The notes beneath the pieces are model-generated. The model was not told the origin of the DNA and searched no databases. It was given only the letters and a program-made list of their open reading frames with translations. Source: Blastocladiella emersonii ATCC 22665 (lineage: Eukaryota; Fungi; Blastocladiomycota). Taken from it: 64,000 nucleotides of DNA. A program made the translations under genes and the position numbers. Shown piece by piece: positions 1 to 64,000 of the stretch. Location of the stretch: the NCBI GenBank assembly GCA_025594325.1, contig JANHCV010000001.1, positions 3,038,001 to 3,102,000 on the forward strand, read 5' to 3'. Numbering within the stretch: position 1 is the first letter of the stretch; each line of letters opens with the position of its first letter.

Positions 1-480
1 AGACCGGCTCGCTGCACGGGCTCGCCACGGCGGCCGCGGCCGACGCCGCAACGCCCACGCCCACGCCCACGCCGGCGCCCGGTTCGGGGCAGCCCGCCGG
101 TGAAGACTCGCAGGTACGCATGTCCCTTCGATCCCTCCAGTGCGGTCAGTCTCGGCCGCACCGCACGCGGCGCGGACGGTGACGTGGCGGTGACGTCCCC
201 CCGCGCGGAGTGACGCGCGAACGCGTTGGCGGCGGCGCAGCAACTGGCGCGGCGAGCGTGCGGCGCGGCGTTGCGTGGATCGACCGTTCGCGGCTCCCCG
301 CGCATCGCGCAGCACGGCGTGGCGTGTTTCGCACACGCGCGCCATGGCTGCTGCGATTGGTGGCGATGCGCGTCGCCGCGTGGAGGGGGGAATGGACCCT
401 CGCCTTCTTGTTCTCCCTCGCCGCCTTTCCACGGCGCCTCGCCTTCCGCCCTCTCGCACTCGCCTTCTCCCCTCCCTCGC

Positions 481-517
481 TCCCGCTCTCCCGCTCTCCC
501 GCTCTCCCGCTCTCCCG
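481..517. repeat. 8-bp tandem repeat (TCCCGCTC)x4 in pyrimidine-rich upstream DNA
   Basis: Direct reading: tcccgctctcccgctctcccgctctcccgctctcccg. Confidence 0.7.
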
Positions 518-1181
518 CCCTGAACCGCTCCCACCACCACCATCGCGATCATCGGTACACGACGTTGCTGCTCATCGCGCCGTCGACCTCGACCTCGCGC
601 GGGCGTGTCGCGCGGCTGCACGCTCATCACAGCTGCCAGCCAGTGCTGCGCAGCCGCACGCGCTCGGGGCGAGGCTTCCGGGCCTTCCCCGATCGCATCC
701 CGAGCCTCGGAGCCTCGCGCCCGCGCGCCCCTCCTCCCTCCCTCGCTCCCTCCCGCTGCGCATCCCCGCTCTCCTCGCCGTCCCCTGCGAGCTACCGCAT
801 TATCACCCGCGCCATCATCGCGCTCCATCCCGCCCTGCCCTTTAATCTCGCCCGCCACCGCCACCCTCCTCCGATCGCGCTCACGTACGGCATCGAGATT
901 GCGCCAGCAGGCTTGCCGGAAAGCCTGTCGGCGCGCTCCCCCCGATCGGCCCGCCCGGAGCCCGCGCGCGTCCGTTTGCTTGTCGCCCCCGTGTCGCCGC
1001 GCCGTGCCGCGCCCGCTCACGCTCGCCCTCGCCCTCGCCCTCCCTCGCCTCCCCGTCCCCACCGTGTGGGAGCCGCCGCCGCCGCCCTGCCTGCTCCCAC
1101 GCGACGCCGCGCTCCACGTGTCCTCCCCGCACACGATCTCTCACTCGTGCTAACCCGATGCAATCGCGCTCTCTCCGCTAG

Positions 1182-1549
1182 CGACCCTGCTCCACCCTCG
1201 CCACTGCGGCTGCACTACCCGCAACTGCCAGCAACGACAGCGGCATCCCCGACACCAGCACCAGCAGCAACCTGCAGTGCGCCCCGCACCACAACCCGGC
1301 CGGCTTCCCTCCCTCCTTCTTCGACGGCTCCGCTGCTCCGCCGCACCACCAACGCCTCCACCACGGCCACGGCCACCCCCACGACCTCTCGCCGCCGACC
1401 GGCCCCGTGATCGGCCCGGCTGATCGGTCCCTCCATCCTTCGGCCATCGCCCCGCAGTCGCCGTCGTACCCGTACAGGCCCTCGGCTCCGCCTGCCTCGG
1501 CGCACCCGCAGCACCTGCACGCCCACGCTCCCTGGTCCGCCAATCTGCC

Positions 1550-1585
<36 letters not shown>

Positions 1586-4345
1586 CCACGGCCACGGGCA
1601 GTACCAGCACCACCCGTACTACCGCCGCCCCCATCCCGCGCACGGCCCTGCCAACAACGACGACCTCGACGATCTCGACGACGCCGACGACCCCATGTCC
1701 ATCCCGTCCATGCCCGCCCCGCCGCTCGGCGCCGCCGGCTCCTCGGGCAAGCCCGCGCGCGACCTCGCCGGCTCCAGCGCGCAGCTCAGCTCCTTCCGCG
1801 GCGGTTCCCCTCGCCTCGCGTCGCCCTCGGCCTACGCCGCCGGCCCTTCTTCCTCGTCGGCCATCGCCGTCGACCACCACGGCGCCCACCACCACCACTT
1901 CCACCAGCACCCACAGCAGCACCACGCCGACCCGCACCACCATGGCCACCACCATGACCATGGCCACGGCCACGGCCAAGACCACGCCCACGACGCGCAC
2001 CGCCAGCCCATGGTCCCCGTGCGCGGCCCGCCGCCCGGCGCCCTGCCGCCGCCGCCCGAGGCCTTTGCCGACCCGGGCGACGTGAACGAGGTCATCTTCC
2101 GCCTCGAGGACACGGTCCACCAGCTCGCCAGCATGGGTCTCGCCATGGTGCCCCCGCCGCACCTCGGCTCGCTCACCCAGGGCCTGTTCCGCGCCCTCGA
2201 CAACACGTGGCAGGTCTACCACACGCTCGCCGAGTGGTGGGTCTGCGTTGAGCGCCACGCCGGCCGCCAGGGCCTCGTCCTGCCCCGCCCCGCCGGCCAG
2301 CCCGACGGCAACGCCGAGGACGGCGGGTCGCCCGCCCCGCTCGGCGCCTCGCCTGTGCCCGAGTCGGCGCCGGCACCACCAGCGTCAGCCCCCGTCCCCG
2401 AGAACATGGACGTGACCATGGACGAGGCAGCGCCTGCGCCCACGCCCGCGCCCGCGCCCGCGTCCGAGCCGGCCTCCGCCTCAGCTGCTCCGCCTGCGCG
2501 CGCCGGATCCGCTGTCGCCCCTCACCTCGTCCACTCGACCGAGAGCACGCCCGCCCCCGCCCCCGCCCCCGTCAACGGCTACCCCGACGGTACCCGCAGC
2601 GCCCCGCCACGGCCGCTCGAGCAGCCTACGCGGCCGCAGCAGCAGCAGCAGCAGCAGCAGCAGTTTGACGCGCTCCGCCACGAGCCCTCGCCCGCTCCCG
2701 CACCGGCTCGCGCGCTCCGTCCCAACGGTGAGCCTGCCCTGCCCCCACCTCATTCCTCGTCCGCTGCGCCGGCATCGACGGGCCGCGACCCCTCGGCTGG
2801 CCCGCGCCCGCCCACGGCCGACGAGTACCCCGTCAGCATCTTCTCGGTCCGCCAGGCCTCGTCGCAGCAGCAGCAGCAGCCCCAGCAGGCCTCGCAGCAG
2901 TTCGGCCCCGGCCCCGGCCCGTCGCCGATGCCGCCCCGCGGCCCGTCGGGTCCCGCCGACCGCGGCTTCTACCCGCCCCCGCCGGGTAGCACTGGCGCCA
3001 ACGGCGGCATGCCGCCCTCGCGCCCGCCGCCGCCGCCCGCGCACTTTGACTTTGACGCCGACGACGTCGAGGACGACCACCAGTACCCGTACGCCGACGC
3101 GCCCATGTACGACGCGCGCCGGCCCGGCCCGCCACCGGGCGCCCAGCGGTACCCTGGAGGCCCGCCGCCGCCGCCGCCGGGTCCCGGACGCGACTTCCAT
3201 CCCGACGCCATGGGCCCGAGCCCGCCGCAGCACCACTACGGCCCGCCTCCGCACTCGCACCCGGCCGGCCGCCCGCACTACGGCAACCACCCGTCCATGC
3301 ACTCGCCCGAGCCCCCGCTCCCGCACCACCTGCGCGGCGGGAACCAGTACTACAGCGGTCCGCCCTCGTCGTCGTCGATCGGCGGCCCGCCCCCGCCCCC
3401 ACCCGCCGGCATGCGCCACGGCCCTCCGCCTCCGCAGCAGCAGCAGCACCGCGGCGGCCACCATGCCCCGCCGCCCCCGCCCATGATGAACGGCGGCCAG
3501 GCCCACCCGTACCCGCCACCGCAGCCACAGCAACATCAGCCGGCCCACCATGGTCACCACCACGGCCCGCCCCCGCCGCCCGTGTCCCACGGCTACGGTC
3601 CTCGCCCGCCCATGCACGCGCAGCCACCGCCGCAGCAGCACCAGCACCCGCTCGCGCACGGCGGCCCTGTCGGCGGCATGATGGACCCGCACCTCAACCC
3701 GTACCCGTACGGCCACGGCGCGACGCCCGACGGCGCGCGCATCACCCAGGACGGCTACGTGTGGGAGGACGCGCGTATGATGGCGCGGCTGCCCAAGAAG
3801 CGCTCGGTACGCTCTCGTCGCGCAGTTCGATGTGGACCTGGTTGATGCCGACGAACTCCCGTTCTAGCGCAAGTCGGCCGGCCCCGCGTTCGGCCGGTGC
3901 CTCAGCTGCAACGCGACCGAGACGCCCGAGTGGCGCCGTGGTCCGCAGGGCAAGGGTACGCCGGACTTTCGACTCTCTCGTCGATCATTTCAACTGAGCA
4001 CCAACTGACGCGTTGCCTCCTCCCGCTTCTGTAGCCTCGCTGTGCAACGCGTGCGGTCTCCACTGGGCCAAGCTCCGCCGCCGCGCCAAGGCCAACCAGG
4101 CCGCGGCCGCCGCTGCCGCTGCTGCCGCCGCCAACGGCGGTTCCACCACAGCCACGGCCACGGCCACGGCTGCGGCGTCGGGCAGCAACAGCGCCACAAC
4201 CACGGCCAGCTCGTCGACGGCCGCGCTCGCGCCCGGCACCGCGCCCGGCACCATTGACGAGGAGGCCGAGGACGACGACGACGACGACCGCAGCGAGTAC
4301 GACGCGCCACAAGGCGCCGCGGCGCAGCAGCCGCCCCCGTCGTAG
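1182..4345 (+). CDS. GATA zinc-finger transcription factor (single C-x2-C-x18-C-x2-C finger) with a long Pro/Gln/His-rich disordered N-terminus; 5' end uncertain
   Basis: Spliced exons (..3806, 3868-3955, 4035-4345; introns 3807-3867 and 3956-4034, GT-AG) give [48 protein letters not shown]. The frame is open from an acceptor at 1181 (branch GCTAAC about 1149); the first in-frame ATG is at 1695. Confidence 0.85.
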
Positions 4346-4606
4346 TAGCCGCGACGACGGAGAGAGAAAGAGTGGGAATGTCTGGTTTTGATGGAGGTAC
4401 ACGCACGCGCATTAAATTTCGTTTTGGATCTATTCGACCATGGGCGCTGAGCAGAGGGTGGAGATGGCCACGGAGTAGCGGCCATGGATGCCGAGAGGGC
4501 TGCGGCCATGGACGCGCGACCAAGTTCTCTCAACACGACACGACGAGGACGGAAGACGGGGGAACGAATCAAATACCAAATACACTACAGCTCTCTCTCT
4601 CGGCTA

Positions 4607-6497
4607 CTACGCGCGCGTGGGCGACGCGGCCGGGGACGCGGCGGACGTGGTCGGGCTCGCGGGCGCGGTGTTGCCGGCGCCGCGCTGCTTGCGCGGGAAC
4701 ACGACGATACGCCCGTCGTCCATCTTCTTCTCGACGGACTTGATGACGCCGACGGCGATGGTGTGCCTGTGGTCGCGGAGGGCGAAGCGGCCGAGCGGCG
4801 GGCACTCGGAGAAGGGCTCGACGCACAGGGGCTTGGACGGGACCAGACGGACGACGGCCGCGTCGCCCGGCTTGAGCGAGCGCGGGTGCTCCTCGATCAC
4901 CTGCCCGTTGCGCCGGTCGACCTTGGCCAGCAGGTCCGTGATGCGCACGGGCACGTGCGCCGTGTGGATGTCGATGATGGGCGTGTACCCGGGCGCGATC
5001 GAGGGCACCGCGTGGTCGACCATGACCACGAGCGACGCCGTGAACGCCACGGCCTCGAACGCCTGCGTGTCGACCGAGGTCGTCGCGTCCGACGCAATGC
5101 ACCCGCGCCGCACGTCGCGCAGCGACACGTTCGACACGCCGAACCCGACGCTGTCGCCCGGGTGCGCCTCGTGCGGCAGCCGCGCGGGCGTCGAGGCGCC
5201 CGACGCCGAGGCTGTTGGTGGCGCGGCGGCGGAGGAGGAAGAGGACGAAGATGAGAGCGCAGCCGCAGCAGCAGCAGCGCCCGAAGACGACGCGGCGCCG
5301 CCCGTCTCGACCGAGGTGACGGTACCCGTGGCGCCGCCGGGGGCGAAGCGGACCTGCATGCCGACGCGCAGGACGCCGGCCTCGACGCGGCCGACGGGCA
5401 TGGTGCCGACGGAGGAGACCTTGTACACGTCCTGGACCGTGATGCGCAGGGGCTTGTCGGCGAGGCGGCGCGGCGGGTCGATGGCGTCAATGGCCTGGAT
5501 CAGCGTGGTCCCCGACTTGTCGCCGGCCTTGGACTCGCGGCGCCACCCGGCAAACCACGGCATGTGCTCCGAGGGAGCGAGCAGGTTGTCGCCCGTGGCG
5601 CCCGACACGGGGACGAAGGGGACCGTCTTGATGTTGTAGCCGAGACGGCGCAGCATGGCCGAGGTGTCGGCGCACACGGCGTGGAACCGGTCGGCCGACC
5701 ACGCGACCTGGTCCATCTTGTTGACGGCCACGATCAGCTGCTTGACGCCGAGCGTGAAGGCGAGCATGGCGTGCTGGATCGTCTCGCCGCCGGCGCCGCT
5801 GGGCGCGGGCGTGGCGGCCGGGTCCTGGTCGTCGCTGGCGTCGTCGGTCGGGAACGGGACCTTGTACGCGGGATCGCGCGCAGCAGCAGCATCGCTGTCG
5901 GCGGATGGCGCGTCCACGTCCATGTCCCCCGACGTCTCCGCCGCGGCGGGCGAGGAGGGCGCGGTCACGGCGGTGCCCATGCCGCGGGCAAACTCAGCGG
6001 GGACGGCCGAGACAAAGAGGATGGCAATGTCGGCGCGCGAGGCGCCCGTGATGAGGTTGTGGACGAAATCGCGGTGGCCGGGCACGTCAATCACGTTGAC
6101 GAGGTACTTTTGCGACGCGAACTTGGCCGCGTCCGGGTGCACGTCGGTCGGGTGGCCCTGCTCGCGCGCGGCCTTGACGCGGTCCATGAGCCACGCGTAC
6201 TGGAAGTGCGGCGGCGCCGTGGGCGGGGTCGCCGACGCGGTCGTCGAGTGCAGCGCGGCCGACGCGGCCTGCTCAAACGCCGCCAGCGTCGCGGCATCGA
6301 GCAGGCCCGACTTGTACACGAGGTGGCCCGTCGCGGTCGACTTGCCCGCGTCCTGCGTGCCGATGACGACCACCGACAGCGGCTGCTTGGCGGGGTCGGC
6401 GGTGGGCGAGCTCCTGGATGAGGCAGACGGCGTGAGTGGCGGCGGCGACAGAGGACGCGTCGATCGCGGCGGTTCCCGCGCACGGGCAAGCTTACAT
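4607..6497 (-). CDS. Divergent eEF1A (EF-1alpha)-like translational GTPase paralog
   Basis: VVVIGTQDAGKSTATGHLVY, DVPGHRDF, NKMD, KPLRITVQDVYKVSSVGTMPVGRVEAG and KPLCVEPFSECPPLGRFALRD align with eEF1A domains I-III. Start codon is AT(6497-6496)|intron 6495-6414|G. Confidence 0.85.
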
Positions 6498-7014
6498 GAT
6501 GTGTGGAGGTGCAATGCCGCAAGTGGTGGCGGCAGCGGGGACGTTGTTGGTGGCGTAGCGAGAGAGAGGGTGTGGAGAGGAGAGCAGAGTTGGTCGCGGC
6601 GGCGAGTCGCGTCGTTGTTGCGCCCCGCCGGAACAAGCCGCGACCGTTGCTCCCAGCGCCGACGCAGCGGAGCGACCTTTCCGGCGGAAGCCGACGCGAT
6701 TCCGGAAGGGGCGTAGCGCTGCTCGTTCGGTTACGCTTACGCGGGTGATGGTGGCGCGGCGCGCGGGCCCAGCCAGACACGTTCGCGGCCGTGTCGCGTG
6801 GTGATGATCTCATGCTCGCGCGGCTGGCACACGGCCATCCGTCACATCACCGCGGCCATCATCCGCCGGCTCGGCGACGCGTCAAGAGGCCGGATCGAAA
6901 GGACAGGAGAACGTGTTCATGAAGGGGGTACAGGACGCGTGCTCATCATCGATACACAACACAACTCGTTCGACGCCTGATCTGCAGCGCGCGACACGGC
7001 GACCGACACGGCGG

Positions 7015-7365
7015 CTACTCAACGGCCGGGTCCGAGGCGTGGCGCAGCTGCACGTTGCCGACGCGCAGGCCCTGGGCCGTGGTCTCGACGCGGGCCGCGG
7101 CGCCGCGCGACTCGCCGATGCCCTCGGCCTGGCGCACCACCTCGGCCTCGTGCTGGAAGTGCTCGCGCACCTCGGGCTCGCGCTGCTCGCGGTCGCGCCG
7201 CTCCTGGTCCTCGGCCGAGTCGAGCGTCTCCTGCCAGTCCTGCTTGTGCGCCGGCTCGCCCTGCGCCTGCGGCTGCAGCTGGATCCCGCCCACGGCCGAC
7301 TGCGCCGCGTGCGTGCGGCCCGACTGCGGCACCTTGGTCGTCTTCTTGGGGATGTTGTCGCTCAT
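7015..7365 (-). CDS. Small (116 aa) hydrophilic, charged hypothetical protein
   Basis: ATG in good context (ccaagATGagc), coding-like GC3 bias, divergent from RPL22; no family recognised. Confidence 0.55.
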   Translation of the reverse strand: MSDNIPKKTTKVPQSGRTHAAQSAVGGIQLQPQAQGEPAHKQDWQETLDSAEDQERRDREQREPEVREHFQHEAEVVRQAEGIGESRGAAARVETTAQGLRVGNVQLRHASDPAVE

Positions 7366-7794
7366 CTTGGCCGAGACGATGATGTGGTGGTGGTTCTTGA
7401 TGGGTGGCAGTAGGTGTTGATGCGTAGCACACGGTGAGATATCGCTTTGATGGGCGAGAGGGCGGGAGGGCGTGGGGGGATCCGTCCGCCCTTATGTACG
7501 CTCCCACGGCGACCGGCCAGCCGGGCGGTGATGGCCATCGGACGGCAAGCGCGCGCAGCGCCACCAGCCAGCGAAAACGCGAACGCGAAACGCGCAGCGC
7601 GACGAGAAACGCGACGCGTTCACCGCGGTCACGCGCCAGCTGGCCGAAAGCATGTGACCCGTTGCCGTGTCAACAAAGGGCCGCCAACTCCCGAGGGCCA
7701 CCGACGCCCGCCCAACAAGACTTGGCACGGGCGGCCATCCAGGCTTGCTCCTCCTCGGACCTCACGTCATTTGAAGCACCTCCACTCATCAAAA
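7366..7794. promoter_or_regulatory. Probable bidirectional promoter between the 116-aa gene and RPL22
   Basis: Head-to-head ATGs about 430 bp apart; inferred from gene orientation only. Confidence 0.4.
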
Positions 7795-8145
7795 ATGGCC
7801 CCCGCTACCAAGATCTACAAGGTGACGCTCGACTGCGCCCAGGCCACCGAGGACAAGATCTTCGACGCCGCCGCCTTCGAGAAGTACGTGCACGACCGCT
7901 TCAAGGTCAACGGCCGCACCAACAACCTCGGCGAGGCGGTCAAGATCACCCGTGTCGGCGAGTCCAAGATCGTCATCACCTCGACGGTCCCCTACTCGAA
8001 GCGCTACGTCAAGTACCTGACCAAGCGCTTCCTCAAGAAGTACCAGCTCCGCGACTGGCTCCGTGTCGTCGCCTCGTCCAAGGACGCGTACCAGCTCCGC
8101 TACTTCAACGTCGACCAGGCCGCCGAGGGTGCCGACGAGGAGTAA
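7795..8145 (+). CDS. RPL22: 60S ribosomal protein eL22 (L22e)
   Basis: MAPATKIYKVTLDCAQATEDKIFDAAAFEKYVHDRFKVNGRTNNLG...YSKRYVKYLTKRFLKKYQLRDWLRVVAS...YQLRYF, typical eL22; aaaaATG context; coding region has no intron. Confidence 0.97.
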   Translation: MAPATKIYKVTLDCAQATEDKIFDAAAFEKYVHDRFKVNGRTNNLGEAVKITRVGESKIVITSTVPYSKRYVKYLTKRFLKKYQLRDWLRVVASSKDAYQLRYFNVDQAAEGADEE

Positions 8146-8682
8146 GATCTTAGTGCCGAACCTGCTCGCCCTCCCCTCCCGCCCCCACCCTCCCCTCCCT
8201 TCGCCCGCCTCGCGCCGCCTCCTGCAGCCGAGCGCGACGAATAGAATGGACCGCACGGGCGTGACGAGAACGAGCCCTTTTCAAAAAATCACAATCTCCT
8301 CCGCTTCGGCTCCTCCGCGCGCGCTTCCCTCCGTGGGGGCCGCAACGAGGCAGACGGTGTCCGCCCGAGCATTCACTTGCCCGGGCACCATGGTGTTGCT
8401 GTGTGGTCGTCCGTGCGCCTCCGAGCTGTCGGGGCGCCGGGCTCCGCCGTCGCGCTGTGTGCCGTGACGCTGTTGGGCTCGTCGCCAGGATCTCTCGCTT
8501 GTCAGGGTCGTGAGGTTCGCTGGGGTCGATCCCTTCGGGTCGTTGTGCCGGCAGTCAGGTCACCTCGCACACATGTTGCTGATTTATTGCTCGTCCGCGC
8601 TCGTCTCCGGTCTCCGCCCTCGAATTCGCCATCGGCGCGCTAGCCCATGCATCACCCTCACCGAACGTCAGCGTAAACCACC

Positions 8683-11600
8683 ATGCCGCCGAAGCGCACT
8701 CGTCGCAAGGCCACCGCCGCCGACTCGGACGACGATGCCGCGACCCCCTCGGCCATGCCGCCGCCCTCGTCGTCGGCCGCTTCCTCGCGGTCCTCGTCCG
8801 TGAGCCCCGTCAAGCCGTCGTCCGGTGCTGCTCCGCCAGCGACCCCCGCCGCCGCTGTCCCGGCTACGCCGCGCGTGGTACTGATCCTCCGTCGCGCGGT
8901 TCTCCCCTTGCTTCGCTCGCTGACCCTCGCTTGCTTCATGATGGACAGGCGACCCGCAGCACCCGCGTCACCCGCTCCACGTCGCTCCTCGTCGCCGCGA
9001 CTGCGACCGCTGCCGTCGAGCCCGAGTCGCCCGCGACCCCGATCCGCCGCTCGTCGCGCCTGCAGGTCAAGCGCTCCGTCTCCACCTCCGATGCAGACGC
9101 CGCCGCCACGCCCCGCGCGACCACCACGACGGCCCGTAAGCGCTCGTCCGCCGCCGCCTCGTCCGCGTCCAACTCGGACGCCGAGTCCGTGACCCCGGTC
9201 CGCTCGCGCTCGCCCGCCGCGACGCCCATGCCGACCCGCTCGTCCACGCGCAAGCGCTCGCTCGCTGTGCCCGAGCCGGAGCCCGAGGCCGAGGTCGAGG
9301 TCGAGACTCCGGTCCCTGCCCGCGCGCGGTCGCCTGCCGCAACCCCGGTCCCGACCCGTGCCTCGACACGCAAGCGCTCGCTCGCTGCGGATCCCGAGGC
9401 GACGCCCGTCCGCGCGCCTTCACCGGCTGCTGCAACGCCCGCGACCGCGCGCCCGACTCGCACCGCTACCGCACGTCAGCGTGCGCTCGCTGCTGCCGCT
9501 GCGGCCACTGCTGCGTCGAACCAGTCGGACGACACACCGACACCCGCGCAGCCGGCACCCGCCCAGTCGCCCGAGTCGACGCCGGTTCCCGCTCGACCCG
9601 CCGCGCGTAAGCGCCCGACGACCGTCCTGCGCAGCGCGACCCCGACCAACGTGGACCCGGCGGCGCCCGCGAGCGTTCCGGAGACCCCGTCGCGGCCGGC
9701 TGAGGTGGAGGACGATACTATGGCCGTCAACGAGGTCGTTGCCTCCGGCCCGTCGTCGCCGCAGCCGCCTGCTCCGCTTCATGCGCAGCTGCGCGTTGTC
9801 GAGGAGGAAGAGCCGCGCCGCTCGCAGAAGCCCGCTTCGCCAGCAGCCGTGCCGACGCAACTTGTTGCTCACTCGTCGCCGCAGCCGCGCGCGGTCGAGG
9901 TGGACGAGCCCCGTCGCTCACCAACGCCCGGTTCGCCAGCGGCCGTGCCTGCACAGCCTGCTGCTCGGTCCTCGCCGCGGCCCGCGTCGCCTACCACTGC
10001 TGCTCCGCTTCCGCGCCCATCGGCCTCGCCGCGGCCGGTGGATGTGCAGCCCGTCGTCGATTCTTCGCCTCGCACCCGCTCGCCTCAGACGGCGCATCAG
10101 CCGCCTGCATCTCCATCACCAAAGCGGTCCCCGCTTCGTGCTGAAGCGCCAGTGGTGGTCGCGCCGCGCTCCCCGTCTCCGATTGCGACCGAGCAGGCGT
10201 CGCTCTCCCCACAGCCGCCCGCGAGCCTGTCGCCGCGGCCCCCTCCCGCGCGCTCCCCTTCGCCGCCGCCGCGCAGCCCGTTTCTCGCTTCCTTCGAGCC
10301 CATCTTCCCGGCGCCCGACACGGCCGCCACCCTCACCTCGCCGCTCGGCGCGCACGCGTCCTCGGCGCACCCGCTCGGCCTGCCGCTCTCGACGTTTGTC
10401 GCCGCCCCGACCGCGTGGGTGCCGCCGCGCACCGACCTCGTCCCGCTGACCACCTGGACGCCCGCGCCGCCGCCGCCGCCGCCGGTACTTCCCGTCCGGC
10501 GCCCCTTGCTCGCCGTCAACACTAGCCCGACGGCCGGCACCGTGACCCCGCCCGTCGCCCCGGATGCGGCGTCGCTCCCGCCGCCCGAGTCGCCGCTGCG
10601 CCCGACTTCGGCCCGCTCACCCTCGCCCGTCTCCCCGCCGCGCGTCATCTCGGCGTTCGCCGACTGGGGCGCCACCGCGGCCCCGTCCTCGTGGTCCCCG
10701 CTCGCGCGCCAGCTCGCCGCGTCCGCGACCGCGGCCAACCCGCTCGGCGCGTGGACGCAGCATGCGCGGGATGCCGCGCTGGCTCTCGCCGAAGAGGAGG
10801 AGGCGGAGGCGATGGCCGTCGAACCCGAGCCCGAGCGCGACTCGGGGTCCCCATCGCCCGAGTCCCCGATCCGCGGCACTGCGGCCGCACACATCGCCGC
10901 CCGCTCGCCGCGCTCGCCTATCGCCGCGACGCCGTCCCCGGTCCGACGCCAGCGCGCGGCCGACGCCGCTGTCGCGTTCACCCGCACTTCGGCGCTCTTC
11001 TCGTTTAGCTCACCGAGCGCGGCCGCCGCGTGGTCGATCGCGGATGCCGCGACGGTCCCGCCGCCCGAGATTCGGATCGCGTTTGCGACGGGCGAGACGG
11101 CTGACGCCGACGAGGAGCAGGAGATTGAGGAGGCCATGGACGTGATCGAACCCGAACGGCGGGCCTGCGACGACGACGAGATGGACGTTGACTCGGGCTC
11201 CGAGGGCGAGTACGAGGACTTTCACGGCACCTCGCCACGCGACCGCGGACCGGTCGTCGAGGACCGCGGCTCGGCCGAGGGTTCGATCGAGGCCGCGTCG
11301 TCGCGGTCGCAGAGCCCGGTTTCGCCACGCTCGCCATCCCCGGCCTCTTCGCGCTCGCCGAGCCCCGATGCGGCTTTGCCCGCTGCCCTCGCCGGCATGG
11401 TCTCGACGGGTGCCAAGCCCGAGTTTGATTTCTGGGACGATGAAGAGGAGGAGGACGAGTTCAGTGCCGAGGATGAGCGCGCCCCGCCCGCTCCTGCTCC
11501 CGCTGTCGCCCGCCGCACGCCCGTGACCGAGGTCGTCGAGCTCCTCGATTCCGACTCGGACTCGGACCACGGCCACGCCGCACCCGCGCCCGCCGACGAA

Positions 11601-11869
11601 GATGAGGAGGAGCAGTGGACTGGCAGCGACGAGGAGGAGGAGTACGCGAGCACCGACGGCGACGAGGACACGACCATGGTCGCGCCCACCCGCGCCGCCG
11701 CCACCGCCCAGCACCACTCGTCGTCGGACGACTTCTCGGGCCGCGAGGACACGGGCGTCTACGACACCTCGATCGTGTCGACGGGGCAGCTGCCCGACTT
11801 TTTCGACGATTTCGAGGACGGCGACAGCGTCGTGGCCGAGAACCAGGCCAAGCGCGAGGTCGTCATGTC

Positions 11870-11901
<32 letters not shown>

Positions 11902-13499
11902 CTTCGTCGCGCAGCGGCTCGATCATTTCGGACGGCCCTGGCTCTTCGCGCAGCGGGTCGGTCATTTCGGGCGATGCTGTTTCGTCGCGCAGCGGTTCCA
12001 TCGTCTCGGACGGCCGTGGCTCATCTCGCAGCGGCTCGGTCATTTCGGGCGACGACGAGCTCGAGCCGCCGCGCTCGGGCGAGGAGTACAGCAGCGACTA
12101 CTCGGACGAGGACGACGCGGCGCCCACCGCCGCGCAGCACGCGGTGCCCAGTGGGCAGTACCTCCGCGCCGGCGACCAGCTCCGCTCCACCACGCAGCAG
12201 CGGCAGCCACCCGCTTCCGCTTCCACCGCCGCCGCCATGTCGCAGATCCCGCGGTACGGCGGGCGCCCGACGATGCTCCGCGCGCGGCCCGACGTGGTCG
12301 ACGTGTCGGATTCCGACGAGGAAGGCGACTACGACGACGATGAAGACGACGCGTCGCTCCCGCCACCGCCGCCCGCGCCCGCTGCGTACCGCTCGCCGCC
12401 CGTGGCCAAGCCGAACGAGGTTATCTCGCTGCTCAGCAGCGACGAGGACGAGGACGATGATGCGCCCGCCACGGGCCCATCCGGCGGCTCCGAGGCCGAG
12501 TACTCGGACGAGGAAGTGGAGGAGGAAGACGGCGAGCTCTCGCCTCCGCCACGCCCGGCGCCGGTCCACACCGAGCAGATTGTCCTGACCGACAGCGACG
12601 ACGAGCTGGAGCAGCAGCCGGCTCCTGGTCCCGTTGCGGGCGAGCAGGTCGACGGCGACGAGTCGGAGGAGTCGTGGTGGTCGGGCGAGGAGGAAGCCGA
12701 GGAGGAGGAGGAGGCCGAGCCCATCATGCTGCCGCCGCAACCTGTCGCGCGGCCAGCCGCGGGCAAGACGGTCCGCGCTGCGATGGTCGCCGGCAAGGCG
12801 CCGCGGTCTGCCACCGCCACGCCCGCGCTCGCGCCCATCGACGATTTCGGGTCCGAGTCCAACTACAGCCGCAGCAGCGGCGCCGAGGCCATGGAGTACG
12901 ACAGCGAGGAGGAGGAGGACGAGGAGGACGAGGACGAGGAGGACGAGGACGAGGAGGACGAGATCGAGGAGGACGAGATCGACGACGATGCGGCCAGCGA
13001 CATGTCCACCGACACGGTCCTCGCGCCGCCGTCCCCCGCGGCCGCTGCCGTCGCGACCACCCCGAAACCACGCGCCGCGTCGCCGCCGCCGCAGTCCGCG
13101 TCGCCCAAGTGGATCCCGCCATGGACGCAGCCCGGGTACTCGCCGACGCGCGGGACCAAGCGGCGCCGGCTGCTGTTCGCGTCGGGCGTCGACGTGGACG
13201 CGTGGTCTGCGGCATCGCCCTCCGCCGCCGCGGCTCCCGCACCAATGGCCGCGACGCTCACGGGGTCCGGGTTCGGGTTCGGCTCGATCATGCCCGCTGC
13301 CGCTGTCGAGGAGGCGACGGAGGCCGAGTCGCTCGTGCCGGCCGGGACGAAGCGCAGCGCGGCCGAGGCCGGGCTCGACGACCAGCAGGACGGCGAAGGC
13401 GGCGAGCAGGCCGAGGGCGAGCAGCCGTCGTTCCTGGGCTTGCTGTTCCGCAAGCTCGTTTCGGCACTGCGGCCACGCGCGCGACGCGGGCTGATCTGA
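8683..13499 (+). CDS. Large (about 1580 aa) intrinsically disordered protein: basic/SP-rich N-half, acidic C-half with SIM-like motifs
   Basis: Exon 1 8683-8877, phase-0 intron 8878-8948, exon 2 8949-13499 in the frame of the 1522-aa ORF; low complexity, no folded domain recognised. Confidence 0.8.
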
Positions 13500-13954
13500 C
13501 GACGGGTCTCCTCAATGAATATGATACACTTGATTTGAATGAACCAAATGGGGATGGCAGTCAGGATCAATCAAATTTGAGTCTTGTGTGTGTGTGCGGT
13601 ATCAAAAACAGGTCACGGATACGAAAAAGGACAAGGGAGGGAGGGGAGAGCAGAGGGAGAAAACGGATGGATGAGCGGAGACGCAAAACAAAAGGGAGGT
13701 CGAGGATGGTCGGCCGATGGCCATCGTCGTCAAGAACAAGGCGGCGGCCACGGCCGGGCGACGACGACGGCGGCGGCGGACACGAGGGACGAGGAAGGCG
13801 GGGAGGGGAGGGAGCAGGTCCGCGTGTGCAAAATTGAGAGAGGGAGGAGGAGCAACAGAGAACAGGGGCCGAGAAAATGGAGGGCAAGGAAGGGGATGGG
13901 ATGATGGAGACACGGGGAAAAATGGGGGAGGGGAGGGAGGATCGATGCGGTTTA

Positions 13955-16900
13955 TCAGTAGTGGCCGGCGCCGGCACCGCCGCGGTACTCGTACGTGCCG
14001 ACGGCGGCCGCGTACGGCGTCGCCGCGGGGCCGGGAACCGCCGACGAGGTCACGGGCACGGCAGACGACGACGACAGGGGCGCTGGCGGGGCGCGCGGCG
14101 ATGTCGCCGAGTGGTGGTGGTGGTGGTGGTGGTGCGACGCGTAGCCCATGGCGGCGACGCTCTTGGGCGTCGTGGCGTACGCAGCGGTACCGTAGCCGGT
14201 CGGGCCCATGACCTGCTGCTGCGACACGGGTGGCGCGCCGCTGCCGTTGTTGCTGCTGGTACTGCTGCGCGGCTTGAACGGCGGCGACGTCAGGCTGAGC
14301 GTGGACGCGGCACCGCCGCCCATGGCCGCCGCGGCCATACCTCCCCCACCGCCGCTCGTGGAGCCGGACGTGGACGCGCGACCGACGGCCTGCGGCTGGT
14401 GGAGGTTGAAGGCCGCGCCGCCGGCGCCGCCAAAGTCGTAGAACCGGTTCCCGAGCGCCGACGCGGCCGCGCGGTCGCCGTGCTTGTTGCCGACGCTCGC
14501 GCTCGGGCGGTCGAGCGGCAGGTGCGTGGCGGAGTCGAGCGGCGACGCAGGCTCGGCGGGGATCGCGTGGTGGCCGCCGGGCGTGGAGACGCGGAGCGTG
14601 GCCGACGACATGGACGGGCGCTGCGGCTGGTGCGGCTGCTGCTGCTGGACGTCGAGGTGGTGGTGGTGGTACTGCTCGACGGGACCGTAGCCCGCATTCG
14701 CCTGCTCGTACGCCATGTCGCGTTGCTGCGAGTTACCGCCGCCGCCGTACGAGGCATCCACGTCGTAGTCGTCGTGGTGGTGCTGGTGGTACCCAGTCGC
14801 GGGCGCGGCGGTCCCGTACGTGTAGTTGCCCGTGGTCGGGTTGTACTCGAATGACTGCTGCGGGCGCGACTGCGGCTGCGGCTGCGACTGCTGGATCTGC
14901 GCCTGCTGAAGCTGCGCCTGCTGCACCTGCGAGTAGATGCCCTGGTGCGGGCGGCCCGCCGGCACGTCGTACTGGCGCATCTGGGGCTGGTGCTGCTGCT
15001 GCTGCTGCTGCGAGTACTGCTGCTGGTGCATGGCGTACTGGTCCTGCTGCGGCACGTCCGGGTACGCGGGCTGGCGGTGGTGCACGTCGTGGTACTGCTG
15101 CTGCGGCTGCTGCTGCTGGTAGCGGAAATCATGGTGCTGCTGCTGGTGGACCTGGCGCAGCTGCGCGGCGAGCTGCTGCTGCTGCGTCTGCTGCTGCATC
15201 GACTGGTGGAAGTGGTGCGGCTGCTGGGTGTGCTGCTGCATGTGCTGGTGGGCAAAGACACCGCCGGGCGGCGCGGGCGACGCGGAGCCGCCACCGCCGC
15301 CGCCGTGGTACGCAGCGGGCCGCGGGATGCGGTTGTTGGGCGGCGGGAACGGCTCCTCCTCGCCGCGGAGCGGGCCGTTGCTGAAGAAGATCTTGGGGCG
15401 GTACGACGGGTGCTCGTCCATGACCGACGAGTTGCGAAACTTGTCGATGAGGGCCTGCTTGCCCTGGATGTTGGCGTACGAGAGCATGCACACCTTGTCC
15501 GAGTTGAACCGCGTCCACTTCTTGCCGACGACGCGCTGCGCAAACGAGATGACGGCGCCCACGTCCACCATGTTGCAGAACGCGTACCCGACGTTGCACC
15601 GGTTCTTGAAGTCCATGCGCAGGTACAGGAAATCGTACTGGCCCTTGTGCGTGTCGTTGATGAAGTCGATGAGCATCTGCTGCGAGTACTTGTTGGGTAT
15701 GTTGCGGATCATGATGGTCGTGCGCTTGTCGTAGCCCTGGATCGTGCGCGCGAGGTCGAACTCGTTCTCGCGCGGGATCAGGTCGACCTTGGGCAGCCCC
15801 GAGTTGGACCGCAGGCACGTCGAGAACCCGACGCCGTTGGTCGCGCCGACCGAGCCCACGCTGCCGAGGCTGCCCGTGCTGGAGCCGAGCCCGTTCGCCA
15901 CGTTCGCGAGCGTCTGCTGCTGCTGCTGCTGCTGCGCCGACGACGGCTTGGAGCCGAGCCCCGACGCCGAGCTCGAGCGCCCGTTGCGCGATGCTGCCGC
16001 GACAGCGGCCGCGGCAGCTGCGAGCCCGCCCGCACTCCGCTGGATGGACGCGGGGACGACGGGGTACGCGGGACTGCCGCCGCTCCCGCGGCCGGCGCCG
16101 TGGCCCGTGGCGAACGAGTCGTGGGCGTCGATGGTTTCCAGGCCCAGGGCGAGATGGCCCATGGCCTCGTCGAGCGCGTACATGTCGTCGTAGCGCGCGG
16201 CGTTGCTGCCGTTACCGCTACCGCCGAGATACTCGCTGCCGTTGCTGCTGCTGCTGCTGCCGCCGAGCGCCGCCGACTGGTGCTGCTGATTGAGCGGGTG
16301 GCCGTAGTCGGACATGCGGCGCGCGAGCGCGGCCGTGCCGGGCTGCGGCATCCAGTCGGCGGGGTGCTGCTGCTGCTGCAGGTCCTGGCGGTGCAGCGGT
16401 TGAGGGTATGGGGCGGCAGCGAGGCCGCGGATCGAGGCGGCGGAGTTGGCGTTGGCGGTTGCCACCGAGGCCGACGGACCCGTGTGCGAGTTCTGCTCGC
16501 GCGAAATGGACTGCAGGAGGCTCGTGTCGAGGAGCTGCGACGCGGCCATACCCGCCGCGGGAGGTGCCGAGCCCGATGGCTCGCGGTAGCTCTGCTGCTG
16601 CTGCTGGTACGACGGCTGCTGTGGGGCCGCCGCTCGGTTCATGTCGGCGCGGATCACGGCGCCGTACATGGACTTGACGACGTCCACGAGAGCCGTGAGC
16701 GCGAGCTCGGCGTGGCGCACGTCGTAGAACTGGACGAAGGCGACGTTGCCGGGACCCGCACGCGGAATGCGGACGAGGCGGGCGTCGCCGCACATGCCGA
16801 GCACGCTCTTGAGGGCGAGCAGGTCCATGCTGAGCGGCAGCTCGCTGGCGACGACCTCGTCGCACAGGGACTGCTCAGGGGCATCGGCGAGCTGCAGGCA

Positions 16901-18485
16901 GGAACGAATAACGAGTGAGACACACGCCCATGGTGCTCGTGAGACAGCAAGGAGACCGTACCTTGGCGTAGTCGGCGGGCGTGATGAAGTGGGCCTCGAG
17001 CACGACCTCGCCGCCGCGGGCGCCGGCGGCCTGCTGGGTGACCTGGTGGACTAGGTGCGACGCGGCGCGCAGGTCGAAGAAGCTGGCGAGGGCGATGCCG
17101 TGGGTCGGCAGGAGCCGGGTCGAGAACTGGTGCAGCTCGCCGTACTTCTACAGGATGCGTGCGCGAGGGCGGATCAGGCACGGTCCGAACCGATCAGAGA
17201 GTGGAAGCCGTACCGAGAAGAGCTCATGGAGCTCGTGCGCCGCGACCGACTTGTTGAACCCGACGACGCGGACGTGGCGCGTAGCGTCGGGCAGGACGGG
17301 GTCCGCGTCGGCGACCACGAACACGTCAGCGTCGTGCGCCGTGACCGGCTTGGTGGCGCTGGACGCGGGCGAGGCGGCGACGGGCGGCAGACTCGCGGGC
17401 GCGGGGCTGCTCAGCGCCAGCTTGCCGAACGAGTCCCAGGTGGCGTCGAGGGGATCGAGCTGGGCGGCCCGCGACACGTCGGCGCTCGAGGCCGAGGCGG
17501 CGTTGTACTGTGACGCGTGAACCTGCTGCTGGTGGAGCGGGTGCGGGTGCGGGTGCGGTTGCTGCTGGGACTGGGGCTGCGGGCCATCGCGCTTGGTGGG
17601 GCTGATGGGCCCAAAGTCCGAGTAGCGGCGCTGGAACGTCAGCGGGCCGGGCACGTCGGCAGCGGCGGCCGAGTGGGCGGCGGCGACGAGGAGGTTCGGA
17701 TGGCGCTGCTGAGACGGCGGCTGCTGGGCGAGCGGGTACTGCTGCGCGGCGGCGACGTCGATGCCGAGCCGCAGCTCGCGAGCGGGCACGGGCGCAGCCG
17801 TCGATGCGGGGGAGCCATGGTCGACGCGGGTCGGGCTCGCGGTGGCGGCGTAGGTGGTGTCGGGGAAGTAGCCCGAGTCGCCGGCGCGGATCTGGCGCGA
17901 CGGGGTGGCGCTGAGGTGCAGCGAGGCGATGCGGCCGGTCAACGACGGGGTGCGGTTGCGGGTCGGGTCCGACGTCGTCGGTGTTACCGAGGCGGCAGAC
18001 GAATCGGCAGGAGTGGCGGTGGCGCAGCGCGACGACGACGAGGGGGTCGCGGGGTGCGGGATGGAGCGGTCGGGTGACTGCTGCAGGGCACACGTGCCCG
18101 ACGCGGGGGCGGGACGCGTCGCGTCGGTCGCGGCGGCACCGCTGGCCGGCGTCGACTTGACGGGCGAGCGCGGGGACGCCGGTGCGGGTGCAGGTGCGGG
18201 CGCTGCAGCCCTTGTTGGCGACGACGCGCTCGAGCTCATGGTGGCGGCGTGAGCGAGTGGTGGCGCGGCCAGAGCGGTCGCTGCGGGCCGGCTGTCGATG
18301 AGCGGTCTGGAGCAGGGATCGGAGGCCATGAGTGAGCGGATGTTCGACTGCAGGCGATGGAGGACCGCGCGCGGCGAGGTCGGCGGCAAGGGCAGGGACG
18401 GGGCGGCGGCAGGCGAGGCTGAGGCCGGTGATGGCCGCGATGATGCGGCGCACGCGGCCAGCGGGCCGAGATCGAGCGAGTCCAT
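13955..18485 (-). CDS. mei2: Mei2-like RNA-binding protein (three RRMs including the C-terminal Mei2-type RRM3)
   Basis: Exons 18485-17214, 17147-16962 and 16891-13955. RRM1 RHVRVVGFNKSVAAHELHELFSKYGEL...; RRM2 ...VAFVQFYDVRHAELAL; RRM3 DKRTTIMIRNIPNKYSQQMLIDFINDTHKGQYDFLYLRMDFKNRCNVGYAF...WTRFNSDKVCMLSYANIQGK. Confidence 0.92.
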
Positions 18486-20945
18486 GGGGCGCACAGCGGG
18501 GATGCTTGCGCGCGCGGTCAATCGGGGAGCCGCGTTGCGCGGGGCCGGGGTGGACACGCGCGGGAGGAGGGAGAGAAGCGGAGCTAAAGAGTACCCAAGA
18601 GAGCGAGGCGCGCACAGGATCGGCGGTGGGAGCCGAGTCGAGCGGGTGGGCGGGAGAGCTGTCAGCGATGAAGGCGGTCGTGAACGAGCGAGGTGCTGCG
18701 GTGACGACGACGACGGCGACAGCGAGATGTAGGCCGCGAACGGACGGCGAGGGGAGGGCGATTGGGATGCGATGGGAGCGACTTGGCGCGAGCACACGCG
18801 CGCCGGGATGGGATGGGAGGTCAAAAGGGGCGCGGCGCGATCAAAATGGGACGGGCGGTCTTGGTCCCGGCAGCGCCACGAGATGAGGCGGGTCGTCGAC
18901 TATGCGCGGAGCGGTGCGCAGAGGGGAGAGGGAGGGATAGCGAGTGGGAAGTGCGAGCGCGGGCTCGAGCAGCGCAGTCACGTCACTTGGCCGGCGCGTG
19001 GGCGCGTGAGCGCGAGCGTGGGGGACGGGTGTGCGCGCGGGAGACGGTGGTGGCGGAGCGGATCCCGGCGGGTCGTGGGACGCGCGGCACGGCACACGGG
19101 ACGCGAAGCAGCGCGCGCGAGACGGCGCAGTCGGGTCCGAACAAGGGAGGAGCGGGCGCCGATCGATTGCCGAGCCGTGGATGGTCGGCGGCCGGCGCGT
19201 CGAGATCGCGACTTTGGTCCGGAGCGCGGGCGAGTGGGGGGAGAGGAGAGCGAGCGGGTGGGGGAGGGGAGGGCGTGGCCGTCGATCCCGAGCAGATGGT
19301 GCCGATGGTGGCCGCCAACTGGTCGGTGCTGCACACCACGTGGAGGGAGCGGAGGGTGGCGGAGCGAGCGAGCGGGCGGTCGCGAGACAGAGCAGGGCAG
19401 GGCAAGTTGGAGGGTGGGAGGGGAGGGAGAGTAGGAGCTGGTTGCGGTCGGCAGGCAGCGGAGAAGCCAGGCATTCGACGCGACGGGACGCGATGCGCCA
19501 CCGCGTGGGACACGGTTGCCGAGATTGCGATTCGAGAGTGGCTGCTGCCGCCGCGGGACAGGGACGGGGTCGGCGGAGGGGGATCCCGCTCGCGCGTGCG
19601 GGGTTGGAGGGTGGGATGCGATGGGAGGCCACGGGCCGGCCCGCGCGGTTCTTGTTGCGCAGCCCCGGTGGGAACGCTGTCTCCCTCCCGCGCGCACAAA
19701 GGGTGGCACGGCCGGCTGAGCCATGCTGAGCCATCCAGAGCTCCATTCGGGCCGCGGACGGCCGTCGCCCCGCTCGAGACTTGTTGCAGATCAGGGGACC
19801 CGACAGCCGACGCTGGCCGCTCCACCCACTGGCCCTCGACCATGGCCCGCCGAGAACGGCCGCGCAATGGCCGCCCTGCCGCGCCCGCCAGACGAGACTC
19901 GCGTTCCAAAGCCGATGCGCACAGTTGCGGGATAAGGGGGAAGAGGGGGAGGGAGGGGAGGAGGGTAGAGTCCGTCGTGGCTCATGGTCGCCGTCGTCGT
20001 CGTCGTCGAGAGCTCTCACCGCCGGTCACCCCGGCGGCGAGGAGCACAAGTGATCAAAGAACATACCGAGAGCTTAGCCACTACGTCAAGAAACCGGTCT
20101 CGGATTGCCGGTGCTGCGGGTGGTGATCCGCACAAGTCGGTGCCGAGCCGCGCGAGGTGGTGAGCTAGCACGGGTCGGTCGGGTCCCTGGTCGCGAACAC
20201 TCGGAGATCGAGGGCCCGACAATGATGACCACTGCCGTGATCCGGCTCGAGGAAGGCCGAGCGACTGTGCTTGCCGGCCGTGCTGCAGCAGACCGGGAGG
20301 TACGCGGTCGACGTCGCGCAGAGGCGGCTCGAGCTGCGGGCACGCACGTAGTCGGTGGTCGTGACCCTCGGCGGTCGGTTGCAGCAAGTCCCGGCGGTGG
20401 GCCGACGATCCTGGAGCGAGTAGGTCGGTATCAGGACCGCGGTCGGGGTCTGATGAGGAAGAGGGTCGGTCGTTGTCGTCAAGCCCAGCGGAGCCGTTAG
20501 AGAGGTAAGAAGGTTGTGCGAGGGACGGCGGTCGGATCAAGCGGGCCACTCGTCGTCGTAGCTGAGGTTCGAGAGTCGTTGGCGTTGGTGTCGGTGAGCT
20601 GAACGAGGTCGGTCGGTGGAGGAGGTGGACAACGGACGAGTTGCTGGCAGCGCTCGCCGACCGTAGCCCTCACATGCTCTCTTCATTTAACCGTGACCTT
20701 GGTCACAAACGACACGCGAGGGCACGGCTGACCACCGTGGTCGCCAGACTCAGCCTCTCTTTCTCCGTCTGGCGAGCGACGATCAAGCCCCGGCGACTCG
20801 AGCGAGTTCGACTTCCGCAGTGATTTCATCACGGCCTTCGATTCATTTCGGGACAGGAACACGAGTTGCGCGCGCTTCGAGTCCGCGCCTCGATGAGGGC
20901 TGTACAAGAACTATGTAGTATCAGTTTTACGAGCGCGAGATCACC

Positions 20946-22734
20946 TTACAAGTCGAACAGCGACCCGAACGAGCCGTCGGCGGGGAACAGCGTTGGTGCA
21001 ATGTTGTCGCTGAGCGCCGGCGCCTTCTTGAGAACGGGGACGTGCACCGTCTCGAACAGCTACGCGGGCAACGATGCAAGCAAGTGTAAGCGAACCGGAT
21101 CAACCCGACCATCACGACCGAAAGATCACGTACGTTCCCGTAGGTGTAGTCGAGGAAGTCCTCGAGCTCGTACCCGGGCTTGGAGAGCTTCTGGGTGAAG
21201 ATCTTGGACATGGTCGCAACGTTGGGGAAGTAGTGCTTCTGCAGCGTGACCACCTCCCACAGCGAGCTCTCGAGCGCCTTGGACTCGGCCGGGTCCTCGG
21301 CGTCCATGTCGAACGGGTCGTTGCGCAGGTCCACGTCCGTGCGGTGGATCAGCGCAAAGCACTGCGGGTGCTGCTTGATCAGGTTGTACACGAGCGGCAG
21401 CGTGATGAGCACGCCGGCCGGCGGCGCGTACAGCGCGAGCCGGGACATCTTCTTGACAAACGCCGCCACCAGGTACGCCGGGATGTGCGTCGACTGCATG
21501 AACTGGTTGAACAGGCGGAAGAAGCGCGACCGGTACTTGACGTGGAACAGGTTGCGGTCGAACAGCTGGTACAGCTTCTTGTAGAAGTCGGGGTAGTCGC
21601 TGGAGAGGTCACAGGTTCGTCAGTGCCGCGTTCGTACGGTCAGCGGAGCGACGAGACGTACAGGTTGTGCTTCACGACGAGCGTGAAGACCGAGTGCAGC
21701 GCGAGGAGACTGATGCTGCCGCCCTGGTCGTAGCTCTCGGACAGGAACGTCATGAGGAGGCGCGGGTCCGTCATGTTGGGGATGAGGCGGCTGTTGGTGA
21801 GCATGAGGACCTTCTTGTACAGGTCCTGCGTGAGCGGCAGCCGGAGGTACTGCAGCACAAAGTCGGTGAAGGCGCGCTTGTGCGCCGACGCCTGCATGAT
21901 CTGGTGGCCCGCCGGGACCAGCTCGCGGCCGACGAGGAACGACTTGAGGTCAGCGTTGGACGTCGGGAACTTGTCGAGGGCCTCGAGGAGCAGGAGGCCG
22001 TGCTCGGCGAGCCGCGCGAGATTCGATGCGTGCCCCGACTCGTCCTCGCTGTCGTCGTCCGCGTCGCGTTTCCGCTTGCCCTTGGCGGGCGCGGGCGCGG
22101 CGGCGGCAGCCGCGTCCATCTCGGTCTGGATCAGCTTGGTCAGGTTCTTGAACAGGTAGTAGCGCAGGTCGTCGTGGTCCTTGTACAGCTGCAGGTAGTC
22201 GCGCGTGTAGACGGGCGACCACTCGGCCTTGAGGAAGGTGGCGTGGACGACCTTGACAAACAGCACGTTGTCGAACACGTTGGACGCGCTTGTCTTGTTG
22301 AGCTCGCGCGACGCCTCGATGGTCACGTCGATGAGCAGCTTGCTCGCGGCGACCTGCAGCGCCGTGTCGTTGGACTCGTCGACCACCTCCATGAGGCGCT
22401 CGAGGTACGCCGCGTGGTGCTTGCGCAGCCACTTGCACAGCTCCATGGCCACGGGGTCGGCGCCCGCGAGGTGCGCCTTGTCGAGGGCGCCCGTGCTGCG
22501 GAAGTGCGCGAACAGCCGCTGCATCGAGTGGAGGGCGGCATGGATGACGCGGTGCGGGTGCTTGGCCGCGGCAAACTTGAGGACCTTGACCAGGTTGTTG
22601 ATGTTGGCCTTGGAGACGGTCACGGACCGCTCGAGGGCGCGGACCTCGTCGACGAGCGTCGTGATCTCCTCCTTGGACTTTCTCGACGCGTCGGACTTGC
22701 CGATCGGCTTTTGCGGCAGTGACGAAGGCTTCAT
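20946..22734 (-). CDS. NOC4: Nucleolar complex protein 4 / Utp19 (CBF/Mak21 family)
   Basis: Exons 22734-21662, 21599-21134 and 21059-20946; motifs NLDYPDFYKKLY, RFFRLFNQFMQSTHIPAYLVAAFVKKMSRLAL, SSLWEVVTLQKHYFPNVA. Confidence 0.9.
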
Positions 22735-23054
22735 GGTTACGGGCAGTCGTTGAGCACGCGGGCCTCGGCGATCAGGCCTCGAAACACTCGACGCTGGCGC
22801 CGGCGTGTGGACGGCGAGGCGCGACAAGAGTGCGGGCAGGCCAGCTGACATCACCTGGACCGCTGCTGTGCGCCCTTCGAGTTGTTGATCAACGTTTTTT
22901 TCCTGGCTGCGACGCTGCAAATCGCGCACGACGTAACGCAACGCAATACCACGAAGCTACCATCACCGACGCAACTCGGTGCAACGAATCGCCGTCGCCA
23001 CGCTCGCTCGCCTCGCCAACCCCCTTTGAGCAACCGACCGATACACTCGCCACC

Positions 23055-23696
23055 ATGCTGAGCCAGCTGCGCACCGTGGCCCCGCGGGTCATGCAGACGA
23101 CCCGTCGCACCTACGCCACGCCAGGCCGCAAGAGCTACACGGACCTGTTCGCCAAGGGCTGGAACTCGATCGTGAACCGCATCTCCAAGGCCGAGGCGCG
23201 CGCGCAGTCCAAGCCGGACCCGGCGTCGCCGTCCCCGCCGGCGGTGCAGCCCGCCAAGGCGACGTCGGCCGAGGCCGAGATGCGGAGGGGATCGCTCGCG
23301 GCGCAGGCGGCGGCCAAGGCCAAGGCGGCCAAGAAGGCCAAGGCGGCGCTGCCACCAGCAGTGCCCGCGTCCGAGGTGATCGCGGCGACGCTGGCCGAGG
23401 CGGGGATCCAGGAGCGCAATCTGGCCAAGATCCCGCTGTCGGACCTGTCCTTCAAGGGCAAGCTGATCGGCAACCTGGTGACCAAGAGCCGCGTGCAGTT
23501 CACGAGCGCGCAGCTCAGCAAGCTGACCACGGTCGCGCAGGTGCAGGCGGCGGCGGCGGCGCCCGTGACGCCCGTCCTGCGCCACCCGGTCGCGGCGTGG
23601 TTCCTCGAGCGCCAGGCCAAGGGCAGCCTCCCGCCCAACGTCAAGTTCGTGCCGTACACCAAGCAGACCAAGATGGAGATCCGCAAGCTGTACTAG
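23055..23696 (+). CDS. Probable mitochondrial large-subunit ribosomal protein mL50
   Basis: Mitochondrial-targeting-like N-terminus (MLSQLRTVAPRVMQTTRRTYA) and C-terminal IPLSDLSFKGKLI...LSKLTTVAQV...LPPNVKF resembling the mL50 domain. Confidence 0.65.
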   Translation: MLSQLRTVAPRVMQTTRRTYATPGRKSYTDLFAKGWNSIVNRISKAEARAQSKPDPASPSPPAVQPAKATSAEAEMRRGSLAAQAAAKAKAAKKAKAALPPAVPASEVIAATLAEAGIQERNLAKIPLSDLSFKGKLIGNLVTKSRVQFTSAQLSKLTTVAQVQAAAAAPVTPVLRHPVAAWFLERQAKGSLPPNVKFVPYTKQTKMEIRKLY

Positions 23697-24078
23697 TGTT
23701 GCTGCGGACCCCCGCTCTCCCTGCCTCCCGTTTGACTGTCTTTGCCGTTTGAATACATATTTGACCCCACCCACCGCCTTTCGATGGTTGCTAGTCGCGC
23801 GAGACGGGCGTGGTCCGTCGGGCCGATGCTATGGCGGTCCACATGTGACAAAAGGGTAAAACATTCCCGTTTCCTTCGCGCTTCGACTTTTGTCTCGCTG
23901 AAACTTCGCGGAATCTTCCCGCGAGCAGGGAACCCTTTCCGCAAGCCTTCCGTGGCGCCACATCGGAACGGGCCGGAGAGAGCCGGGTCATGTGAGGCGA
24001 CGCCACAGCTCCATCTCAGCGTCGCCGCTGCCTCGCTGTCCCTCTCCCTTTCCCCGATCCACATGAAGCGCATGCACC

Positions 24079-24957
24079 ATGGAAAACTCTGAACCACTTA
24101 ATGCAAACTCCAGCAACGAACTCGCCAACGCACACATCGCCGCGGCTGTCGCGCGCGTTGAACATCTTATCCGAGGCGCCCAACGGGACGTCCGTCTGTC
24201 GACCGACGATCCGACACGGCTTGCACTAGCTTCGGAAGAGCTCGACGACGTCGTGGATACCATCGATCGCCTTTATGATCACCTCAATCGCGACTGGGCC
24301 AACTACCGCATCGCCCACTGCCGCCGCATCCAGGACGAAATCCTTCACTTTTTCTTCGCGCCCGAAGCTCTCATCCGCGGTGGCCATGGCCAGCCTCTTC
24401 CCGGCGCACTCCCTGGGCGCGGTTCGCTTTCGGGTCTTGTTACTCGTATCGCAACAGGCGGTCGACCTGCTTTTCACATTCAGCCCAGGTTTCTTCTCTA
24501 CCTGAGCAACTATCGCATGCTACCAATGACGAAAATTGCTGCTATGTTCAAGATCTCTACGAGAACGCTTTATCGTCTCATCGACAAAGCTGGAATCAAG
24601 GATCAGATCGGCCACGCCAGGATTTCTGATGCACGGCTTGATGAGCTTATTCGCGAATATCTTGTCACGCACCCGTTGAGCGGCTGGCGCATGACTTTGG
24701 GCCATCTTCAGTCGGTCCTTTGTCGGCCCGTTCAGCACGCGCGTGTCCGCGACTCGCTCCGCCGCGTAAACCCTGGCGCCGTCAAGAATCGGCGCTACGC
24801 GCAAATCTCTCGCCGCGAGTTTCGCGTCGCTGGTCCAATGGCGCTTTGGCACCACGACGGCTACCACAGGCTCATTCAGTACGTTTTCCTGCCTCGCTCA
24901 CGTTATGCCCACTCCCTGAGTCGTCTCAATCCCGTCTGAAAACGGACTTGTACTAAC
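24079..24957 (+). pseudogene. Truncated eukaryotic IS3/IS481-like DDE transposase (HTH plus start of integrase core)
   Basis: HTH-like LPMTKIAAMFKISTRTLYRLI; second helical unit LDELIREYLVTHPLSGWRMTLGHLQS...RVRDSLRRVNP; RREFRVAGPMALWHHDGYHRLI containing the first catalytic Asp. An intron donor follows at 24879 with branch TACTAAC at 24951-24957, but there is no usable acceptor and no remaining core exon. Confidence 0.75.
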
Positions 24958-25029
24958 GTCTTGCCGCCGCCGAACGTCTCGCCGCCGTCGCATCTGGCCA
25001 CCCCGAATCTCTTTCATCCGAAGCTTGCC

Positions 25030-25881
25030 ATGTACGTGGCGGGCGGTGGCGACGTGTCGCGTCGTCGGTTCCTTCACGATACTTTTGAGAACCACCGCCG
25101 CGACCTTCCCGTAGAGCTTCGCGCGGTTGTCGACGGCCTCATCACCCAGGATTCTGAGCAGTTCTCCAGCGACGACGAGAAGCTGGCCAAGATTAAGACC
25201 GCGTACGTCAACGTCTCCTGCGAGGACATCGTCGATACGGCTCCCCTCGAAGCAATTTGCACGCGTGGATCTTGCATGTGTCAGACGCACTTCGGCTTCA
25301 TGAATCCTGGAGCGAGCGGCTACGACTGGGCGCGGTGGCTGTTCTGCCACGCGTACGGGTTCCCGCTCATTGATGCGCTTGACTCGTTCCACCACGGACT
25401 TCTTGGCCCTGCTGGACTTCCTAGCCTCTTGAATGGCTCGGCTCTTGCACTTGCTCGGGTCTTTCTCTCACACAAGGGATTTGCGCTGCCCGGCCCCAAG
25501 GACGTCGCCGATTGTTTTGTGGCAGACGCGCCAACGCCCGACCCTCTTACTGGAACTTGGTGGAACGACCTCGTGTACAGTTCCCTGCTCGATTGGCTCA
25601 AGACCAAAACTCGAGTGCAATGCGGAAAGCTCATGAAGGCGCTTACAACTGACCGGCGCGCCTACATCGACGGCAAGCTGAATACCGTGGACGTTGTCAT
25701 CTCACCATTCCCACAGGAAGATCGCGACAGGCGTCGTACCAAACCGTTCGTGCACCCTAGGACGTGCATCAAGGAGGTCGTTTTCTACATTCACGACTCT
25801 CGATTTGTGAATCCGTGGCCCTCAATCCGCGCCTGCCTTTTGGGTCTCATGGATGGCGAGATTACTTTTCACACTGGCTAG
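25030..25881 (+). CDS. Minimal HECT-like E3 ubiquitin ligase domain protein inside the transposon island (possibly 5'-truncated)
   Basis: C-terminal LLDWL...GKLMKALTTDRR...KPFVHPRTCIKEV...CLLGLMDGEITFHTG* matches the HECT C-lobe pattern (F.TG...LP.AHTC...L..AI...GF), with catalytic Cys at 25765-25767 and Phe at position -4. Confidence 0.6.
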   Translation: MYVAGGGDVSRRRFLHDTFENHRRDLPVELRAVVDGLITQDSEQFSSDDEKLAKIKTAYVNVSCEDIVDTAPLEAICTRGSCMCQTHFGFMNPGASGYDWARWLFCHAYGFPLIDALDSFHHGLLGPAGLPSLLNGSALALARVFLSHKGFALPGPKDVADCFVADAPTPDPLTGTWWNDLVYSSLLDWLKTKTRVQCGKLMKALTTDRRAYIDGKLNTVDVVISPFPQEDRDRRRTKPFVHPRTCIKEVVFYIHDSRFVNPWPSIRACLLGLMDGEITFHTG

Positions 25882-25987
25882 AGATGTGTCTGTCGCTGGT
25901 ACTTGTTCCTGTTTCTTGTTCTTTGTTTTTGATCTAGTTGTTAGATTAGTCACTTGATGCCTCGCGAACGAGGAACCGTCCGTCAGT

Positions 25988-26284
25988 GGACACGTTGCGC
26001 AATTCGGGCCTCTCCCCAAATCTTGAATGGCTGGGCGCGTCACGCGACGCGCCGAACCGCAACGCAAGCGACCTGCCACGCCTCTCGACAAGCGCTGCAC
26101 TCGCGACTCCCTGCAAAGCGAGGGCCGAACTTTCAGGCCCCGCTTCCGCGCGTCGGCCGCGTTCCGCGAGCGGCGAGAGGCGTGGCAGGTCGCGGCGGCG
26201 CCCGCAAGCTGGCGGCGGCGCAGGTCGCGTGGACGCGCCAGCCTTTCAAGATTCGGGGGGAGGCCCGAATTGCGCAACGTGTCC
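25988..26284. mobile_element. 297-bp non-autonomous MITE with about 54-bp terminal inverted repeats and AGT target-site duplication
   Basis: Left TIR GGACACGTTGCGCAATTCGGGCCTC... (25988-26041) versus right TIR (26232-26284): first 25 bp perfect, 3 mismatches and 1 indel overall. AGT flanks both sides (25985-87, 26285-87). Inner perfect 20-bp inverted repeat at 26068-26087 / 26174-26193. Confidence 0.85.
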
Positions 26285-26529
26285 AGTGAGTGCGACGCGT
26301 CTCAATCGCGATGTGAGACATCACGTGATATCGCGACGCGTCCCAAACGCACGTCACCCGACGCGAAAAATAGGGGCACATCCAAATCTTTTCTTAAAAG
26401 GGATTCTGATGATTACCTTCAGTGTAGTAACAGTACTATAACCACAAAGCATACATCCGCCGTTGCGGCTATACATTCCCACAATCGACAAAGACGATCG
26501 TTGACACACGCGCGCGCGGGCTCAAGTAG

Positions 26530-28469
26530 CAGGTGGCCAGCGTAGTCGCGGCCCAGGTAGCGCTGGATAATACGTTCGTTGGGCGAGTCGCTGCAGATCT
26601 CAAGCATTATGAGGTTGAGCAGCTCGTACTCGTTGTTCGGCTCGCGTTGACGCCTGGTGCGCTCCGCGACGACGAGGTACGGCCCGTTTTTAACGGCTTC
26701 CGCCTCTCCGAGCGCTATTTGTTGGCCTCGTGATCCCACTGGAGCACGAGATCGCCGACCTGGATCGTCGCGTCGCGTAGTTGGTGCGGGCGCGCGGCAA
26801 CGCGGCCGTTGGCGCGCGACTTGGCGAAGCAGTGAGCCGCGAGGGCGACGTTCGACGCGTGGGCCTGGATCTGCGCCGAACGCGCGGCGAGGGCGACGTC
26901 AGCCGAGGTCGGGACTGTCCGATCCCACGTCGGGAAGAGGACCTTGGCGGGCCTGCGCGGTGCGCGCGCACACGAGCTCGAACAGCGAGCGACCCGTCGA
27001 CTCGCGGACCATGCAGCGGTCGGCGAAACGCGTCTCCGTGAGGTTCGCGTCGTGCGCCGGGTTACTGGCCGAGAGCTTGGCAAGGGCACGGATCAGCGGC
27101 TTGTGGCCTGACCCGACGCCGCCATTGGCGCCCAGGTTGTACAGCGTGACGTTGACCAGGCGGGAACCGACCAAGTAGGCCCAGTTGGCTACGAGGGCGG
27201 AGCCGCACGACCCGTTGTTAGTGATGATGCGCTTGGGGAACCCGTGGCGGTGAGCGAGTCGGCGGAGGAGGTCGAAAACGTGCTCGGCGACCATCAAGGG
27301 CACGTACTTGGCCTCAGGGTATCCCGTGAGCAGGCAGCGGGCGACGACGAGCGTCAACGAGGCCTTCGTCGCGCCCACTTGGACGTGGTCGAGATCGATC
27401 TCGTCAAACGGCACCACTGGAACGTCGCGCCCGCCAAGTAGGTCCCGATCCTGAGCTAGCGACCAGCGCTGGCACTCGTTGTCGCACGTCTCAACGATCC
27501 GCTGGACCGTACGACCATATTCCGCCAGTAGTATCGGGACACGACCTACTTGAGCGTCGCCTTCTGGCCGCGGTGGCCGAGCCCGTTGTGCAGGAACACC
27601 AGGACCTTCTGCTGCGCGTCGCGGGCGACGACGACAGGGCGCGGCCTGAGCTTCCTCTCGGCGACGCGGTACAGGAGCCCGTTGTCAGCGAACCGGTGCT
27701 GCGCAGCACACGAGCGGAACAGGTCGGCGTTGCGCGTGCTGGTCGCCGACTTGGGCATGACGTATGACGAGTAGTAGTCGTAGATCTCCTGGTGGTACGC
27801 CGTGTACCCGTCGGCGAGATGGTGGTGACCAGCCATGATCTCGGCGGCCGTGACGCGGTCAAGACCAGCTTCGACCCACGCATCGAGTTCGGCGTCCTCG
27901 ACCGTGCCCGCCTTGCGGTTGCGGACCGTCTCCACGCGTGACAGCGCGTCGGCGAGCACGTGCTTTTCGCGCGAGATGTGCTTCATCTGGATGTTAAACT
28001 CGCGCGCCGCCGAAAGCCACCGCCCCATGGCCGGGTCTAGCGGGTCGGTGCTGTCACTGAACATGCTGGCGACGGCGGACGAGTCGCGGCGGCCGTTGAG
28101 GTACGGGCGCAGCTTGTGCGTCGCCACGAGCACGCGCTGCGTATTTTTGAGTACCGTAGACTTGAACCGGACTGGGTGCTCCGAGTCGACGTCGTTCTCA
28201 TCAACGCGCATGAGCGCAGCGCCGACGCTGACGTCTGAAGTGTTGACGTACAGGACGAGCTCAGCGTCGGGCTTGACCTCAGCGGCCTGCAGCGCGAGGA
28301 TGTCCTCAACGATGGCTTTGACCTTGTTGAGCGTAGCGGCGGGCTCGGCCGACCAGTTGATAAGCGTGTCGGGCAGCGCGCCGTCGCGTCGGCGGGCGAG
28401 GTCAAGGAGCGGCTCGATGAACGTCAAAAGGTGCACGACATAAGCAGGTTGAATAGAGACTGAGCGCAT
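26530..28469 (-). mobile_element. Degenerate Ty3/Gypsy pol fragment (RT connection, RNase H, integrase zinc finger and core, GPY motif); no LTRs or RT core seen
   Basis: INWSAEPAATLNKVK, LVLYVNTSDVSVGAAL, KHISREKHVLADALSR, LHNGLGHRG, HGFPKRIITNNG and NGPYLV lie across several frames with frameshifts and stops; domain order is RH then INT. Confidence 0.88.
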
Positions 28470-29654
28470 CGTTCCTCACGGCACCCCACTGCAAGGTCTC
28501 ACGGTGCACGCACAGGGTACATGACCAGCGGGAGCAACGGGCCAGGATGCCTCCTCGTGGCATGTGCGCTCACGTTTACGATGAGCAACCCGGGACTTTT
28601 CAGTGTGTTGAGTGGTGCGTGGGTGATAATATGCTATATTAGATTACATTGCATCGAGTGTCTAGGGTCCGGGGGTGGGAGAGCGGGAGCTATAGGCCAG
28701 CTGAAGGCAGAGCGAGCGGCAGAGCGGTGGCGGGAGGCGGTTCCGAGGTCACCCGAGCGCCACTCAGGAATCTTCGAGCGAAACTTCGCGCGAAGTTCCC
28801 GCCGAAACCCTTTTGTCTCGAAGAAGAAATCAACGGAAATTCCGTGGAGGCCTTCCCACTTCCCTTAAAAATTCCTTGAAGATTAAATCAGTCTAGCTGT
28901 GCTTTTTGAAGCGTAAAACGAACCGGAAGTGAAGTGGAACCTTTTGTCAGGGATGGTACGCCATACGATGCCCTCTGCGGCCGTCCAGGAATCGGCACGG
29001 GGCTCGACCTGGCCAGGACGGCCGCCGCCGGTCCCGACCCTGGCCGTCGCCACGGCCGCAGTTGTGCCAGTTGCGCGTTGTGGCCGGCCACAGCCGGCGA
29101 GAAGGCCCGGGCGGAAAAGGAGGATCGGCGCAGCGCGAGAACGCGATGTGCGAGACATGCACGTGCGCCTGAGCTGCGCCACCGAGATCGCGTCGTCGCC
29201 GGCCGACCGCTCCCTGGGAACGGCGTCACGCATCGCTCGCCTCGGCAGCATGTTTCTCCACGCCCGCGGCAACGGGCCCGCGGAGGCGGTGATGATGGGC
29301 AACAGCGTCCGAGACCGCGGCAGCGGCTAGCGCTCTCCCACGCTTTCCCTCAGCTGCGCGTCTCAGCGTGATCCATCTCACCCCGCCGCCACGATGCCGA
29401 TCCCACCCGCCTCCGCCGTTGCCGAGCGGCTCGGCGTCCCGCCGCGCTCGCTGCTGTTCAGCGGGCCGCTGCACCCGCACCCGGCCGCGCACCCGCCCAC
29501 GCCGCTGCCGCTCCTGCAGCCCCCACACCTCGCGCGCGTCTTCACCCCTCCGCTCCCGCGTCGCCTCTCGTCCTCCCCGGACCTCCACCATCCACGCTTT
29601 GCCCCGCTCAGCAACCTCTCTGACACCACCACCACACCCACCACACCTACCACG

Positions 29655-31732
29655 ATGCCGCACCACCCACACCGCGCTCCCGCGCAGCCGGTCACGGCGA
29701 CCACCACCACCGCCGACACCATCATCCGCACGGCCGAGCCCATCGACGAGGGCGCGCCGAGCTACGCCGACGTGGTCAAGACGGGCGAGCTGCCTGTTGT
29801 CGAGGCCGGTACGCGTCGCGTCTCGCGCGCTGCGTTTCACACGCGACCCCGCGACTCACACCACCACCCTCGCTCGTCTCCGTAGTCCCCAACGAGCCGA
29901 CGGTCGTCAGCTCCGAGACGGTGATCACGACGACGACGGTCCCGCGCCCCGCCGAGCCCATGTCGGTGTCGCCGCGCCATGATCAGCCGGCGCATCACCA
30001 TCATCAACCCGCGCATCACACGGCTGCCGCCGCCGCGGACGCCGACGCCAACACGGCGGGCCTGCGCGACGCGCTCGACTCGGGTCTCGAGTCGGCCGAG
30101 GGCGTGATCAACGCGGCGGGCGCGCAGGCGGCGCGCCTGGCGCACGACGCGACGGCGGCCGTCGAGCGCACGGCGGACCGCGCGCGCGGGACGGCCGAGT
30201 CGGTGCTGCGCGGTCCGGCCAAGTCGGCGGCGCGCGTCATCACGGACGAGGGCCAGTCGGCGGCTGAGCGCGCGGCCGATCTTGGGCGGCGCGCCGAGAC
30301 CATGGCCGAGGACGGCGTGCGCCGCGCCGCGTCGGGGATCAAGGAGGCGGCGCAGCAGGACGCGGCCGGCGTCAAGGAGGCGGTCCAGCACGGCGCCGAG
30401 CAGGTCAAGCAGACGGCGCGGTCGGCCGAGCACCAGGCGGCCAAGACGGCCGAGAACGTCGGGCACCAGGCAGCCAAGACGGCCGAGGACCTGGGCCAGC
30501 GCGCCGCCGAGACGCTCGGGTCGGCCGAGCACGAGGCGGCCAAGGCGGCCGAGTCGATGGGCCAGCGCGCGGCGGACGCGACCAAGTCGGCCGAGCGCAC
30601 CATGTCGCAGGCGGCCGAGTCGGTCGGCCACCGCGCCGCCGAGACGCTGCACTCGGCCGAGCACCGTGCCGCGGACGCGGCGCAGACGGTGCGTTCGGGT
30701 CTCGCGTCGGCGGCCGGCACGGCGCGGCACGCGGGCGGGACCGCGGCCGACGCGGCGCGCTACGGGTTCGAGGCGGCCAAGGAGACGGCCGAGGAGACGC
30801 TGCACCGCGCCGAGGCCACGGCCAAGTCGCGCGCCCAGGTCATGCTCGAGGAGCTCGAGGGCGCGGCCGAGTCGGGCACCGAGGCGGTGCGCGCGCGCCT
30901 CGACAAGTTCAAGCCCGTGCGCGGCACGTCCGCCGGCGAGGGCGGCGCGGCCGGCGCCGAGGACTCGGCTGAGGAGGGCACTGCCGCGGGCGGCAAGGCC
31001 GTGATCAAGGAGGCCATCTCCAAGGCGACCGAGGTGGCCGAGGAGCTCGCCGAGGCCAAGCTCGACCAGTCGGTGCGCGACTCGCAGGCGCGCGCCGAGT
31101 CGATTCTGAGCAAGATCGAGAGCGCGGCGTCGGCGGGGCCCGCGGCAGTGCGCGCGCAGCTCGATGCGCCGGCTGAGCAGCCCGAAAAGTCGCTCGCCGA
31201 CAAGGCCAAGGACGCGGGCCGCCGCACCATGGACACGGTGCGCGCCGAGCTCGAGGAGCTCACAGCGACGGGCCGCGACGAGACGGCGCAGCTGCGCGAG
31301 GCCGAGGCGGCGGCGCGCGACGCGGTCAAGGCGACGCGGCGCGCCGAGGGCAAGCAGGGGATCCCGCTGCCCGAGGACCTGGACGAGGCCGAGTCGGGCG
31401 TCCTCGACACGCTGTCGTCGGCGCTGCACCGCGTCGAGGACTCGGTCGCCGAGGTGGTCGAGGGCGCCGAGACCACGGTCGCGGGCGCCGTCGGGTCGCT
31501 GGCCGACCGCGTGCGCGCGCTGCGCGACCAGGTGGCCGAGGGCCTCAAGAACGCGGTGTCGTCCGGGTCGGGCCCCGTGCCCGCGCCCACGCCGGCCGAC
31601 GAGTACGAGGAGCTCCTGCGCGCGCCGTCGGACGAGCTGTCGCTGACGCAGGGCGAGGAGGAGAGCCTCGCGGCCGAGAAGCGCGCCGAGCTGTTTGCCG
31701 ACGACCTCGTCACGCTGATCAACGAGGAATAG
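29655..31732 (+). CDS. LEA group 3-like / apolipoprotein-like Ala-Glu-rich protein with 11-mer repeats
   Basis: Exon 1 29655-29808 (an upstream in-frame ATG at 29394 is possible), intron 29809-29885, exon 2 to 31732; repeats ARSAEHQAAKT/AENVGHQAAKT/AEDLGQRAAET/LGSAEHEAAKA/AESMGQRAADA... Confidence 0.75.
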
Positions 31733-31835
31733 GCGCGTGCGCGCGCGTCGTTGTCGGGTGAGGGCGCCGTGTGTGCGGGCCCGCATTGATTGCTCGTGTT
31801 GAGATATCATGTGTATAAAGCTATCCATCCATTCA

Positions 31836-33356
31836 TCACACTCGCGCGGTGGCAGCAATAGTACGCGCCGCGTCCCACGCACTGCGGACGCAGTCGTTGA
31901 CGCCGACGCCGCGGTACCACGCGCCCGCGAGGTGGACGCGCGGGTCGAGCGCGGCGCGGGCCGCATCGACGCGACGGACGTGGCCGACGGCGTACTCGGG
32001 GATGCAGTCGCGGTGAATGCGCGCGCACACGGCGACGGGCTCGGCGGTCCACGGCGGGATGCACAGGTGGAACCGGATCGCGTCGAGCGCGCGGCGCGCC
32101 GCCTCCGCCTCGCTCGGCAGCGCCGGCAGGCCCACAAAGTAGTGCCCGCCCATCATGACCGTGAACTTGACGACGTGGTCCTCGGCGGCGTCGGGCCGCG
32201 GTACCGCGGCCGAGTCGAAGATGATGCCCAGCAGGTGCGGGTCGGTCCGGGAGCCCTTGGACAGCGGCGACAGCACGCCGAAGCCCTGGCACCGGTCGAG
32301 CACGGCGCGCGGCACGTCCGCGGCGCGGAACGCGATGTTGGTTACGGCCACGGTCACGGCGGACATGTCGGCCAGCGGCGCGAGCGCGGCGGGGTCCGTG
32401 GACGGCGGGTTGAGCGCGGCAAGGGCGGGCGCGGGGATCGCGGAGATGACGTGGTCGGCGGTGATGGGCGCCCCCGTCGAGGTGTGGACCTCGAGGCCGG
32501 TGTTAGTGGAAACGATCTTGGTCGGCGTGGTCTCGGTGCGGACCTCGACGCCCGCGGCATCGAGCGACTTGGTCGCGGCGGCGACGACGGACTCGAGCCC
32601 GTCGCGCAGCGCGTAGATGCTGGCGCCCTTGACGCGGTCCCACAGCCGCGCGAGGTCGGGGTTTCCGGCGAGGAGCGCGGCGAGGGCGGCCTGGTCGGCG
32701 GGCGGCGGCGTGGTGGCGCCGCGGAGCATGCCGAGGGCCACGGACCCGAACTCGCGCTCGGCGCGGGCGAGCGACGGGAACGTGGCCTCGACACTCAGAA
32801 TCCGCGCGCTGTTGGCGTAGATGCCGTGGACGATGGCGGACACGAGGTTTTCGGCGAGGGCGGGCGAGAAGCGGCGCGCGACGAGGTCGTATACGCTCTC
32901 GTCCCCGGCAGCGGGCGGGTTGCGGCGGCGCAGGACTTCGCGGATGGCGATGGGCCCGATGTTGTGCATGGCCGAGGTCGAGTCGCGGCACTTTTTCCAC
33001 ACGGCGGGGAGCGACGAGGGCAGCAGCTCGATCTTGTCGTTGCGCAGGAGGAAGCGGTTCTTTGCGCTGGGCGACGACTTGGGGACGACGATGAGCTGGT
33101 CCTCGAGGCCCAGCTGCTGCAGGTAGTCGACGGTCACGGCGCCCGCGAGGCCGACGGGCCGCAGCGTGCGCGGGCCCGACTCGAGCAGGACCGGTTTCCC
33201 GTCGACTTCAGCGCGCTCGGTCTGGATCCAGCCGCCGGGCCGCGCGGACCGCTCGAGGACCGTGACCGAGGCCAGGGGGAGCGCGCGCTTGACGTAGTGG
33301 GCGGCGGCGAGGCCCGTGATGCCGCCGCCGAGGATGGCGACGCGGGGGCGGGACAT
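31836..33356 (-). CDS. HEM14: Protoporphyrinogen oxidase
   Basis: MSRPRVAILGGGITGLAAAH (FAD-binding), GGWIQT, LLESGPRTLRP, AIVHGIYA, CIPEYAVGH, AGAWYRGVGVNDCV; single exon. Confidence 0.95.
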   Translation of the reverse strand: MSRPRVAILGGGITGLAAAHYVKRALPLASVTVLERSARPGGWIQTERAEVDGKPVLLESGPRTLRPVGLAGAVTVDYLQQLGLEDQLIVVPKSSPSAKNRFLLRNDKIELLPSSLPAVWKKCRDSTSAMHNIGPIAIREVLRRRNPPAAGDESVYDLVARRFSPALAENLVSAIVHGIYANSARILSVEATFPSLARAEREFGSVALGMLRGATTPPPADQAALAALLAGNPDLARLWDRVKGASIYALRDGLESVVAAATKSLDAAGVEVRTETTPTKIVSTNTGLEVHTSTGAPITADHVISAIPAPALAALNPPSTDPAALAPLADMSAVTVAVTNIAFRAADVPRAVLDRCQGFGVLSPLSKGSRTDPHLLGIIFDSAAVPRPDAAEDHVVKFTVMMGGHYFVGLPALPSEAEAARRALDAIRFHLCIPPWTAEPVAVCARIHRDCIPEYAVGHVRRVDAARAALDPRVHLAGAWYRGVGVNDCVRSAWDAARTIAATARV

Positions 33357-33626
33357 GATGGTCTCGATTGCGTCTAGAGGTCGCGATACATGGGGTGAAT
33401 GGTTGTTGATGGCCCGAGGAGAGGGAGAAGGTTGCGGCCAACGGCTCGGCCGACAGAGCGAGCGTCGCGATCGGCGCGCCCCACGTGATGGGCGTTTCCA
33501 CGCGTTCCCTCCGCCCTTGGCCGCGGGCGCTCGGTCGGGGACGCCCACGCGCTGCCTCTCCTCCTCCGGCTCTCGCTCTCTCGCTCTCTCGATCCCGCAC
33601 AGACAGCTTATGCAGTGCAAACGCAC

Positions 33627-34332
33627 ATGATGGCAAACGCGAGCTCAACTACCAGTCGGGTCCGTGGTCATGACGCCGCGGCGCACGGCAGCTCCCCACG
33701 CCCCTGACTCGGGAACGAGGATGGCTGTGTAGCCCGGATCGCCGTCCAAAGTCAAGGCGCTGCGCGACATTGCGCTCGAGGTGCACGCCGGGCTCAACTC
33801 GGTCAGCTCGGCCGCGCAGGCGGCAGTCGTCGCGTCCTACTTTGACGAGGATTCGCGCTTCTCGGGTGCGTGTACTCCACGAACGGCATCTCTCCTGCAG
33901 TTTACTCACCGTCTGTGCAACTGCCTAGACCCGATCGTCCTCGCGCAGTCGACGGACCTGATCCGCGGCGTGTTCTCGGGCAACCTGCTCGCCTTCTCGG
34001 CCATCGACAAGCGGATCCTGTCCGTGACCGAGTCGAGCAGCGCGCCCATGTACCAGCAGGACCTGCACGTCGTGTGCATCGACGCGGACGTGTGCTACAC
34101 TTTCAAGCTGCTGCCGTTCACGGCCAAGATCCGCACCGTCAGCAAGTTCACGCTCAACCGGCACACGGGCAAGGTCGTCGACATGGAGGACGTGTGGAGC
34201 TTCATGGACCTCATCGAGCAGATCCCGCTGCTCGGCCCGCTCTACTCCGAGTCGGTCCGGCCCTTCCTCGGCGCCGCGACCCAGTTTGTCGCTGCCAAGC
34301 TGATCGGCGTCCCCGCGCCGGCGACCAAGTGA
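33627..34332 (+). CDS. Hypothetical SnoaL/NTF2-like fold protein
   Basis: Exons 33627-33659, 33733-33865 and 33929-34332; YFDEDSRFSDPIVLA...TLNRHTGKVVDMEDVWS pattern typical of NTF2-like proteins. Confidence 0.55.
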
Positions 34333-34591
34333 CGGGTCGCTCTCACCTCAATACATCACCGAGCTCGCCATATTTGGAGCCGAGCAGCAGGGACTGGCGC
34401 GCGAGGGCCGGAGCGAGGGACGACGCGGCTGCGTGAGCGTCGCGAAGCGCCGTGGCGCGCGCCACACCCGTCACTTTTCTGTTCTTCCAGCTGTTTTTCA
34501 GCCTGAGCGCCGCCCACCTCGACCCGCGCGACCGCCGCGCGCCCCTTCTCTCCCCGCAGTTGCTGCTCTGTATCACTACACCACCACCACC

Positions 34592-35759
34592 ATGGACTCT
34601 TTCTTCCTCAAGCTGAACGGCCTCGCGTCGCAGGTCACGCCGCTCGCCAAGACGGTCGAGCGCGGCTTTGGCCAGGCGCGCCAGGTGCGTCTGCCCGCCC
34701 GCGCGTCGCCGCCGCCGTGATCGCTGACACCGCACTCCCCGACCGAACGACAGTTTGCCCAGGAGAAGATGGGCACGGCCGAGGACCTGACCGAGCTGCC
34801 CGTCGAGTACCTCGAGCTGGAGCGCAAGGTCGACTCGATCCAGTCGCTGCTGACCGCGCTGCTCAAGTCGCACGCCGGCTCGTCGTTTGTCCCCGCCGCC
34901 GTCTCCGACACGGTCTCGGACCTCACCAACACCATCCGCGCCACCGCCGTCCCCGTCCTCGCCCAGGCCCCGCTCGTCGGCGGCGCCGTGTCGTCGGTCG
35001 CCGCCCCCGGCCCCGCCGCCCCCGCTACCTCGGCCCACGCCGTCGCCCGTGCGTGCCAGGCCCCGAGCGACGCCCTCGGCCAGGAGCCCCTTGGTGCTGC
35101 CGTCCGCAAGCTCGGCGCGTCCGAGGAGAAGCTCGGTGATGCCGAGGTCGCCCTGGTACGTTTGCACTGACCGCTCAACGGATCGGTTCGTTCGTTGACG
35201 CCCAACTCGCCTCGCCCACCTTCCGTAGAAGGAGACCACTTCGGTCAAGTTTGTCCAGCCCATCTCGGCCATTGTCAACGACCGCCTCGCCAACGTCTCG
35301 GTACGCTGTTCTGGTCCGAGACCTCGTACATGTCCTGCGTACTCACCCTCGTACCCCTCGCACCCAGCGCGCCCGCCGCACCGTGACCAACACGCGCCTG
35401 CAGCTCGACAGCGTCAAGTCGCGCTTCAAGTCGGCGTCGCCGCAGCGCGCCGAGGCCCTGCAGGTCGAGCTCGAGAAGGCCGAGGACGTGTTCGTCGACG
35501 CCGTCGAGGAGGCCACCAAGCTCATGAAGGCCGTCGTCGACAGCCCCGCCGTCCTCCGCCACACCTCGGACCTCGTCGCTGCCCAGCTCGCCTACCATAA
35601 GCAGTGCGTCCAGATCCTGAGCGACCTCGGTACGCCGCTCTACCCTTGGTCCCGTGGGACGCGTTGCTGACTTTCCCGCAACGTCCGCGTGTAGCTCCCG
35701 AGGTCGACGAGCTCCAGATGACCCAGGAGGCCCTCTACAGCACGTCGCAGATGTCCTAA
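34592..35759 (+). CDS. GVP36: BAR-domain protein, Gvp36-like
   Basis: Multi-exon; FAQEKMGTAEDLTELPVEYLELERKVD, RLQLDSVKSR, LEKAEDVFVDAVEEATKLMKAV, LVAAQLAYHK. Confidence 0.8.
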
Positions 35760-35959
35760 GCACGAGACGCGCGCCGCTTCGCGTCGTATAGCACCATGGT
35801 CGCGGCTGCTCGTGGCCACCATCGTTTGTCCTTCGTTTGTCTCCATGTCATCTCATCGTCAGCATCTGATACATCACGTCGTTACCCTTTCGCTCTCCCC
35901 CAAACCCGCGCTCTTCGCAAGCGACCCATGTAACTTGATGCAACACGACCACCGCAGCC

Positions 35960-37214
35960 ATGCTCGTCTTCTTCCTCGTTGACGCAGTCGCCTTCCTCGT
36001 GCGCTGCGTGCTGCCCATGGCCGTGCACGCCGCGTTCCTGCCCATCGCCTTCAGCGTGTCGCGCGATGCGGGTCTTGACGCCGTGATCTTATGGATGGTC
36101 TACTACTCGCTCGAGGCTGTCGCCGAGCTCACGCTGCCGTCGATCCTGGTACGCTGTCGCGTTCGGTGCTGAGCGTCTCAGAGCTGACGCACGCGCGGCG
36201 GGTCCAGGTCTCGCTCGTCTCGGCCTTTGCGCCCCTCGTCGCCCTCGCCCCCGTCGTCCGCGCCGTCCTGTCCGCGACCTCCGCGGGCCCCGCGGCGACC
36301 GTGCTCACGGGCGTCCCGGTCCTCGGCAGCCCCGTGGTCCGGTCGCTCTTCACGACGTCCCTGCTCCTCTCCCCGCCGCTGCTCGCCGTTGCCGAAGCTG
36401 TCGCGACCGTGATCGTGATCAAGCAGATCGGCGCGATCCTCAAGCACGAGCTGATTGACGACGGCGCCGGGTCGACGCGCACCGCCGTCATGCTCGCGCT
36501 GCTCGGCGGGTACCTCGCGGCGGTCGCGCAGCTCGTGCGGCTCGCGTGGACCGGCGAGGTCGCGCTCATGACGGTCGTCGTGGCGGCAGGCGCGGCGCAC
36601 GCGGTCGTGCTCCTGATCCCCGCCGTCGCGGAGCCCGGCGAGAACGATGTACCCGCGGCCGAGGGGCTGCTGCTCGTCGTGTACACGGCGTTCGTGCTCA
36701 CCGTGACGCAGAGCGCGGTCGTGGGACCGGGGCCGGCGGGCTCGGCATTTGGGTTCGCCGAGTCGTCGTCGAGGTACGCGCGCGACGTGATGCTGTGTCG
36801 CCTCGGAGCACTGACCCGCCGCTCGCGTGTAGCATCCGCGCCCTGCTGGCGTACCTGACGGCGGCGCCGACCCTGACCCTCGGCGACGTGCTCTCCGGCA
36901 CCGCCGCGTACCTCACCGGCCTGGTGACGCTGTTCCCATGGCCGCTGCTGGCGCGGCTCGCGTACCGGACCGCCGTGATCATGGCGTCGGTGGCCGCGGT
37001 GCGCGGGCTGCCGTCGGACAAGGACGAGGCGCGGGCGTCGGCGGCGGCGTTTGCGTTCGCGAAACCGCTGCTGCTTGTCTACTACACGCGGGTGCTGGTC
37101 GAGACCCACGGCCACGCGCCGGCGTGGGCGAGCACCGACGGGCTCGCGGGCGTGCTGTGGACGGTGCCTGTCGCGATCGGGGTGTATGTCCTCATCTTGT
37201 TTGCGCGCAGGTGA
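35960..37214 (+). CDS. ICE2-like multi-pass ER membrane protein
   Basis: Multi-exon hydrophobic protein; FLPIAFSVSRDAGL and LLLSPPLLAVAEAVATVIVIKQIG resemble the Ice2 motifs IPISFDVGGRD.GL and TPIFTLLEGF.SLLVIQA.G. Confidence 0.55.
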
Positions 37215-37308
37215 TGGAGGACGAGGAACTAGCGGCGAGTAGTATATACCATTCTACGAATCACAACACGACACTGTACGGCCGCGGCGACCAGGACGGA
37301 CGGCCGCC

Positions 37309-38018
37309 TTAGCTGAACATGCGGAACCCGGTCTTGGACTTGGACTTGGCCGAGGCCTGGCTCTGGAGCGCAAACGCCGGGGCCGCCGCCGACGACGAGT
37401 CGCTGGTGCCCGTGCGCTTCTTCTTGGTCTTGTCGTTGCTGGTGCCCTTGCCCTGGTACCGGCGCTCAAAGTCGTCGACCATGCGCGTGAACGACGTGTC
37501 GCCGATGCCGCCGCGGCGGCGGAGCCGGATCAGGCACGCGCAGAAGCCCATGACGATGAAGGCGAGCACGATCCCGCCCGCGATGGCGAGGATCGACGTC
37601 GTCCGCGCGCCAATCGAGCCTACACACACGCGTGAACGCGGCGTCAGTCCGTCTCGAACCTCACGTATGTGTCGAGGCAGCAGCTGCAGCGTGTACACTG
37701 CATCCAGTAATAGCTGTCGATCTGGCCGTAGCACGTGTCGGACCCGGCACCGGGCGCCCAGTAGTTGAAGGCGTTGATACACTGTCCGCCCTTGTAATCG
37801 CACCACCCGCAGTCGCTCGACGCGACGCACGCCCCGCACGACTTGAGCGCGGTGCAGTTGGCGGCCTTGGTGCCCGGCGTCTGGCTCGCGGCGGGCGGCG
37901 GGATCGTCGCGGTCGGCGCCGGTCCCGGGTCGACCGTCACGGCCTGCGCGAGCGCCGACGTCACGACGACGGCCAGCGCGAGGAAGATGGCGAGCAGGGT
38001 GTGTTTCGGAAGTTTCAT
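37309..38018 (-). CDS. Single-pass membrane protein with signal peptide and PSI-like Cys-rich domain (PTTG1IP-like)
   Basis: Exons 38018-37697 and 37619-37309; signal peptide, CTALKSCGACVASSDCGWC...C...C...YYWMQC, TM helix ILAIAGGIVLAFIVMGFCACLI, basic tail. Confidence 0.75.
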
Positions 38019-38227
38019 GGTTGCTGTTGATTTCTATGGGGAGAGCGAGAGAGGGTGTTGATGGCGAGGGAGCGAAATTGTCTCGCGCGCGCGGCTGCGG
38101 TGCGAGACACGCGCGCCACCTCCTCGGCTCGCCTCACCTGACCGCGCGTCGTTCATTCTTTCAAAGCTGGTCAAAACTGTAAATTTTACACACACACAAG
38201 CAAAACTTCTCGCTCACTCTCTCTACT

Positions 38228-41200
38228 CTACACAGCCGCCGCCGGCCCGCCACCGCCCCGCTGCGCGACGAGGACCGCAATGACCTCGGCCTCAACGACG
38301 TGGTCGAGCAGGGCGACGCGATCATCACGGAGCTCGGCGACAAGGCGCTCCGTGACGCGGTCGACGAGGCATCGCAGCGCCGCCGCGGCCTCCGAATGTT
38401 CAGCGGGCGCGCCGTGCAGGTCGGCGAGGACGGGCGCGGCGGGGGTCCGCGCGAGCTCGCGCGCGAGCGCCTGCGCGGCGCGCGTGCGGAACGCCGACGT
38501 GCGCATCCCGAGCACCTTCTCGGGAGACTCGTCGTCGTCGTCGTCCGACTCGGAGATGGCCGCGAGCGTGCGCGACGAGAACGACGGGCTGCTTCCGAAA
38601 TGCGTCGACGCGAGTGGGCTGCTCGACATACCACCGCCCATGTACGTCGGCGAGAGCAGGCCGCCGTCCGTCGGGTACTGGAACGCCGAGTGGCCCGTCG
38701 TCGCGTTGGGCGTCGCGGGGCTCCCGATTAGTGAGACCGGGGACACGGGTGAGTGCTGCCCGCTGCTGCCCGCCGAGTGGACCGACGACGACCCGCTGCC
38801 GGTGCCGCTCCGGCCCGACGTCGAGACGCGGAGGTTGTGCGAGCGCGCGAGCGTCGACGGCGGGCGCATCATGGCGTCGTGGTGGTCGGCCGCCCACGCC
38901 GCGGGCATCGGGCTCGCGGGCGGGGTCGCGTCGTGGAGGGCGCGGCGCGCGACGAGCGGCGTCGACCCGGGCGTCATGGACATGGACGGGCGGCGGGTAT
39001 CGATGTTGGACCCGTTGGCGGACATGGATGTGCGCGAGAGCCCCTGGCTGCCCGTGAGGTGCATGAACCGGTGGTGCCAGGCGGACGGGGACGCGGGCGG
39101 GACGCCGTGGGCGTCGGCCTCGGCCTCGATGACGGGGTCGAGGAGCAGGCCCGGGACGCGCGCCGTGCTGCTGCCCTCGGCGGGCCACTGGTCGACCCAC
39201 CGCGTGCGCGTGACCGTGGCGAGCGCCCAGCACGGCGCGAGGAACCACGAGATGGGCAGCCCGATGGTGATGTCGGCGAGGATCGCGGCGATCAGGTCGA
39301 ACCGCTGCGACATGGCGAACAGGATGCACACGAGCGCTGCGGTCGTGCCCCAGATCGCGAGTGAGTACAGGAAGAAACCGCGCACGAGCCCGGCGAGCAG
39401 CGTGCTGAGCACGATCACCAGCGACAGCATCGGCAGGCACAGGCACAGCCCGAGCTCGACGAACGCGAGCACGCGGCCCGTGAAACGGCGCAGCGACGAA
39501 AACTCTTTACACACGGCCGCCGCTGTATGCTTGGCCGCGCCGAACGTGCCCGCGGACGCGTGCACGGACTTGAGCTCCTTGATGACGGCGGGCGTGGGCG
39601 CCCACAGCTGGTCGAGCGTGGCAAACACCTGGCTGAGCCAGCGGCGCGAGAACCACTGGATGACGGGGACGAGCTGGGTCGGGACCGACGTCCAGGCGCG
39701 CGCCCGCGGAATGTACATGATGGAGCGGTGCGGGTGCGCGAGGTACAGCGTGGTGGCCATGTGCGCGTCCTCGCCGAGGAGGAACAGGTTCTGCTCAAAC
39801 GCCGACGCGAGCGCCACCATGCCCATGCGGTGCAGCACCTGCGGGTGCGGGAGCACCAGGTCGCGCTGGTGCGGGAGCACGCGCGTCGGTTTCTCTTTGA
39901 CGTCGTCGACCACGGTACCCGTCATGTCGATATCGACGGTCTGCGATCCGAGGTTCGGCGACCCGTCGGGCCCCACGACCACGGGACCCTGCACGCGGTA
40001 CATGGTGAAAGCCGAGTTGAGCGAGGCGAGGCGCGCAAACGCCTGGTGGTATGCTGGGCGCACGTGCGACGACATGTGCAGGCGGAAGGTGCCCATGAGG
40101 CTCCACGGCGAGTCAAACGCGTTGTCGACGGCGAGCGCGCCGCACGCCGCGGCCACCTCGCGGTGGGTGTTGAGGTAGTCGAGGAGGACCTGCGGGGCGC
40201 GGCGCGAGACATACGTGTCGCCGTCGAGGGTGACCATGAACTCGAAGCGGGCAGGGTCGACATCGGCAGCCTCGAAGGCCTCGTGCAGGGCGACCTCGAG
40301 CGGCGACAGGACCGTCTTGGGGTTGATGCCCGGGTAGGTGAGGACCGAGTGGAGGTACTTGACCATGAGGTGGAGCGAGTCGCGCTTGCCTCGGTTGCCC
40401 GGGATGGCCGAGGACCGCTCCCACGGGTGGCCGATCTTGATGATGACGACGTACGGCACGGCGGTGCCGTCGGCCGCGGTGCAGTAGCCCGAGTAGAGGC
40501 GCGCGAGGTTGCTGCGCTTGCGACCCTGACCGAGGCTGTTGTACGAGAGGGCGAGCGGCGGGTCCTCGCGCATGGGCGCGGCGCGGTACCGCAGGTGCTC
40601 GAGGACCACGCGCCACGTGTCCTTGACCTCGCCGCGCGGCCGCACGTTGCCGTCGCACACGACCACGAGCACCTTGTTGGGGACGAGGCACTGGACCACG
40701 CTCGACAGGGACTTTTGCAGGGTGGCGACGGGCTCGGCAAAGACGGGCACGACGAAGAGCAGGTGCGCGGGCGAGGCGCGCGTGTCGCCGGCGGTGCGCG
40801 TCGAGGCGTGCGAGCGGTCGGCGAGGTAGGCGACGAGGCCCTTGAAGAGCACGACGGCGGCGGCGGCGGCCGAGGCGATGAGGAAGATCCAGTTGCGGGT
40901 GAGGCACTCGCGGCAGAAGGTGCCGCGCATCTTGCCGACGTAGAAGAGCTTGATGAGGCAGCGCTTGTACTTGCGGCGCGTCGCGGGGTCCGGGAAACGG
41001 GCGACAAAGTCGTCGGCGGAGCGAGAGCGCGCGTTGCGGCGGATGAGGTGAAGGGTGATGTTGCGGTCGAGGAACATGGTGTCGCCCTCGCGCGGGACGG
41101 GGAGCAGGTTCTGGTTGCGCAGGGCGGCCGAGTAGTAGGCGGCGGCGTGCTGCAGGTAGCGCGAAACGTCGAAGATGAAGCCGTCGAGGGTGACGAGGCC

Positions 41201-41953
41201 GGCGAGCAGCGAGTGCGGGTTGTTGTTCTGGGAGTGCAGGGCAGCGAACGCGGGCCACTGGCTCTGGCCCTGCGAGCCCGTGGCGGCGTTGTCGCTCTTG
41301 TTGCCCAGGAACTTGTACTCGACGAGCACGTCCCCGACAACGTGCGAGTAGAGCTCCGCGACAGCGCCGGCGTCGAGCAGGCAGGCGGCGGTCATGGGCG
41401 CGGGGCCCACCTTCCCATTGTTTTGGACGCCCGACGAGTCAGGCAAGGCGGGGAGCGAGGGGAGGGCAGCGGTGCGGGCCTGGTCAAAGAGGTAGGGCAT
41501 GGCGTCGGCCAGCTTGCGCGGCTCCGGGCACGCGGTGATGGATCCGTTGGCGCTGAGGGCAAAGTCGGTGCCGTTGGCGCCGGCGAGGTAGAGGCGCAGC
41601 CAGGCGTCGGCGACGAGCGGGTCCGTGACGCACTCGTTCATGTCGGGGTCCGGGTAGTTGAGGCCGTTGGCGAGGTCCGGGTTGCGGGCGAGCCACATGG
41701 CGCGCGGGACGAGCGAGGAGATGTCGCGGCCGGCATACTTTTGGTGGATGTCGCGCAGGTCCGAGTGGGAGGCGGCCGAGAGGTCGGCGACGAAGCCGTT
41801 GAAGGCGACGTAGTTGCGGCGTTGGATGTCGTGCTCCGAGTAGAGGTTGGTGCCGCAGGTGAGCGGGTAGAGGACGAAGAGGAAGAAGAAGAGGACGGCG
41901 CTGGCGGCGAGGGCGATGACGGGCAAGATCAACTTGCGGAAGAAGGCCAGCAT
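38228..41953 (-). CDS. Chitin synthase-like protein (division 2 type: cytochrome-b5-like region plus Chitin_synth_2), catalytic motifs degenerate
   Basis: VTLDGFIFDVSRY, VVPVFAEPVATLQKSL, VVVCDGNV, YNSLGQGRKRSNLARLYSGY, PGNRGKRDS, TLDGDT, LGEDAHM and SRRW; single 1241-aa ORF. Confidence 0.9.
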   Translation of the reverse strand: MLAFFRKLILPVIALAASAVLFFFLFVLYPLTCGTNLYSEHDIQRRNYVAFNGFVADLSAASHSDLRDIHQKYAGRDISSLVPRAMWLARNPDLANGLNYPDPDMNECVTDPLVADAWLRLYLAGANGTDFALSANGSITACPEPRKLADAMPYLFDQARTAALPSLPALPDSSGVQNNGKVGPAPMTAACLLDAGAVAELYSHVVGDVLVEYKFLGNKSDNAATGSQGQSQWPAFAALHSQNNNPHSLLAGLVTLDGFIFDVSRYLQHAAAYYSAALRNQNLLPVPREGDTMFLDRNITLHLIRRNARSRSADDFVARFPDPATRRKYKRCLIKLFYVGKMRGTFCRECLTRNWIFLIASAAAAAVVLFKGLVAYLADRSHASTRTAGDTRASPAHLLFVVPVFAEPVATLQKSLSSVVQCLVPNKVLVVVCDGNVRPRGEVKDTWRVVLEHLRYRAAPMREDPPLALSYNSLGQGRKRSNLARLYSGYCTAADGTAVPYVVIIKIGHPWERSSAIPGNRGKRDSLHLMVKYLHSVLTYPGINPKTVLSPLEVALHEAFEAADVDPARFEFMVTLDGDTYVSRRAPQVLLDYLNTHREVAAACGALAVDNAFDSPWSLMGTFRLHMSSHVRPAYHQAFARLASLNSAFTMYRVQGPVVVGPDGSPNLGSQTVDIDMTGTVVDDVKEKPTRVLPHQRDLVLPHPQVLHRMGMVALASAFEQNLFLLGEDAHMATTLYLAHPHRSIMYIPRARAWTSVPTQLVPVIQWFSRRWLSQVFATLDQLWAPTPAVIKELKSVHASAGTFGAAKHTAAAVCKEFSSLRRFTGRVLAFVELGLCLCLPMLSLVIVLSTLLAGLVRGFFLYSLAIWGTTAALVCILFAMSQRFDLIAAILADITIGLPISWFLAPCWALATVTRTRWVDQWPAEGSSTARVPGLLLDPVIEAEADAHGVPPASPSAWHHRFMHLTGSQGLSRTSMSANGSNIDTRRPSMSMTPGSTPLVARRALHDATPPASPMPAAWAADHHDAMMRPPSTLARSHNLRVSTSGRSGTGSGSSSVHSAGSSGQHSPVSPVSLIGSPATPNATTGHSAFQYPTDGGLLSPTYMGGGMSSSPLASTHFGSSPSFSSRTLAAISESDDDDDESPEKVLGMRTSAFRTRAAQALARELARTPAAPVLADLHGAPAEHSEAAAALRCLVDRVTERLVAELRDDRVALLDHVVEAEVIAVLVAQRGGGGPAAAV

Positions 41954-42662
41954 GGTTGCGGTTGGGGATGGTGGTGGTGGTGGGATCGTCTAGTCGTCTA
42001 TGGTCTACTTGGAGGCCTGCCTGGCACACGGGACGTCAGGTCCGCCGTCGAGGATCACGGGTATGGTGTAAGGCGTACGGGTGCCACGGAGGGTCGGTTG
42101 CTATTCACAGGGTCGGCGGGGTGCGGGAGGGAGGGCGGTGCCAGGAGGCGGGCGGCGCACGGCACCGCGGAGGCAGCTCGGGAGGGCGGGCGGTTGGCTG
42201 GTCGGACGATGCGGGTGGTTGCGAGGCGGCGCGCTCAGCGATCCATGGGCAGCGTTACGTCGTCAGTGACGGGCGGGGAGGGAGGAGCGGAGAGACCGGC
42301 GCGACGAACGAGTGGCGGCGCCCCCAGCGCAGAGCCAGGGGCGCATCAGGTGACGGCACGCACGGCGGCCGGCTCCGTGTTGAAGCGCCGTCGTCGCGTC
42401 GTCGTCTCGTCGCTGCCGGGTGCGCTGCCACCGACCATCGGCCCGTCGCCGTCGCCGTCGCCCCAGACACGCACGCACACACGCACTGCACCCGACCCGA
42501 CCGACTGCACCCGCGCCCGACTGCAGGCCAGGCCGCGCGGCACCGCCGACTCACTCCTTCTCGCCACTCCGCGGGCCGCCGATCGCCCTTCAAGCGCACC
42601 CCGCACGCTCTCTCGACCGGGACCGCGACCACGCTCCACGCCATCGACCGCTGCCCAGCCGC

Positions 42663-45600
42663 ATGAACCACGCCCCAGGCGCGCCCTTCGGTGCCCGCCA
42701 CGGCGCTGCGCCGCCCCAAGGGGCGCCCGGGTCCGCCGCGCCCGACAACGACAACGACGCGCACTCCATGTCCGACGGCGAGATCCGCGAGGAGGACGAC
42801 AACTTTGAGCGGCCCGGCGCCTTCTCGTCTCGGTGCGTGCGCCCTATCGCTCTCGCACGCGTTCGGGGCGAGCGTGCTAACGCCGCTGCGCTCCCGCTGT
42901 AGCTTTGGCGGCCGACATGGGGGCCCGCTGCGTCCCGGCCGACTCGGCCCACTACCGCCAAGCAACGGCCGCCGTGGCCGACGCGAGCGCGAACGCGACC
43001 GTGACCGCGATAGGGACCGGGATCGCGACCGAGACCGCGACCGGATGCGTCGCCCCGGCGGCCCCAAGTCGCTCGGCCCCGGCCCCGGCCCGCCGCCCAG
43101 CTTCCACACGGCCTCGCCCAACTTCCCCGGCCCGTCGCACCATCCCGATCCGCTCCTGTCGCCCGGCGCCGTGCCCGACTTCCGCGATCGCCCCGACTGG
43201 GACCGCGACCGCGGCGGGCGTGACCGCGACCGGGGGATGGGGCCCGCGCCCGGCTCGCAGACGTCGTACCGTGACCACCGCGACCGCCTCGACCAGCGCA
43301 TCGGCGGGCCCAGCATCTTCCCGCCCGGTCCCGCCGCCGTGGGCACCATCCCGCTCGGGCCCAGCGTCTTTGACAACTTTGTCGACCCGCGCGGCGAGCG
43401 GCCCGGCCGCGACCGCCCCTCGCGCCGCCGAGACTCGCGCGGCGCGCCCGACGCTCCGCCCGGCCGTCGCACCAACCACGCCGGTCCCGCGGGCTCTACC
43501 GCCGCCAAGTCCTCACTGTACGACGTCATGACCCTTCCTCCTGCCCCGCACGCGTCCTCGGCGACAGCATCTTCCGCCGCGGCCTCGGCGCTCTTTGCGC
43601 GCGTCGGCGGCCCGCCCGCACCCGGCCAGCCGCTCTCCGCGCCACCACCGTCCGCCATGGCCGACTCGTACGTACCCGGTCCGCGCAACGGCCGTGACTG
43701 GGACGGCGACCGCGATCGACCTCGCGACTCGGACCGCCGGAGAGACCGCGACCGTGACCGCCGGCGTGACGCTCCCCCGCAAGATCGCGAGCGGGAACGG
43801 GAACGCGAGCGCGGCGAGATCCTCACCTCGCCCGACAGCATATCCGTCGACACCGACCTGCCGCGACCGTCTCCACCGCCGCTGCGTCGGCAACAACAAC
43901 CCCATCCCGATCGCCCACTTGACCAGCCCCAGCGGCCTCGGAGGCCCGAGCCCGCCGATGCACCCGCGCCGCCGCTACCCTTGGCCAGCACGATGCCGCC
44001 CGCCGTCAACGGTGTCGACCACCGCGACCGCTCCGCGCGCAGCAGCCCGCGCAGCACGGGCACCACCGGTACCCGCTCCCCGCCGCTCCCGCCACGACCC
44101 GCGCGTCCCCTCGTCGACTCGTACGTGCCGGGCCCGCCACCGCCCGCGCCGAGTGGCATGGATCCAGCGGCAGGCCAGCGGCAACCACCGCCTCCACCGC
44201 CACCCGCGCCTCGCGACTTTGCCCTTCGCCGTGGTCGCTCCCGCTCGCGCTCCCTGTCCGCCTCGCGCTCCAGGTCTCGCTCCCGCTCGCGCTCGCTGCG
44301 GTCCCTGTCCCGATCGCGCTCCCAGTCGCTGTCGCGGTCCCGGTCACGCTCTCGGTCGCGCTCGCGCTCCAACTCGCGGTCCCGCTCCTGGTCCCGCTCG
44401 CTGTCGCCACCCGGCGGCCCCGACGGCGGTTTCTCGAGCCGCTACGGCAACGGCCCCTTTGACTCGCGTCTCGGCTCGCCGCCCGGCCACCAGGGCAGTA
44501 TGCGCCGCAGCGGCCGGTCGCGCCGCCGCGGCGGGCGCAAGCACCGCGACTCGCTGATCGGCATGAGCAGCGGCGGGCCCGACGTCTACTACGGCTCGTC
44601 CGGGACCCTTCGGTCCGGGTCGGGCTCGATGCCGCCCGGCCCCGGCGGGAACAACGACTGGGACCGCGGCCGCGACACGGACCGCAGCTACCAGCCGCGC
44701 AACTGGTCGCGGTCGCCCCCGCCGCCGCAGTACAGCGACCGCTACGGCCGGTCCGGTGGCCCCGACGGCATGGATTACCACAACAGCAACGCCATGCACC
44801 AGGGCGGCTCCCACCTACCACCCGGCGGCAGCGGCGGGCGCCGGCGCCGCCGCAACTCGAACCGCATGCGCGGCCGGTCCCGCTCGCCGCCGCACCTCGG
44901 GCTCCCGCTCCGCCCGCCAGTCGCCGGGCCCGGCGCCGGCGTCCCGCACAACGGCAGCAGCTCGCACTCGCACTCGTACCAGCCCAGCCCCGAGGGCGGC
45001 GAGTGGGGCGCACCGCGCGGCGGGCCCGGCGGGCCGCCTCCGAGCGGGTACCAGTCGTACCTTCCCTCGTCGTCGTCGAGCGGGATGCCCCTCCCGCGCC
45101 GCGCGCCAGAGCGCAGCTACCGCCGGTCCCGCAGCCGATCGCTCTCCCGTGGCCGCCGCGGCGGGCCACGCGCGCGGGGCTCGCACTCGCGGTCGCGGTC
45201 TCGTTCCCGCTCCAGGTCGCGTCCGCTGTCCCGGTCGGCCAGCCGGTCCCAGTCCCGCTCGTGCTCGCGATCCATGTCGCGCACCCGGTCGCACTCGCGG
45301 TCGCGGTCTCGCTCACGGTCCCGCTCGCGGTCGCGGTCCATTTCGCCCGGCGGCATGTACCACCAGCACCAGAACCAGCACCCACACCCGCGGCGGCGGT
45401 TCGGCCGGTCGCCCAGTCCAGGAGCGCTCCGGCACGGCAGCGGGCCGCGCGGACCTCGCGGCGCCCGCGACACGCCGCCCGTGCACCACCAGCAGCACCA
45501 GCAGCAGCAGCACCCGTCGTCGTCTTCGTCGCGCCGGCCGCCGCACCCGCACCACCTGCACCCGCACCACGCGCGGCACGACGGGAGCACCACGGCGAGC

Positions 45601-45963
45601 GCGACACCAGCGTCCGTCAATGTGCTCGGGACGCCGCCGCCCGCACCACCGATTGCAGGCGGAGCCGCCGCTGCCGCAGCAGGAACAGGCAACGCTCCCG
45701 CCGCTCCATCGGCGCCGCACCTCGTGACGGCGCGGTGGAGCAGCTGGTGCCACAACGCGGGCGAGGTGGAGCTGGTGCGTGCGCGGGCCGAGTCGCGGGC
45801 CGCGATGCACGCGTGGATGCGTGTGCGCACCGAGGCCGACGCGGCGGCGCGCCGGCTGTTCCCGATGCAGGCCGAGATGGCGCGCGTCACGGCGCTTGGC
45901 GCCCTGTACGCGGCGCTCGGCAGCGCGACGGGCGCGCTCGGGCCGGGGGATGGGCCCGTGTAG
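42663..45963 (+). CDS. Arg/Ser (RS)- and RD/RE-repeat-rich disordered nuclear protein
   Basis: Exon 1 42663-42832, intron 42833-42902, exon 2 to 45963; two RS tracts, RD/RE dipeptide runs, short helical C-terminus. Confidence 0.75.
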
Positions 45964-46069
45964 CGCCGAGGATATGGATGCGAGGAGGATGTTGGTGACG
46001 ACTGAACGAACATGTTATTATACCTAGAAGAAGCAAAATGGAGGGAGGGAGAAGGGTGCTGCGAGGGTT

Positions 46070-46580
46070 TTACAGGTCGGGCTCGGCGACAAACTCGTAC
46101 TTGCCGTCCTTGATGGCCTGCTCGAAGGTGGCCATCATGTGGTCGGACATGTTGACGATGGTGTCGAGGGCCTTGCGCAGCACCTCGGCCGGCGTCGTGC
46201 CCTCGACCGTCTCGATGCGGAAGTGGATCTCGTCCTCTGCTGGGTGCGGCACCGAGTAGCCGCAGAAGGTCACCTCGGGGCTACAGACGCTGATGTTAGT
46301 TTTCAGGGTATGGAGGGCGAAGCGGGGTGCGAGCCGTACAAGCGCGACATGATGTAGCGGAGAATGCCGCCCATGGTGTGGTCCTCCTCCTTGATGGCAA
46401 ACGTGCAGCACGTGTCGCTGCTGGCCTCGTCGCCCTCAATCGGGATCTAGAGCCGGCGACCATGTCGCGTCAGTCGTCGGCCGTGGGTCGCGGTGTGTCA
46501 TGGGGCTTCGGAGTACTCACAATCGACATGCGCTGCACAAAGTCGGTCTGCGCGACCTCGACGTCCATGTTGTCGGCCAT
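46070..46580 (-). CDS. RPC19: RNA polymerase I/III shared subunit AC19 (POLR1D)
   Basis: Spliced; FAIKEEDHTMGGILRYIMS...PEVTFCGYSVPHPAEDEIHFRIET...LRKALDTI. Confidence 0.9.
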
Positions 46581-46852
46581 GATGCTCTTTGGTTCGATGC
46601 GTCAAGTTACGTGGCAAACCGAGTCAACGGCGTCGGGGTACGGTGCTCACAGAGGGGTGAAACGACGCTCGGAATCGACGAGCAGCGCGGGGAGAGCGAA
46701 AATGCGTCGTCAGCCACGGTCAGGTGATGAGTTGCCGAGCGCGACGCGACGCGCGAACGGGGACCGCGGCGGCGCTGTGCCACCCCCCTTGCCCTTTTGC
46801 CCAGCTCGCTCTCTCCCGACCCGATCCGCATCCCTCTTGCGTAACCGTTAAC

Positions 46853-47631
46853 ATGGAGCAGTTCAACCAGGTCAAGGGTATGCCGCGGCGGCGAGCTCGC
46901 GCAGGCAACCGCTGACCCCCGCGCGTGCGCGTCCCGCCGTGTAGCCACCCTCGATCGCGAGCTGTCGCGGTTCCCCGTCGCCGTCGAGCTCGAGAAGCGC
47001 TCGGGCGTGCCCAAGGCGTACATGGCCGCGGGCGGCGCCGGCGTCCTCACGCTCATGATTTTCTTCAACATCGCGGGCCAGCTGCTCACGAACATGGTCG
47101 GATTCCTCTACCCCGCCTACGCGTCGTTCCGGAGCATCGAGAGCCCGGGCAAGACCGACGACACCCAGTGGCTCACGTACTGGGTCGTCTATGCCTTCTT
47201 CTCCATCATGTGCGTGTTCCGGCGTGAGTGCGATGATCCGTGGCGGAGGCTGACCTTTGAGCGCGTCGTGTCTAGCGAGTACTTTGCCGACATCCTCATC
47301 TACTGGCTGCCCATGTACTACACGATCAAGGCCGCCTTCCTGCTCTGGCTGTACCTCCCCTACTTCCGCGTACGTTCCTCGGCCACCGAGTGCGCGACGG
47401 AGCGCTCGCTGACGCGCGTGGCGAACGTGTAGGGCGCCGACCGTGTCTACTCTGGCACCATCCGGCCGTTCCTCCTCGGTATGCACTCATGAGACGCACC
47501 ATGCCGCGCTGGACTCAATCTAACCGCACCATCGCACCCGTGTAGCCAACGAGAGCAAGATCGACGCGGGCATCGCGGCCGCCAAGAAGGCTGCGGCCAC
47601 GGTCGCAGGTGACGCGCTCAAGAAGGACTAA
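46853..47631 (+). CDS. YOP1: ER-shaping protein Yop1/REEP5 (TB2/DP1/HVA22 family)
   Basis: Multi-exon; LEKRSGVPKAY, GQLLTNMVGFLYPAYASFRSIESPGKTDDTQWLTYWVVYAFFSI, WLPMYYTIKAAFLLWLYLP. Confidence 0.93.
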
Positions 47632-47892
47632 ACTCCCTGCCCTCACCCTGCTGTCGTTCCTGGCTAAACATATTTTTTCTACTGCCACGTTTTCGCTCTC
47701 TCTTTCTGTGCCCGCCAGGCCCAGCTTGTTGAGCCGTGGGAATCGAAGGTTGCGTTCGGCGGCACGATGCACTCGCTGTCTCGCTCGCCGCTCGCTCCCT
47801 AGCCGCGGCTGCCCTTTCGACGGCTCTCGCTCCCCGTTCCCTAGGCGCCACTTTACCGTCCACACACCCCACACTCTAAGCAACGGATTCAC

Positions 47893-48823
47893 ATGAACAA
47901 CATGAACGGTGTGCCGCAGCTGAATCAGCAGTATGAGATGACGGCGTACCTTCGGTACGGGCCCATCGCTCTCGCTCCGCATCCAAGTTTGGACGAGTTC
48001 GCCCCACGTCCGAGCTTGGGCGAGTTCGCTCCCGCAGCTGCAATGGACGGGCGAGGACGCTCACGCTGTCGATCCACCCGACTGCCCGTAGCGACCGGTT
48101 CAACGCCGTCGACGTGAACCGCGACGGCAAGATCTCGGCTGACGAGCTTCAACAGGCACTCGCCCTGCTCGGCTACACCACCTTCAACCCCGAGTGTGTC
48201 CGTCTAATGGTGCGTGGCTCGTCAGCGCGCGTTGGTGTGGCGCCGACACTGGTCCTGTCGGTCCTGTCGCTCATCCTGACACTGACCTGGTCTCTTCCCG
48301 CATTCTAGATCAGTCTCCACGACTTTGACCAGTCTGGTACCATCGACCTCAACGAGTTCCTATCGTTGTGGCGGTATGTGACGGACTGGCACCGCCTGTT
48401 CGCGGGTTTCGACCAGGATGGGAGCGGCACCATCGACTGCTCTGAGCTCCACCAGGCGCTGATCCGCTTCGGGTACGGTCATCGTGGGACCCGTTTCATC
48501 GCCTCCGGCTTCGACCCTAACCATCGTCGCACGCCGGTCTAGCTTCAACCTCACACCCGAGCTCATCCAGCTCCTCGTGCGCAAGTACGACCGCTACGGG
48601 ACCAACACCATGACTTTTGACTCCTTCATCCAGTGCTGCGTCACGCTGCAGGGCCTCACGCGCTCGTTTCGCCAGTTCGACACGACCGGGGTACGCGCAC
48701 GCCTCTCTATATGAGTGTGTCGACCCGCCGCTGACTGACACTCGCTCTCCACGCTCGTAGACGGGCGTGATTCAGATCTCGTACCACGACTTCCTCAAAC
48801 TTGTCATGACGCAGAACCTGTGA
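47893..48823 (+). CDS. PEF1: Penta-EF-hand calcium-binding protein (Pef1/peflin/ALG-2 family)
   Basis: Five exons; EF loops DVNRDGKISADE, DFDQSGTIDLNE, DQDGSGTIDCSE, followed by FDSFIQCCVTLQGLTRSFRQFDT. Confidence 0.85.
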
Positions 48824-49206
48824 CGAAGAACGGCGCCCTGATTTGTCCTCTGTATATCCTCCCCGCCCGCGCAGCGCCGCGCGCACGTGCTCCTCCCTGC
48901 CTGTCCGCGTCATTCATTCAGTGTTTTGCCTCGTCCCTTGTGCGTCATAAGCCCACAGAGCCCTCGTTTGGAACGGGCACGCGAACCGTGCGCCACCCGA
49001 TGCCCATAACTGAGACCGCTCCCTCGTGAACACGAGCGGGTGGCCGCGGCACACCCGGGGGCGGTCGCAGATCCCTGATGCCAAGCGCCCAACTAACCCT
49101 CGTGTCGTGCGAGGGTATAAAGCGTTGCGGCGCCGTCTTTTCTCTCGCGTGAGCCGCTGAAAGACCATCTCAGCAGCTGGAAGTCACCATCATCATCACC
49201 ACCATC

Positions 49207-51324
49207 ATGCCGCCGCAGCACGACACGTCCTCGCTCGCGCTCGACCTGACCGCGGATCCCGTGCAGATCGAGGACTGCGACGGCGCTACCGGCCTCGGCA
49301 CCGATCCTGCTGCGGCGACCGCATGGCTCGACGACATGTGCTGCAACGACCTCGAGTGCCTGATCCACGACCACGTCCGCCGTCTCGAGACAATCCTGGA
49401 AGAAGGCGACGACGACGGCGCCGCGCAGTCGCCGCTGCCGACGGCGGGCGCCAACGAACCCATGGCCGGCGCCTGGGTCTCGTTCCCCGACGACGCCGAC
49501 CCGCTCGCCATCGAAGACGAGACCACGGACCGGTCGGCGGCCACGGCCACCGAGACGGAGTCGGAACTTCTCCGCATCCTGCGCCTCAACAAGGAGCACA
49601 AGGCGCCGATGTCGACCGTCCAGGCCCTCGTCTTCCTCGCGTTCCAGGGCCTGCTCAAGCTCCCGACCATCACGCGCGCGCTGCTGACCGGCCGCGAGCG
49701 CGCGAACCGCAACCTCATCACAGACCTCGCAATCCGCGCCGTGCGCCACTCGATCTGGACCATGCACATCCGGCACACGCGCCGCGCCATGGACGCGTTC
49801 GCCACGTTCGGGAGTGGTCCCATCACGCGCCTGCTGATGTGCGGCACCGAGGTGAGCGAGGTCCAGTGGTCGACGCGGCTGCGCGTGCCAACGGAGGCGC
49901 CCATCGAGTCCGCCGTGTCGTTTGGCAGTGACAGCGCCCCGCACCTCACGCTCACGACGACGTTGCTCGACCAGTTCCCGCGCACCGAGGCCGAGCGCGA
50001 ATTCCGCGGCCGCGCCGACTGGGTCGTCCCGCCCACCATCGACAGCGACCGCGTCGTCATGTTCGTGCATGGCGGCGCGTATCTTTTCGGCAGCAAGGAG
50101 GCCTACACGCCGATTGTCGCGCAGCTCGCCCAGCTTCTCAAGCGTCGGTTCTTCAACGTGTACGTCGTCGCCGTCACCCGTCCGATCAAATCTGCGTGCT
50201 GACCACGCCTTCCATCACGCCCTCCATCAGTGAATACCGCCTGTCGCCCGAGGCTGTGTTTCCAGACGCTCTCCACGACGCTGCGTCAGCCTACCTCTAC
50301 CTCACCCAGGTCGAGGGGATCCCCGCTTCCCGAATAATCCTCATGGGCGACTCGGCCGGCGGCAATTTGATCATGTCCCTCGTCGTCTTCCTTCGCATCC
50401 ACGGATTCCCGACGCCCGCAGCTGCTGTCGGCCCTCTCGCCGTGGACCGACATGGTCATGGACTTTCCGAGCATGCGCGAGGAAATCCCCGACGTGCTCA
50501 TATACCCGCCCGAGTCGCAACTCGGCAGCGATACCCCGCACCCCTGTCACTGCTACGTCGGCCGCGAGGTCCATGGCGCTGACGAAGCGATGCGCCTGTC
50601 GGCGACACACCCCATGATCTCGCCCAACAAGGACATGGGCGACCCCAGCTCGCCGTGGCCGCCCGTGTACATGACGACGGGCACCGACGAGAAGCTGCTC
50701 GACGAGAACGTGCTGTTTGCGTCGCACATGGCGCGCCTCGTCGACCGCAGCCGCGCGACGGTCCTCGTTCACGACGTCTTCACCGAGCAGCCGCACGTCT
50801 TCCCCATCGTCGCGATCGGCCACCCGGACACGCAGCGCGTGCACCAGCGGCTCGCGTCGTTTGTGCGCGAGATCGCCGACGTGCAGTCCTCGCGGCCGCC
50901 GTATCGCGTCGAGGTGTCGCTGTACTCGAACGGCAAGCTCGTCTCGCGCGACGCCGCCAAGATCTGGGGCCCGCGGTGGGCGGGCATCGCGTCGACCCAC
51001 AACCTAGTGTGCACGCCCAACTACGTGCGCGCGTCCGCTGGACTCGTCCTGTCCGAACCACCAAGCCTCGATGCGTCGTCCGTGGCCATGGCCGCGGCCG
51101 CCGCGGTCACGACAACCAAGTCCCCGCCAGCGATGGCCGAGGCCGATCCGTCGGCCACCGACGCGGTTCCCGTCGCCATGGACGACATGCAGCGCATGAC
51201 GCGGCTCCAGCGTCGCTCGGTCGCGGATATCAAGAAGGCCGTTGCGTCTGTCCAGCGTACCTCGTCTTTTTTGGTCGCGCAGCGCCGCGCTTCTCAGTCG
51301 GAGACGGCGGCCACCATGGCGTAG
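49207..51324 (+). CDS. Hormone-sensitive-lipase-family alpha/beta hydrolase with an apparent +1 frameshift at about 50433
   Basis: HGGAY oxyanion motif, intron 50160-50230 giving NVEYRLSPE, nucleophile GDSAGGNL, then LSPWTDM in the +1 frame, DEKLLDE and His motif QPHVF. Confidence 0.8.
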
Positions 51325-52140
51325 AGCTAGGACTAGAAAAATGGGAGCAATATAGAGCTATGTTGTAATAGAGAATCCTCATGGTGTCCATCGAGTTCGG
51401 AAGCTGCTGACCTCGCTGGCCAGCGACTGCAACGCGAGGATTGGAGTCGTTTGTAAAGAAAACCAGCTGGACCTACTGACCCCTCAATGTTCATGCAATA
51501 AGCCCCCAAATTCATGGGATTATGTCGAGTAACACGCGGAGCTGCGGAGGCTCGTCGGCGATGGTCGCGAGCACGCGTCGATGGCTGCCGGGCCGCCGAA
51601 ATACAGAAGCTAACTCACCCATCGCTGTAGCGCCCGTAAATAAGCCTATAAAATTATTTCTCTGCTCTAAAATAGCTCATTATGTATATCAAGTACATTT
51701 GCGCAAAATGAGCACGGTCAGCAATAGTCGTCAATTCAAGAAGCTAAGTCTTAAGTGCGTTTTTCGTCCGAGCGACCAAACCGAAAGTTTTTTTCATCTT
51801 TGCACGGTCGGACAACTTCTCGACGCCCCGACACTTCGACTCCAAGATTTTTGCAGTTCTGGGGTCCCTGATGGTCCCTGATCATGATCCCATGCTCAGA
51901 AAAAATATTTTAGTGCATGTTGAATTTACACGTCTAAGGCTCGTCACGTGATATGAACTTCGAGGCGAGCGAGCGAGCAGGGTGGCGAAGCAGGTGGCGA
52001 AGCGCGACGCGTCGCTTGTCCTACGCTCACCCATGCTCGCCTTGAACGCCTCGGGAGCCGGTTGCACCAGGTCAAGCGGGTCAAGCAGGGTACGATTTCA
52101 CAAAGTCTATTGGCGACGAATCAAGGCGAGAAACGAGCGA

Positions 52141-53357
52141 TTAGAAGTCGATATCGTCGTTCATCATGTTGCCGGCGAGGACCACCTGCTCTCCCGGCTT
52201 GAAGGCGGGCATGCCGAGGTACGGGCAGCTCGCGCAACGGAACGCATCGCCGAGGTAGCACTACAGGGTCGGGCACAGATAGTCAGCACGGGCACGGCGG
52301 TATGATGCAGCGCAACGATGCCGTACGTTGCCACAAGACGACTTGACCGTGGGCGGGACGACGTTGGTGATGGGGTGCTCGTTAATGTCGTCGATGAGGA
52401 CGGGCTTTGACGCGGCCTCGGCCGCCTCGGCCGCCTCCATCTCGGCGCGGCCACAGGAGCAGTTCTTGCACGCCTTGCGCTTGGTCTCACAGTTGCTCGG
52501 ACCTAGAGGAAACGCAATTCGGGTCAGCCGTCAATCAAGAGTTTCAGGCGGCGAGACTCTTCACGCACGCGACAGGAGCTCGGGCGCCGGCTTGGCGAGG
52601 TCGTCCTCGTCCAGCAGGTCGTCCTCGTTGATCACGTCAGCGTCGTCCTGGGCAGTAGTCCACAGTGCGACCTTGTCGACGACGGGTGCTGCGGGCGCGG
52701 CGGCCGGCTTGCGCTTGCGGAAAGACAGCGGCAGGGCGGCCATGGCGCCGACCTCGTACGACGGCTTCTCGGCCGTGGCCTCGAGGAGCACGAGCTGCTT
52801 GGCGAGGGACGTCGTCTGCGCGGCCGGGACACCCCACTGGGCGAGGACACGCTCGGCCTCCTCGGTCGAGAGCGGCGTGGGCGTGGACGAGGCGTTGACG
52901 AAACCGCTCAGCTTGAGGTGCGACACCAGCTGCGAGACGGAGCGGACACCCTCGATGGGGAACGCACCCTCGCCCGCAAAGGCAATCTCACGCACGTGGA
53001 GGCGGCCGCCGGGCTTGAGCGCCTGCAGCAGCTTGCCGAGCGTCGCCGTCGGGTGCGGCACGACGCTGCTCGCGTAGCCCGTCACCACGTCCGTGTAGGT
53101 CGCCGCCTTGAGGGTGACTAGAGCGGCGCGCGGGCGCGCGGGCGGTCAGCGAGGCTCTGAGCACACGTGCGAGGTGTATCGGAGAGCATACTGGTCGGGA
53201 TGCGGTCAAGCTGCTCAAAGGCAACGGAGCCGGCGCTCACGGCGGCCTTGAGGTCCTGGGCGAGGGCCTCAATGGCGCGCGGCTCGGCGAAGGCGTTGCC
53301 CACGAGGAGGACCGAGGCGTCGGCCCTGAGACCCAGCGTGCTGATTGCAGAGACCAT
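52141..53357 (-). CDS. DRE2: Cytosolic Fe-S assembly protein Dre2/anamorsin
   Basis: Multi-exon; methyltransferase-like N-terminus, [14 protein letters not shown] and [27 protein letters not shown] motifs. Confidence 0.93.
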
Positions 53358-53635
53358 GGCAAGTTGATTCGTGTGCTTCGTGGTGAACTCGTCGTTGTGG
53401 GAGAGCGGGGAGGATTCGTGGCCGGTGCCGTGAAAAATTTCGATCGGCTGAGTCAGCGAGCCTCACGTGAGCGCCATTTCGGGCGCGGTCACATCAGGGG
53501 GACTGGTCACATGCCGCGGCGCGACGCGTTTCTTCCGCCAGTCGCTCGGACCTCGTCGACCTTGGCCGCTCTCCTCCCGCTAGCTACGCTCTATACCCCG
53601 ACGCACACATTGCAACTTCGCACACGTAGCACACC

Positions 53636-56600
53636 ATGGCGGGAGGCGACACCAAGTCGCACCGCGACCTCGGCCACCTGAGGGAACGGCTGCAGTACTA
53701 CAACGAGCAGGTCCAGGAGATCATCCTCGCCCGCCAGCATCCCGTCACGGGCCTCATCCCGGCTTCAACGGCCATCACCTCGCACGGCAACTACCTCGAC
53801 GCCGTACGTGTGTCGCGCGCACGGAGCCGACCCGTGTGAGGCCACCTTAAGCTGACCGACCCCCGCGACCGCGTAGTGGACTCGCGACAATGTCTATTCG
53901 GTGCTCGCCGTCTGGGGTCTCGCGCTCGCGTACCGCCGCATCGACGACGAGACGGGCCGCGCCTGTACGTCTACGCTCGTCCCACATAATCATGGACTAT
54001 TGGCGGGTGTAACTCACCGAGTTCTGGACGCGCGTGTAGACGAGCTCGAGCACTCGGTCGTCAAGTGCATGCGCGGGCTCCTCTTCGCCATGATGCGCCA
54101 GGCCCACAAGGTCGAGCGCTTCAAGAACACGCAGCACCCGCTCGACTCGCTGCACGCCAAGTACGACACGGCGACGGGCTCGACCGTGGTGGCCGACGAC
54201 GGCTGGGGCCACCTGCAGATCGACGCGACCAGCATCTTCCTCCTGTCGCTCGCGCAGATGACCACGTCGGGCCTGCGCATCATCTACACTCAGGACGAGG
54301 TCGACTTCATCCAGAACTTGGTCTTCTACGTGGAACGCGCGTATCGCACCCCCGACTACGGAATCTGGGAGCGCGGCAACAAGATGAACCACGGCCAGCC
54401 CGAGCTCAACTCGAGCTCCATCGGCATGGTCGTCGCCGCCATGCAGGCGATCAAGGGCGTCAACCTGTTCGGCGCGCGCGGCGGTCCCACCACGGTACGC
54501 TCCTGCGCCTGCACCCCGCCCTGTTGCGGGCGTAGCTCACTCCGCCGCCGCATGTAGGCCGTGCACGCACTCCCGGACGAGATCTCGCGCAACGTCACCA
54601 TCCTCAACTCGGCGCTCCCGCGCGAGAGTAACTCCAAGGAGATCGACGCCGCCCTGCTCTCGGTCATCGGCTTCCCGGCCTTTGCCGTCACCGACCCGGC
54701 CCTCGTCGATCGCACGCGCAGCGAGATTGTCGAGAAGCTCGGCGGTCGCTACGGGTGCAAGCGCTTCCTCCGTGACGGGCACCAGGCCGTGGTCGAGGAC
54801 ACGTCGCGCCTGCACTACGAGCCCAACGAGCTCGTCATCTTTGAGCACCTCGAGTGCGAGTGGCCGCTCTTCTTCACCTACCTCATCCTCGACGGCCTGT
54901 TCCTCAACAACCCCGAGCGCACCGCCGAGTACAAGGAGAAGCTTTCAAAGTGCCTCGTCCGCGGCAAGTTCCCCCTCGTCCCCGAGCTGTACTATGTCCC
55001 GCGCGACCGCGTCGATGCCGAGCGCGCCAACCCATCGTCGCAGGACCGCGAGCCCAACGAGAACCTGCCGCTCGTCTGGGCCCAGTCGCTGTTCATCCTC
55101 GGCAACCTGCTCGACGAGAAGCTGCTGTACCCGACCGAGCTCGACCCGCTCGGCCGCCGCCTCGGCACCACCATGCCCGCCCGCGACACGGTCGTGCAGA
55201 TCGTGCTCATCGCCGAGGACGCGAGCCTGCAGAGCCGCCTGCTCCAGTACGGCATCCAGACCCAGACCGCCGACCAGGTCCAGCCCGTCCGCATCACCAA
55301 CCCGTCGGCCCTGCGCGACGCCTACTCGTTCCTCGGGTCCAACGCCAAGCTCGGCATGACGGGCCGCCCGAAGCGCCCCGTCGGCGTCCTCGGCACGTCC
55401 AAGCTGTACCGCATCGGCGGCGACCTTTACGCATTCACGCCCGCCTTCATGACCGACCAGTTCTACCTCTCGTACGACGTCGAGTACCTCATCAACTCGC
55501 TCGAGTCCGAGCTGCTGTTCCTGCACGCCAACTGGAGCGAGCCCGGCCGTCCGACCATGGTCGTGAACATCACGCACTCGATGCTCACCAACGAGCGCGG
55601 GCCCTCGGCGGGGCTCACGGCCATCGCCGCGCGCCGCCGCTCGTCGCTCCCGTCCACGGCGTCGCGCCGCTCCGTACTCAACTTCTTCATGAGCCTCAAG
55701 ACGGGCCGGTTCGGGTCCGTGGCCCTGCGCCTCGGCCGCCTCGGCGACTTTGTCCACACGTCGTGCATCGAGTCGCTCGAGTTCATGGCGTCGCACGGGC
55801 AAGAGTGGGAGTCGATCCTCGGCAACTACTCTTGCGACCCGCTCACCTGCGCCATCGGCAAGCTCAAGCTGTCCGAGCAGAAGATGCGCGAGAAGGAGGC
55901 CCTCAAGCTGATGCAGGCAGGCCTGCCGACGCTCGGCGACCGCGCCACGCTGTCCACGGCCTCGTCGCCGCAGGAGTTCGTCGTCGAGAGCTCGCTGCAG
56001 TCGCCGCTGACGGGCGGGTTCCCCGAGTGGCCTCTCACGGGGCGCAGCGGCAGCAGCCAGGAGTCCAAGGACCTCCCGCTGTCCCCGCTCGGCGCGGGTA
56101 CGCGCCCGAATGGCCAGGCCCCGACCAACGGGCAATCGCCGCCGCTCGCGCCGTCGCCCGGCCCCGGCCCCGGCCCCGTCGAGCGCGCGCCGTCCGTCAG
56201 CAGCGGCACGGAGCTCCCGCCCGGCGGCATCCGCCTCGTTCTCGGTGACGCGGCCCACATTGCCGACGCGGTCCGGCTGCTGCGCCGCTCGAGCGACCTG
56301 TACGAGCAGGTCGACCTGCTCCACTACCTCGCGTCGTGCGCCGGCCTCGACCACCAGACCGACCTGGGCACGGTCCGCGCGCTCCTCGAGGAGGTGTACA
56401 CCAAGGCGCTCGGCCGCAACTGGTCGATTGTGCGCCTGGCCGCCGGCCTGCTGCGCAAGACGGCGAGCTCGCTCACCATCAACATGACCGACCTGCTCGT
56501 GCGCCAGAAGCTCATCACGATCGGGTTCAACTACGTCTGGCACTCGGCCGAGCACCTCGAGACCACCGTGTCGGCGCCCATGAGCCCGTCGGCCATCGCC

Positions 56601-58196
56601 GATCTCGTGTTCGCGCACTGCGCGGATCCGCGCGAGGCGGTCCTCGTCCAGGAGATGATCACGAATCTCGGCGCCATGATCCGCAGCGAGCCCGAGCTGT
56701 TCCAGGGCATGATCCGCGTCCGCGTGCACTACATGCTGCAGGCGATGCGCGACGAGCTGTCGTGGGTGCGCGGGTGCGACGAGCGCGAGGCCATGGAGGC
56801 CCTGTACGTGCTGTCGCCCCACCAGGTCGCCACGCTCATGTACTTTATCCTCGGCGGCGACTCGGGCCGGCTCATCACGCAGTCGGCGCTCGCGTCGCCT
56901 GGCCAGCAGCCGCACCGCAAGCGCGAGCGGACCGACTCGAACGTCCGTGTCGCACACCGCGAGGAGCCCGCGCTGTGCATCCCGAACCCGCCCGGGTCGT
57001 CGTCGTCGTACCGCCGCGGCAGCGAGACGGTCGTGGTGTCAGTGCAGTCGGCCGGCTACAGCGACGGCAATTTCGCCAAGATCCTGCTCGACGGTACGCA
57101 GGTACCCGGGCTCACGGCGACGCGCGGAATCCACATCGCGGTCATCGACCGGTCCACGGGCGTGCTGCTCGAGAGCTGCGTCTTCGACACGCACTACTCG
57201 CGCGACGAGAGCGACGACCTGGCCGATTTCCTGTCGAGCCTCGACGGCGACATGGTGGTTGCCGTGGCGGCGCAGGACGACGTGGTCGAAAACCTGACGC
57301 CGCGCGCCATCGAGCAGCTCGAGGCGTTCGGTAGCACCAAGATCCGCGGCTGCAGGTACCGCGACTCGTTTGCGCTGATCGGGGTGCGCGGCGGCGCGGC
57401 ACACGAGGTGGTCGAGGCGCACGCGGCGTCCATGAGCGGGCCGACCGAGCCCATCACGCGCACGATCGCCGTCGACCAGGGCAACGCCGGACACGGCGAG
57501 TGGCTGCGGCGGCGTAAGAACAACGGCGCGCTCAACCGCGTGCCCAAGCAGTTCTACGTGCGCGTGTGGCACGTCCTCGAGCGGTCGCAGGGGCTCGCCG
57601 TCGACGCGCGCACGCTGCCGCGCGACCCGACGGTCGCCGACAAGACGCCCGGTGAGTTCAACTTTGCCGTCATGGTCGACGGGTTCCTCGACGGGTTCCG
57701 CGACTCGGCCGAGCGCCAGCTCGCCGTCGAGCTCCTGTCGTGGCTGCACAGCGTGCTCGGCCTCAAGAAGCAGCGCGTCCCGGCGGTCATCAACCTCGCG
57801 CAGATCGTGCGCGACGCCATCGCCATCCACTGGAAGAAGCGCAAGACGGGCAGCGGTGTCAACGGCGGCATCGCCGGCAGCGTTTCAGACTTGCTCCCGA
57901 CGCTGCAGTCGTCCGACTCGCTCGCGGCACTCGCAACGGGCGCCGACGAGTCGGCGTCGACCGGGTCGGTCCCGGCGCTGTCGCGCAAGAAGCTGCCGCG
58001 CAAGATCAACCCCGACGCGCTGTTCGGCAAGAACGAGGCGCTCGCGCGCAAGATGTTCTACGACCTCCCGACCACGTCCACGTCGGCAGCCGAGGCGAGC
58101 ACGCTCCAGTTCCTGCAGGAAGCGCTCGCCGCGCACCTCCCGGCCCTCGCGCTCGATGCGGGCGAGATGCAGGCGCTCATGGCCGACTTTAGCTAG
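53636..58196 (+). CDS. Phosphorylase b kinase regulatory subunit alpha/beta homolog (GH15-like) with inserted ILEI/GG domain
   Basis: Multi-exon; [106 protein letters not shown]. Confidence 0.92.
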
Positions 58197-58588
58197 GATA
58201 TGATGGGATTGCACGGGCAACTTGACTATATCTTGCATGCATGGGTTGCGAATTCGGGGAGAAAGAGCTTCCACAGTGGGATGTTGTGGGGCCGAATCTG
58301 AGCTTGCCGCCACGCGAGACACGCACACGTGATATCGCAACGCGTCCAACGACGCGTCCCTCGCACCGACGTAGGAAGGCGCCTACGCACTACCTTGGTT
58401 AAACGAGGCTCCATTCTTTGAACTCCTGTTTCGCCTTGCCACATGACGCGAGTGAGTTCAACCAGTGCGCTGGGCGAGAATCCCGGCTCATGCTGTGAAG
58501 CCTGCAATATCGAGTACGATCATTGATGTATTCGTTACTCAATCATCGGCTAAAGCGATTTCCAAAACTTGATTTGTAGTATCTTTGT

Positions 58589-59038
58589 TCAGCTGCTACT
58601 GCTAGACCCACCCGAGTCGCCGCCGCTGCTGGACCCGCCCGAATCACCGCCGCCGCTTGAGGACGGGGAGGACGAGTCGCCCGAGATCCCGCCGCCCGAG
58701 TCGTTGTTCTGGTTGGTACCATAGTCGCCCATCTCGATGGCGACCGCGCAGTCCGTGGCGCCGCTTGCTCCGACTTCGCTCGAGCCCAGCTCTCGCGACT
58801 GGTATGGCGGTGGCGGGTCGCCAGTCTCGGCCATGGCCGGCGGCTCACTTGGAGAGCCGAAAATCCGCTTCCCGAACACTCCAATCACGACCATCGCGAC
58901 GAGGATCATGCCGAAACCAAGGGCCATGGTGGATAGCCGTAACGAGGCGGGTCCGTTGGTTGAAGACTGCGACGGGAACAGCGAGAGCGTGGCCGCAGGG
59001 GGCACCGCGGCTCGCGTCGCTGGCGGGTTCGTGGTCAT
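58589..59038 (-). CDS. Small single-pass membrane protein with PPPY motif and Gly/Ser-rich tail
   Basis: TM segment ALGFGMILVAMVVIGVFG, then DPPPPYQS and C-terminal SSSGGGDSGGSSSGGDSGGSSSSS. Confidence 0.6.
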   Translation of the reverse strand: MTTNPPATRAAVPPAATLSLFPSQSSTNGPASLRLSTMALGFGMILVAMVVIGVFGKRIFGSPSEPPAMAETGDPPPPYQSRELGSSEVGASGATDCAVAIEMGDYGTNQNNDSGGGISGDSSSPSSSGGGDSGGSSSGGDSGGSSSSS

Positions 59039-59517
59039 GACTGTACGTGCTAGCGAAGATCCATCAAACTGAGCGCATCGGGAGGTCGGGTGGCAGACGG
59101 GTTTGTATGTTCGGCGCGTCGCACAACCGCGCTGTCGCCCTGAGGCGTCGCCACATCAAGTCGTCGATCACACACACCCCTCTCGCTGTGAGAGACCCTT
59201 CCGCAGTTCTCTTGCCCAGCCTTGCCTCGCTGCCTGGGACTCCACGTGAGAGGGTTACTGCTACGTGAGCATTTTCGAGGCCCAGAGGGACGATGGCGCT
59301 TGAAAGTGAGCAGCGGACGTGGAGGCAGGGAGCACGAGTCCATGGTCGGCAAGGATCGCGGCGGATCCTGAAACCTTCCCTCCCAGGCCTCGTTTGAAAG
59401 AATCGTGGTCCCCGGCTAGTATTACAGGTAATTGTATGTCAGAATATGTCGGATAGATCGCGCTCGAGCTCAACCTGCGAACCGGCCGAGCTCCGCCGTC
59501 ACACACGAGCACGGCTA

Positions 59518-61554
59518 CTACGCGTCGGTCGCTGGTGGACTCGACGCCGCCGCCTTGGCTGGCGACTGCGGCGCAGGCGAGCGCGTGGGCGATGTGGGAG
59601 CGGGAGTCTCAGCGGGGGCAACCGCTTCCGACTCGAGAGGCCGAGCGGCAGCGGCGGCGACCTTGGGGCTCGAAACGGACATGGGGCTCGCCGGCTTGGG
59701 GCTGACGGGCTTCGGACTCGCCGCGGCGGCGTTGGGGCTCGCGTGCGGGGAAGCGCGCGGTGGCGAGGCGAGCGGGTGCTGGGCGGCCACTGTGTGCGCG
59801 ACGACCGAGCTGTTGGGCGAGGGCAAGTTGACGGGCGGGTCAATGTCCATGGGCATGCCGGGCGAGAGCGGCGTCTCGGCGCGCGAAACGGGCGCAGACG
59901 CGGAGGCGGCGGCCTGCAGACGCGCGACCGTGTCCTGGAGCTCCTTGATGGTGACGTGCGAGGCGTCGCGGACCTTGCGGAGCTCGGCAATCTCGTCGCG
60001 CAGCGTGTTGATGTCGGTCGAGACCTCGTAGTAGAAGGACCCGAGCGAGGCGATGAGGGCGCGCACGGCGTTGCGGTTGTGAGCGGCGTCCTCGGTCAGC
60101 TTGGCATTGTCGAGGACTTCGCGGGCGCCCGAGGCGTCGCGCTTCTCGTCGTCCATGTCGACCTTGCGCACGGCCTCGAGCATCAGGTGCAGGTGGTCGG
60201 CGACGGCCTCTTCCTTGTGGCGGTCCTGGGTGGCCGAGAAGTCGGCATCGGCGGCGGCGCGGCGGCGCTTGGACGAGGAGCCGCCCTGGACGGCGGGCGA
60301 GGCGTGGAGCGACGAGTGGCGGCGCTTGAGCGAGGCGACGGCGGCGTCGGCCTGGGCGTAGGCGGCGAGCTCGGCGTCGGACGGCAGCGTGGCCGTGTCG
60401 AGGATGGCCTTGATGTGGGCGCGGATCGGGAACGACAGCTTGGTCTCGTAGTGCTCGAAATCGTCCTGGTCAAACTCCTGCGACAGGAAGCGCGCGATCC
60501 ACGGGCGCTTGCGCTCGAGGACCAGGTCCTTGGACTCGATGGTGGCCTTGAAGACGAGGAACCGGTCCGTCGGGTTGAGCGAGGTCCAGTGGACAAAGTG
60601 CGGCTTCTGGCCCGACCGCATCACCTTGATCTCCATGGTGTGCGGCGTGAAAAGCTGCGGCCACGCCTCGGTCGGCGGGAACAGCATGCCGATGAGCGGC
60701 TGCGCGGGCTGCACCGTGCCAGCGGTACCGTTGGCACTGGCGCTGGCCGCAGCCGCGGCAGCAGCAGCGGCCGCCGAGCTCGATGCACGCGCGGAGCGGG
60801 TCGAAGTTGACGTGGCGGCGGGCGCGCTGGCCGTCGCGGGTGCCGCGGCAGGGGCAGCGGCAGCAGCCGCCGACGAGGCAGCGCTCGCGGCGGCAGCGGG
60901 CTGGCGCGTCAGCTTCTTGGACTCGGCGGTGACCTGGCGCGACGAGCGTCGCCGGGCCGGGCGGTCGCTCTCATCGGCCGACTCTTCCTAGAAAGTGTCG
61001 AGAGTGTGAGGGGGATGGTACGGCGCGAGCGCAGCGAGACACGGTCGTACCTGCTTGACCTCGGCGGGGGCGGGCTCGTCCGAAGCCATCGGGTTGTCGC
61101 CCTCGATCTGGTTGCCCTCGGCGTCGGCCGACGGGGCGGTCTCGCCCTCGAGAGGTTCGGGGAACCACTCCTCGTCCATGTTGGTGAGGACGGGGCCGGC
61201 GTGGATGATGTCAAACTTGGCGGGGATGTTGAGGTCGCGGGCGAGCTCGAGCAGCGACTCGAGGTCGTAGAAGATCTTGACGACGTTGCGCGAGGCGTGC
61301 GAGATCTTGCGGTAGCGGGTCAGGTCGTCGTCGTCGACGACCATGCGGCGCGAGTCGCGCTGGATGCGCTTGCGGACCTTGTTGTAGACCGAGTCGCCGT
61401 TGACCTTGGGCAGGTGCATGCACAGCATCACGAGCGGGTAGTAGAGGATGCCGCCCTCGTGCACGATCGCGTACACGACCTGCGGGTCGTCGTTGATGCG
61501 CACGGGCTGGATCCCGAAGCCCGGCAGCGGGTGGATGTGGCCGAGGTTGCTCAT
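59518..61554 (-). CDS. Hypothetical two-exon protein with two globular segments separated by Ala-rich linkers and a coiled-coil/SP-rich tail
   Basis: Exon 1 61554-61051, phase-0 intron 61050-60988, exon 2 60987-59518 in the frame of the 398-aa ORF; strong GC3 coding bias. Confidence 0.75.
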
Positions 61555-63496
61555 GGCGGCGGCGGGTACGGGGTGTCGGTGGTCGGTGGTCGGTGGTAAC
61601 GGCGGCAGAGGGACCTGATCACGGCGATGGAGGTGCGCGGGTCAGTGCTGTGCCGAGCGAGTCCATGCAAAGGTGCGATCCATGCAAGCCGTGTGATGAG
61701 GCCGAGGAGAGAAGGAGCGACTCAAGTAGAGCGGTCTAGGGCGGGTGGGAGGGAGACAGCGGCAACTGCATACCGTCTGTCGGTCGGGTTGCAGACCAAG
61801 TGGGAGACGGAACTAGCTATAGTCGGTGCTTGCGGTCGATGTGAAGGGCCGGCGAACGGGTTGCAGGGAGTGCCGGTCGTCGTGGTGGTGACGAGGTCGG
61901 TATGGGGTACGCGGCGGTGTCGACGCCGTCGTCGAGCGTCGCGGTCGGTCGGTCGGTCGTCGGTCGGGGGAGGGCGAGCGTGGCGCTGCGGGTGGTGAGC
62001 GGTCCGGGAGGCCGGCGTTGCGGGCGGTGCTGGTCGTCGTGGAAGGCGGGGCGCGGTGATGGGGGGCGGAGGCGAAACATGCGCTGGGGGAGCGTGGGCG
62101 GCGGACGGACGCGCGGCACGGCACGGTGGCCACGCCCGCTCGTGGGATGCGGCGGCGGGGCGGCGTGGCGGCTGACTGCGGGTGGCCTGCCGACGGCGGC
62201 CGCCGCCGCGAGCGTGCGCGACTTGGCACCTGCCGCCCACCCGGCCGCTCGGCCACCTCCAAACCACGCTTGCCTGCCCCGGCTGGGACCACGGCCACCG
62301 AGGGCCGCCGTGGACACGCGCCTCGGTTCAACCGTGCGGATCCACTCGACCCGCGTCCCAGCCGCCGCAGTCGCAGCCGACTCCCCGTCGCCGCGCACGC
62401 GGGCGCACGGGCCACCCCCGGCCACGTATACTACGCTCGACACCACGATGGCCAGCACCATGGCCAGGAGCTCGTTCAATCGCGGCCGCGACCTTGCCCG
62501 ACCGCCCCGATCCGCGGTTTGCCGACGGCGCTGGCAAGAAGTCGTCGGCTTAGATCGCGACCATCCAACACCGCGCACATCCTGGAAGCTTGAGCTGCGT
62601 AAGATCGTGTTGGTCTGTCCCGATCACCGCCGAACGTCGCAGCGAAGCGAAGCCTTGAGTCGAGAAGAGCGGGCATGCGCACAACTTGGAAAGCGCAAAC
62701 AGCTCTCCCACTTCAATCACACGTCAACCAGCGCGCGAGGCCGGTGTAACCCACGGCGCAAGCTCAGCAGCCATCACTGGCGGCATCATCGTCGCTCGCG
62801 CGAGGTGTGATACTGCTGATCGACGGGGACAACCTGGTTGAGCGCAGGCGACGTGGGTTCGGGTGTCGGACGGGAGGGCGAAGGCGCAGTCTAGCCTCGA
62901 AAGGGCACGAGGGACCTCCTCTCCGCCACGACGTCCCTCGAGACGACCGTGGCTCAGCGCGGCGGCAGTGGCGGGGCATCGACGCGTCTCACGAGCTTCG
63001 GGCGCCAGCGCCACTCAGCTGATCGCCGCCGACGCGCCGGTCGCTTCGCCTCTGGTCCCGACATTGCGACGTGCCCTCAAACGATACGACCACAACTCTA
63101 TGCAATCAACCTTTCGTCACGCAGGGCACCATGGCATCTAGTATTGGCTCCTTGCTACTCTCGCTCACCGGCGGGCTCCTGCTCATCGCGCTCGTCATCG
63201 CTTCCGGTCCGTGCTGACTGGTTGGCTCACGGAAGAAGCACTCGGACCTCATCACTTCCTGCCCGAGTGTAGCGTGGTTTGTCATGTGGAAGCTCATCCT
63301 CAGTCAAATCCCACTCGTGCGAGAGATGGCCGGCCTGCCACCGCTTCCTGTGTCGGCTCGACCACCGCGGAGCAAGCGCGAGCGCTCGGCCGCGCAAGAC
63401 TCTCCGCCCACGCTCCAGTTGTCGCGCTCAACGAGCCGAACCGCTCTCAACCTGCGCGACGTCGCTCCCGCCGCCCCGAGCGGGCAGCCCACTGAC

Positions 63497-63711
63497 ATGG
63501 CCGCCTCTATCATGCCCGGGACCCTCAAGCAGTCGGAGAGCATGGACGCCCTCGTCAACAACGCGGGCACAAACGGTCTCGTCATCGAGGACGACCACTT
63601 CGGCGACGGTTCGTCACCCTCGTCGTCGCGCGGCAGCTCGGGCACCCCGGCCGCCGCCGCCAAGCCGCTCAAGTCCATTCTCAAGCAGCGCGGGCCGCGG
63701 CAGCAGGACTC
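63497..63711 (+). CDS. Probable coding exon of an incomplete gene (contains KSILK motif)
   Basis: ATG at 63497, coding-like codons MAASIMPGTLKQSES...PLKSILKQR, then donor-like GTGAGT at 63712; no downstream exon identified. Confidence 0.4.
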
Positions 63712-63960
63712 GTGAGTGAGTGAGCATGGATTCAATCGAATTGAGCACCTGTATGAATGGAGTACACAAAACGCGCAGGCCATCTACATAAGATCTGTCG
63801 ACCACAGACCTGCGACCACATTGGCCGTAACCAATGCGATCGACACCACGAGGGGTCCCGTAGGACCAAAGGCGCAATGAAGCACCCGAGACGCAGGGGC
63901 CCGTCTCACCTCGGGGGGCAGTGGATTCGTTAGGGGAGCCGTTTGGGAGAGCGGGATGAG

Positions 63961-63992
63961 GAGAGGGAGGGAGGGAGGGAGGGAGGGAGGGG
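63961..63992. repeat. (GAGG)n simple repeat
   Basis: gagagggagggagggagggagggagggagggg at the window end. Confidence 0.7.
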
Positions 63993-64000
63993 AAGAAGAC

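Follow-up and report, generated by a model that had tools for sequence, protein, structure and literature searches.

The blastoclad Blastocladiella emersonii ATCC 22665 (assembly GCA_025594325.1), the source of the window analysed here (the whole stretch of DNA, 64,000 nucleotides), encodes a divergent EF-1alpha-type protein that is best read as a vertically inherited, subfunctionalised eEF1A, retained while EFL took over the bulk of aminoacyl-tRNA delivery; we give this reading a probability of roughly 0.65. EFL probably does the routine work of elongation in this organism. The occurrence of EF-1alpha and EFL across eukaryotes is patchy, and the usual explanation is an ancestor with both factors and differential loss among its descendants; species that carry both are, to our knowledge, the only present-day examples of the intermediate state. 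The blastoclad locus places a whole fungal phylum in this dual-factor state, and with both B. emersonii and Allomyces being culturable, the function that an eEF1A retains after its replacement becomes directly testable. Divergent EF-1alpha genes beside EFL are already known elsewhere (Kamikawa et al., 2013; PMC3699394), and the Allomyces copy has been known since 2014 (Atkinson et al., 2014; PMC3938643); what is shown here in addition is that the divergent gene is shared and conserved across Blastocladiomycota.

Gene structure and public gene models

The divergent eEF1A gene lies on the minus strand of the window, as do all features given with window coordinates below, within a single open reading frame (4607-6514), and runs from a predicted split start codon AT|G (6497-6496) to a TAG stop at 4607-4609, with one 82-nt intron and a product of 602 residues. 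The intron (6414-6495; GTAAGC...CTCAC...CAG, phase 2), which would interrupt the start codon, is predicted because the ATG at 6497 is directly followed by TAA, so that this start needs the GTAAGC at 6495 as a donor. The bases AT of the start codon would thus be placed at 6496-6497, with an A at position -3, and exon 2 (4607-6413), delimited by the open reading frame and its Pfam domains, supplies the remaining base, residues 2-602 and the stop. The gene contains just one GTRAGY donor site, at the start codon, and its in-frame GC3 is 0.94-0.98 downward from 6413 compared with 0.65 upstream. The predicted spliced N-terminus, MSSPTADPAKQPLSVV, corresponds to Allomyces MTTPADISDKLPLSVV, and the first coding exon of the Sorochytrium ortholog also begins in phase 2 without an ATG. 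Searches, fold prediction and trees were run with exon 2 as the query rather than with the joined spliced model, and the joined start codon of the window gene, together with the annotated or corrected exons of Allomyces and Catenaria, entered only the translation, the dN/dS estimates, the codon counts and the alignments and trees made locally.

The 717-aa GenBank model of the gene was rejected as a chimera, its first 116 residues belonging to a separate small gene (7015-7365) with its own TAG stop, which has a Catenaria homolog in the same position (E 2e-11) and a Sorochytrium homolog in another; no Pfam family was matched by this 116-aa product. The name attached to the model, "26S proteasome regulatory subunit 8", was likewise set aside, since the only Pfam domains in the model are those of the EF-Tu family, and the Allomyces Rpt6 gene gave no match to the window. 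Public models are wrong in four cases, with that of B. emersonii chimeric and misnamed, that of Sorochytrium fused to a phosphatase gene, that of Catenaria carrying a false C-terminus and that of A. macrogynus truncated, and such models would mislead surveys of the species that carry EF-1alpha.

Family assignment and the dual-factor state

Profiles, structure and phylogeny support the assignment of the B. emersonii protein as a three-domain protein of EF-1alpha type, and not as EFL, eRF3 or Hbs1. Matches above the cut-offs were found to the Pfam families GTP_EFTU (PF00009, 4.7e-32), GTP_EFTU_D2 (PF03144, 8.8e-09), GTP_EFTU_D3 (PF03143, 4.4e-20) and GTP-eEF1A_C (PF22594, 7e-34). The EF-1alpha equivalog TIGR00483 gave 448.2 bits, below its cut-off of 540.1 (S. 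pombe eEF1A, 764.6), and 174 of the 276 canonically conserved columns (63%) are kept, with the losses concentrated in switch I. In a phmmer search against the PDB the closest solved relative was yeast eEF1A (E 1.1e-134, 454 bits), compared with 204 bits for Hbs1 (Hbs1L) and 192 bits for eRF3 (eRF3a). The AF2 model has a confident core and disordered insertions, and its best Foldseek matches were to yeast eEF1A (TM 0.88-0.90).

We give next to no credence to the alternative that the protein is a misread member of Hbs1, eRF3, Ski7 or EFL, which for EFL is already refuted. Hbs1 and eRF3 do occur in the Foldseek list, at TM ~0.8, as is expected for any superfamily member, but the PDB bit scores speak for eEF1A, the opisthokont EF-1alpha insertion is present, and correction of the chimeric gene model leaves no N-terminal extension. 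A careful maximum-likelihood tree was built from EF-1alpha and EFL sequences, with the blastoclads represented by B. emersonii, Catenaria, the two Allomyces species and Sorochytrium, and with Hbs1 and eRF3 compared by PDB bit scores instead; in it the split between EF-1alpha and EFL received 100/100, and the B. emersonii protein, which is 35% identical to the organism's own EFL, fell on the EF-1alpha side, within an opisthokont EF-1alpha clade (95/95). The five Blastocladiomycota sequences formed a clade (100/100) on branches about 10 times the canonical length, and the path from the fungal node to the B. emersonii protein amounts to ~1.5 changes per site, compared with 0.05-0.2 for canonical proteins. 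Of the phylogeny that the preliminary description had called for, the part with EF-1alpha and EFL groups the protein with EF-1alpha, and the EF-1alpha-type C-terminus that it had recognised was confirmed by alignment with canonical EF-1alpha and by the coordinates (4733-4834).

The same assembly has a gene for EFL itself (P0243, KAI9168465.1), which lies on a separate 1.74-Mb contig of GCA_025594325.1 and whose product is identical to an earlier EFL record of B. emersonii (ABK34893.1), so that the dual EF-1alpha/EFL system suggested beforehand is present in this blastoclad. EFL ESTs have been reported (PMC1550239), and EFL has been reported in most Blastocladiomycota (PMC9457484). A canonical EF-1alpha of B. 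emersonii was not found in word-based protein searches, which were non-exhaustive and are no proof of absence.

GTP-binding motifs and switch I

The altered motifs named in the preliminary description, namely G1 as GTQDAGKS, switch I as REQGHPTD and a disrupted EMHHE site, agree with both alignment and coordinates, as does the retention of DxPGH and NKMD. In G1 (6338-6361; canonical GHVDSGKS), which was aligned with canonical EF-1alpha, the GxxxxGKS consensus is intact, and the residues altered are the H, V and S that are typical of EF-1alpha; the Val of GHVD is replaced by Gln in B. emersonii, Allomyces and Sorochytrium and by Leu in Catenaria. From the EF-Tu/eEF1A literature, we take this Val and the Ile of RGIT to be the hydrophobic-gate positions. 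The remodelled switch I (6143-6268) has a helix-loop that is 12 residues longer (AASAALHSTTASATPPTAPPH), followed by REQGHPTD in place of RERGITID (6143-6166), with one or two extra residues and with His/Pro at the gate Ile. Nearly all canonically conserved columns at positions 33-82 are changed, and changed differently in each blastoclad, and pLDDT in switch I is low at model residues 63-68 and 86-94. The Thr of RERGITID, which is presumably Mg-coordinating, is possibly kept in B. emersonii (HPTD) if one residue counts as inserted, the alignment being ambiguous there.

The remaining motifs are better preserved. G3 reads DVPGH (6074-6088) and keeps the His of DxPGH, which we take to be catalytic, with an Ala-to-Val change common to all five aligned blastoclad sequences; G4 is retained as NKMD (5711-5722), and G5 is present as SGATGDN. 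No full-length ortholog has lost G1 (GxxxxGKS), G3 (DxPGH), G4 (NKMD) or G5. This pattern, including the catalytic His and the possible switch I Thr, would also suit a working general elongation factor that acts in parallel to EFL at a low level or at particular stages (zoospore, germling, sporulation), with the altered motifs as tolerated variation, a reading that we consider unlikely. Against it speaks the variation of switch I, which in each species has its own length and sequence.

Insertions, domain II pocket and C-terminus

Insertion A (5789-5977), in a G-domain loop after EFARGM, consists of 63 acidic, Ala- and Pro-rich residues, with an in-frame GC3 of 0.90, no splice-donor motif and pLDDT below 50 at model residues 153-206; an insertion is present here in Allomyces too, though a smaller one. 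The opisthokont-specific EF-1alpha insertion of domain I (GW.KE.KAG...GKT region) is present at 5507-5548, where GWRRESKAGDKSGT aligns to yeast GWEKETKAGVVKGK, and this insertion has served as a criterion for divergent fungal EF-1alpha genes as well (PMC3699394).

In domain II the EMHHE site is replaced (5168-5311) by VETGG (5297-5311) followed by insertion B, so that TGG stands where EMHH would be and of (V)EMHH only the Glu is kept. We take EMHH, following the EF-Tu/eEF1A literature, to be the wall of the aminoacyl pocket and the Glu of VE(M) to be the residue that stacks on A76. Insertion B is a 44-residue low-complexity Ala/Ser/Pro loop (GC3 0.73, GC2 0.93, no donor motif; pLDDT below 50 at model residues 372-409), and insertions of differing length occur at its site in Catenaria and Allomyces. 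All five aligned full-length orthologs have the Glu of VE(M), which speaks for a working factor and, together with the retained nucleotide motifs and catalytic His, would fit an aminoacyl-tRNA carrier acting at a low level, but the pocket wall has given way to disordered loops of 10-44 residues across the orthologs, which speaks against one. The possibility that the insertions are unspliced introns was ruled out by the in-frame GC3 of insertion A, by the restriction of GTRAGY donors to the start codon and by orthologous insertions at the same sites.

Domain III is the best-conserved domain, a further point in favour of a working factor. Beyond the EF-1alpha-type C-terminus lies a clade-specific tail (4610-4732), EKKMDDGRIVVFPRK and then a Ser/Pro/Ala-rich end, that is unlike the canonical Lys-rich tail and whose motif is common to B. 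emersonii, Catenaria (in a read-through ORF), B. britannica, Allomyces and Sorochytrium.

Orthologs, selection and codon usage

Orthologs were found in Catenaria, Allomyces macrogynus, A. javanicus and Sorochytrium, and in part in B. britannica, the sole congener, whose ortholog is similarly divergent and 66% identical to that of B. emersonii; reading frames are intact in all six species, B. britannica being partially sequenced. In the window, as in Catenaria and Sorochytrium, RPL22 is the neighbour of the divergent eEF1A gene, and a GATA factor gene adjoins the divergent gene in the window and in Allomyces. Between RPL22 and the divergent gene there is a small ORF in the window and in Catenaria, which in Sorochytrium is found elsewhere within the locus. 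Synteny, the C-terminal motif and 26 derived residues common to the blastoclad eEF1A clade demonstrate the orthology of these copies independently of the tree. The Sorochytrium copy is mildly changed and lies ~2 kb from EFL, and the Blastocladiella, Catenaria and Allomyces copies are strongly remodelled.

Strong purifying selection acts on the two Allomyces orthologs. Between A. macrogynus and A. javanicus dN is 0.007-0.009 and dS 0.26-0.54 (omega 0.015-0.036), with 93 differences distributed 11/1/81 over the three codon positions, and the introns of the pair are 74-81% identical. In pairs with B. emersonii synonymous sites are saturated (ML dS >27), and purifying selection on the B. emersonii copy is suggested instead by its intact frame, its in-frame GC3 periodicity and its conservation across the clade. 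Neutral evolution, which the preliminary description had set against its own proposal, is contradicted on the Allomyces orthologs by these dN/dS values.

The same data bear on whether the gene is a decaying relic whose constraint is fading after replacement by EFL. [quoted passage not shown] The remodelled Allomyces copy is under strong constraint rather than in decay, which corrects the published impression.

Strong purifying selection in the Allomyces pair would equally be expected of a working general factor, but the rate of change and the codon usage argue otherwise. Identity among blastoclads is 88-94% for EFL compared with 50-66% for the divergent eEF1A, a protein whose evolution is much more rapid than that of EFL over the same species pairs, and the score below the EF-1alpha equivalog cut-off (TIGR00483) points in the same direction. 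The share of C at fourfold sites is 0.53-0.56 in the divergent gene, as in the ordinary genes of the window, and 0.72 in EFL and 0.75 in RPL22; the codon usage of the divergent eEF1A is unlike that of either and is not what a highly expressed gene would show, an indirect proxy that would agree with transcription well below EFL.

Proposed role

On the reading of a subfunctionalised eEF1A, guanine nucleotide binding would be retained, because all full-length orthologs have G1, G3, G4 and G5, and a ribosome-type GTPase trigger is probably still in use, given that neither the catalytic His nor the core of domain II or III has been lost. The role of a general aminoacyl-tRNA carrier, on the other hand, appears to have been lost, as both gate positions are replaced, switch I is free in length and sequence between species, and the EMHH wall has been exchanged for a variable disordered loop. 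A protein that is no longer a general carrier, yet keeps nucleotide binding and the trigger, would be retained for a narrower GTP-dependent task, which could be to bring some special ligand to the ribosome or could be a non-translational role of eEF1A. The earlier proposal, loss of canonical aminoacyl-tRNA delivery and retention of the protein in a moonlighting role, can be called consistent with the sequence, and of the two roles named with it, actin bundling and quality control, neither is singled out by the analysis.

A further reading, which we consider a long shot, is that the Blastocladiomycota eEF1A clade is a nascent, neofunctionalised subfamily of translational GTPases, comparable to the origin of eRF3/Hbs1 from eEF1A, that has kept nucleotide binding and the ribosomal trigger and in which a new ligand would be bound by the rebuilt switch I and pocket of domain II. 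Such a subfamily is compatible with the strong purifying selection, the conserved clade-specific residues and the new C-terminal motif, likewise conserved, and a link to some trait peculiar to the phylum is conceivable, for example to the inactive ribosomes that zoospores store in the nuclear cap.

Comparison with known systems

Divergent EF-1alpha genes of dual-factor species have been described in Spizellomyces punctatus, Basidiobolus ranarum, Thalassiosira, Pythium, Goniomonas and Thecamonas, where lower transcription of EF-1alpha was shown (Kamikawa et al., 2013; PMC3699394). As in those cases, the blastoclads combine a long-branched EF-1alpha with a conserved EFL, vertical inheritance is seen, and retention of part of the original function has been proposed; the opisthokont insertion is shared with the fungal cases among them. 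Unlike in those systems, the blastoclad divergence belongs to another fungal phylum, is clade-wide, is accompanied by a conserved neighbourhood and by purifying selection measured in the Allomyces pair, and in B. emersonii includes three large, disordered stretches of inserted sequence, one at switch I, one in the loop of the G domain and one where EMHH would be.

The A. macrogynus eEF1A (P0004) was noted in 2014, when its evolution was said to show an apparent loss of constraint (Atkinson et al., 2014; PMC3938643). It is a direct ortholog with 57% identity to the B. emersonii protein, falls in the same clade and has the same GATA-factor neighbour, and, as opposed to the published description (PMC3938643), the omega of the Allomyces pair represents strong present constraint. 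Relative to the A. macrogynus copy, the insertions of B. emersonii are much larger and its start codon is predicted to be split.

Compared with canonical eEF1A (yeast Tef1/Tef2, PDB 1F60; the mammalian protein on the ribosome, 5LZS), the B. emersonii protein has the same three-domain fold, as the TM scores indicate, and keeps the P-loop consensus, G3, G4, G5, the catalytic His and most of domain III. It differs in its 55% identity, as opposed to 78-85% between canonical fungal and animal proteins, and in having the gate Val/Ile and EMHH replaced, switch I remodelled, three insertions, another C-terminal tail and a TIGR00483 score that misses the cut-off. Although by bit scores it falls outside the eRF3 and Hbs1 subfamilies, and a role like theirs or like that of aEF1alpha can be put forward as a hypothesis only, eRF3/Hbs1 and archaeal aEF1alpha-Pelota (PDB 3WXM) provide precedents for an EF-1alpha-type GTPase that brings cargo other than elongator aminoacyl-tRNA to the ribosomal A site.

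Identity and fold of the eEF1A-like protein

The eEF1A-like gene (4607-6497, minus strand) lies in a single long minus-strand ORF (4607-6514) with the complete EF-1alpha domain architecture in Pfam, namely GTP_EFTU (E 4.7e-32), domain 2 (E 8.8e-09), domain 3 (E 4.4e-20) and GTP-eEF1A_C (E 7e-34). The preliminary description had reported altered GTPase motifs on an EF-1alpha framework, and this is borne out by alignment with canonical EF-1alpha: on the minus strand, GHVDSGKS is replaced by GTQDAGKS (6338-6361), which leaves the P-loop consensus GxxxxGKS unbroken, and switch I RERGITID by REQGHPTD (6143-6166); DVPGH (6074-6088) and NKMD (5711-5722) are retained, VETGG followed by a 44-residue Ala/Ser/Pro loop occupies the expected EMHHE site (5168-5311), and the C-terminus is of the EF-1alpha type.

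Two insertions, a 63-residue G-domain loop (insertion A, 5789-5977, minus strand) and the loop at the EMHHE site (insertion B, 5168-5302, minus strand), were considered as introns and this was ruled out. Both are read as coding because GC3 is maintained at 0.90 across A, neither contains a donor motif, orthologs bear insertions of different lengths at both sites in the alignment, and in the AlphaFold2 model both are disordered loops, the rest being a confident eEF1A fold (mean pLDDT 76; core mostly >90). The best Foldseek matches to this model are yeast eEF1A (TM 0.88-0.90).

Yeast eEF1A is also the top solved relative of the protein (E 1.1e-134, 454 bits), with Hbs1L at 204 bits and eRF3a at 192 bits in the same sequence search of solved structures. 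In a maximum-likelihood tree (31 rows, LG+C20+F+G4 PMSF; support as UFBoot/SH-aLRT), EF-1alpha and EFL, its probable replacement in elongation, are split at 100/100, the window protein falls within opisthokont EF-1alpha (95/95), and five blastoclad sequences form one clade (100/100). The curated EF-1alpha equivalog model TIGR00483 gives the protein 448 bits, below the cut-off of 540 (S. pombe eEF1A 765, EFL 396). Identity to its own EFL is 35%, and membership of another subfamily is a negligible prospect.

Gene model and public annotations

There is no in-frame ATG upstream of the P-loop within the window ORF, and the ATG at 6497-6495 runs directly into TAA. The G of that ATG opens GTAAGC, the sole GTRAGY site across the whole gene, and the acceptor would be the CAG at 6416-6414, preceded by CTCAC at a distance of about 20 nt; in-frame GC3 is 0.65 upstream of 6413 and 0.94-0.98 downstream. 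AT|G splicing yields the N-terminus MSSPTADPAKQPLSVV..., parallel to MTTPADISDKLPLSVV... in Allomyces, and the first coding exon of Sorochytrium likewise lacks an ATG, has the same phase and begins just before codon 2. On these grounds the minus-strand gene is predicted to comprise the start-codon bases AT (6497-6496), an 82-nt intron (6495-6414) and exon 2 (6413-4607), and to encode a 602-residue protein. Exon 2 alone was used in database searches, folding and trees; the joining of exons (the window start codon, and the Allomyces and Catenaria exons) was confined to translation, codon statistics, dN/dS and local alignments and trees.

The window protein is 100% identical to the GenBank entry KAI9189706.1 (B. 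emersonii ATCC 22665, 717 aa), whose product name is "26S proteasome regulatory subunit 8". No support was found for this name: the entry contains solely EF-Tu-family Pfam domains, and nothing in the window matches the Allomyces Rpt6 gene. The entry is a chimera, the first 116 residues being a small charged ORF (7015-7365, minus strand) with its own TAG stop. This ORF matches no Pfam family; homologs occur in Catenaria at the same position (L003:4940-5476, E 2e-11), annotated as a separate gene, and elsewhere in the Sorochytrium locus (L004:13352-13531), and it is, from sequence, a real conserved gene.

Models of the orthologs also required correction. In Catenaria (L003:7542-9270), two large annotated introns displace a normal EF-1alpha C-terminus, which is recovered when the locus is read straight through. 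The A. macrogynus model ends within an 85-nt intron (L001:7502-7586) that A. javanicus splices, and so lacks the last intron and exon, and the Sorochytrium eEF1A model is fused with an upstream phosphatase gene. The Sorochytrium EFL model is a fusion as well, joined to a region with a weak zf-primase match.

Orthologs, synteny and EFL

All of the closest proteins belong to Blastocladiomycota, namely Allomyces javanicus, A. macrogynus, Catenaria anguillulae, Sorochytrium milnesiophthora and B. britannica (partial model). A tail motif after KSVEK, (D/K)DG..V..P, is common to all six species and absent from canonical proteins. In Allomyces and Catenaria alike, a phase-1 intron interrupts the opisthokont insertion at KTG|M (L001:6713-6809, L002:6713-6804, L003:6812-6897); the B. 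emersonii gene has none at this codon. The order RPL22, small ORF, eEF1A-like gene is found in both the window and Catenaria, and RPL22 is upstream of eEF1A in Sorochytrium. In the window, RPL22 (7795-8148, plus strand; Ribosomal_L22e, E 1.2e-43) and the small ORF are arranged head to head. A GATA-factor gene (1182-4345, plus strand) adjoins the eEF1A-like gene tail to tail in the window, and also adjoins it in Allomyces in the opposite relative orientation, implying a local inversion. This conserved neighbourhood is evidence of orthology that does not depend on a tree.

The EFL of the dual system suggested in the preliminary description was found as KAI9168465.1, which sits on another contig of this assembly and is identical to the earlier-recorded B. 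emersonii EFL, ABK34893.1. With the Sorochytrium EFL gene as query, EFL was recovered from Allomyces, B. britannica, Rozella, Basidiobolus and B. emersonii ATCC 22665, in agreement with its reported presence in B. emersonii and most Blastocladiomycota (PMC1550239, PMC9457484). In Sorochytrium, EFL lies about 2 kb from the mildly divergent eEF1A and is convergent with it; together with RPL22 the two occupy one 7-kb stretch (L004 5333-12959), making this a dual-factor species with both genes physically linked. A phase-1 EFL intron interrupts the second Gly codon of LFELGG in both B. emersonii (L005:5098-5354, 257 nt) and Sorochytrium (L004 ~12771-12860, ~90 nt).

Divergence and selection

In the tree the window protein lies about 1.5 changes per site from the fungal node, compared with 0.05-0.2 for canonical sequences; Sorochytrium is the least diverged of the blastoclad clade. 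Blastoclad EFLs are 88-94% identical, and eEF1A-like proteins from the same species 50-66%. Among 276 columns each at least 92% conserved in 25 canonical EF-1alphas, Sorochytrium keeps 206, B. emersonii 174, Catenaria 155 and Allomyces 154; the three strongly divergent species all keep 116, have moved to a new shared residue in 26, and have lost 49, which are variable. In switch I (positions 33-82) nearly all conserved columns are affected. C at fourfold-degenerate sites is 72-75% in B. emersonii EFL and RPL22 and 53-56% in the eEF1A-like gene, resembling ordinary window genes, which speaks indirectly against very high expression.

Such divergence could be that of a decaying relic, and the A. 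macrogynus eEF1A has been listed as having apparently lost constraint (Atkinson et al., PMC3938643). However, compared as corrected coding sequences, A. macrogynus and A. javanicus have dN 0.007-0.009, dS 0.26-0.54 and omega 0.015-0.036, with 11 differences at first, 1 at second and 81 at third codon positions; their introns are only 74-81% identical. The Allomyces orthologs are thus under strong purifying selection, and decay is highly improbable. As synonymous sites are saturated in every pair with B. emersonii, constraint on that gene is inferred from its intact frame, codon periodicity and clade-wide conservation.

Proposed role and comparison with known systems

In EF-Tu and eEF1A, the hydrophobic gate above the catalytic His consists of Val from GHVD and Ile from RGIT, the Thr of switch I is a Mg2+ ligand, and the tRNA aminoacyl end sits in a pocket lined by the EMHH strand. 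In the blastoclad clade the gate Val position is Gln (Leu in Catenaria), and the gate Ile has given way to other residues in the three most diverged species and to a conservative Val in Sorochytrium; switch I differs in length and sequence from species to species, and of EMHH the five full-length orthologs retain only the Glu, after which come disordered loops whose length varies. Because the nucleotide-binding motifs and catalytic His are invariant and these other elements are altered, the window protein would still cycle guanine nucleotide, probably with a ribosome-type trigger, and would no longer be a general aminoacyl-tRNA carrier, a role that EFL would fill. Set beside these changes, its persistence as a minor general elongation factor appears unlikely. 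A narrower or moonlighting role is favoured, with a probability of roughly 0.65; candidates, unranked, are delivery of a special ligand, quality control, the cytoskeleton and ribosome storage.

Divergent EF-1alpha genes beside EFL were already known, a 2014 paper had mentioned the Allomyces ortholog, and the B. emersonii protein was in GenBank under a wrong name. What is added here is the clade-wide picture with synteny, the gradation running from Sorochytrium to Allomyces, the measurement of selection, which shows strong constraint in Allomyces as opposed to the reported loss, and the corrected gene models. The mechanism suggested here is in line with the subfunctionalisation that Kamikawa et al. 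put forward (PMC3699394).

Follow-up and report, generated by a model that had tools for sequence, protein, structure and literature searches.

Within a 64,000-nt window of the Blastocladiella emersonii ATCC 22665 genome (contig JANHCV010000001.1, positions 3,038,001 to 3,102,000 of the forward strand; the window is the whole stretch of DNA that was analysed, and all coordinates below are counted from its first letter unless a contig is named), an element of 5136 bp occupies positions 23830-28965. Its left terminal inverted repeat (23830-23855, plus strand) starts with TATGG and pairs with a right repeat (28940-28965, minus strand) that ends with CCATA; 20 of the 26 positions are complementary between the two arms (77%), with the outer 7 and an inner stretch of 10 positions identical and little similarity beyond. 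Immediately outside the repeats, the hexamer CGATGC is found in two perfectly matching copies, at 23824-23829 and at 28966-28971. IS3EU transposons are characterized by TA..TA termini and 6-bp target-site duplications (PMC10045372), and the fungal members described so far end in TAYGG..CCRTA, have inverted repeats longer than 30 bp and are known to carry passengers, a TET/JBP dioxygenase and an alpha-kinase (PMC12730594). The TATGG..CCATA ends of the present element fit the fungal consensus, and the CGATGC duplication on both sides has the length reported for IS3EU. No other TAYGG/CCRTA pair with identical 6-bp flanks was observed in the 64-kb window, for which the chance expectation was roughly estimated at about 0.06, and in the genome the terminal-repeat pattern was detected only at these two places. 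As the termini and the duplication match published IS3EU features, positions 23830-28965 represent one insertion of an IS3EU/GingerRoot-type DNA transposon. The first-pass annotation of this region had placed a putative ubiquitin ligase gene inside candidate terminal inverted repeats and had called it possibly transposon-borne; the extension of the repeats to their full 26 nt, the perfect duplication of the target site and the diagnostic IS3EU termini strengthen this part of the proposal.

The element contains two long open reading frames on its plus strand. The upstream one, ORF1 (24079-24939; 286 aa, in a frame of 290 codons), corresponds to the N-terminal part of an IS3EU/rva_4-type transposase, in which a helix-turn-helix region (with weak HTH matches) is followed by the first catalytic Asp in an LWHHDG motif. 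Its match to the Pfam rva_4 model is limited to model positions 2-24 and ends at ...LWHHDGYHRLIQ, with an HMM score of 10.5 bits that was not equalled by any of 2000 shuffles. In addition, ORF1 shares 32% identity over 155 aa with P0001, which belongs, as do five metagenome loci, to the Agaricomycete family of "integrase core domain" (Pfam rva_4) proteins. By sequence comparison, the homology of ORF1 to IS3EU/rva_4 transposases can thus be followed to the first catalytic Asp, and no further. Six-frame searches of the element and the genome found no complete rva_4-type DDE transposase, only positions 2-24 of the model, and when all six frames of the complete element were screened for concealed remnants of HECT or rva_4, none came up. 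Since only this short part of the model is present, the element is a defective member of the IS3EU superfamily. Two loci on metagenome contigs (L030 and L033) contain near-identical transposase genes of the Agaricomycete rva_4 type in an AT-rich fungal genome; the gene of L030 is interrupted by in-frame stops and that of L033 is open through two exons, and they are members of a multi-copy, decaying IS3EU-like family.

The downstream frame, ORF2, is the one to which ligase function had been attributed. It is free of stops from 24940 to 25881 (313 codons, with TAG at 25879-25881), and its start may be placed either at TTG 24961, as in the ORF listing (306 aa), or at ATG 25030, as in the first-pass annotation. 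The reading frame is present as originally described, on the plus strand with its stop at 25881, and the C-terminal residues quoted for it are correct (...TFHTG, then stop). It is co-oriented with the transposase, as had been stated, and indeed lies in the same frame as ORF1, the two being separated by one TGA (24937-24939). It also shares the lower G+C content of the transposase, which is 0.58 in ORF2 and 0.57 in ORF1 versus 0.69 in the window; likewise, GC3 is 0.68 in ORF2 and 0.61 in ORF1 versus 0.90-0.96 in neighbouring host genes. The codon-position G+C of ORF2 (0.61/0.45/0.68) is coding-like, with the lowest value at the second position, which is also the lowest in ORF1. CpG depletion, or RIP-like decay, was considered as the source of the low G+C content and was ruled out by CpG observed/expected ratios of 1.2-1.4.

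The sequence between the two frames resembles an intron of 145 nt (24879-25023, plus strand), with GTACGT at 24879 as the donor, a perfect TACTAAC at 24951 as the branch point and its first AG at 25023, and the in-frame TGA falls inside it. The homology of ORF1 ends exactly at the consensus donor. Splicing at the consensus sites, however, would shift the frame by one and lead to a stop after about 30 codons, and the frame is kept only by a non-consensus donor at 24883, four bases downstream of the consensus one. The ATG at 25030 is located 7 nt after the acceptor-like AG, within a transposase-like motif that is described below.

Downstream of ORF2, two further mobile sequences lie inside the element. 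A nested MITE of about 300 bp (25985-26287) has perfect terminal repeats of 24 nt and belongs to a family of at least 15 copies with termini TGGACACG...CGTGTCCA, whose members are 89-97% identical and are distributed over 10 contigs. In all nine copies with examined ends, the left flank reads A-N and the right flank the same N followed by T, a pattern suggestive of A-N-T target sites and of a duplication that is very short; two of the loci (L018 and L019, among L016-L024) have identical flanks and may have arisen by segmental duplication. The second sequence is a Ty3/gypsy pol remnant on the minus strand (26899-28469), with RT_RNaseH_2 and RT_RNaseH matches (E 1e-5), a zinc-finger motif and a degenerate integrase core. 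Its GC3 of 0.85 is host-like, unlike that of the IS3EU ORFs, its other genomic copies are only 64-71% identical, and CpG depletion was not seen in it either (observed/expected 1.33). In addition, a subterminal direct repeat of 23 nt (GAAACTTCGCG...CCCGC; 83% identity) was observed at 23900-23922 and 28780-28802; the first copy lies about 70 nt in from the left end, and the second, which falls within a palindrome, about 165 nt in from the right end. The repeat may serve as a binding site for the transposase.

Searches of the 32.6-Mb genome (21 contigs) with ORF1, ORF2, their DNA, a six-frame rva_4 profile and the terminal-repeat pattern returned this locus only, and the element is therefore a single copy without an autonomous partner in this genome. 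The suggestion that a DNA transposon family carries ORF2 finds no support in these results: the element, both ORFs and the terminal repeats are single-copy, and no relative of ORF2 was found. Beyond the genome, neither a word-index search nor an exhaustive phmmer search of 1.84 billion representative proteins identified a homologue of ORF2. A sequence search of the PDB gave no match, no Pfam family was obtained at E<=10 for ORF2, its halves or the antisense ORFs, and tblastn of ORF2 against the contigs of ORF1's relatives was negative as well. In these searches ORF1 and ORF2, the putative exons, were used as separate sequences.

A relationship between ORF2 and the transposase is suggested by the sequence that follows the intron-like spacer. 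The first codon after the AG, at 25024, opens the decapeptide LAMYVAGGGD, which aligns without gaps to WGFYVHGCID, the strand of the second catalytic Asp in an alignment of 35 sequences comprising the Agaricomycete relatives of the transposase. This decapeptide ranks in the top 0.086% of the 111,535 six-frame 10-mers of the window (p about 1e-3), and if the junction is read as Q|L, the spacing between the two Asp residues equals the 17 residues of the family. The weak colinear similarity to the transposase core extends over positions 25024-25185 (plus strand), where the YV.G..D.SR motif of the second Asp is followed, over the next 50 or so residues, by a weak alignment (z about 2) with a DDE triplet near the expected Glu. 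Together, ORF1 up to the junction and ORF2 from 25024 amount to about 550 aa, in line with a rough full-length estimate for the family that was derived from fragments. Because of the motif match, the 17-residue spacing, the core alignment, the common frame and codon composition and the total length, ORF2 probably started out as the second exon of the transposase gene. In that case, ATG 25030 lies inside a strand of the transposase and does not mark where a gene of its own begins.

Several observations stand against this transposase-remnant reading. The signal to rva_4 is confined to the first 10-55 residues of ORF2, and past them no significant similarity was found: hhalign of ORF2 with the 35-sequence alignment gave a probability of 0.09%, its HMM score was reached by 137 of 2000 shuffles, and the conserved motifs of the C-terminal half of the family gave a global z of only 0-1.6. 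The catalytic core is normally the best conserved part of such proteins, yet here the less conserved N-terminus in ORF1 is still recognisable. An in-frame splice requires the non-consensus donor, an open frame of 313 codons is somewhat unexpected in a decayed relic (p about 0.02), and the language-model neighbours of ORF2, residues 1-195 included, are HECT fragments and not integrases. Three further matches to the transposase that had been picked out by eye in ORF2 ("LE..GLLD", "VF..RI" and "WN") were rejected as chance on the same C-half values.

The HECT neighbours bring us to the claim that ORF2 encodes a minimal HECT E3 ligase, for which two hallmarks had been cited, a catalytic Cys and a Phe four residues from the end. 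Both residues are there: the C-terminal 115 residues of ORF2 (25534-25878, plus strand) show a weak colinear resemblance to a HECT C-lobe, with Thr-Cys at residues 268-269 and Phe 303 of 306 at position -4, as in the genuine HECTs of this genome, the latter being a single residue and weak evidence. The surrounding motif is interrupted: in KPFVHPRTC the P and H of LPxAHTC are kept, the L and A are lost and two residues are added. The Thr-Cys is 38 residues from the end, whereas the catalytic Cys of HECT enzymes is expected at about 32-36 residues and that of an authentic HECT protein encoded in this genome is at 33. Descent of ORF2, or at least of its last 115 or so residues, from a HECT domain, either as a captured 3' fragment of a HECT gene or as a highly diverged passenger or fusion domain with Cys269 as the putative catalytic residue, is nevertheless favoured by a protein-language-model atlas, in which the ten best named clusters for the whole ORF2 are all HECT (0.90-0.89) and the first 24 matches for residues 1-195 alone are HECT (0.86). 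The similarities of 0.86-0.90 are below the confidence marks of the tool, however, the accompanying values (recognition 1589; shared features 155, and 82-109) lie within its range for chance matches or distant relatives, and residues 1-195 may have been embedded in the context of the whole protein. In a forced global alignment of the last 115 residues, D, W, Y, K-L, T, R, G, L, P, H, T-C and the -4 Phe occur in the HECT order, with a z of 3.2 that exceeds 400 shuffles and 38 control segments from host proteins; when the profile was rebuilt from six sequences and the gap costs were changed, this value dropped to 0.7-2.2, although it stayed above 34 controls, and the N-lobe profile gives a z of 1.4. 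The best local hhalign and hmmsearch pieces are also colinear with HECT (ORF2 207-238 versus HECT 211-242), the 306 aa equal the length of a HECT domain and end the protein, as HECT does, and passenger genes have been documented in IS3EU elements (PMC12730594).

Against HECT descent, Pfam reported no HECT match at E<=10 in either the complete ORF2 or the two halves. With the same library, an authentic isolated HECT tail of 115 aa from this genome scored 6.4e-33. A six-frame scan of the genome recovered about eight ordinary HECT genes, ORF2 not among them. When ORF2 was compared by hhalign with five of the genome's own HECT domains, the probability was 0.1%, and with all filters off the HECT HMM gave ORF2 -3.4 bits, a score also reached by 160 of 2000 shuffles. 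AlphaFold2, run without an alignment, yielded no usable model (pLDDT 37.7 for the whole ORF2 and 35.8 for the C-terminal 130 aa), and Foldseek with the model of the 130-aa segment returned phage portal noise only; the exhaustive phmmer search retrieved no HECT protein. A fold, HECT or other, was not obtained from these models (pLDDT 36-38), and a minimal HECT E3 ligase finds no support in Pfam, hhalign, phmmer or structure prediction. We regard HECT ancestry of ORF2 as unlikely, and "HECT E3" as a lead at best. A more specific version, in which the transposase frame continued into, or was joined to, a HECT-like domain of extreme divergence with the Thr-Cys and the -4 Phe retained, would amount to a transposon-borne, possibly self-regulating ubiquitin-ligase module that is visible to language models and not to profiles; it appears to us quite unlikely. 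The genuine tail that served as a control, L011 (C20:666831-667175), is an isolated HECT C-lobe piece situated about 11 kb from a nearly identical full HECT gene, L006 (C20:655133-656032), so HECT 3' ends have been duplicated in this genome; similarity between L011 and ORF2 was not detectable. The literature searches turned up no paper that describes a HECT passenger carried by a transposon. Were ORF2 a working HECT module, it would have no known precedent as a ubiquitin ligase carried by a DNA transposon, and it would suggest that transposons can manipulate the turnover of host proteins or of their own.

ORF2 might alternatively be an independent, lineage-specific accessory gene starting at ATG 25030, a passenger with neither a HECT nor a transposase fold. 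Its want of homology to anything searched, its coding-like composition, a frame longer than 98% of shuffles and the passengers documented in fungal IS3EU elements (PMC12730594) are all compatible with such a gene, but its frame is that of ORF1, and a second copy or a relative that would show conservation was not found. Since ATG 25030, 7 nt after the acceptor-like AG, lies inside the motif resembling the second catalytic Asp, ORF2 is probably not a separate accessory gene, and we consider this explanation unlikely as well. It could also be argued that ORF2 is not a protein at all and consists of stop-poor, decayed transposon DNA that is open by chance. In dinucleotide shuffles of the region, frames of at least 313 codons occurred in 21 of 1000 cases (p about 0.02), so that the length of ORF2 alone is modest evidence for a gene; moreover, the sequence is TpA-poor (observed/expected 0.48), and neither a homologue nor a confident fold was obtained. 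A chance frame is very unlikely, however, in view of two long frames (313 and 290 codons) on the same strand and in the same frame, a GC2 that, in the manner of coding sequence, is clearly lower than GC1 and GC3, and an ORF2 start that matches a transposase motif.

Taken as a whole, the reading that we prefer is that of a dead IS3EU element in which ORF2 is the broken second exon of the transposase followed by an orphan tail, to which we assign a probability of about one half. In this reconstruction, the transposase gene starts at 24079, its homology to IS3EU/rva_4 transposases covers the helix-turn-helix region and ends at the first catalytic Asp, and the frame then reaches the 145-nt spacer. 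ORF2 continues that frame and opens exactly after the spacer with a stretch that resembles the strand of the second catalytic Asp (p about 1e-3 to 1e-2). Recognisable similarity to the transposase is lost after about 55-75 residues of ORF2, and the remaining 230 or so residues, which have no public relative, may be either a segment that was replaced or rearranged or a tail specific to the lineage. The gene is broken at the junction, where an unspliced transcript would run into the TGA and a consensus-spliced one into the frameshift. Given that no other transposase of this type was found in the genome, the element is an immobile single-copy relic, which holds the gypsy fragment and later received the MITE. 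ORF2 itself is most likely without enzyme activity, and its HECT-like C-terminus is weak and probably fortuitous.

The evidence points to an ordinary object, a single dead member of an already known transposon superfamily that bears an orphan tail. The locus contributes a clean insertion of the IS3EU type, bounded by diagnostic ends and a target duplication, in a very GC-rich genome of 32.6 Mb that has no other copy. The locus is also a useful test case, in that a language-model neighbourhood and a human-style reading of motifs agree with each other and every profile method disagrees. The HECT-passenger reading would be of consequence if it proved correct, but the evidence so far is insufficient to carry it. 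Compared with HECT E3 enzymes (PF00632), ORF2 resembles them in the Thr-Cys, the Phe at -4, the weak colinearity with the C-lobe, the length of 306 aa, the C-terminal position and the language-model neighbours, and differs from them in the absence of HMM or profile significance, the interrupted LPxAHTC, a Cys whose distance from the end is 38 instead of about 33 residues, a C-lobe alignment broken by a 10-residue gap, an unrecognisable N-lobe and E2-binding region and the lack of a predicted fold.

The likeness to IS3EU comprises the TATGG..CCATA termini, the 6-bp duplication and a helix-turn-helix followed by an rva_4 core that starts with LWHHDG, and the nearest relatives are Agaricomycete "integrase core domain" proteins. 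Unlike described IS3EU elements, it has shorter and more divergent inverted repeats, of 26 nt at 77% instead of more than 30 bp, a catalytic core recognisable only to the first, perhaps the second, Asp, and about 230 orphan coding residues in place of the transposase remainder; furthermore, it is single-copy without an autonomous partner and contains a MITE and a gypsy fragment. In the passenger-carrying fungal IS3EU elements (PMC12730594), the passengers are recognisable enzymes, present in multiple copies beside an intact transposase, whereas the single copy found here combines a truncated transposase with extra sequence for which no homologue is known. What the present element has in common with them is the superfamily itself and the presence of extra coding sequence between the terminal repeats.
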